This document shows positions 1 through 64,000 of a stretch of 64,000 nt of DNA, piece after piece. A program made the translations under genes and the position numbers. The notes under the pieces are model-generated. The model saw only the letters and a list, made by a program, of their open reading frames with translations, had not been told where the DNA came from and searched no databases. The DNA is from Eledone cirrhosa. Lineage: Eukaryota. Position 1 is the stretch's first letter. Each line of letters opens with the position of its first letter. Location of the stretch: positions 47,988,001-48,052,000 of the forward strand of contig OZ024740.1 in assembly GCA_964016885.1 (NCBI GenBank). Reading direction: 5' to 3'.

Positions 1-17409: not shown

Positions 17410-17467
17410 TACAACACATATGTGTATAATACTATGTTGGAGCACCTATACTAAATTTATATATACA

Positions 17468-17800
17468 CAGTGTGCCCCCCAGTATTCGCAGAATTTTCCT
17501 TAGAACCTAACTAATAATTGTTCGTGGAAACCATCATATATTCGCGGAATCATAAATATCTTCTGTGATTTTCATTATGGCTTTTTTCGTGGCAATATAT
17601 ATTTTTTTAACACTAAATTATTACTAACAATATACAATATTTGCTGGCCTATTGGACGCCTCTTTTTTTTATTATATTTTACCTTATATTTTGACATTTA
17701 TAGGCATTTTTATGGACCACACACAATATTCGTGGTTTTTCACTCTTCGTGGGTGCTCTAGGAACATAACCCCCACAAGGGGGGGGGGGGGGGGGGGGCT
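17468..17800. mobile_element. Tigger/pogo-like non-autonomous DNA transposon remnant
   Basis: Starts CAGTGTGCCCCCCAGTATTCGC, ends ..GGAACATAACCCCCACAAG(G)n; TIR match is degenerate. Confidence 0.45.
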
Positions 17801-18407
17801 TCTGCTGGGATTGGAGACTTGTGTATTTAAACCATATGGAGATTTTGTTGACAGGATCTAGCTGGAACTCCTCTCTGTTGCCAATGCAATAACTTAGCAG
17901 CTAACACAACTCAGTATAATTTCTAGCTTACAAGGAAGCTGCTATATGATTATCAAACCTGCTTGAGATATCCTTCAAAGCATGCCCTACTGTCTTAAAA
18001 AAGGACACCTTGAATAACACAATCCTGGCTGTCTGAAAAAAAAAAATGGTATGATCATGACCGGAAGGATTTTAGTTTATTTTTGTTAGGACTATGAGCT
18101 GTATATAAACAATACCAACAGCAACAACCCAGTATGATGTTGCTAGTTTCTTTGATAGCCATATTAAACCTCAGATTTAGAATGAGTACACTGTATGGCT
18201 GTGTGTTGTAAGAAGTGACTAAAAGAAATGATGAGGTGATTATATCTTTTTGCTTTATTCTATCAACATATCTAAATATTTTACCAGCCAATCTAGATCT
18301 AAACTTTGAGTTCTGTTAGTGGAAAAACACTGTTCTTAAACCACAATGATATTTTCATGAAATTCAATAGTTGCCAACAACAACACTGAGCACCTTCTTG
18401 AATTCCA

Positions 18408-19680
18408 TATGTCTAACACCCATGGACATGCTTACAAAATCAGAAAATAGAATAGCTTCCATGACTTTCGGAAACATTTTTTCACGCTCAGAGTTGCTGT
18501 AGCATGGAACAAACTACCTGCATCAGTTGTTAGCTGTCAAGACACTGCATCCTTCCAAACTTCCATGCTTCCTGAATTTCACCAACACCTTCCGCTACCT
18601 GGGTGACAAAATTAGCAGTGGTGGTGGGTGCTCAGAAAGTACAGTAGCCAGAGAGCTTATACCACTATTGGCTGCTAAAGGCAGACTGTATGATGCCTGC
18701 ATACGAACAGCTATGTTACATGGCAGTGAGACATGGGTATTGTGTGCAGAGGATCTACACAGACTGGAGAGGAACGAAGCATGCATGCCCCGCTGGATGT
18801 GTAATAGTAATATACGTGAACAGCAAAGTATAAATGGACTAAGTGAGAAATTAGGTATAAGAGGTATAAGAGGGATCAGATGCTGTTTACTCAAGAGAAG
18901 ACTACGTTGGTATGGTCACATGATGCGCATGAAAGACAACAGCTGTATAAAAAAGTGCAGGGCGGTCAAAATTGACAGAAGTTACGGAGTAGGCACACCC
19001 AGAATATCCTGGGACGATTTGATAAATTCCGACCTTACACACTTACACCTCTCTAAGACAATGTCACTGGACCGAGATCTTTGGCGCTACACAGTAATAC
19101 AGAAGACCCGCCTTGCCTAAGTACAAAGCGAAACCTACAATCAATAGGCACCCCTTAATCAAATATACACCCCCCGTCCCGCTACCCCAACTCCCCCACC
19201 CCCATCAACACCACCCCTTTCTCTGTAAAGTTATGTTGGTACCACAACATCCAGTCCTAAATAAATGTGTCGTGTAGGTGTCACGAGAAAAAAACACACA
19301 GTCCATGCTGTAATGTGGCTGTGTAGGTATCACGGCAAAAACCTCCCAGTCCACACTGTAAACATGGTTGGTGTTAGGAAGGGCATCCAGCCGTAGAAAA
19401 CCTGCCAGACAGTCCCATACGAGTGAGACGACCAATCTTGCCTCAAGTGGGACAATTCCCGTCTAAACCCATGCTAACGTGGAAGATAGACGTTAAACGA
19501 TGATGATGACTACACCTAATATTCCCCCTCCCTACACACGCACACATGTATCTGTTTGTATATCATGACTCCTACATTGTTCACTTTCCTGACACTTGTA
19601 CATTATTCTTTGTACTATACATGCACCTTTGATGAGTAGTAGTGCTCCTGAGCACTGTACACAATAATTTTCATTATTAT
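18408..19680 (+). mobile_element. 3' end of a second CR1-type family, split by an RTE insertion
   Basis: HAYKIRK..DFRKHFFTLRVAVAWNKLPASVV at 18408-18588, resumes at 19510 and ends in (ATT)n; uninterrupted copy at 44204-44534. Confidence 0.78.
18586..19509 (+). mobile_element. RTE family 1, 5'-truncated, with internal deletions
   Basis: [34 protein letters not shown]..; (GAT)n tail. Confidence 0.92.
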
Positions 19681-19690
19681 TAATTATTAA

Positions 19691-19912
19691 GGCCGGTGGA
19701 TTGGCATTATCGGTAGAGGGTCAGGCACCATGCTTTGCAGCATAGTTACGGCCCTTTGTGATCTGAGTTCAAATCCCGCCGAGGTTAACTTTGCCATTCA
19801 TCCTTAAGGGGTCGATAAATTAGAGTACCAGTCATGCACTGGGGTCAATTTAATCGATTTTCGCCTCCACCAAAATTGCTGGCCTATATAAGAAACAATT
19901 ATTATTATTATT
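19691..19912 (+). mobile_element. SINE family S1
   Basis: tRNA-like head with B-box, conserved core, (ATT)n tail. Confidence 0.85.
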
Positions 19913-20148
19913 GTGCCTAACCTATAATGTAATGTACTCTATTTAAAATAAATTTAATAAAGCTGGTTGTATTGAGGCAATTAAAAAGGTGGGTGTAAGG
20001 AATGACATTTGGCAATAAAACACTTGAAAAAACCTTTCTAGCCTATGCCAATATGGAAAAAGGGAATGTAAAAATGATGATGATGATGTTTAACTTCAAG
20101 TTCACCCTGACTTAGCAAACCTAGAATCAAAAGTATTTCATCCATAAC

Positions 20149-21512
20149 CATCATCCTCATCATCATTTTACGTCCGTCCTAGCATGGGTTAGACGGGTTG
20201 TCCTGTTGTGGGTAGTGTACAGTCAGCTGACCATGCCTTGCTCATACAGGAACTGATTCTGGCTTGATTTCTACAGCTGGATGCCCTTCCTAACACCAAC
20301 CTCATTTACAGTGAGAGCTGGGTGCTTTTTTTCTGTGGCGCCTACACGTCCACTTTGCAGTGGGGGTGTGGGGGAATATTGTCTATATGCTTCAGCTTCG
20401 GCTTGTACCCATGGGGTGGTCAGGTCTTCTGTATTACTGTGTGACGCCAGAGGTCACGGTCGTGTGTCATCGCCTTTGAGAGGTGTAATTGGGTAAGGTC
20501 GGCTTTTATCATCTCATCCCAGGTCTTCTTGGGTCTCCCCACTCCACGGTTTCCATCGACTTCTAGTGCTCTGCACCTTTTTATGCAGCTATCATCCTTC
20601 ATACGCATCACATGTCCATACCAACGCAACCGCCTCTCCTGCACATAGCATTTGATTCATCTTATGCTCAGTCTCTCTCTCTCAATTCGTTTACGCTTTG
20701 CCATTCGCGTATATTACTATTACACATCCATCGGAGCATGCAGGCTTCGTTTCTTTCTAATCTATGCAAGTCTTCCACAGATAGCGCCCAGATCTCACTA
20801 CCATGTGACATTGCTGTTCGTATACACGCATCATACAGTCTGCCTTTCATTTTGAGGGAAAAACCTTTTGCAGCTAGCAGTGGCAGTAGTTCCCTGAACT
20901 TCTTCCATCCCATTTTTACCCTAGTTATTGTACTTTCCGAACACCCACCTCCGCTGCTAATTCGGTCACCTAGGTAGCAGAAGCTGTCTACTGTTTCTAC
21001 AGAACCCTCCCAGAGTTTGGTGGTACTTGTTTCCTGTGGCTGTTTGCTGCTTGCTGTTCCAGCACAGCTGCTACATGTGAAGCCTACATTCTTAGTTAAG
21101 CTTCCTGAGATCCCGCTACATCTCTTGTGTACCCATTGTTTGCATTTGGGGCAGAGAATAGAGTTCCTACCTACACCTTTCCTACATACTGAGCAAGGCC
21201 ATTTCTCTGAGGGGATCTGGGTTCTGTTTTCTCGACTACTTTCAAAGACCTTAGTCTTTGTCAAGTTGACTTTGAGACCCTTTCTTTCTAGTCCCTGCTA
21301 CCAAGTTTGGAATTTCTTCTCTAGTTCTACCATAGATTCAGCTATAAGTGCGAGGTCATCTGCATACAGGAGTTCCCATGGGCATCCGGTCTTAAACTCT
21401 TCCGTTATTGCCTGCAGGACTATGATGAACAGGAGAGGGCCAAGAACAGAGCCCTGGTGGACACCGACCTGTATGCTAAATTCCTCGCTATAGTCATTGC
21501 TAATCTTACTCT
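20149..21512 (-). mobile_element. RTE family 2, 5'-truncated, with stops/frameshift; carries a PHD finger
   Basis: GVHQGSVLGPLLF, LLYADDL, KTKV, CSVC..CPKC..H..C..CSSC, YLGD, LRWYGHV; (GAT)n tail at the left end. Confidence 0.92.
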
Positions 21513-21807
21513 CCTATATTTCTGGCACAGTGTAATTTGGAACTACACCTTCTAATCTGTCCTTCCTTTTATAAGATAGTAGCATGTGATCTGAAGGAGA
21601 TGTGGCTGCTATTTCTAGTAAATCTAGTCACTTTGTAGTAGCTTCCTTGTTCACTGAGGTAGTAGTTATGATGATGGCAAAGGTGTTAAGTTAAGGTGGT
21701 GAATGAAAAAACATTGTAAGTGCTAACATTTGGCTGTGATGTTTCTTTTGTTGCCTTTTATATCATCAATATTACAATTAATGATTTATTGATAAACATC
21801 CAATTTC

Positions 21808-22262
21808 ACCACCTCCTTCTTCCCCATCATCATCACCACTACCACAACGACCAACACCATCTTCATCATCACCACCATCACCAACGCCACCATCTTCATT
21901 ATCATCACCACCACCAATACCACCACCACTACCACCATCTTCATCACCACCACTACCACCATCTTCATCATCACCACCACCACCATCTTCATCATCACCA
22001 CCACCACCATCTTCATCATCACCAACACCATCTTCATCATCACCAACACCATCTTCATTATCATCACCACCACCACCATCTTCATCATCACCAACACCAC
22101 CATCTTCATTATCATCACCATCACCAACACCACCATCTTCATTATCATCATCACCACCAATACTACCACCACCATCATCACCATCATATACTATCATTAT
22201 TATCAGTACCATCATTGTTTTCCAATCTCCTCCTCTTCGTTATCATCATCCTCATCATCATC
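21808..22262. repeat. (CAC/CAT)n trinucleotide low-complexity array
   Basis: Recurrent CACCACCATCTTCATCAT units. Confidence 0.93.
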
Positions 22263-22857
22263 AGGTGTTTGTTGTCTGTTTTAACATGTTTGTAATCGAA
22301 AAGGAAAAAAATACAACAAAAATAGCTAAATTAAATTAAGAGAGAAAGAAAGAAAAAGAATTCAAACATATATATATATATATAAAACCTCCCTATAAAT
22401 TTGTTGCTCACCCCACCCCACCCAAGAAACTTAAGTGATTTAGGTAAGTATTCTGTGACCTTGTCTTCCATATTTATTGCTCCAGTCATGGATCCTATCC
22501 AAAAATAGAGGGTATATTGTATTAAGTGTAATACAAAGTTTTCTTTTCCTCCTATTTTTTTTCCTTCTTGGCAAAGTTCCACAATGTTATATAACATTTT
22601 CTTTTACGAGCCAATGAAGGAACTTCTAAGCAGTTGCTAAACCTGCTAGGTGTAGCAGCGAAATTTCCATCAAAATATCACTTCTACTGTCTCAGAAAAG
22701 ATGGTAACATTGGATTACTAATGCAGTTCATTATGAAATATTTTGTGATGGTCACAGCTGGAATGCCAGCGATCATTGGTGATCAAGAGTTATAAGTACT
22801 AGGAAAACTACTAACAATGGCAATCGTAACATTATTATATTTTTCACTTTTCAATCA

Positions 22858-23221
22858 TTAACCCTTTTCATACTGCCTCTGGTTCTATGATATGCAATTT
22901 TATTTTAAAGTGTTTATTTATATTCAAAAACATATCGTAATTTTATGGAAGAACTACTGTTAAGTTAGCTCCAAAAATCAATTAATCTTTTTGTTATATT
23001 TATAACAAAAGACTTGATTTTCAAATAATTTTGAAGATAATAATAAAAAATTGGAGAGATTTAGTAATATAATTAGCTTTCTCATTATTAAACTGGTGTT
23101 TAGACCATAACTTAACAAGGGTTCTTACATAGAATTATAATGGAAGGTTTTTATATAGATATAAATACTTCAAAATTAACACTTTCTAGAACCAGGGGTG
23201 GTTTAGTAACAAAATAGTTAA
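22858..23221. mobile_element. Degenerate TTAA-flanked MITE family B
   Basis: TTAACCCTTTT.. / ..AAAATAGTTAA; interior shared with ~16984-17105, 42311-42533, 45470-45678, 51339-51580. Confidence 0.55.
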
Positions 23222-23539
23222 TAATGAGCAAGTTAGTTATATTAGTAAATCCCTTCAAATTATTGATAATTTTAAAAACCATTGTAAAGCAAAAGTTGTG
23301 TCGTTCATAAGAAATATGTTAACAAAATGGTTAAAATTAGTTCATTCTATTTTTCAGCATTCAGAATGTCTATCTTATTCTTATAGTAAGGTAAAGGAAC
23401 CTTAACTCCTGATAGTCTTAGGGATACCATTGTGATACACAGTGTGTTTTGGGCATTTTAAACATGGTGGAGCCCATTCCACTCCAAGTCGAACCACAGT
23501 GATTTCTTCCAGAGAAAGTGATAGAGAGAGATAGAGGAA

Positions 23540-24075
23540 GTACCAACCCTAGTACTGGACTAGTACTTTATTTATCAACCTTGAAAGGATGAAAAGTAGA
23601 GTTGACCTCAACAAGGTTTGAACTCAGAGTGCAGAGAGTTGGAACAAATACTGAGCCATTTTTAATCCAACACCCTAACAACCCTACCAATCCACTGCCT
23701 TCTTTAGTCAATAGACCGAGGTATAATTGTAGCCTTCAAGAAATTATAGTTCCATGTTGGGTTCAGTGGCATTTGCACTCAGAATATAAAGGGCAGTGAC
23801 AAAATGATGCAAAGCTCTTTATTTGATGCTCTGATTTTGCTAATCCGATGCCCTTTAATATTTTCTAATTTAGGCACAAGGCCAGCCATTTGAGGGGAGG
23901 GGAAAGTCAGTTATGCTGAACCCAATAATTGGCTAGTAATTTATTTCATCAACCTTGGCTGGATGAAAGGCAACGTTGACCTTGGTTGGATTTGAACTTA
24001 GAATGTGATGAACCAGAAGAAATACTTCAGAGCAATATTTTCAATGCTCTAACAATTCTGCCAATCCACAGCCCT
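23540..24075 (-). mobile_element. Cluster of older S1-related SINE remnants
   Basis: Three GATTTGAACTC-like B-box complements, two of them with GATGAAAGGCAA-like cores. Confidence 0.65.
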
Positions 24076-25509
24076 TAACTATTCCTCTTAATAATATTAC
24101 AATATTTACTTCTATCACACTAAAGAGCTATGTGGTGGTGTTAAGACAACCATCCATGTAGGCTATCATATGATTTGAACTCTATAAAGAACTGTAATTT
24201 GGTAATAAGAAATAGTAAAAATGCAGTATTGAGTTAAAGAGACAGTGAAGAAATTTGATTTAAAATAAAAATGCATGTAAACAAAGCATAGATATTGACA
24301 ACTATGAAGAAAGTGAAGGAATACAAGATACAGACACTACACAAACACACATATGTGTTATTTGGATTGTTTCACTCAGTGTGGCCAAGGACATAATAGA
24401 GCATGACATTCAATTATGTAGCTATTTCCTTATATTAGTAATTATTAGCTGAATATGCCACAAGTGTCTGAGATATATGTTACAACTGTCATATACAGAT
24501 ATTTAAGTTTCATTGGGTTATACACCACAACTCAGCCTGTTATATAAAGAAAGATGGTTACTACCAAGGCTGTAGTTCTTTTGGGGGAAAATATATGAGA
24601 GCTCTTCAAGGGCAGCAAATTTCGAAATTAGCTATAAATAAAAAAAATTATTAGATAGGTTAAATGGAGGTAACTATCATAAAAATAATTCCAAATGCAG
24701 GGAATGTATGCCAAGATAGTAATTCAAAGAAATCAAATTCCTTGAAATTCAAATTTGTTAGTAATTCAAAGAAACTATATTCCTTGAAATTCAAATTAGT
24801 TAGTCTGGTCTATACTAGAAATGAATTTTGCTTTGTGTGGACAGTGGCTGAAGCAGTCAAGGCGTGTATTTAAGCAGTGTTTCTCTGAAGCTAGTTGTGA
24901 GAGTTTATTCCACTTTTCCGAGTTTCATATATATATTTAATGTATCAATGTGTGTGTGTATTTTATGCATCCTCCCACATACACACATGCACTTAAATTA
25001 TCATCACCATAATTTAACATCCATTTTTCCTGATACCAAGAGTTAGACAGGTAACCACAGACCAAGCCAGTACTTAATTGATACTACTGACTTCTTAGAT
25101 GGGCCAGGGGTATGTGTTTTGCTTGCAGATGCACTGGGTGTATTTTATCATGGCATCAGCATTAGGAAGATTGTCATGTCATTGACACAACTGAAGAGTT
25201 TTCTCAATCCTTTGTTTGGCAGGCTTTCTAAGGCTTCATACCCTTCATAACACCAACCATTATACAAAGCGTATAAGATGCATTTATCATGTAGATTATG
25301 TGACACGACCAAAGAATTGTCAATTGTTAACATATTTCAAAATTAAAAGACTCAGTATGTCTGAATGATTAAAAAGTTTGCTTCACAGCTATGTATATCC
25401 AGATCCAAGTTACAGTGAACTGCTTTGAATCTTAGGTATGTGTTTTTTCTAACTATCTAAACTCATGATAGCATGGAAGATAGACGTTAAACGATGATGA
25501 TGATTGTCT

Positions 25510-25742
25510 TAGGTTAACCCAAATATTCCGAGTGAAATTTGGTAAACAGAAACTGTTCGGAAGCCCATCAGGTGAACTGTACCTGTAATTCAAAGGGCCA
25601 GCGTAATCATATACTGTGTCATGCTGAATCTCTTTGAGAAGTATGTTAAGTGCTCACATGTCTGTAGAATACTCAGTCATTTACATGATAATCAAACAAG
25701 TAGGCCATTTTGTTGATCAAACAACTTCTACATTCATTATCG
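25510..25742 (+). mobile_element. Degenerate SINE body (family S2)
   Basis: Reverse-complement similarity to 28395-28930. Confidence 0.55.
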
Positions 25743-26061
25743 AAACTGATGTCTTTTTTATCTTTTTATTGTAATTATTGTGTTCCATTTTTCTGTTTCC
25801 TGAGAACTCTAATATAATAAAGTCTTAGTAAATTAATCAGTTAAACTTAAGTGTGTTGCCTAGGATCCAAATAATCTATATTATAATAAGAATGCTGTCT
25901 ATCTATCCCTCCGTCTGTCATGCTCACTTTATATAGAGAGGGGGAGCACCAAGAAAGATATATGTACATAGATAAAGAGAGAAAATGGAACACCATGTGT
26001 TTAGAGAAAGAGGGTGTGTTTGTGTGTGACATGAGGGTGAAGACATTGTCCTCATCTACCA

Positions 26062-26283
26062 ATAATTGTTTTTACTTTAGGCACAAGGCCAGCAATTTGT
26101 AGGGGAAGGGAAAGTCGGTTAAATTGACCCAGTGCATTACTGGTACTTTATTTTATCGACCTCGTAAAGATGAAAGGCAAAGCTACCTCCGGCAAGATTA
26201 GAACTCGGAATGTAAAAAAACCATAACTCAATGCTGCGAAGCAGGGTGTCTGACGCTCTACCGATTCTATCAATTCACCACCC
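26062..26283 (-). mobile_element. SINE family S1
   Basis: Complement of head, core and AATTATT tail; flanked by CCTCATCTAC direct repeat. Confidence 0.82.
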
Positions 26284-26472
26284 TCATCTACTAATAGTTT
26301 CTGATTTTGGCACATAACCAGTAATTTGGAGGGGAGAGGAAAGTCAATTAAATAAATTCCAGTACTTGACTGGTATATTATTGTATCGACTCTGGGTTGA
26401 TAAAATAAAAACACCAGGAATATACTGGGTTGGTTTGACTTTCTCCCTCCCCTTCAAATTGCTGGCCTTGTA

Positions 26473-26675
26473 CTAACAGTCCATGACAGCATCGAGGGTA
26501 CTTTTGAATTTTTCCCACTGACCAATCATTGCCCAGATCCTAAACACCCCAGAAATCGATGGAGCTCGCCGCAAAGTTCATATTCTGACTAATTATTTTG
26601 TTTTCAATTCTAGGTATATCATGCAACATCAAAAGCTGTTTCATTAGTACCCTAGATGCTGCCATGGACTGTTAA
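26473..26675. mobile_element. MITE with ~27-bp TIRs inserted in a SINE tail
   Basis: CTAA-CAGTCCATGACAGCATCGAGGGTACT ... AGTACCCTAGATGCTGCCATGGACTG-TTAA; splits the SINE end GCTGGCCTTGTACTAA|TATAGAAACAATTATT. Confidence 0.8.
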
Positions 26676-27520
26676 TATAGAAACAATTATTATTATTATC
26701 TTAATGTTAGCCCATTTCTAATCATACTTCCTTTTTTAAATGAGTTGACATTTAATTAAGCATCATTATTGATTTCTGAGATATCAGCTGCATAAAGTAC
26801 AGTTGATTATTTAGTTATGTTGATGGCAAGTTTCTACAAATTAGCTTTTCTTGTTGTTGTTGTTTTAGTTGTGTGTGTGTGTGTGCGTGCGCGCGCATTG
26901 CCATTTTCCTCACAAATCTCAACTCTTGCTAGCCTGGAAAAATATAACCCCCCAAAAAAGGCTCTTAAAAAAAAAAGAGTGGTAAAACAAAGTAATAAAA
27001 AATAAATACAAAGAAAAAATACTCTCTAAATAAATTTATTCTACATGCCACCACCATAAATGAAACTCTTGTTTATAATGTAAACCTGTTATGTTGATAT
27101 CAGAGAGATAATCTCTCATTTGTTGGTTCTTGATAAACTGTTACTGACCAAACTTGTTGACCAACTTTTCACCATTTTACTGGGACAATTTACTCCTCTC
27201 ATTTGCTCTTTTAAAATGTTTTTGGTGGATTGCTGGTGATTTCTAATTGCTAAACTAATATGTTACTGTTTTATTGAGACAATTGATTCTTGGCACTTGA
27301 TGTTTTTAATAATTTGGTAAGGATTACAAAAACAAGAAAAACTGAAACCACACACCACTACCATGACTCCAGCCATGAAAGCCTGGTGACAGACCTCTAT
27401 GTGATTGTACTCTAAAGAATGGGTTACATATCAGATAGAAAAAGGTACATGTTTAAAGAGTTAGGTATGCTAAACCTAAACTGATTAATTGTAAAGTTCC
27501 TTCTGCTGAAGATTATCTAA

Positions 27521-27808
27521 TAATTGTTTTTACTTTTGGGACAAGGCCAGCAATTACATCAGTGCATTACTGGTACTTTATTTTATTGACCCCGTAAGGT
27601 TAAAAGGTAAAGTTAACCTCAGCAGGATTTGAACTCAGAACATAAATGGCCATAACTCTATGCTGCAAAGCATGATGTCTGACACTCTACCGATAGATAA
27701 AAGGCAAAGCTAACCACAGCCAGATTTAAACTCAGAACATAAAGGGATGCAACTATATACTGCAAAGCATATTGTCCAATGCCCTACCAATACAGCCAAT
27801 CCACCACC
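27521..27808 (-). mobile_element. SINE family S1 with duplicated head region
   Basis: Two successive B-box/head segments (~27600-27695 and ~27696-27808). Confidence 0.75.
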
Positions 27809-28394
27809 CTTTTATCTAATAATACAAACATGAACATTAGACTAATATATGTAACTGCAATGTGACACATTAAACCACTTATTGCTAACTGGTTTACTCT
27901 TGCTTTGCTAATATAGAGCATAAGAGGTAACTTTACAAATTTACAAGGTAATACCCATCTACATTTCTGCAATTCTAAATACAGACATTCGTTTCTATCA
28001 CTGCACAGATATATATTACTGGAATTGTTATTAAGTTTCTATGTTCAGTATGTTTGAGGTGCCAATGGTCAGTAGCCCATGGGTGGATATCATTCCACCA
28101 TTACAAGCAATATAATGCCTTCATGTTCCTCTCTCTTAGTGGCATGTTTTTACCCATAAGCAGAAATGTTTCTGAATTCAAGTTTCTGAATGCATAGTTC
28201 ACTTAATTTTACATTTGCAAGATCATTTGGCTCTGTTACTTGAAATAAACTGGCCCCTACCACCCAAAAGATTTGTCTCTCCTTCATTTAATATTAAGAA
28301 ACCAGAACTTAAAAATCCCTTGAGAGCTTAGAAGACAACTTATTTCACTTATTTGCAGCCAAGTTATTTGTTCTTGTATTGACATTATATACTC

Positions 28395-29047
28395 TGATGA
28401 TGAGTGTTCCAGTTGATTTAACCCTTTAGCATTTACATTACTCTATATTTACTATTATATTTTCACAGTAAAGGCTTTACCTCACATAATTATCTCACAT
28501 AGCATTTACACTACTCTATATTTACTATTATATTTTCACAGTAAAGGCTTTACCTCACATAATATCTCACATAGCATTTACACTACTCTATATTTACTAT
28601 TATATTTTCACAGTAAAGGCTTTACCTCACATAATTATCTCACATAATATCGAATCTATGAAATTTTGATATTATTCATTTTGAGGACAATACCTTAACA
28701 TCAGCATGAGTGGTTAGTTATGGCCAGTTTGAACAGAAAGAGGTAAGAGTATTCTGGCCAGATATGGCCAGTTTAAATACTAAAGGGTTAATCCACGCAA
28801 TAGCCTGCTTGTAAAATTAACTTGTAAGTAACTGAGCATTCCACAGATACACGATTTCTTAATGTAGTTCTCAGGAAGATATGGGATAAGGCTAGCCCCT
28901 TGAAATACAGGTATAACTGATTTTTACTGGCTGAGTCGGCTGGAGAAACATTAAATAAAGTGTCTTGCCCTGTTTGGTCAGGGAATTGAACTCACAATCT
29001 TACAATCATTAGCTGAACACTATAATCACTAATGCACATGCCTTCGC
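28395..29047 (-). mobile_element. tRNA-derived SINE family S2 (CORE-like), interrupted by MITE A
   Basis: B-box complement GGGAATTGAACTC at ~28981; AAATAAAGTGTCTTGCCC core; sequence continuous across the TTAA duplication. Confidence 0.72.
28418..28791. mobile_element. MITE family A with internal 72-73-bp triplication
   Basis: TTAA flanks; repeat units start at 28427, 28500, 28572. Confidence 0.88.
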
Positions 29048-29301
29048 CCCAAAATATACGCACTCTGTAAAGTGGTTGGCCATAAGAAGGGCATCAAATC
29101 ATAAAAAGTCTGCCAAACAAAGAGTCAGAACTCTTCAGCCACGTCAAAGACATAATAGCCTCTTCAGTCCTGGTGCCATGATAAAATGCATTCAGTAGAC
29201 CACAGGAGTGTATGTAAATGAGATGCAGACCCCCAGCCCATCTGAGAGGTCAGTAACTCTGCTTGAGTACTGACTTGGACATTAAATGATAATGAGGATA
29301 A

Positions 29302-29332
<31 letters not shown>

Positions 29333-29612
29333 CGCACATGCACACACTCTTTCTCTCTGTCTCTCTCTCTCTCTGTCCAGCAGGCCACAAACTTGACACT
29401 CGCTAGGAATAACTGTCAGAAATATCTCACTCAGTAAAAGAAATGTAATAATGATTTATGTTTTGGAGACACAAGAACCATTTTTTACTTCCATAAATGA
29501 AATCCTAACCTTCTCTTTGGTCCCCTAGTAATATCTGCATTCATGGGGGGTGATGTTATTAACTACATTTTTCATTGTTATTCACAATCTGTCTATTTGT
29601 AATCATCTATAT

Positions 29613-30550
29613 ATCATCATCATTGTTTAACGTCCATTTTCCACGCTAACATGGGTCTGGACGGGAATTGTCCCACTTGAGGCAAGCTTGGTTGTCTTGC
29701 TCAGGACTGTCTGGCGGGTTTCTATGGCTGGATGCCCTTCCTAACACCAACCACGTTTACAGTGTGGACTGGGAGGTTTTTACTGTGTTACCTACACAGT
29801 CACATTACAGCGTGGACTGTGTTTTTTTGTTGTGACACCTACACGATCTCATTTATTTAGGACTGGATGTTGTGGTACCAACATAGCTTTACATCGAAAG
29901 GGGTGGGGGTAGTGGGACGGGAGTGTATTTTGGTTAAGAGGTGCCTACTGACTGTAGGTTTCGCTTTGTACTCAGGCAAGGCGGGTCTTCTGTATTACTA
30001 CAGCGCCAAAGATCTCGGTCCAGTGACATTCTTGGAAAGGTGTGTGTGAGGTCGGATTTTATCAAGTCCTCCCAGCTTTTTCTGGGTCTGCCTACTCCTT
30101 AGCTACCGTCTATTTTGATCGCCCTGCACTTTTTCATACAGCTGTCGTCTTTCATGCACATCACGTGACCATACCAATGTAGTCTTCTCTCGAGTAAACA
30201 GCATCTGATCCCTCTTATTCCTAATTTCTCACTTAGTTCATTTATGCTTTGCCATTCGCGTATATTACTATTACACATCCAACGGAGCATGCAAGCTTCA
30301 TTCCTCTCCAGTCTGCATAGATCCTCTGCACACAAGGCCCATGTCACACTGCCATGTAACATCGCTGTTCGTATGCAGGCATCATACAGTCTGCCTTTCA
30401 TTTTTAGAGAGAAACCTTTAGCGGCCAATAGTGGTATAAGCTCTCTGAACGTTTTCCATCCCGTTCGGACTCTAGCTACAGTACTTTCGGAGCACCCTCC
30501 ACCCCTGCTGATTTTGTCACCCAGGTAACGGAAGGTGTACACTATTTATA
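29613..30550 (-). mobile_element. RTE family 1, 5'-truncated
   Basis: FRYLGDKISRGGGC..RLHWYGHVM; premature stop at 30099; 3' UTR and tail. Confidence 0.92.
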
Positions 30551-30555
30551 TATAT

Positions 30556-30974
30556 ACCGAGACCTTTGGCGGTACTCAGTAATAGAGAAAACCCGCCTTA
30601 CCTAAATACAAAGTAAAACCTACTACAGTCAGTAGGCATCTCTAACAAAATACACCCCGTCCCACCACCCCCACCCCATCCACACCGCCCCTTTCAATGT
30701 AAAATTATGTTGGTGCCACAACATCCAGGCCGAAACAAATGAGATCGTGTAGGTGTCACGACAAAAAAACACAGTCCACACTGTAAATGTAGCCGTGTAG
30801 GCAACATGGTAAAAACCTCCCAGCCCCACACTGTAAATATGGTTGGTGTTAGGAAGGGCATCCAGCTGTAGAAAACCCGCCAGACAGTCCTATGCGAGCA
30901 ATGACAACCAGTCTTGCCTCAAGTGGGAAAACTCCCGTCCAAACCCATGCAAGCGTGGAACATGGACGTTAAAC
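30556..30974 (+). mobile_element. RTE family 1 3' UTR fragment
   Basis: Matches 41444-41870; tail degenerates into GCC/GTC/GTT triplets. Confidence 0.9.
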
Positions 30975-31016
30975 GCCGTCGCCGTTGTCGTCGTTGTTGT
31001 TGTTGTGTATGTATAT

Positions 31017-31131
31017 ATCATCATCATCATCATCATCAACGTTTAACGTCCGTGTTCCACGCTTGCATGGGTTTGGACGGGGGTAGTCCCACTTGAGGCA
31101 AGAGTGATTGTCTTGCTCGCATAGGACTGTC
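31017..31131 (-). mobile_element. RTE family 1 extreme 3' end
   Basis: Reverse complement of ~41778-41892. Confidence 0.9.
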
Positions 31132-31498
31132 GTTTTCATTTTATTACAACTCATCGTTTTCGGTGCGCCTGACCGATTTAACTCACTCGATATGCAAATT
31201 AGGCTGCTCAGCCGTTAATTTTCATAAGGAAAGTATATACTTTCGAACGTTCAACTATCTGGCAGATGGGTATACGGTGCTGATGATAGCTAACAAGCTT
31301 GAAACTAGTACATCGTTCCTGTGTCAATGTTGAACAAAAAGGTGACGTGGTTGCCTTAACACCGTGCGGCATAAATTCAGGCTGTTCAGTTTGTTTACAA
31401 ACGAACAAAGCGGGCGCTGTAATAAGCGTCCGCTAAACTGATGCGTACATATATGTATGTGTACCTACGACGGCCTATGCCTCCGTTAATTTATCGTG

Positions 31499-31500
<2 letters not shown>
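31132..31500 (+). mobile_element. CpG-rich, hairpin-rich non-coding segment carrying a hammerhead (Penelope/retrozyme-like)
   Basis: Hammerhead motif, palindrome GAAAGTATATACTTTC (31229-31244), hairpin AGCGGGCGCT..AGCGTCCGCT (31409-31434); runs into (TA)n. Confidence 0.6.
31274..31316 (+). ncRNA. Minimal type I hammerhead ribozyme with palindromic stem III
   Basis: ACGGUG-CUGAUGA-U-AGCU(AACA)AGCU-U-GAAA-C(UA)G-UA^CAUCGU. Distal stem GUUCAAC/GUUGAAC (31249/31335). U.U instead of the usual G-C at the base of stem II. Confidence 0.75.
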
Positions 31501-31532
<32 letters not shown>

Positions 31533-31656
31533 GCATGCTACTGTACGTCTGTATACATATATGTATGTACGTATACATACATACTTATATATATATATAT
31601 ATGTTTATATATATATATGTTTATATATATATGTTTATATATGTTTATATATATAT

Positions 31657-31717
<61 letters not shown>

Positions 31718-31743
31718 TATATATATATATATATATATATATA

Positions 31744-32256
31744 AACAAGAAGGGTTTCTCCCTGCGTACGAAAGGCCGGTTGTATGATGCCTGTGTGAGG
31801 AGCGCGATGCTGCATGGTAGTGAGACATGGGCAGCTACCGCAGAAGATATGCGACGGCTGGAGAGAAATGAGGCAAGCATGCTCCGTTGGATGTGCAGTG
31901 TAAATGTGCGTGAACGACCCAGAATAAATGTGTTGAGAGAGAAACTGTGTCTGAGAGGGATAGAATGTAGTGTACGGGAGAGGAGACTGAGGTGGTATGG
32001 ACATGTGATGCGCATGGAGGATGACCGATGGGTGAAGAAGTGCCAGGAAATGCCAGTTGAAGGAAGACGTAGTAGAGGTAGACCACGAAAAACATGGGCG
32101 GAGGTGGTGAGAACAGACCTCAGATCATTGAAGCTCACGGTGGAGATGACGAGGGACCGTGACGAGTGGAGAGATGCTGTGCTGAATAAGACCCGTCCCA
32201 CCCTTGCAAGCAGGGAAAAGCGGACGTAAAATGATGATGATGATGATGATGATGAT
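31744..32256 (+). mobile_element. RTE family 3, 5'-truncated, open frame to tail
   Basis: [39 protein letters not shown]; stop at 32229 followed almost at once by (ATG)n; both flanks are the same TATATGTTTA-type array. Confidence 0.92.
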
Positions 32257-32268
32257 ATATATATATAT

Positions 32269-32384
<116 letters not shown>

Positions 32385-32883
32385 TACTTATAATTATATC
32401 ATTATTACCTCATGTATATTGGGTAGATGTATTAGTATTATTATTATTATTATTTTCATTCTATCATGCTTATTTTTATATTCAAACTCTTAATAAGGTT
32501 TAATTTGTGCAGTTGAAGATGGATGTGTGTATTGTTGTATGTGTATGTGTGTGTATGTGTGCGCACATATATACATATGCATATTGTACCTTTTGATTTT
32601 TATTGTAATTTTAATGTTGGTAAAGGTATATTATATTATATTATATTACATTGTATTATATATAATTCCTGCTCTATATAACCACCTTTGTTTAGCTCTA
32701 GGTTTTTTTGCTTTGGACTATATTTGTAATATGGTTCTTAATGTTATATACATCCTTAGTAATTTTTATTATATATTTTTATTATTTTTATTATATATTT
32801 TTGCAATACTCTAGTGTATGTACACTCCATATTCTTCGGAGCTTCCGGCTTGTATCTGCCGATATTACTTCTTGTTGTTTTAA

Positions 32884-32925
32884 TTGCCCTGATGAGTCCT
32901 TAATAGGACGAAACATTGTCGGCTA
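32884..32925 (+). ncRNA. Type I hammerhead ribozyme, canonical core, minimal stem III
   Basis: GCC-CUGAUGA-GUCCU(UAAU)AGGAC-GAAA-C(AUU)G-UC^GGC, followed by AATAAA at 32925-32930. Confidence 0.9.
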
Positions 32926-33020
32926 ATAAAGACTTTTGATGTATTGAAGGCTTCTTTGTTTTACTCTCTTAATTAATATATATATATATATATATATGTT
33001 TATATATATATATATATATA

Positions 33021-33213
33021 TCATCATCATCATCATCATCATCAGGTTTAGCGTCCGTGTTCCACGCTTGCATGGGTTTGGACGGGGGTTTTCCCACTTG
33101 AGGCAAGAGTGGTTGTCTTGCTCGCATAGGACTGTCTGGCGGGTTTTCAACAGTTGGATGCCCTTCCTAACACCAACCACATTTACAGTGTGGGGCTGGG
33201 AGGTTTTTACCGT
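33021..33213 (-). mobile_element. RTE family 1 3' end
   Basis: Reverse complement of the family 3' UTR with (ATC)n tail, inside a TA array. Confidence 0.9.
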
Positions 33214-34112
33214 GTATATATATATATATATGTTATATATATATATATATGTTATATATATATATATATATAAACATATATATATATATTAGTCATACGA
33301 GGAGGTGAAAGATTGATGTCATTTAATGTTTAGTATGAACTTTTGTACATTGATATTTGCAGTGGGAAATGTGGGCAGGGGAAAAATTCTGATGGTATGC
33401 AGCTCTTTGAGAAATGATTGAGTAAAGTGTTTAATGTGGAGTTTGTAGCAAGAAATACAACAATAAGGATGAGGGGTGGTGTGGTTGTTGTTGTTCCTTT
33501 TTGTATAGGGTGTGATTTGAGTGAAATTTGGTTGCTATTTCTTGCAAGTTGAGTGACTACATAAAGGATGATTCATAAGTTCATTATCATCTGGTGGTTA
33601 GGACCCCTTGTGGTTGTGAGGTTGCTGCATTGGGTGGCTTTTGGTGGAAGTGGTGTACAGGTTGCTAGTTCTGTGGAGCAGAAGGCTGGTAGAAGAGACA
33701 GAGAGAAGAAACAGCACATCTTTGAGGTAGTGGTTGTAATGTGTTGGTGTCACAATCTTTATCAATCAAGTAGATGACCTTTTTATGAATGTCATCTAAG
33801 AGTTGTGTGTGGCAGCAGCAACACAATCTTGGGTGTACAATCAGTTGTTTAACATGGGTGTTACTTGTGCTTTGTTGATTGATCAGAGCTGAGAAAACAG
33901 CTTTTATGATTTAGTTGTTGCAATGTTATGCTTGTATATCTAGTTTAGAATAGGTACACTCTACCTCTACATGTCATAGAGGCAACTAAAAACGTTGACA
34001 CCAGGAAGGGTATGTGGCCATAAAACATTGCCACAAAAATGACCCAATATTAAGAAGGAAGCCCGTCATGGGGCTTGCAAGAACAACCTCTATTTTATCA
34101 TGAGAAATAGCC

Positions 34113-34293
34113 TTACCCTTTAGCATTCAAACTGGCTGTAATGGCCACTCATACTGATATTAAGGTATTGTTCTCAAAACAAATAATATCAATCTCACAG
34201 ATTCGATATTATGTGAGATAATTATGGGAGGTAAAGCCTTCACCATGTAAATACAATAGTAAATATAGAGTAATGCAAATGCTAAAGGGTTAA
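34113..34293. mobile_element. MITE family A, internally deleted
   Basis: TTAC-CCTTTAGCATTCA ... AATGCTAAAGGG-TTAA. Confidence 0.8.
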
Positions 34294-35306
34294 AACACCT
34301 GTTGTTGTTATTGATTTATATATATGGCTTGCCTTTGGAGATTATCAGAAATTGTAAGGCTTAGCTTTTGTAGTAAGTTTGAGGATTTTATTTGTATGTT
34401 CTTCATGAATAGAATTGGCAGAGTCATTAAGGTGTTGGATAAAATGCTTTACAGTATTCGTCCCACCTCATTGCATGCTCTGAGTTCAAATCCTGCCGTG
34501 GTCAACTTTGCCTTTCATCCTTTCGAGGTTGATAAAAAAAAAAGTCCAGTACTGGGGTCGATTCTTCCTCTATAGAAAAAATCGGCTGTGTTTAGACCTG
34601 GAGGGTGTTGGGCTCCACCAGATTTTAAAATGCCCTACACACACCGTATGATGATGCCTCTACAACTCCACAAGGAGTTATGGGATCTTTATCCTTATCC
34701 ATGAATAGAGAGGGTAGAGTATTGCTATGTTGTTTCTTTAATATATACAGTGGCTGCCTTTTAAAGCCATTAATAATATACCTTTTAGTAGATGTTTGAT
34801 GCAGCTGATCATCTGTTCTGGAGGAGAATATGCTTTTTTTGGCCATGACATCTTCAAAAGTAATCATAAAAGCAGTGATTTGGCAGTCATTAATGTTTTG
34901 ATTTTAAAATTCTTTGGTTCATTCTGAGTTCAAATCCCACTGAGATCAACTTTGTCTTTTTGAGGTCAATATATAATGTACCAGTCTAGTACTGGGGTTG
35001 GTTCTCTCCCTCTGTCTGTGGAAGAAATTGACTGTGTCCTGACTTAGTGAGGGATGATTTCCGCCAGGTTTAAAATACTCATGAAATACCATGTATCGAG
35101 TCAGCACCCATACAAATCCATCAGGAGTTAAAGGCCCTTTACGTTGTAGTGCACCTGAGCACTATACAAAATAATTTCATTATTATTATTATTATTATTA
35201 TTATTAAATCCAGTTGGTTCTGTGCTGGGTGATAGATAGCAGACCTACCAACCTCTTAAAACCCACACAGGGAGTAATGAGGCAAAATAAGGAGATTTTA
35301 CATAAT

Positions 35307-35490
35307 TGTTTCTACTTTAGGCACAAGGCCAGCAATTACCCAGTGCATTACTGGTACTTTATTTTATCGACCCCGTAAGGATGAAAGGCAAAGTCAACCT
35401 CGGCGGGATTTGAACTCAGATTGTAAAGGGATGTAACTATGCTGGAAAGCATGGCGTCCGACCCTCTACCGATACTGCCAATCCACCGCC
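35307..35490 (-). mobile_element. Young SINE family S1 with 18-bp TSD
   Basis: AAGGAGATTTTACATAAT at 35289-35306 and 35491-35508. Confidence 0.93.
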
Positions 35491-37179
35491 AAGGAGATTT
35501 TACATAATGAAAGCTATATCCATTTTCCTTTCCCTTTCCTTTAACCATAAAGGGGAGGCTGACAGAAAGAAACGTCATGGAAGCTGGCCAACAAGAACTC
35601 TTGGACCCAACTGCGCCCTAATTCTTATGTGCTCGTTGCCAGTAATCAAAAATCAGTTTATACAACGGTTTTAGAACAAATAGATAATTTCAATGGAATT
35701 TAATCCTTGCTACCTAAAGATGCTGATAATGATGATGAAGAAAACTAAGTTGTGTTTCGTCAGAGGATGTTTTATGTTTCTTCTCATATGTGTAAGTTTA
35801 TTGTGAGGTGTTGAAGCTGTTTAGTAAATTATACATGTGTGTATGGATAATTAAGGAAGAGTGGTGGGTGATATGATTTGTATAGAAATATGTTGTTAGA
35901 AATAGCAGCAAGTAGGTTATTTATGAACAGAAAGAAGAATGCAGGAAACATATACAAGTCCTTAAGCACACTAGAATTGATACAATGTGTGCTTAAGAAT
36001 GGAATTAAACCTTGTTAATGCATGTTTTGATGGAGTGGTCAAACAAGGTGCGACTAGTTCAAGAATTCTCAAAACAAATTTGCTTTTTTATAAATGTAGC
36101 TATTTATATAAAATAATATTGTAAATGAAATGGATGAATTCCTTAGATGTTCTTTTCTTTCCGGAAGATCTGTGAGGCATGTATGTGTGTGTGTGTGTGG
36201 TGGTGGCGTACAGGAAATGTTCAGGTATATGAGCGTTATGTTGATGTCTATATTGTATGGTTGTTCTTGTTGTTGTTCGATTCTGTCTTCCACACAAGTA
36301 GGACATTGGCCAGATTTGTACTGAGAATGCAAAAAGCCCAAACAAATATTGCATGGTATCTTGTCCAATGCATTAATAACTGCACCAGTCCACCACCCTA
36401 GACTGGTGCTTTAATTCCATCCATCCAGGGACCCTGAACTCATGATATAATTTTAGGGACGCCATTGTTATATATGAGCATTTAAACCTGGCAGGGTCCA
36501 TCTCTCTTGAAACCTGAACACAACCAATTTCTTTGAGAGAGAGAGAATTAATCCCTGTACTGAACAGGTGTGGTAAATAAATATATACATATATATATTA
36601 GGTCAGAACATAATGGAATCAAATTCCCATTTTTACTGCCTCTGTCTCTCACTCTCACCATCTCTCACTGTTATAAGCAAATGGTGGCCCATGCACTGGC
36701 TACCCATGCGCTACCCACCCCGCTGCCCTGGCAGACAATAGAGAGGATGGTGAGGGAGGTGCATTGGATGGACCATTCCAGCTCGAGAAGCTCACACCTG
36801 CAGGTAACCAACTCTGTGCCGATGGTAGTGAGTAGGGAGGTGGCCCTAGGGCCAAGGACACAACAAGTCTCCACATATCAACCTTGAAAGGGTGAAAGAC
36901 AAAGTTGGTCTCAATGAGATTTGAACTCAGAATGCAGAGAACCAGAACAAATACTGCCATTCTCTCTGATGTTCTAATGACTGCCAATTCACTACCTAAT
37001 ACATAAATATATGTCGTTTGTAATTACATATAGCATTATTTATTGGATTTTGTGGAGTAGGGAAGTTACCAAGTAACATTCTGGGTAATGGCTCTCATCA
37101 TTACCATCACCACTCACTTATCCTTGATAAGAGGGATGGTGGTTAAAGTAGACTGTATAACAATATACCCTCCCATACA

Positions 37180-37628
37180 TACCCCACCACCTCACCTACT
37201 ACCTCAACCACTAATATCACCACCATCATCATCACCTCCACCAGCACCATCACTACCACCACCTCTACTACAACTACCACCACCACTACTACTATAACCA
37301 CTACTACTACCACCACCACCACTACTATTATCACCACCACGGCCACACCTATCACCACCAGAAAAATCATCATCTCCACCACCACCACAACCTCTACCAC
37401 CGACACCACCACTACTATTAGCACCATCATCATCATATTACCACAACCACATCTACTTCTACTTTTACCACCAGCATCACTACTACCACGACTACTATTA
37501 CCACTACCTCCACTACCACCATCACCATTACTATTATCATCATCATCATCACCACCACCTCTACTTCTACTTTTACCACAACCACCACCACTACTACTAC
37601 AACCACTACTATTACTTCCTCCACTGCA

Positions 37629-37669
<41 letters not shown>

Positions 37670-37878
37670 TACTATTACTACCACCACTACTATTACTACC
37701 TCCACTACAACTACCACCACTACAACTACCACCTCAACTACTACTACTACTACTCCTACCACCACTACTACTACTAATATTACTACCGCCACTACTATTA
37801 CTACCTCCACTACAACCACCTACTACTACTACTACCACTACTACCATTACCACCACCACCACCACCACTATCACCACC

Positions 37879-37910
<32 letters not shown>

Positions 37911-37960
37911 CACTACCACCACTACTACTACTACCACTACTACAACTATCACCACCATAT
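37180..37960. repeat. (CTA/CCA/CAT)n trinucleotide array
   Basis: Direct inspection. Confidence 0.93.
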
Positions 37961-38077
37961 CTTTGTTTTAATTATACTATTATTATCATAAAGTACAAGT
38001 CGGAAACCAAAACTTCATTACTTCATCATGATTTGAAACTGAGCTGGTGTCATGCCCTCTTGAAGCTAGCTGCAATC

Positions 38078-38158
<81 letters not shown>

Positions 38159-38294
38159 TTGTTTGTTGTATAAAATGCACTACCACCCCGCATATACCCC
38201 TACACACACCCACATATGAACACAAAACTGAAGCTTAAGCTGTTGGCGGTGTAGCTTACAATGAAAAGCATATGTAGTATCCATGTGGTTATTT

Positions 38295-38470
38295 TACTTC
38301 TCCTACCCCTTCTCCCCCTACCCCTCCTACCCTCTTCCTCCTCCTACCCCCTTCTCCCCTACTCCTCCCACCCTCCTCCTCCTACCCCCCTTCTCCCCCT
38401 ACCCCTCCTACCCTCCTCCTCCTACCCTCCTCCTCCTACCCTCCTCCTCCTACCCTCCTACCCTTTCTTG
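38295..38470. repeat. Pyrimidine-rich (CCT/CTACC) tract
   Basis: Direct inspection; (GT)n at ~38098-38156 and (CA)n at ~38647-38715 lie nearby. Confidence 0.9.
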
Positions 38471-38645
38471 TCTTCCTCGCTCACCTAACCAAGACCCCCC
38501 CCCTTTGCTAGAAGAGATAATAGAGCAAGGCTGAATGCTAGGATTAGCAACCACCCACCATTAGTGTTATAATTGTCAGCACAGGTCTCATCTTCCTTCC
38601 CCAAAGCACTAGCACTTACACAACCATTTACACACATACAAACGT

Positions 38646-38717
<72 letters not shown>

Positions 38718-39610
38718 ATATAAATATACATGCACATTGTTACACAGCTTAATACAATTTATATCTCTAATATACATATTTCCCCATTTAGACAGACTCA
38801 AGACACTTCATGGATATTTTTACACCACACTATAACAGATATGCAAATGGTGTGTGAGTGTATATATATATTATAAATGTATGTATGTATATATTATAAA
38901 TGTATGTATGATTATATTATAAATGTATGTATATATATATATAAAAACACAAACACCACTTTCATGCAGACACACACATATATATCATATATATATATAG
39001 TTAAACATAAATGGATCATTAATTGGTTTCAGAGACAAGTATTCAAGTTCTTCTATTAATGGAACTGCCTACTCATTTATTGTATTATAGTGTAAGTTTT
39101 AAAGTATTCCACAACTTCTACTATTAACAAAGAAAGGACAAGACAATGAACGGAAACAAAACAAAATGAAAGCAATCTTTTAAGGAGAAACCTTTAAAAT
39201 TATCTTTTTAGAATAAATCTACAAACAAAGGATACTGAATTCCATGGTCATCAGCCGTTGAGATGGACTTGGGCAGTTTCAACTCCTACCAAGTGATAGG
39301 AAGGGCATCCAGTCATAAAAAAAACTACCAAACAAAAGGTCGGTAAGACTCTTCAACTATGCCAAAGACTTGACAACTCTCCTAGTATTGGAGCTATAAT
39401 GATATGCACTCAGTAAAGCACAGGATTATATGCTGGGTTCCTGGCTCACCTGGAAGTCTGAAGCTCCACTTGAGTATTAACCAGTCTGTGACAATATGTC
39501 CAAACCTTGCTAACAAGGAAAATAGATGTTAAATGATGATGATATGGTGGCGGCAGCCGCCACACAGTCACTCAAACGGCTAGAATTAGCAGCCAAGTCT
39601 CTCTCAAATT

Positions 39611-39683
<73 letters not shown>

Positions 39684-40274
39684 TTCAATATGAAAAAAGA
39701 TAAACATAGAGAACAGTTACACAAAATCTTATTAGTTACATGTTTGTGCAGAAAAGAAAAAAGAATGTCTCAACGTATCAGACAGCAGTCCTTTATCAGA
39801 AAAGAATAAATTTAAAAGAAAAAGGAGTTTGGAAGGTTGAAGAAAAAGAAAAAGATTTATTGGATTTTAACAATGTGTAGATAAAATGGTCAGAGTGCAG
39901 GTTGGGTGCAGAAAGGCAGGAGTGAGGAAAAGTCTTACGTGGGAGTGTAAATGGTGGAGGAAGGTTTTTGGGGGTTGGGCATGGTGTATAGGCAGGATAC
40001 GGGTGCAGAAGAGGAACAGGACAAGGAAATGGAAGCAAGTAGAACAAAAGTGAGGCAAGGTTGGTACAGTGCAAGAGCATTTCTTTTTTAAATCTGTAAT
40101 TCATAGTTAATCTGTAGATAAAACATAGGGGGCCCAAATGGTGGACTTGTAGAGTACTAAGGTGCCAGGTAGATTTACAGGTTCAAATTAGGAGTTTGTA
40201 AAAGCATTGAAAGTGCGTGTATGTGTGTGTTTGTATGTCCATATGTATATATTTCTAAAGTTTAAAGTCTGTCT

Positions 40275-40523
40275 TAAGCCACAAGGCACATTTGGCCAGT
40301 GCTTATCCCAGTTTCATGGCATGAAGTAACTGAGAGTACAAGACTCCCCCCTCCCCTAGACAGGACGCCAGTCCATCGCAGGGTTAAACTCATTTTCAGC
40401 TGAGTATACTGGAGCAACGTGAAATGAAATGTTTTGCTCAAGAAGATAACACGCTACGCAGGAATCAAACCCACATTATGCTCGTAAGTCCAACACCCTT
40501 ACCACTAGGTCACGTGCCTCCAC
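40275..40523 (-). mobile_element. tRNA-derived SINE with CORE-like domain
   Basis: Minus head GGAGGCACGTGACCTAGTGGTAAGGGTG..GGTTTGATTCC (A/B boxes), then TTGAGCAAAACATTTCATTTCACGTTGCTCCAG. Confidence 0.78.
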
Positions 40524-40606
40524 CATGTATATATATATTATTGGCAGTACTGACATGACCATCCCCAAATATAACAACACACACACACACACATATATAT
40601 ATATAT

Positions 40607-41892
40607 GCCTAGAGTCAAAAGGACTTAAAATTAACCTGGCTAAGACCAAAGTACTAGTTTGTAGGAAAGAAAACAAGGCGGCGGTCCCTTCTGGGAAATG
40701 GTCGTGCTCGGTGTGTAGGAAAGGCGTAGGTAGAAACTCCATTTTATGTCCTAAATGCAAAGTATGGGTGCATAAAAGATGTAGTGGGATCACAGGTAAG
40801 CTAACTAAGAACATAGATTTTACATGTGGCCGGTGTTCTGGTGCATTAAGTAGCAGCAAGTGCCCACAAAATACTAGCTCTTTCAATTGCGCAGAGGGTT
40901 CTATAGAAATAGTGGACAGCTTCCGTTACCTGGGTGACAAAATCAGCAGTGGGGGAGGGTGCTCTGAAAGTACTGTAGCTAGAGTCAGAACTAGTTGGAA
41001 AAAGTTCAGAGAGCTTATACCACTATTAGCTGCTAAAGGGTTCTCCCTAAAAATGAAAGGCAGGTTGTACGATGTCTGCATACGAACAGCAATGCTGCAT
41101 GGCAGTGAGACCTGGGCATTGTGTGCAGAGGATATACGCAGACTAGAGAGGAACGAAACTTGCATGCTCCGCTGGATGTGTAACAGTAATAATATACGTG
41201 AACGGCAAAGCATAAACGAACTAAGGAAAAAATTAGAGATAAGAGGGATCAGATGTTGTTTACTCGAGAGAAGGCTACGTTGGTATGGACACGTGATGCG
41301 CATGAAAGTCGATAGCTGTATAACAAAGTGCAGGGCAATAAAGATAGACGGTAGTCACGGAATAGGCAGACCTAGAAAAACCTGGGACGAGCTGATAAAC
41401 TCCGACATCACACACTTACACCTCTCCAAGACAATGTCACTGGACCGAGACCTTTGGCGGTACTCAGTAACAGAGAAGACCCGCCTTACCTAAATATATA
41501 GTAAAACCTACTCCAGCCAGTAGGCATCTCTAACAAAATACACCCCGTCCCACCACCACCACCCCCACCCCATCCACACCACCCCGTTCTATGTAAAGTT
41601 ATGTTGGTGCCGCGCCATCGAGGCCGAAACAAATGAGATCGTGTAGGTGTCACGACAAAAAAACACACAGTCCACGCTGTAATGTGGCCGTGTAGGCAAC
41701 ACGGTAAAAACCTCCCAGACCCACACTGTAAATGTGGTTGGTGTTAGGAAGGGCATCCAACTGTAGAAAACCTGCCAGACAGTCCTATGCGAGCAAGACA
41801 ATCACTCTTGCCTCAAGTGGGACTACCCCCGTCCAAACCCATGCAAGCGTGGAACACGGACGTTAAACGTTGATGATGATGATGATGATGAT
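40607..41892 (+). mobile_element. RTE family 1, longest copy (5'-truncated, open frame to 41493) with PHD finger
   Basis: LESKGLKINLAKTKV-[C4HC3]-[15 protein letters not shown]..; ~390-nt 3' UTR with internal repeats; (GAT)n tail. Confidence 0.95.
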
Positions 41893-41910
41893 ATATATAA
41901 TGTGTCTGTG

Positions 41911-42027
41911 TGTTGGAGGTTATTTCATACTTTCCTTCAAATTATAATGTATGTTTAAATATGTGAATGTACATACATATTAAACATACATTATAATTTG
42001 GAAGAAAGTATGGAATAACCTCCAACA
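41911..42027. repeat. Long imperfect inverted repeat (~54-bp arms)
   Basis: TGTTGGAGGTTATTTCATACTTTC.. / ..GAAAGTATGGAATAACCTCCAACA. Confidence 0.92.
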
Positions 42028-42612
42028 AGAATAGAAGCTCCTTATCTCCTGCTGATTGGACAGACGTTCTAGCCCTCACAATATATACAAACTACCATTT
42101 CTATTCCAAAATTAGACAAATCAAAAGAGCAACCTCCATACAGTCACTCAATCTCCTAGAATTAGTAACCAATTCTTTCTCAAATTATACGCTACCATTT
42201 TTTAAAATAGAGGGAAGATATATCAGATACATCAGATAATGCAGATCACATATGTGAGAAAAAAAAGGACAGTATGATCATGGCTAGAATGCCATATATC
42301 ATAGATCTGCTTAACTCTTTTGATATCAACCCAGCTAAAATTGACTCTGATTGTATTAAACAAGACCTCCTGTTTTAGAGAGCCTATTTAAATTAAAATC
42401 TTCTGACATAATTTTATCTAAGATCCATATATTAAGTTACTATCTTATTAATTTTAGTAAATCTCTCAAAAACCTTCATTAATTAATTGAAATAAAATGT
42501 GTTTCCTGAGTAATTCAACCATGAAATAGTTAATTGTGCCTAAATCGGAAAGCATTATGATATAAATAAACTGAAAAGGACCAATAAGTAATATTGGGAG
42601 TAATAAGTAGTA

Positions 42613-42799
42613 TTAACTCTTAATATCTTGTATCACATAAAACATATAAGTACAAAAAAAAAAAACACTATTAAAATTTAAAGTCTTTACTTTGGTTTTC
42701 TGCAAATTTTCATGATCTGTCTACTAGTTAGCAAATATATCAATTAACAAAACCAATTTTTAGGTGTTTTAAGCTCAGTCATTACAGGATAAGAGTTAA
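42613..42799. mobile_element. TTAA-flanked MITE, third type
   Basis: TTAACTCTTAATATCTTGTA ... TACAGGATAAGAGTTAA (imperfect TIR). Confidence 0.55.
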
Positions 42800-43079
42800 T
42801 GGCTAAGTCATTTTACCTCATTTACTCCTAGAGCTTCTTGTTTCTGACCATAGTTTAATAGCTTAGAAAGAAATGGGTTTATGACTGATAGCCTACAAAA
42901 AAGACGGTCTTTGGTAGAAATTCAAGAACTAATTCAATAAGGTACATTGAACATTTTCATTTTAGGTTAAGGAGTAGCATTATCTGAGTGGGGAGTTTTT
43001 CTTTTGCTCTTTATATTCTGAGTTCAAATCCCACTGAGGTCGACTTTGCTGTTTATCCTTCTGCGGTTGATTAAATAAT

Positions 43080-43253
43080 TGTTTCTACGTTAGGCACAAG
43101 GCCAGCAATTACCCAGTGTATTACTGGTACTTTATTTTATCGACCCCATAAGGATGAAAGGCAAAGTTAACCTCGGCGGGATTTGAACTCAGAATGGCAA
43201 GGGCCGTAACTCTATGCACCAAAGCATGGCATCCGACACTCTGCCAATCCACA
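43080..43253 (-). mobile_element. SINE S1 nested in an older plus-strand SINE, 18-bp TSD
   Basis: TGCGGTTGATTAAATAAT at 43062-43079 and 43254-43271. Confidence 0.92.
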
Positions 43254-44203
43254 TGCGGTTGATTAAATAATGTACCTGTCAACTTGAGGTTAATTTCATC
43301 AACCTATTGCCTGAAACCAATATTGGGCAGGATCATTAGTGAATATAACAAAATGTTTTGCAGTATTTGTTGAGTTCAAATAGTGCTTAAGTTAACTTTG
43401 CTTTTTACCATTTGTTTTTTTTTGTTTTTTTTTAATAAACAAATATAGTTGAGCACTCTGGTCAATATAGTCAGATTGTCCCTACCCCCAAATCGCTGGC
43501 TTTGTACTTAAATAAGAAACCAGTATTGTACTTCCATATTTTTAGCTAAAACATTAAACATTTACAATTGGATGCCCTTTCAGTCACTAATTACTCAACT
43601 CTGAAATGAGGACTAGAGCCCGTTTGTTTCTTTTTTTGTCAGTCTGACAGTTTGAAGCCAAGTTATGAATGGCTATAAGATTTGATCACAATATAAGTAG
43701 ACACGCACTATAACCTCACATTCTTATATATTTCTCATGTTCATTAGATTAACAATTGCAATGTAGTGTATTTCAGAAGAAATGTAATAAACAGGTTAAT
43801 ATGGTATTTAGACTAGGTTGTCAGTATGGATAAAATACATGTAAAATTGAAAAAAAGAAAAATAACTGAAGTATCTATTCTCCACTGGAATTTGAAGTGA
43901 CCCATTAAATAAATAAAATAAAAAATTCAAGAATGTTCTTGTATCTATGAAAAAGCTGTTTTAGTTTAGATATTTGCCATTGTATAACTATTTCTTCCTT
44001 TGTTCTATTCACTATTTAATCCTTTTATTGCCATACTTTCTAATAAAAGACATGGACAATGATTTTCAAGTAAGTTTGAAAATAATCATGAATTTAGAGG
44101 GATTTAATCAATTAACTTTCTCATTAAGTTGGTGTTTGGAACATAGCAAAGGTTCTTACATAAAATTCTGATGGAAGGTTTTTAGAGAAATATAATAACA
44201 AAG

Positions 44204-44534
44204 ATTATTGTGGACAGTGCTCAGGTGCACTACAACTCATCAAAGATGCATGTATAGTACATAGAATAACATCCAAATGTCAGGAAAGTGCATGAGTCAT
44301 GATATACAAACAGACACACACACACACGTGTGTGTGTGCGTGTGTATGGAGGAGGAATATCAGGTGTAGTGTTGGCGAATTTTGGGAAGCATGGACTGTC
44401 CCAACAGCTAATAACTGTTGCAGGTAATTTGCTCCAAGCTTCAGCAACTCTAAGCATGAAAAAATGTTTCCGAAAGTCATGGCAGCTGTACTGTTTTCTG
44501 ATTTTGTAAGCATGTCCACATGTGTTAGACATAT
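44204..44534 (-). mobile_element. 3' end of the second CR1-type family
   Basis: GHAYKIRKQYSCHDFRKHFFMLRVAEAWSKLPATV; same 3' UTR as 19510-19680. Confidence 0.8.
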
Positions 44535-45170
44535 GGCATATGCAGTATTTTAAAGATTATTGAAGGTTTTGGAGGGATCTCCTAAAATTATTAATTATTT
44601 CATTATTAAAATTGTATTTGTATTTAATAAAAAGACATACAAATAATGTTGGAAAGCTTTAATTTAATTAGGAAACTTTTGAAATGGGTGATTTTGTTTT
44701 ATAGAACCAGAGGCGATTTTTGGTAGTCTGTTATAAAAATGATTAAAGGGACATCTTGTGCACATCTTTCTATATATAGCTTGATAGTGAAAGAGTTGAA
44801 GTATAAGACTTGTTTTCATCTTAATACCTTTTTTTTTTCAGAAGACATTTTTGTTTCTTTTCACTTGAACAGATTCATTCTGTTAAGCATGTTGTATGGA
44901 GATTTCACCAATTTCAGAATTTCTTGGAGAGAATGAGCTGGAGAGGTTTCTTATTGCCTGCACCAAGTGTGTAATTGTTAATTACATAGTAATGTTAATC
45001 ACATAATGCTACTGCTGATTAGTGTGCTGCAACTCTCCATGGTATCTATTTATAGTTAAATTGACTAGGCAACTAAGAAGTGTTTTAGTTTGGGACACAG
45101 GACTACAAAATGTTGACTATTCAACTGGTAGACCACACACAATAGATGCAGTAAGTTACAAAATATACAT

Positions 45171-45358
45171 TCTCTTTCTCTCACTCCTCCTCTCTCTCTC
45201 TCCCTCCTCCTCTCTCTCTCTCCCTCTCTCTCACTCTCACACTCTCCTCTCTCTCCTCCCCTCTCTCTCCTCCCCCCTCCCCCCCTCTCTCTCCTCCCCT
45301 CTCTCTCTCCTCCCCTCCCCTCTCTCTCCTCCCCTCTTTCTCCTCCCCTCTATCTCTC
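45171..45358. repeat. (CT)/C-rich polypyrimidine tract
   Basis: Direct inspection. Confidence 0.9.
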
Positions 45359-46001
45359 ATGGTTTAACAAAATTTCAAAAATGAATTTCAAAATTTTTTT
45401 AGTTTTATGATTTGATAGAATTTAAATCTTTCAGTAGGAGTAAATGTTTGTATTTTGACTTTTTTTTTAATAGAAAACCACCTGAAACTACCCCTGGTTT
45501 TATGATATAAAAGTATTTCTTTTAAAAACCTCCCATCATAGTTTTATGTTCCAAACACCGGCCTGATAATAAGAAAGTTATATTACTAAATTCATCCAAA
45601 TTTTTTAATTAATTTTTCTAAATTATTTCAAAATCATAGACAATGTCTTTTATTAGAAATATGGTATGAATGGGTTAAAGGTTTGTCATTTTACTTGATT
45701 CACTCATAGAACCTATGGTTTCTGGTCATAGATTATTATTGTGATTTGATCTTGACAGTCAACAAAAAAGACAGCGTTCAGTAGCAATTCAGTAATTAGA
45801 GATTATTAGATATTTTCATTTTAGATTAAGGAATGGCCATTTCAAAAATATAATTCTTATATCTTACTGTTTTTCTGAAAAAGATGCTATATGTGCATAC
45901 TCAGACATATGCATACATGCATGCATACACACACTAAATTTCTTTTTTTAAATACATTATTATAGGGAAACAAAAAGGAAAACTTTATTAGAACATTAAA
46001 T

Positions 46002-46397
46002 AATAATGTTTCTACTTTTGGCACAAGGCCAGCAATTACCCCAGTGCATTACTGGTGCTTTATTTTATTGACCCTGTAAGGATAAAAGGCAAAGCTAACC
46101 TTGGTGGGATTTTAACTCAGAACGTAACGGGACATAACTCTATGCCGCAAAGCATGGTGTCTGACATGCTACCAATCCTGCCAAACTACCAAATGTTAAA
46201 TAATAATAATTGTTTCTACTTTTGGCACAAGGCCAGCAATTATCACAGTGCATTACTGGTACTTTATTTTATCGACCCCATAAGGATGAAAGGCAAAGTT
46301 AACCTCGGCGGGATTTGAACTCAGAATGGCAAGGGCCGTAACTCTATGCGTCAAAGCATGGCGTCCGACCCTCTACCGATACTGCCAATCCACTGCC
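46002..46397 (-). mobile_element. Two tandem S1 SINEs in the tail of a CR1 3' fragment (46400-46522)
   Basis: Copies at ~46002-46190 and ~46206-46397, each bounded by TTAAATAATAAT. Confidence 0.88.
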
Positions 46398-47372
46398 AAT
46401 TGTTAAATAATAATGAAAATTATTGTGTACAGTGCTCAGGTGCGCTACAACTCATCAAAGGTGTATGTATAGTACATAGAATAATGTACAAATGTCAGGG
46501 AAGTGAACAATGTATAAGTCATGGTAAAACTTCACCTCGTATGTCTGGTTAATGTTGTTTGTGTAATTTTCTAAACCATTCCTTTTATTTAAACTGCAAT
46601 TCAATACTAATGTATTATCAACTGAAAGTCATTATTTGTTTATTATAGTCTTTTCCACACAATAAAAAGAGCAGATTGACTGTTTGAAGACCCTTTTGCT
46701 GACTATATTTGGTTAAGGGAGATAATTTAAATGGCCTGGCCATTTTTCTTCTCTTCTTCTTCTGAGTGAATATAGCATTATCAGCAAGGCTAACTTTGGT
46801 ATATTATAATGTGATCTTTGAAGAGTTAAAGTCAATGTCAGAAATAAGATAAACCTGTAAAGTGCACCACCTAATGCTTAGTGTTTGGTTCATAAACATA
46901 AGGCTGTGGGGTTGATTTCTTGATCATGTGGCACATTGTGTTCTTGGGCAAACTGGTTAATGTCACTTTATTTTTCATAGGACTGGAACCCCTATCATTA
47001 AAACTCCCCCCAAACCTCCCATGAGATGCAACTTGGTAGAAAGCCAGTAAAACCTACATAGGTGTTAATTGTAAATTTATTTCATTTCAGAACTATTTTT
47101 ATGATTTCACTGTGACACATAACCTACAGGTAAACCATGTCATTTTTACCTGATATGGTTATATATATATATAATTATTGTGTATATCTTTATCTTTGAT
47201 ATGAATGGAATCATAATAGAAGACTAAGGCTATATGGTTTTAATACTCAGTTAGTTTGAACACAAATTGAGTTGAGAAAGTATCTCCTAAGTTAAGATAA
47301 GCATCCAACAAATCCCGTTAATTCCTCTACAGTTGTTTCAGATACCCTGTATTAACTCTGATGATTCTGAAT

Positions 47373-47597
47373 TTAACCCTTTAGCATTCACATTACTCTA
47401 TATATACTATTATATTTTCATGGTAAAGGCTTTACCGCACATAATCTCACATAATATCGAATCTATGAGATTTTGAAAGTATTTATTTTGAGAACAATAC
47501 CTTAACATCAGTTTGAGCAACCAGTTACAGCCAGTTTCAACAGAAAGAGGTAGAGAATTCTGGCCGGTTTTGGCCGGTTTGAACATTAAAGGGTTAA
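47373..47597. mobile_element. MITE family A
   Basis: TTAA-CCCTTTAGCATTCA ... TGAACATTAAAGGG-TTAA. Confidence 0.85.
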
Positions 47598-48449
47598 ACA
47601 ATATTATGATACATACGTGGATCAAACCAATGGAAGAGCATTTATGTGGTCGCTTGACTTGCTAGAAATAGCAGCTAAATCTCCTTTAAATCACTCTAAA
47701 AAGGATACATTATGCCCCCCCCCCCAAAAAAAAAAGACAGGCTGGCCACAGTTGGAACACCTTTCATCATAGATCTGCCAATCACAGTTGACCTGCAGTT
47801 AAACAACAGCAACAACAACTTATAGTTATATTGCCTGGTTGTTTCAGCACCTTAGCCTCACCATCACCTGCAGTAATGCTGCAAGCATGTTGGCTTGCCT
47901 CAAAAATTTCCGTTGACCCTTGTGGTGTGTGGCCAATTGTCACACTTGATGGTTGTTTTTGTTTGTTTTTTTCTCTAGCTTTGATCATATATTTTTGTGT
48001 ATTATATATGTGAGGTTTCTAGCAATAATTGTTTTATTGTAATATTCCTTACAGTTTCTAGAATTATCTATCTATGCAAATATTCACTCCCCTTTCCTTA
48101 ACACATGGTTCAAGAATGTCAAACAATGACCTTAAGTGTAGAAGCAGACATGTATGCCTTCCTCTGCTGAGTTCAAATTACATCAAGGGTTAACTTCCAT
48201 GCCCTCGTCCTCCTTCCAGTTTGAAACAATAATATAAACACCAATTTCTAAAACCCATTCAGTTAGCTGAGGCTGTAACAAATGAAATAAATACAAAGGT
48301 GTGGTTATTACTTGTTGAAAATTATCATAATTGCGGTATACAAATCAACCAAGCCATTAAGTTGATCTTAAAATTCTTAGTTCTATACCTACTGTATATT
48401 TCAAACCCCACCCTTCGAACATATGATAGGCCTTATTGGAGTTGTTCTT

Positions 48450-49930
48450 AGTGACGGGTGTCTTAGGAGTGTTTTAACTAATGACTATAATATATGTACT
48501 GTTATAGTTATAACGACGGCGAAGATTCGAAACCGAATCTGAGCTTTCCCGCCTCTGGGACAAGCCGTGGTAACTTGTTTACGCTCAAGAGACTAACCAA
48601 AGTTCAGAGGATATATCTATCCTTCTAACTTCAACTCTTATAAATACAGGGATTGTTTACGCCTCGAATAGAAAAGAAGTGATATACAGACAAGACAAGT
48701 CGCATTTACAAGCTCTCGTCACGAAATACCAGTCTGTCACTTATTCTCACCTTCCTGGCTGATCGCTGACTCTTGCAATACAAATAAGTAAATATACTGA
48801 TACGCCGCACACACGCATTCATAGTGAGTCCAGCATTTGTACACGCACCATTCATTTCTGTTTACACATATTGTACTACTACCACTGCTAGCTGCAAAAG
48901 GCTTCTCCCTTAGAATGAAAGGCAGACTGTATGATGCGTGTATCCGAACAGCGATGTTGCATGGTAGTGAGACCTGGGCGCTGAAGGTAGAAGACTTACG
49001 TAGATTAGAGAGAAACGAAGCCTGCATGCTCCGATGGATGTGTAACAGTAATATACGTGAACGACAAAGCATAAAGGAATTGAGAGAGAGACTGAGCATA
49101 AGAGGAATCAAATGCTGCGTGCAGGAGAGGCGGTTACGCTGGTATGGACATGTGATGCGTATGAAGGATGACAGCTGCATAAAAAGGTGCAGAGCACTAG
49201 AAGTTGATGGAAACTGCGGAGTGGGGAGACCCAAGATGACTTGGGATGAGGTGATAAAAGCCGACCTTACCCAACTACACCTCTCAAAGTCAATGACACA
49301 CGACCGTGACTTCTGGCGTCACGCAGTAATACAGGGTACCTGACCTCCCATGGGTACATGCTGAAGCATATAAACAATATGCCCCCACTCCCCCCACCGC
49401 AAGGTGGTCGTGGAGGTGCCACGGCAAAAAAGCACCCAGCCCACACTGTAAAGTGGACGTGTAGGCGCCACGAAAAAGCACCCAGCACTCACTGTAAATG
49501 AGGTTGGTGTTAGGAAGGGCATCCAGCTGTAGAAATCAAGCCAGATCAGTTCCTGTATGAGCAAGGCATGGTCAGCCGACCAGACACTGCCCACAACAGG
49601 ACAACCCGTCTAACCCATGCTAGCGTGGAAGAACGGACGTAAAACGGTGATGATGATGATGATGATGTACCTTTCTGATACAGTACAAATTATATTATAA
49701 TCGTATTCTGTGATACTTGAATTTACGGGGCTCGAAGAGCCACCAAATTATTGTATGAATATTTTGTGTTATTGATTTTATCATTCAATATTCAAATTGA
49801 ATATTGTTATAATAAAATAAACTTTGTAACAACACAATCCTGGTATTTTTCTTTACATCGAAACCACCATACCAACAGTTATATCCATCCATCAACTTAT
49901 CGTTACAACCACACATAATATTCCGTTACA
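48450..49930 (+). mobile_element. Possible solo LTR interrupted by an RTE
   Basis: CpG-retaining unique segment with TATAAATA (~48638), AATAAA (~49811) and a ..CCGTTACA end that loosely mirrors GTGACGG at ~48451; 5' boundary and TSD unresolved. Confidence 0.35.
48875..49666 (+). mobile_element. RTE family 2, 5'-truncated
   Basis: [37 protein letters not shown]; 3' UTR and (GAT)n tail; TGTAC on both sides. Confidence 0.93.
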
Positions 49931-50797
49931 TAGTAAAACATTATAGGATACCTTCTACAAAGTAGCTATGGAAATCTTACTCATTAATGACTGTTAGCGT
50001 TGTTCTATTGGATGGTTATAACATACCTTATTTGATGGCATAAACGATCCCCTCACTTTTTTTACCGAAATGGCTAAAAAAAATCATCCAGGTCTTATAT
50101 GTGAAGTTGAAGTATTAATAATTTATTTATTTAATGAAGTTAAATGGCTGTATAGAACTTGTAAGCAATGACAGACTAAAGGAGGTATCTAGTACCCTTG
50201 TTAAGAAACAAAAACAAGATAGCCGGGGAAGATTAAAAAAAAGTATGGGGCAGAAGGAAGCAAAAGAAGCAATAAATAAGATTTTTTAAAATGAAAAGCA
50301 AGGACAGCTATATAGCAGTTAAATGTTTCTGTTGTTGAACCTTTAGCTTCCATGATCTGAAACATTGTGTTTATAGTTAATAAATATTTGACAATATATT
50401 GTATTTCCAATCTTGGTAGCATTTTAAAGATCAGTTTCAAGATGTCCTCTTTCTCTCAGACTAGTAAGTTTCTGCATTGGAACAACTGAGCAGTTTCCAC
50501 AAGAACATAGACATTATTCTCTATAACCTGTTTATGATAAAATATAGTTTAATGGTATATGGCCGATTCAAAGCCAGCATAATCTTTATTTATTAACATT
50601 GGTAAGTGACTGGTATGTTTAAAATGTTGACAGATCTGACTAAGATAAATGTTTACACGTATACACACAAAAATTGTTTTCTTAATATTCCCTGCTGAAA
50701 TGGAGCCTGGAGCTTTATATGTATGAATGCCCTATATGCCTTCAAATATGGTAACTACTGTATATTATATGATAAAACATATGATAAAATATGATAA

Positions 50798-50987
50798 GGG
50801 CGGTGGATTGGCAGTATCAGTAGAGGGTCGGATGCCATGCTTTGCAGCATAGTTACGGCTCTTTATGGTCTGAGTTGAAATCCCGCCGAGATTAACATTG
50901 CCTTTCATCCTTACAGGGTCGATAAAATAAAGTACCAGTAATACACTGGGATAATTGCTGGCCTTGTGTCAAAAGTAGAAACAATTA
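50798..50987 (+). mobile_element. SINE family S1
   Basis: Full head, core and tail. Confidence 0.9.
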
Positions 50988-51021
50988 TATAAAACATGAT
51001 AGTACAACTTCTACAACATAC

Positions 51022-51137
51022 TTAATCTTTAGCACGCTAGACATTTTTATGAATTGCTTCCCTTGACATTGCTTTATATATTAAGGGGAGATTATTCTAT
51101 TGGTGACATGATGCATCTAGAGCGTGCTAAAGATTAA
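51022..51137. mobile_element. Small TTAA-flanked MITE
   Basis: TTAA-TCTTTAGCACGCTAGA ... TCTAGAGCGTGCTAAAGA-TTAA. Confidence 0.75.
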
Positions 51138-51799
51138 GTAAACAGAACTTTATCGCTACACTTTATTATTTGCATCAGTGGTGCAAACCAACAGCCAAAG
51201 GTGTTACCAAGCTCACATGGCCAACAGCAAAATGTGTTTACCTAACTACAAGAAACAGATATCTAGTTTCTCTGGAAAAGTTACCTGTGTGATACTAGCA
51301 TCCAGTCCATGAGGAAGATTCATCTCTCGTTTATCCACTTAACCCTTTAGATACTAACCCAAACAAAACTGGCTCTGGCTTTAAAAATAAATCCACGCTT
51401 TTTAAAGGGTTCCTATTTAAATTCATATCTCTCAATGTAATTTTATATAAGTTACTATCTTATTAAGTTACTGTCCTATTAATGAAATAATTAATAATTC
51501 TAGCAAATCCCTCAAAATTCTTCATTAATTTAATTGAAATAAATTGTATTTCATTAGAAATATGGTAATGAAACAGTTACTGCTATACAAACTGGAGTTA
51601 ACCACTGGATTTATGTTGGCATGCACGTTGACTCATATCTGAGAGCAAATATATAACTAAAATACATTAAAAAATTGTTTATGTAACTAGACACTGAGTT
51701 ATAGTTATATAGCATGAGGGTGCTCATAAATACATTAACATGCATGTATATGCAGGGATATGAGCAACAAGGTCGCATGATCAACATCCTGCATGCAAA

Positions 51800-52680
51800 T
51801 TATGTCAATGATGATGATGTATTTGTATCCTTTAACACTCAGGTCCAGTGTGTGTACCAGCATGGCACTAATACATTTGGCGTTCCCGTTTCCACCTTCA
51901 ACACCACTTCTTCTTATTATGTCCACAAGAGTGTCAGCTACAAAGCTTGGCTAGAGGTGGGTCCACCACAGCTGAACACATTGCTGTTCTTTCTCATTAA
52001 ATTCTGCCAAGTCAAATGCTGTGGAGGGGTGTTTCAGCAGGGTCATATCAGGAGGTGCTGCGTAGTCTGTTGTTCGATGCTGCAGTCACACACAACGTCC
52101 ACATCCTTTAAATATCCCAATTTTGCCAGATTGGGTTTTGGACGACCAACACCAGATCTTAATCTGTTGAGGCATTTCCACACTGCATAGTTTGTATCTG
52201 CTCCAGAGGAGGGGAGAATGCCTCTCTCGCATTTAGTTCCATTGTTGTTAGAGATGGGAGGTTGTTAAGTTTTTCTTCCCAGCGAGTGACTCTTTCACTA
52301 CTTATGCTTGATGTTCCAAGGGGTGTGACGCTCTTTAGGAAACTTTTCCTGGATTTAAAGTGGCTTTTGGCTGGCACATGTCCAAAGAGAGGATGTTTTT
52401 GATCTGTAGTCTGTTGTTGATTCTCTTTCTTGCTTGCTGCACTTCGTTGTATCTCTGGTGGGGCTATGCCTGCCAGGATATGCAGATGGTCCATAGGTAT
52501 AGATTTCAGGCAGCCTGTGATAAGGTAGCAGCTAGCATTGAAAGTGGGATCTAGCTTCTGGACATGGACAGCTTGCTCCCATACTGGGCATGCATACTCA
52601 GCAGCTGAGTAGCCGAAATCTAGTGCAGTTGACTTCAGAGTCTATGGGTTTGTACCCCAGCTGGTGCCAGTGAGCTTGCA
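51800..52680 (-). mobile_element. Vingi/Ingi-like LINE, decayed 3' portion
   Basis: GTSWG..YSAAEYACPVWE..LITGCLK..HILAGIAPPEIQR..WKCLNRLRSGVGR..CDC..QTTQHLL. Confidence 0.72.
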
Positions 52681-52715
52681 CCTCCACTAAAACCATATCA
52701 AGATCTTCTATTCTC

Positions 52716-52890
52716 CATCTCCACCACCAACACCACACTCCTATCCTTTATCTCCACCACCAACACCACACTCCTATCCTTTATCTCCACCACCAACACC
52801 ACACTCCTATCCTTTATCTCCACCACCAACACCACACTCCTATCCTTCATCTCCACCACCAACACCACACTCCTATCCTTATCACCACAC
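52716..52890. repeat. 33-bp minisatellite, about 5 copies
   Basis: TCTCCACCACCAACACCACACTCCTATCCTTTA starting at 52718, 52751, 52784 and onward. Confidence 0.92.
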
Positions 52891-53546
52891 TCTTGTCCTT
52901 CATCTCACATCCTTGACTGTTTTTCTAAATACTAACTTATTTCTCCTTCATCTCCATAGCCCTCACTACCACCAGTCATCCTTATCTCCTCCCCCACCTC
53001 CTGCCCCTACACCCCTATCCCAACCAAACAATAACACCACATGTGTATGTGCAGTACCACACCACAGCATGTTGATACCTGAATAAACCACACCCTTCAG
53101 CAACACCTGGACTTGTTTCCCTAAACACTGACCTGCCACTATCAGCCATCCCCTTCGCCCACACACACTGACCCATCATCTTCACTGAAAACAGCCCCCT
53201 CCCCTCTCGCCATATGTGTGTGTATGTATATATCTGTGTATGTGTCTGTGCGTGTGCATCTATGTCTGCTCTGCCTTTATCTTGGTTTTCTTTTACTTCT
53301 TCCACTAAACTTGCCCTTCCTCTTTATTTTTCACTTGCCTGCTGTGATTCTGTTTTCAATGTTGACCTTACCTTCGTTGTAACCCCCCCCCCCCCCCCCC
53401 CAATGATGCCTCCCTATACTAGTCCATACAACCATGAGAATTTTACCAGTTAGATAGGTGCCTCTTAAGTACAAAATTGCTCTAACAACTCTGCCAATCC
53501 ACCACCTTATAATAATTATTTCTAATACTGGCACAATGTTATAATA

Positions 53547-53731
53547 TACCGTATATGCCAGCGTACAAGTCGATCCGGCGCATAGGTCGACCCCTAAAAT
53601 TCTGAGATGTAATTCAGGTGAAGCAGCACGCATACTTCCACATTTTATATTCGGCGGACAAGTCGACCCTTGATTTTGGAGAGATATTTTTTAGGCTCCA
53701 AATGTCGACTTGTACACCAGCATATACGGTA
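53547..53731. mobile_element. TA-flanked Tc1/mariner-superfamily MITE
   Basis: TA-CCGTATATGCCAGCGTACAAGTCGA ... TCGACTTGTACACCAGCATATACGG-TA. Confidence 0.85.
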
Positions 53732-54439
53732 ATATATATTCCATTCTATCAGATATCACTCCCACCACCCTTTATCCCTTCCCCAGATAAATCCCCACCA
53801 CACTTGTCTTAGCTCTTTAGTAGCTTTTCACATCACTATGAGCCAAGACAAAATCAGTTCTGTATGTGAAAGACAAGGTCACATGACCTAGCATTGCCCA
53901 CAACAGGACAACCTATCTAACTCATGCTAGTGTGGAAAAATTGATGTAAAACGGTGATGATGATGATGATATGACCCCCCCCCCCCCCCCACTCACTCTT
54001 TCTCTCCTTAATCACTCTTACTTGTCTCCCACACTTCACTCTGCAAATCCCACTACACTTGTCATACACATAACATCTTACTTGTCATCCTTCTTTATCC
54101 CACCTATCTATTGCCATACACCTATCACTTCATACATGCCACCCCTTTTACCCACTCACCCCCACTGTCCCTAAACATGATTGCCCTATCCCATAAGTCA
54201 AGTCAATGATCAACAACCTCCCTAGTGCTGGTGCCATGGTAAAATGCATTTAGTCCCTACTGTAAAGTGATTGATATTAGGGAGGGCATCCAGCCATAGA
54301 AACCATGCTAAAATGGTATATATGAGCAAGACATGGTCATCTATTTAATTTCAGAACATAATGACCTCTACAACCCAAGAGAGCTTGAAAAATAGACATA
54401 AAGTGGTGGTGATGATATGTATATATAAATGTGTGTGTG

Positions 54440-54729
54440 TGTATACAGTATGACCCCACCCCTCTCCCACTGTAAAGTAGTCGTGTAAGTGTCACAACAA
54501 AAAAGCACTCAGTCCACACTGTTCAGTGGTCGTGTAGGCACCATGGTAAAAAACACCCAGTATTCACTGTAAATGAAGTTGGTGTTAGGAAGGGCATCCA
54601 GCTGTAAAAATCAAACCAAAATCAGTTCTGTATGAGGAAGACATGGTCACCTGACCTGGCATTGCCCACAGCAGGACAACTTGTTTAACCCATGCTAGCG
54701 TGGAAATATGGACATAAAACAATGATGAT
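54440..54729 (+). mobile_element. RTE family 2 3' UTR fragment
   Basis: Similar to 49370-49660. Confidence 0.8.
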
Positions 54730-55589
54730 ATATATATATATCTTTAATGTTCACTATACATACAATGCACACATAGACACACAGTCTTTTCTTTCTCAAA
54801 CTCCCTCTGTGACTCCCCTTTCATGCACACTATCTCATTTTCTCTTACTGATGCACATATATTCTTGGCAAAGCTACTCTCATGTTAAACATGAAATATG
54901 CATCATAGAGCTTTAGAAGTCCCATGTTTTAAAACTCTTCTTTTAAATATTTAAAATAGTAAAACAAAAAAAACAAACAACAAAAAACTCTTGTTAGTAT
55001 TATCATCATCATCATCTGAGTTTCCTTATCTTTGTGTTTGTTAATTCAACCTCTTGTTTGTTATCCAAACAACTTGTTTACTACAAATACTGGGGGTGAT
55101 GGGTGTGTGGGGGGCTGAATTAATCCCTTGAAAATGGAAAAATAATTGGTACTAACCAAATTACAACAAGCAAAAAATTTCATCTTTTATTCTTGTCTAC
55201 CCTTATCTATTTAGGTATGACCAGCATCACATCACATCATGGCTTACTTTGATAAATCGTTTTGCTGAAATAAGTTCTACCTTCTACTATCATTCCATTT
55301 GGCATTTATTTATTTATCGGTTTATTTATTTATCTATCTTTATTTATACATCTTTTTATTTATTTTAATGCTTTTCTATTTAATTTTCCACCTAACCAAT
55401 TTTTATTTATTTATCCATTCATTTTACTTTTTATTGGTATTATAGATCGGATAGCTTCACAAATTCAGATATTTGCATGTTATCAGAATTATTAGAGCTG
55501 ATATTTTATGACTAGATATCCTTTCCTAGTCTTGTATAATACCATTGGTTTGCTATATATATATGTGTGTGTGTGTGTAATATATATAT

Positions 55590-58135
55590 GATCATAATCA
55601 TTTTTACATCTGTTTTTCCATACTTGCAAGGGTTGGACAAGTCCTTTTCTGCACAGCATATCTCCACTTGTCATGTTCCTTCATCATCTCCTCCTTGATT
55701 CTCAGCAATTTGAGATCAGCTCTCACCATCTCCACCCAGGTCTTTCTTGGTCTGCCTCTCCTGCAGTTTCTTACCACTGGGATTTCCTGGCACTTCTTCA
55801 CCCAGCGATCATCATTCATGTACATCACATTTCTGTACCAATTCAGTCTCCTCTCTTGCACACCATTTCTGATTCCTCTTAAACCCAATTACTCCCTCAG
55901 TTTATCCAAACTCTGCCATTCTATCACATTTACATTGCACATCCAATGAAGCATGCTTGCCTCATTTCTCTCCAGCCTACGTTTGTCCTCTGCAGTCACT
56001 GCCCATGTTTCCTTACCATGCAGCATCATACTTCACACACAGGTGTCATGCAGCCATCTTTTCATACATAGTTTTTTTCTAGGTTTACTCTCAGCCTTTT
56101 TGCTTGTAAATTCTGTTTCCATAGTCAGAACTTATTCTCTTGTTCTATTATGGATTCAGCTATAGGGACCAGATCATCCACATAGAGAAGTTCCCATGGA
56201 CAGCCAGTCTTAAACTCTTCTGTTACAGTCTAGAGAACTACGATGAACAGCTGAGGACTGAGGCCTGATGAACTCCTACCTATACCTTGAATTCCTTACC
56301 AAACTAATTTCCTACTCTCACTTTACTAACAGCTCCTCTGTACATGGCTTGCACTGCTCTCACAAGCTGTTCTACACCTAATTTTCTTAAGGACCACCAG
56401 ATAACAGATCGAGGACTCTGTCAAAGGTTTTTTCTAGATAAATAAAAGCTAAATATAGCAGCTTATTCTTGGTTAGGAACTTCTTTTGTAGCTGCCTCAC
56501 TAAAAAGAGGGAATCTGTAGTATTTTTCTCAGGCATGAAACCAAACTGCATCTCATCTAATTTAAATATTTCCCCAATTAGCTGCTCTATAACTCTTTCC
56601 ATCACTTTCATAATTTGGTCTATCACTTTTATTCCTCTGTAGTTGCTCCTTTTGAGAGCATCACCTTTGCCCTTATAGCAATTTATGATTGTACTGCTGC
56701 ACCAGTCATTGGGTATGAGTCCATCCTGTATTACCTGATTGACTATGGGGGTTCAGCTCCTACTTCTTCAGATGCTTTTAGCATCTAGGCAACTATCTCT
56801 GACAATCCTGCAGCTTTACCATTCTTCCTCTCTTTGGTTGCTTCTTTGACCCTATAACAGTCAATTTCAATAGCTGGTCCCTCTGTTGTCATTTTCTGCA
56901 TTCATCAGCCTCTCATAGAAACACTTTCTTTTGAGCATTAATGGTGCTTAGTGCACCAGTTTCATTTCTAACACCCCCCCCCCCCCCATAACATCCCAAT
57001 TCACACTGACACAGACACACTGCCTTGCAATGCAGAACACTTCATGTCTCAAGACATTAGCAAACTTTCTTTTTTCAGTATCTTTCCAAACTATGTACAC
57101 CTGTATTCTAGCTTCTCTTTTAGCTACTTGCCACTGTCATTCTTTCCACACCTGTCTCTTGGCTTTAATGGCTCTATCCACTGTGCTGTTCCACCACCCG
57201 GTCACCCTGTCTGGCTGGAACAAAGCATCAGTCACAAGTTTCATCAGTAGTTCGTAATAGAGTACCACATAAGAATTTTCAATTATCCTCAGTCATATGT
57301 ATCTAACTTACCTCCCTTCTCATCATATGCACCCTCTAGGGCCTTTCTAAATCTATATTTAGAAGAAAGATCCTTTAGCTTCTAAACCATCCATCTCCAT
57401 ATTCTCCTGCATATCTTATTCCATCTTGTATTTATTCTAATATCACTAATAAATAACTAGTGTTGGGTGGCACATGCTTCCCCAGGAAGGACATAGCATT
57501 TATTACCATCCATCTATCTCATTATCTTACAAGTAAGAAATCAATCTAACTTGTGTGTTCACCTTATTGGTAGGTGATCAGATGACTGGCTGGTTTCCTG
57601 AAAATTGTGTTGGAAATAGCTAGTTCATTTGCATCAGAGAATTCCAGGAGCTTCACTCTCTCTTCATTTCTTGAGCCAACTCTAGTGAATCCATCTTGAT
57701 ACTGTTTAATATATCCATTGAAGTCACCTGCCAAGATGATGATATCTGTCATCAGTAACTGAGGTGGTCTGTAAAAGCTTTTCATAGAAACGTTCCCTTT
57801 GTTCTTTATTCTATTTACTACAGCTAACCCATGCTAGCATGGAAGAACGGATGTAAAACGATGATGATGATGATGATGACAGCTATTCTAAGTTTGATAA
57901 TTCTCTTACTTGCTCTAACTACCTCTATCACTTTATCTATCCATTTCTCAACTAGTAGAATGTCTACACCACTTACCTCATTGTCATTTTCTACCTAGAA
58001 AAGTTTGTACCTGTGTCGTTTGTCAACTCTCATACTCAGCATACATCCACTTGTCTCCTCTCTAACAACTCCACAATTTCACCTGATTTACCTCTTAGGG
58101 TGCCAACATTTAGAGTGGTAGCCCTGAGATGTGTG
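55590..58135 (-). mobile_element. Old, near full-length but decayed RTE (APE and RT), family-3-like
   Basis: Minus remnants TLNVGTL (~58100), AGDFNG (~57725), QFGFMP..LEKTFDRV (~56420-56550), GRPRKTW (~55740); many stops and deletions; a short plus-strand RTE tail is inserted at ~57825-57879. Confidence 0.8.
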
Positions 58136-58313
58136 TTTTGACAGTGGTTAGATCCTTAAGTAGCAGTTCTTTGTACTGTGCGATTGCTTGAGAGGTTGTC
58201 TTACTGGACTCTAGAATCTTCTCTAATCTATATCAGTTTTTATTCAGATTACCAACTCTCCTAGTTGAGTTGCCTTCACTATGGCTTATGGATTCCATAT
58301 GTATGTGTATATA

Positions 58314-58352
<39 letters not shown>

Positions 58353-58890
58353 ATGTATGTATATATATATGTCGGACACAACAACCTTTCTAGTGTTGTT
58401 GATCTACATGAGAAATGAATCCCGTACACACTGTAATGTGGTTGCATTAGGAAGGGGATTCAGCCATAGAAAGCTTGCTTAACAAAGAGTTGGGAGGACC
58501 CTTCAGTTGTGTCAAAGACATGACAAACTCCCAGTACATGCTGTAAAATGGTTGGTGTTAGGAAGAGTATCTGGCCATAGAAAATTTGCTAAATAAGGAG
58601 TTGGGAGGACTTTCAGTTTATGTCAAGACATGACAACTTTTCCTCTGCACTTGATAGAAATGTATGACCATACGTAAGCAAGATATAGATCCTTTGACCT
58701 CTCTAGGTCAGTAGCCCCAATTCAGTACTGACTTGGTCTATGTAGACCCGTCCAACCCTTGCTAACAAGGAAAACGAATATGAAATGATGACATATAACA
58801 AAATTTATTTTTGCTCTAACATAGCAGAAATGTAAATGCATTTGTGAGTTTTATATAGAGTAATAGTATATGTATATATATATATATATA

Positions 58891-59063
58891 TCATCATCAT
58901 CATCATCATCATCATCATCGCTTAACGTTTATCTTCCACGCTAGCATGGGTTTAGACGGGGATTGTCCCACTTGAGGCAAGATTAGTCATCTCGCTCGTA
59001 TAGGACTGTCTGGCAGGTTTTCTACGGCTGGATGCCCTTCCTAACACCAACCACGTTTACAAT
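58891..59063 (-). mobile_element. RTE 3' end
   Basis: (ATC)n followed by the complement of the family 3' UTR. Confidence 0.88.
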
Positions 59064-59140
59064 GTATATATGTATATATGTGTTTGTATATATGTGTACG
59101 TTTATGTATATGTGTGTGTTTATATGTATGTATGTATGTG

Positions 59141-59191
<51 letters not shown>

Positions 59192-59308
59192 AATAAATAG
59201 GGATGGACTACTGTAACCGTCTTTCTTGTTTATTATTATATATTATTATATATATAATAATAATTAATAATTAATAATAATAAAGAAAGCATTATTATTA
59301 TATATATA

Positions 59309-59494
59309 GACGGCGGATTGGCACTATCGGTAGAGGGTCTGACGCCATGCTTTGCAGCAAAGAGTTACGGCCCTTTATGATCTGAGTTCAAATCCCGCCG
59401 AGGTTAACTTTGCCTTTCATCCTTACGGGGTCGATAAAATAAAGTACCAGTAATACACTGGGATAATTGCTGGCCTTGTGCCAAAAGTAGAAAC

Positions 59495-59500
<6 letters not shown>
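59309..59500 (+). mobile_element. SINE family S1
   Basis: Full head, core and tail inside a TA array. Confidence 0.92.
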
Positions 59501-59552
<52 letters not shown>

Positions 59553-60024
59553 CATGCACACAAACATATATATTATGTACATATACACACACATATATAA
59601 AGAATGTGTTTCGAAATTCTCTTAGAACATCATTTATGTTTTCCAACAATACCATTATAAATGAATAGTTGCATGGGAGTTGTTATTTTTTTAATAGATT
59701 TTTGTACTTTATTTGTTTACTTACTTCTATTCACTTAATTATTCAGTTTGTTGTCAGTGGGGAGAATTAATTATGTTCTTCTAATACCATCTGTTTGACT
59801 CATTGACTGAGTATCTTCTCTATCTTGGAATCATTTTCTAAACTCAATGTTGCTATTTCAGGTGCCATTCTTTACATAATTTTCCCTCCTTATACTCCAT
59901 ACATATGTATTTCATTGATAATATTTATTGTTATCATTATGATCTTTGTCATGAGTTTAATGTCCATTTCTTTCATTTTTGCATAAGTTGGATGGGTCTA
60001 TAATATTTCATGTCTTTATTTGGG

Positions 60025-61212
60025 CAGGGCTGGATTTAGACCTTGTGGGGGCTGCAGCACTTCAGGTTTGGGTGGGGATGCTAATACACAAAACATTAGA
60101 ATACACAGCAAACCCCCAATTTTATATATATCAAAGTTAGCTTGGCATAAGTAACTGGGATTGAAAAGTTATATATAAATTTAAAAAATCTAATCTAACC
60201 ATCTTCATTTTACATCCACTTTTCACCCTGACATGTGTTGGACAAGTTGTCACAGTCTGAGACCAGACGTATTGGAGTGATCTCATCTTGCTCATACATT
60301 ACATATTTGGCATGGTTTCTATGGCGGGGGGGGGGGGGGGTCTTTCCTAACAACTTTAGAGTGTTTATTGGGTGCATTGTTTTTGCCATACCAGCACATC
60401 CACTTTACTCAGTAGACTAGGTACCTTCTATCAAGGCACCAACACTAACAATTTACAGGATGTACTGAGTGCATTTTTTCGTGACACTAGTACTAAACAG
60501 GACGTCGTATGCTTGGCCAGACTAAAGCATTTCCTTATATACTATATTGTCTCCATTTGATTGCCAAACACTGTAGATTCCGATCTTTCACCACACTTCC
60601 TTTTAGTATCTCACTATTTGTACTGGTGGACATGTCTTTTGTATTATGTCATATCATCAATTAACTCTCTTCTGTGTCATCTCCTTTATTGGGTTCAGGT
60701 TTTTGATATCATTCCTTACAACTTCGACCCATGTTTTCATTGATCTTCCACTTCAAATGTTTTGTACTTATTTTATACAACACTCACTTTTCTTTTGTAT
60801 CACATGTCCATATCAGCACAATTGTCACTCTTGTACAGTATATTCAACTAAAATTTCTCTCTGGTCACTTTTGTGCTGTCGTTCACATACATTAATATTG
60901 CACATCTTGCAAAGCCACTGCAAATATTCTGACAAGTTATACATAAATCTAACATGGAAATATACATAATTATAAAAATAGAGGTGTATCTAAAGTTGAG
61001 AAAATTTGATGAATTTTGCCACTGTAAAGACATTAAATACTTTGTGAAAATATATAGTTCTTGTTGTCAAAGAGATAAAACCAAAAAATCCAGCAGAAGG
61101 CACAAATAAATTGCTACAGCTGTCGCTGCTGCCAAGTCTCCCCCCCCCCCCCCGTGTGTGTAGGGAGGGGAGACAATTACCCGCCTTTGCCACCCTATTA
61201 AATCCGACCCTG
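60025..61212. mobile_element. hAT-like non-autonomous element containing a decayed minus-strand RTE (~60200-60915)
   Basis: CAGGGCTGGATTTA ... TAAATCCGACCCTG TIRs; imperfect flanking duplication ATTTGGG / ATTGTGGG. Confidence 0.6.
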
Positions 61213-61989
61213 ATTGTGGGTCATATTATTAGGGAGATTTACCATATTCAAAGTAAAACTCTGAATCTGGAGAAACTGGTGTGGTCTGTCAGTAACAATG
61301 GTAATAAAACCAAAATTAGTTTGTAGGTTCAATATGTTTAGTAGTTGTGTCCAAACCTATTGAATCTACAAACACTTTTGAAATTTACTACCATAATTAG
61401 GCTGGATCTCACTATTTTTTGCCATTGTCTGCCTTAGTCAGATTCTGTCATAGGTTAGGGTTGATGTCCATTCACTTATGTATATACTGCTAGCACTCTC
61501 ATCATATATGTGAAATATTTGGTGAAGTGAATTCCTAGCAAATACCCTTGCAAGCAGGGAAAAAGCGGACGTAAAATGAAATGCTTTACATCTCATTCTT
61601 CTGAAACAGCTAAGAAGGTGACTACAAAAGTTCTCTTAGATATGTTCTTTTACATCTTTCATTCAACCAAATCCCAGAAATGACTGACATGCAGCTATGC
61701 TGTAGCAATATAGGCAACATTTGCAGCATACTACACCTGCAAAATTTCACCTATTTTCACCGTATTGCAACTCTTGCAAGACTCCTAAAAATGCTTTTGT
61801 GTATATCACTGTTTGTATGGTCTTACACCACAAAAACTCCATTCACTCCATCTGATCCCTTGCCAAAATGGTCTTTACCAAATATTTACAATCCTCATCC
61901 CCATCACTTCTAATTCCAGATGCTACCTGCTTTGCATCCAACTTCATGCTGTACAAACTGAACATTTCACCACATTTTCTTTCTAAACT

Positions 61990-63090
61990 CTATCAGTATC
62001 ATGTAATTGTATACACCAAGTCTTAAAACACTTCAAGTTGCTTCAAACCAACAAAATCACAAGATCTAACATTGTTTCTTCCATTACTATCAAACAGTGT
62101 TCACCAGAGTTAGCCCCTCAACTTGCCAAACTCTTTGATATTTCTCTCTTTGCAGGAGGAGTACATTCCAATCTTTGGAAACATGCTACAGAGTGTCTTA
62201 TTGTCAAGAAGTGTATCAACTCTTACTCTGCCAGCTAACAACTTAATTCTCTTACTCCCAACATCTTAAAATGATGGAAACAATCATTAACAGTCATCTT
62301 ATTCAAAATTTTGAGTCTCTCTCCCTCTTCAATGGCCATCAGTACAGCATCTGTATAACCAGATCTACTGAAAATATACACTCATATATCACCCATTAGT
62401 GATCCTGTTCCCCTTGACAAGTGAACTGATAGTAATGTCATTGCATTTGACATCAATAAAGAGTTTGATAGTGTCTGAAACAAGACTCTCTTAGCCAAGT
62501 TGCTCACTTATGAGTTTCACCCATATCTCATTTCTTGGATTGAAATCTCTGTTAGACTTCTTTCTAACTATGTGCACTGACAAAGTTCCCTCTGATCCAT
62601 ACTCAACCAGCTCTGATGTGTCCTTATGTTTGATTATATGATCCACACTTTTCTTGTTTGCTTTCTATGACCTCTAACAATGCTCTCTCTGATGCAGGTC
62701 ACTCTTCTTTAATAATACATTATCCATGTGGAAATTAAACACTTTACATCAAGCTAACACTGTCTCTATGAACAAAGACTTTTAAAGCATTCCTCAATGC
62801 TCTTTCAACAGCAAGAAGACATAATCAACATTCATATCAAGGAAACAATTTTGTACCCCACTCTTCAGTTTGGATAACACTGCAATAAAACCTTCAAAGT
62901 CACTACAAATACTCAGCCTCACAATGTCTGATTATCCTTCCTGGCGACCTCATATACATAGCACAGTTAAGACTACATTCCAAAGACTGGCCTTCTCACT
63001 TCAGGGCTAAAAAATGTTTCATCTCTTATCAATTATTATCCTTCTATAAAGCTCAAAGATCAACAATAGAGTACTGTTCCTACATCCTAT
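61990..63090 (+). pseudogene. Decayed CR1/Jockey-group RT fragment
   Basis: IKQCSPELAPQLAKLFDISL..WKHA; downstream AFDINKEFDSV and IEYCS remnants; many stops. Confidence 0.62.
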
Positions 63091-64000
63091 CTATAAGCTA
63101 TAAAAAAAATACATGGACCTATAATGAATAACCATGAATGTGGTGTTGTTTTCTTTTTACATATATTTTGGATGATATATTGACAACCACTGGGCAACTA
63201 AATTTAAACAATTCTGTATTTTGTGGATTTCTTCCTTCTTCTTTCTTTCTGTTCTATATTGGCTTGTGTTTGATGAAAGTTTAAATTGTAATACTCTATT
63301 AATATTTTATATTAAAATTTTATAGAAAGAGTTAAGTGTATACTACTTATTGGTTAGATATGTATGTTCTCGTCTTTGTATCTCAAAATTCTCTAATAAA
63401 GAAAGACCCAATTTGTAAAAACAAATTTTATAACGAAATTCTGTGTTAGATATGCATTTTTTACTCCAACAACACAATGTCTGACCCTAAATAAAGGTCA
63501 GTGTAAGAAAATATAATAGAAATATTTTTCTGCCAAAAGAAAAAAAAATACAAAATGACTAATATTGTAACTTTGCTGGAAATAACAAATTGATATCCTT
63601 GAGGATTCTAAGCCAAGAGACATGTGAAATAGCGTTGATCGTGTTGATGTCTTTATAGAAAATAAACACAGACAAGAGAATAAACCTTATGAAAGAAATT
63701 TTTTGTGAAGATGGGCAGTGAAAAAACATGAAGTTTATACAATGTTCTCCCTGTTGATAATATCTGGCAAAGCAAAATATATCTAAACAAAATATATTTT
63801 ATTTGTTGTAATATTTTGTTTTATTTCAGTCTATTTTTTATAATTGTTGCAATTAGCTGCATGTTATTGTTACTTCATTTACCCATCTCTAGACTTATAC
63901 AAAATTGATATATATATATATATAATGTGTGTGTGTGTGTTATTGTTTTTAATTTTTTTCCCCTCATAATTTTTTGTTATTTCAAATTCTTACACAGTCA

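What the first reader, a model, noticed from the sequence alone, without database searches (positions are those of the whole stretch)
31132..31500. Second hammerhead-bearing element: minimal dimer-type ribozyme in a CpG-rich structured island
Seen: CUGAUGA and GAAA cores with 6-bp stem I (ACGGUG/CAUCGU), stem II AGCU/AGCU over a U.U pair, and palindromic ACUAGU as stem III with a GUA site (cleavage after 31310). It sits in a longer stem (31249-31335) with other hairpins nearby, and CpGs are retained in a CpG-poor window. Known: Penelope-associated minimal hammerheads have very short palindromic stem III and cleave as dimers. Inference: a young non-coding element unrelated in sequence to the 10.7-kb unit.
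Basis: partly seen in the sequence, partly recalled or inferred. Interest (0 to 1): 0.75.

Follow-up and report, generated by a model that had tools for sequence, protein, structure and literature searches.

The report
Hammerhead retrozyme with Penelope-type insertion ends
This hammerhead-ribozyme motif is real and sits in a truncated copy of a protein-less repeat of about 420-520 bases, present roughly 28,000 times in this animal genome and mostly ending in TA microsatellites; the repeat is likely copied by the enzyme of a Penelope-type jumping gene, which makes it a new member of a known class, and its self-cutting is predicted but untested.

Summary
The hammerhead is real and at the stated coordinates (31274-31316, predicted cut after 31310). 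It lies in a 5'-truncated copy (31130-31587) of a young, non-coding, tandemly repeated family with about 28,000 hammerhead matches genome-wide and two subfamilies (77% identical) that keep their stems by compensatory changes. The copies carry Penelope-like (PLE) insertion scars: two fixed 3' ends about 58 nt apart, (TA)n after 227 of 285 such ends, random 5' truncation, and tail-out inverted pairs in which one arm has the long and the other the short end (73 of 76 classifiable). Copying almost never stops at the cut site, so the template is likely a circle or an uncut multimer. It is best read as a non-LTR retrozyme, that is, a non-autonomous PLE. The helper PLE was not identified, and no RNA, cleavage or circle was observed. 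The strict label 'minimal hammerhead' does not fit; the dimer prediction is reasonable. This scan reported the same kind of element before, on other DNA of this and other genomes. Interest is moderate.

The parts
31130..31587 (+). 5'-truncated copy of the retrozyme (subfamily A): unit core positions 97-434, linker, then core 1-56 of the next unit; about 40 nt short of one full unit
   Evidence: (3 substitutions against L016 in the first 337 nt)
31274..31316 (+). type I hammerhead motif; stem I 6 bp, stem II 4 bp over U10.1.U11.1, stem III 2 bp plus palindromic loop; predicted cut after 31310
31304..31309 (+). palindrome ACUAGU, predicted to pair between two hammerheads
   Evidence: no substitution in more than 2 of 98 loci
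31249..31335 (+). long stem extending stem I; in a tandem transcript it can pair the two ends of the monomer
   Evidence: (helices 7-9)
31341..31355 (+). hairpin; both subfamilies fold a hairpin here from different letters
   Evidence: not recovered in the alignment fold, where the column register differs
31410..31433 (+). hairpin with 5 of 9 pairs changed on both sides among 11 copies
   Evidence: helix 12
31467..31499 (+). about 30-nt 3' tip of a second, unrelated 532-540-nt tandem family, nested in the linker
   Evidence: 886 exact matches; 31475-31502 identical
31500..31531 (+). (TA)n linker that is part of each subfamily-A unit
31532..31587 (+). start of the next unit, ending at the 'short' 3' end (core 56)
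31588..31745 (.). (TA)n-rich target flank at the 3' end
31039..31131 (-). inverted 93-nt 3' piece of a common LINE-like repeat that abuts the 5' junction with 2 nt of microhomology; not part of the element

Best explanation
The locus is a truncated copy of a high-copy, non-coding, hammerhead-bearing tandem repeat, and this repeat is likely a non-LTR retrozyme that is pasted into (TA)n microsatellites by the reverse transcriptase-endonuclease of a Penelope-like element (PLE). Shown: about 28,000 hammerhead matches, units of about 420-520 nt, two fixed 3' ends about 58 nt apart, (TA)n flanks, random 5' truncation, tail-out inverted pairs with one long and one short end, both arms from the same subfamily, and copying through the cut site. 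Inferred: tandem copies are transcribed by read-through; two hammerheads pair through the palindrome and cut weakly, perhaps with protein help; the monomer may be ligated to a circle; a PLE protein nicks both strands of (TA)n and starts reverse transcription inside the RNA at the two sites, one site per strand, on a circle or an uncut multimer; the two cDNAs are joined head to head at short microhomologies. The window copy would be a dead end, since it has one hammerhead and less than one unit.
For: Copy number: 28,236 hammerhead matches against 3 for the reversed pattern; 38,087 matches of a terminal motif against 0. Tandem units: A median 484 nt (n=37), B median 424 nt (n=50). 3' ends: 87 of 105 arms in the unbiased sample fall in the short or long class; 227 of 285 such ends are followed by (TA)n against 3.6% background. 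Two-armed insertions: 33 of 57 unbiased loci; long+short in 22 of 22, 21 of 24 and 30 of 30 classifiable pairs in three samples, 73 of 76, p 2e-18 against one half. Arms of the same subfamily in 49 of 50 pairs with both arms called. Junction overlaps of 1-7 nt in 51 of 90 pairs. These are the PLE hallmarks of Craig 2021 and the two internal start sites shown in vitro by Frangieh 2024. The genome holds PLEs with RT and GIY-YIG; one young family has a U.U hammerhead, (TA)n targets and a 50-nt tail, long+short in 3 of 4 two-armed copies seen. RNA-level constraint: 12 of 78 pairs change on both sides, 97% of cells paired; the stem I wobble swap is coupled (G.U 48, U.G 46, G.G 0 of 104); the cleavable GUU/GUC variants number 618 and are dispersed, the non-cleavable GUG variant numbers 200, about half in one satellite-like array.
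Against: No autonomous PLE with homologous ends was found in 50 GIY-YIG loci (both outputs were cut) or 30 hammerhead-variant loci, and tail similarity to PLE families is weak, so the helper is unassigned. 47 of 123 inverted pairs had an end that could not be classed, and 3 of 76 broke the rule. No target-site duplication can be read in (TA)n. The minimum-energy fold of the hammerhead is inactive and the double fold is a small share of the ensemble (5.4-7.5 kcal/mol in 7 of 8 dimers, 24.6 in one). U10.1.U11.1 replaces the conserved G-C pair, and a B sub-lineage with a C.A mismatch in stem II occurs in 11 of 98 loci (mostly in the set seeded with such a copy). Only a slight excess of 5' ends lies at the cut site, so the DNA gives little direct trace of cleavage. 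Li et al. 2026 saw cleavage in only 1 of 9 frog retrozyme dimers. The covariation counts do not correct for relatedness, and the GUU spread may be a single lineage.
Confidence: 0.85

Rival explanations
1. The hammerhead is a passenger: the family spreads as uncut tandem transcripts copied by a PLE protein, and cleavage and circles play no part in mobility.
For: Frangieh 2024: ribozyme-dead PLE RNA inserts normally and uncut RNA is the main substrate. Here 59 of 105 arms cross the cut site, and 5' ends near it are 2 of 79 and 1 of 77 against 2.3 expected each; genome-wide about 128 against about 74 junctions at a control site, under 0.5% of copies. The active fold is not the minimum-energy fold.
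Against: Every change shared by more than 40 of 98 loci is permissive (N7, loop II, wobble swap); GUU spread while GUG did not, outside one array. A religated circle would also show no stop at the cut site.
Confidence: 0.35
2. The repeat is the solo pseudo-LTR of a coding PLE family whose ORF-bearing copies I did not sample.
For: PLE copies are mostly 5'-truncated, and Li 2026 derives retrozymes from pLTRs. My samples are about 190 loci out of tens of thousands.
Against: Arrays of 2-8 units, and one of 102, follow each other without an ORF; 28 of 105 unbiased arms exceed one unit; no parsed arm ran into PLE coding sequence in the loci that I inspected; the unit has its own closed fold with long-range pairs.
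Confidence: 0.1
3. It is a satellite or DNA-level repeat (unequal crossover, rolling-circle DNA element) and the hammerhead is incidental.
For: One 102-unit, about 50-kb array with uneven unit lengths shows that DNA-level amplification can occur.
Against: Dispersed copies with fixed 3' ends, random 5' ends and inverted arms; stems kept by G.U-tolerant and double changes; chance level of the motif 0 in 300.
Confidence: 0.04

Closest known systems
Metazoan non-LTR retrozymes (Cervera and de la Pena 2020, PMC7229834, passages and section 14 read; Li, Clavereau and Pollet 2026, 10.64898/2026.07.22.740005, parts 1-3 of 5 read)
   Same: Non-coding tandem units with one type I hammerhead each, GC under 50%, no LTR features, highly self-paired, thousands of copies, co-existing with PLEs.
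   Different: Units of 420-520 nt exceed the 170-400 nt of the 2020 paper (within the 51-972 bp of Li 2026); a (TA)n linker inside the unit; U10.1.U11.1; (TA)n targeting and two-armed long/short ends, for which 'microsatellite' and 'inverted' have 0 occurrences in the 2020 main text. RNA, circles and cleavage are not shown here.
Endonuclease-bearing Penelope-like elements (Neptune, Hydra, Naiad, Poseidon; Craig 2021, PMC8557442, passages; Frangieh 2024, PMC11167929, parts 1-2 of 4)
   Same: 5' truncation, partial tandems, inverted 5' copies, a tail at one end, microsatellite targets, hammerhead; two internal RT start sites.
   Different: No ORF; tail of about 58 nt against 30-40 nt; in vitro the anole enzyme showed no strand difference in start site, whereas here the two arms take opposite sites in 73 of 76 pairs.
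Non-autonomous Chlamys elements such as MRC1 (Craig 2021, passage)
   Same: Non-coding, multicopy head-to-tail insertions that depend on a PLE.
   Different: Those share 3' ends with autonomous families and mostly lack canonical hammerheads; no shared 3' end was found here.
Short-stem-III and minimal hammerheads of PLEs (Cervera 2014, PMC4209133, parts 1-2 of 4; Lunse 2017 seen only through the review PMC6765202 and PMC5737381)
   Same: Type I, palindromic very short stem III, predicted dimer, low intrinsic activity expected.
   Different: Helix I 6 bp and helix II 4 bp (canonical rather than min-HHR geometry); U.U instead of G10.1-C11.1, a mismatch already reported in natural hammerheads (Perreault 2011, PMC3088659, passage).

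Membership tests
Type I hammerhead ribozyme | Core CUGANGA, GAAA and NUH site at a three-way junction | tested here: met
   weak Rfam HH9 match only
Type I hammerhead ribozyme | Stems I and II kept across relatives | tested here: met
   exception: C.A mismatch in stem II in 11 of 98 loci
Type I hammerhead ribozyme | G10.1-C11.1 pair | tested here: not met
   U.U in the window and in nearly all copies; a tolerated natural variant according to PMC3088659
Type I hammerhead ribozyme | Self-cleavage | not testable with these tools
   needs an assay; indirect: GUU spread and GUG did not
Minimal hammerhead (Cervera 2014 definition) | No helix III, helix II 7-8 bp, helix I 4-5 bp, extra nucleotide before G10.1 | tested here: not met
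   6-bp I, 4-bp II, 2-bp III with palindromic loop
Dimer-type hammerhead | Palindromic short stem III; double fold available in tandem RNA | tested here: met
   (computed folds only)
Non-LTR retrozyme | Non-coding tandem units, one type I hammerhead each, dispersed at high copy | tested here: met
   no tRNA gene in L016
Non-LTR retrozyme | Highly self-paired monomer | tested here: met
   67-71% paired as a circle in 3 units (z inflated by the TA linker), core alone z -3.41
Non-LTR retrozyme | Abundant linear and circular monomer RNA | not testable with these tools
   needs RNA data from the organism
Non-autonomous PLE | 5' truncation, partial tandems, inverted 5' copy, one-sided tail, microsatellite target | tested here: met
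Non-autonomous PLE | Ends homologous to the pLTR of an autonomous PLE | tested here: inconclusive
   none in 50 GIY-YIG loci of 10,598 candidates; weak tail scores
Non-autonomous PLE | Mobilisation by a PLE protein | not testable with these tools
   needs an in vitro priming assay

The most novel reading that the evidence does not exclude
The insertions record an asymmetric PLE machine: one enzyme dimer bound to one retrozyme RNA (probably a circle) uses two start sites 58 nt apart, one for each nicked strand, and so builds long+short two-armed insertions; the ribozyme is selected to make that circle and to keep arrays short, since the only giant array found (102 units) grew from a non-cleavable GUG unit. 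This would be direct genomic evidence that PLEs mobilise animal retrozymes, with a small defined RNA for testing it.
Probability: 0.3. Interest if true: 0.68.

Novelty: new member of a known kind. Interest (0 to 1): 0.42.

Why it matters
That PLEs mobilise animal retrozymes is so far argued from co-occurrence and pLTR similarity. A family with tens of thousands of young copies, whose ends follow the two-start-site rule shown in vitro for a PLE enzyme, gives insertion-level support and a 420-520-nt substrate with mapped start sites. It also offers natural variants (GUA, GUU, GUG; U.U base of stem II) to ask what PLE-type hammerheads are for. The class itself is known, and this scan has noted it several times.

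Tried and rejected
Expression: no RNA holder listed. Four runs of unknown kind, kept as contigs, were laid: organism A at high depth, organisms B and C with 4-6 low-depth contigs; nothing is concluded about expression or other hosts. Whole-window Rfam and the repeat finder were swamped by TA repeats. Search for the parent PLE: blastn against 30 + 20 GIY-YIG loci found only nested insertions (outputs cut); a pattern excluding the usual stem II returned mostly mutant copies and two unrelated loci; tail alignment to 15 PLE ends gave uncorrected p down to 0.003 in AT-rich sequence, not trusted. Pile-up of 5' ends at the cut site: not found beyond about 1.5-fold. A fold-back model predicting that the long-end arm is always the longer arm: either arm can be longer. 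Within-locus identity did not separate circle from multimer: units within an array were on average no closer (0.025) than the nearest other locus (0.019), although some loci share rare variants across units or arms. A possible excess of 5' ends near the short site (11 of 86 long-end arms at core 47-64) has two explanations and was left open. My first descriptor scan had a matching bug and was redone. tRNA-derived promoter: none. Two 'short+short' pairs made only of TA-like noise hits (L091, L153) were dropped before the count. Overlapping loci of one array were counted once, and the arrays L107-111 and L118-120 were left out of the end counts.

Full report
Observation. A structure descriptor found it once in the window and never in 300 simulated 58-kb windows. 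Rfam scores it weakly (HH9, 19 bits, E 0.039, gathering 52). The region keeps its CpGs (observed/expected 1.41 against 0.41) and folds better than all 100 shuffles (z -3.41). The 49-nt motif alone is not unusually stable, and its lowest fold pairs the CUG of the core with the stem III loop, which is inactive.

What it belongs to. The window lies in a 3.0-Gb genome. That it is an animal, probably a cephalopod, is my inference from size and repeat content; earlier scan notes say the same, and no call names it. The stretch had 1,693 first-look candidates, and the 40 scored were 99-100% identical. A hammerhead pattern matched 28,236 times (reversed control 3) and a terminal motif 38,087 times (control 0). 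The unit is a 434-nt core plus a (TA/TG)n linker, repeated head to tail. A second subfamily, B, is 77% identical. Unit lengths are 439-586 nt for A (median 484, n=37) and a median of 424 nt for B (n=50). The window copy spans 31130-31587: core 97-434, linker, core 1-56. It is about 40 nt short of a unit and has one hammerhead. Its linker holds the 30-nt tip of an unrelated tandem family. Apart from TA-rich stretches it resembles nothing else in the window, including the hammerhead at 32883-32927.

RNA-level constraint. On 11 copies chosen to span the subfamilies, 12 of 78 named pairs change on both sides and 97% of cells pair; no shuffle of 500 reached this, but the structure came from the same alignment and relatedness is not corrected. 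In 98 loci the only hammerhead changes shared by more than 40 loci are N7, a loop II base and a stem I G.U to U.G swap, which is coupled (48 G.U, 46 U.G, 0 G.G, 10 other). Against this, 11 loci carry a C.A mismatch in stem II. At the cleavage base, GUU/GUC variants number 618, are dispersed, and 96 of the first 100 are GUU. GUG, which is not cleaved (PMC4191386, passages), numbers 200 with a strand excess of 149 to 51, explained by one array of 102 units that all have G there. The GUU spread may be one lineage, so this is modest evidence.

Dimer prediction. A single active fold needs a 2-nt loop that the energy model forbids; the palindrome duplex gives -4.8 kcal/mol. By Cervera and de la Pena 2014 (parts 1-2 of 4) this geometry is the canonical metazoan type, which also acts as a dimer, and not their minimal type. 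U10.1.U11.1 is a known natural mismatch (PMC3088659) and recurs in other hammerheads of this genome.

Insertion anatomy. I parsed three samples: 57 loci taken in order along contig C1, 52 best-hit loci, and 80 loci chosen for breaks near the hammerhead. In hammerhead sense, 3' ends fall at core 56-66 (short) or 115-121 (long); 227 of 285 such ends run into (TA)n against 3.6% background. 5' ends are spread along the unit. 33 of 57 unbiased loci have two arms, tails outward. Of 123 such pairs 76 could be classed at both ends, and 73 have one long and one short end (22 of 22, 21 of 24, 30 of 30). Both arms are of one subfamily in 49 of 50 called pairs, and 51 of 90 inner junctions overlap by 1-7 nt. 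Craig 2021 (passages) lists 5' truncation, partial tandems, inverted copies, a 30-40-bp tail often at one end and (TA)n targets as PLE traits. Frangieh 2024 (parts 1-2 of 4) shows that a PLE enzyme nicks both strands of AT-rich DNA and starts inside the RNA at two sites that bound the tail, that its hammerhead needs the protein to cut, and that uncut RNA is the main template.

Template. 59 of 105 unbiased arms cross the cut site and 28 exceed one unit; 5' ends within 6 nt of the site are 2 of 79 and 1 of 77, with 2.3 expected each. Genome-wide, 204 copies break within 3 nt of the site against 93 at a control 7 nt upstream; 25 of 40 and 32 of 40 inspected were true junctions, so about 128 against 74, under 0.5% of copies. 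Cut linear monomers are therefore not the main template. Circle and uncut multimer both fit, and identity within arrays did not separate them.

Helper. The genome has 10,598 GIY-YIG candidates; L161 carries RT and GIY-YIG matches, and several families have the CX2-5CxxC linker that Craig 2021 ties to Neptune/Nematis and to microsatellite targeting. One young family (L164, L175; 678 candidates) has a U.U hammerhead with a palindromic stem III, (TA)n flanks and a 50-nt tail, long+short in L175, L306 and L310 and long+long in L297. Its ends are not similar to this unit, and no parent was found. The helper is therefore inferred by class only.

Comparison and novelty. The element works like, and meets the DNA-level definition of, a metazoan non-LTR retrozyme (Cervera 2020, passages and section 14; Li 2026, parts 1-3 of 5); RNA, circle and cleavage could not be tested. 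Searches for hammerhead+octopus+Penelope, cephalopod+hammerhead ribozyme and octopus+retrozyme (listings only, library limited) showed no paper on such a family; Li 2026 sampled vertebrates, three insects and one anthozoan, and supplements were not seen. Lunse 2017 was not held and is known to me only through a review. The scan's earlier notes describe the same kind of element in this and other genomes, one with a 422-bp unit that may be subfamily B; my reading was fixed before that look-up. Verdict: real, a new member of a known kind, with an unusually clean long/short rule and a cleavage-dead giant array as the points of interest. Interest 0.42.

Noticed in passing
L321-L325, L329, L330 (G000:C3, about 12.272-12.324 Mb): A 102-unit, about 50-kb array of subfamily A in which every unit has the non-cleavable GUG site and an A-to-G change in stem II; it ends at the long site in (TA)n.
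   Followed up: partly
window 31467-31502; L334:1500-2033: Tip of a second tandem family (532-540 nt, 886 exact matches of a 22-nt motif) that also ends in (TA)n and forms inverted pairs; its unit shows CUGAUGA and GAAAC cores separated by an enlarged stem II region.
   Followed up: partly
L161, L166, L171, L042, L055, L178, L179 (3' ends): Several PLE families with a C-terminal endonuclease carry hammerhead-like motifs with the U3-A8 core swap and the palindrome ACCGGU, 76-210 nt before their (TA)n end in most copies; Cervera 2014 reports this swap in Schistosoma.
   Followed up: partly
L175:2600-6110; L291-L320: Young autonomous PLE family (best copies 98-100% identical) with a U.U hammerhead and a 50-nt tail; a candidate helper by behaviour, not by sequence.
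   Followed up: partly
window 32883-32927 (+): A second hammerhead with G10.1-C11.1 (Rfam RF00163, 31.7 bits, gathering 34), followed by AATAAA; no similarity to this element or to any locus fetched by then, and no PLE ORF remnant in the window by tblastn with five proteins.
   Followed up: partly
window 31039-31131 and 41778-41870: 93 nt of a LINE-like 3' end are 100% identical in inverted orientation 10.7 kb apart, while other copies in the window match at 82-96%; one copy abuts the 5' junction of the retrozyme. Cause unknown.
   Followed up: no
L173:5950-6194 (-): Another non-coding stretch ending in (TA)n with a similar A/U-rich hairpin and weak similarity to core 3-39.
   Followed up: no
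L165, L180 (3' of the ORF): A PLE family with a different endonuclease linker (Hydra-like by the description in Craig 2021; not tested) has a hammerhead-like motif with U4 changed to A and a U.U base of stem II, close to its (TA)n end.
   Followed up: no
window 6138-7342 and 8307-9513: A 1.2-kb direct repeat at 99% identity.
   Followed up: no
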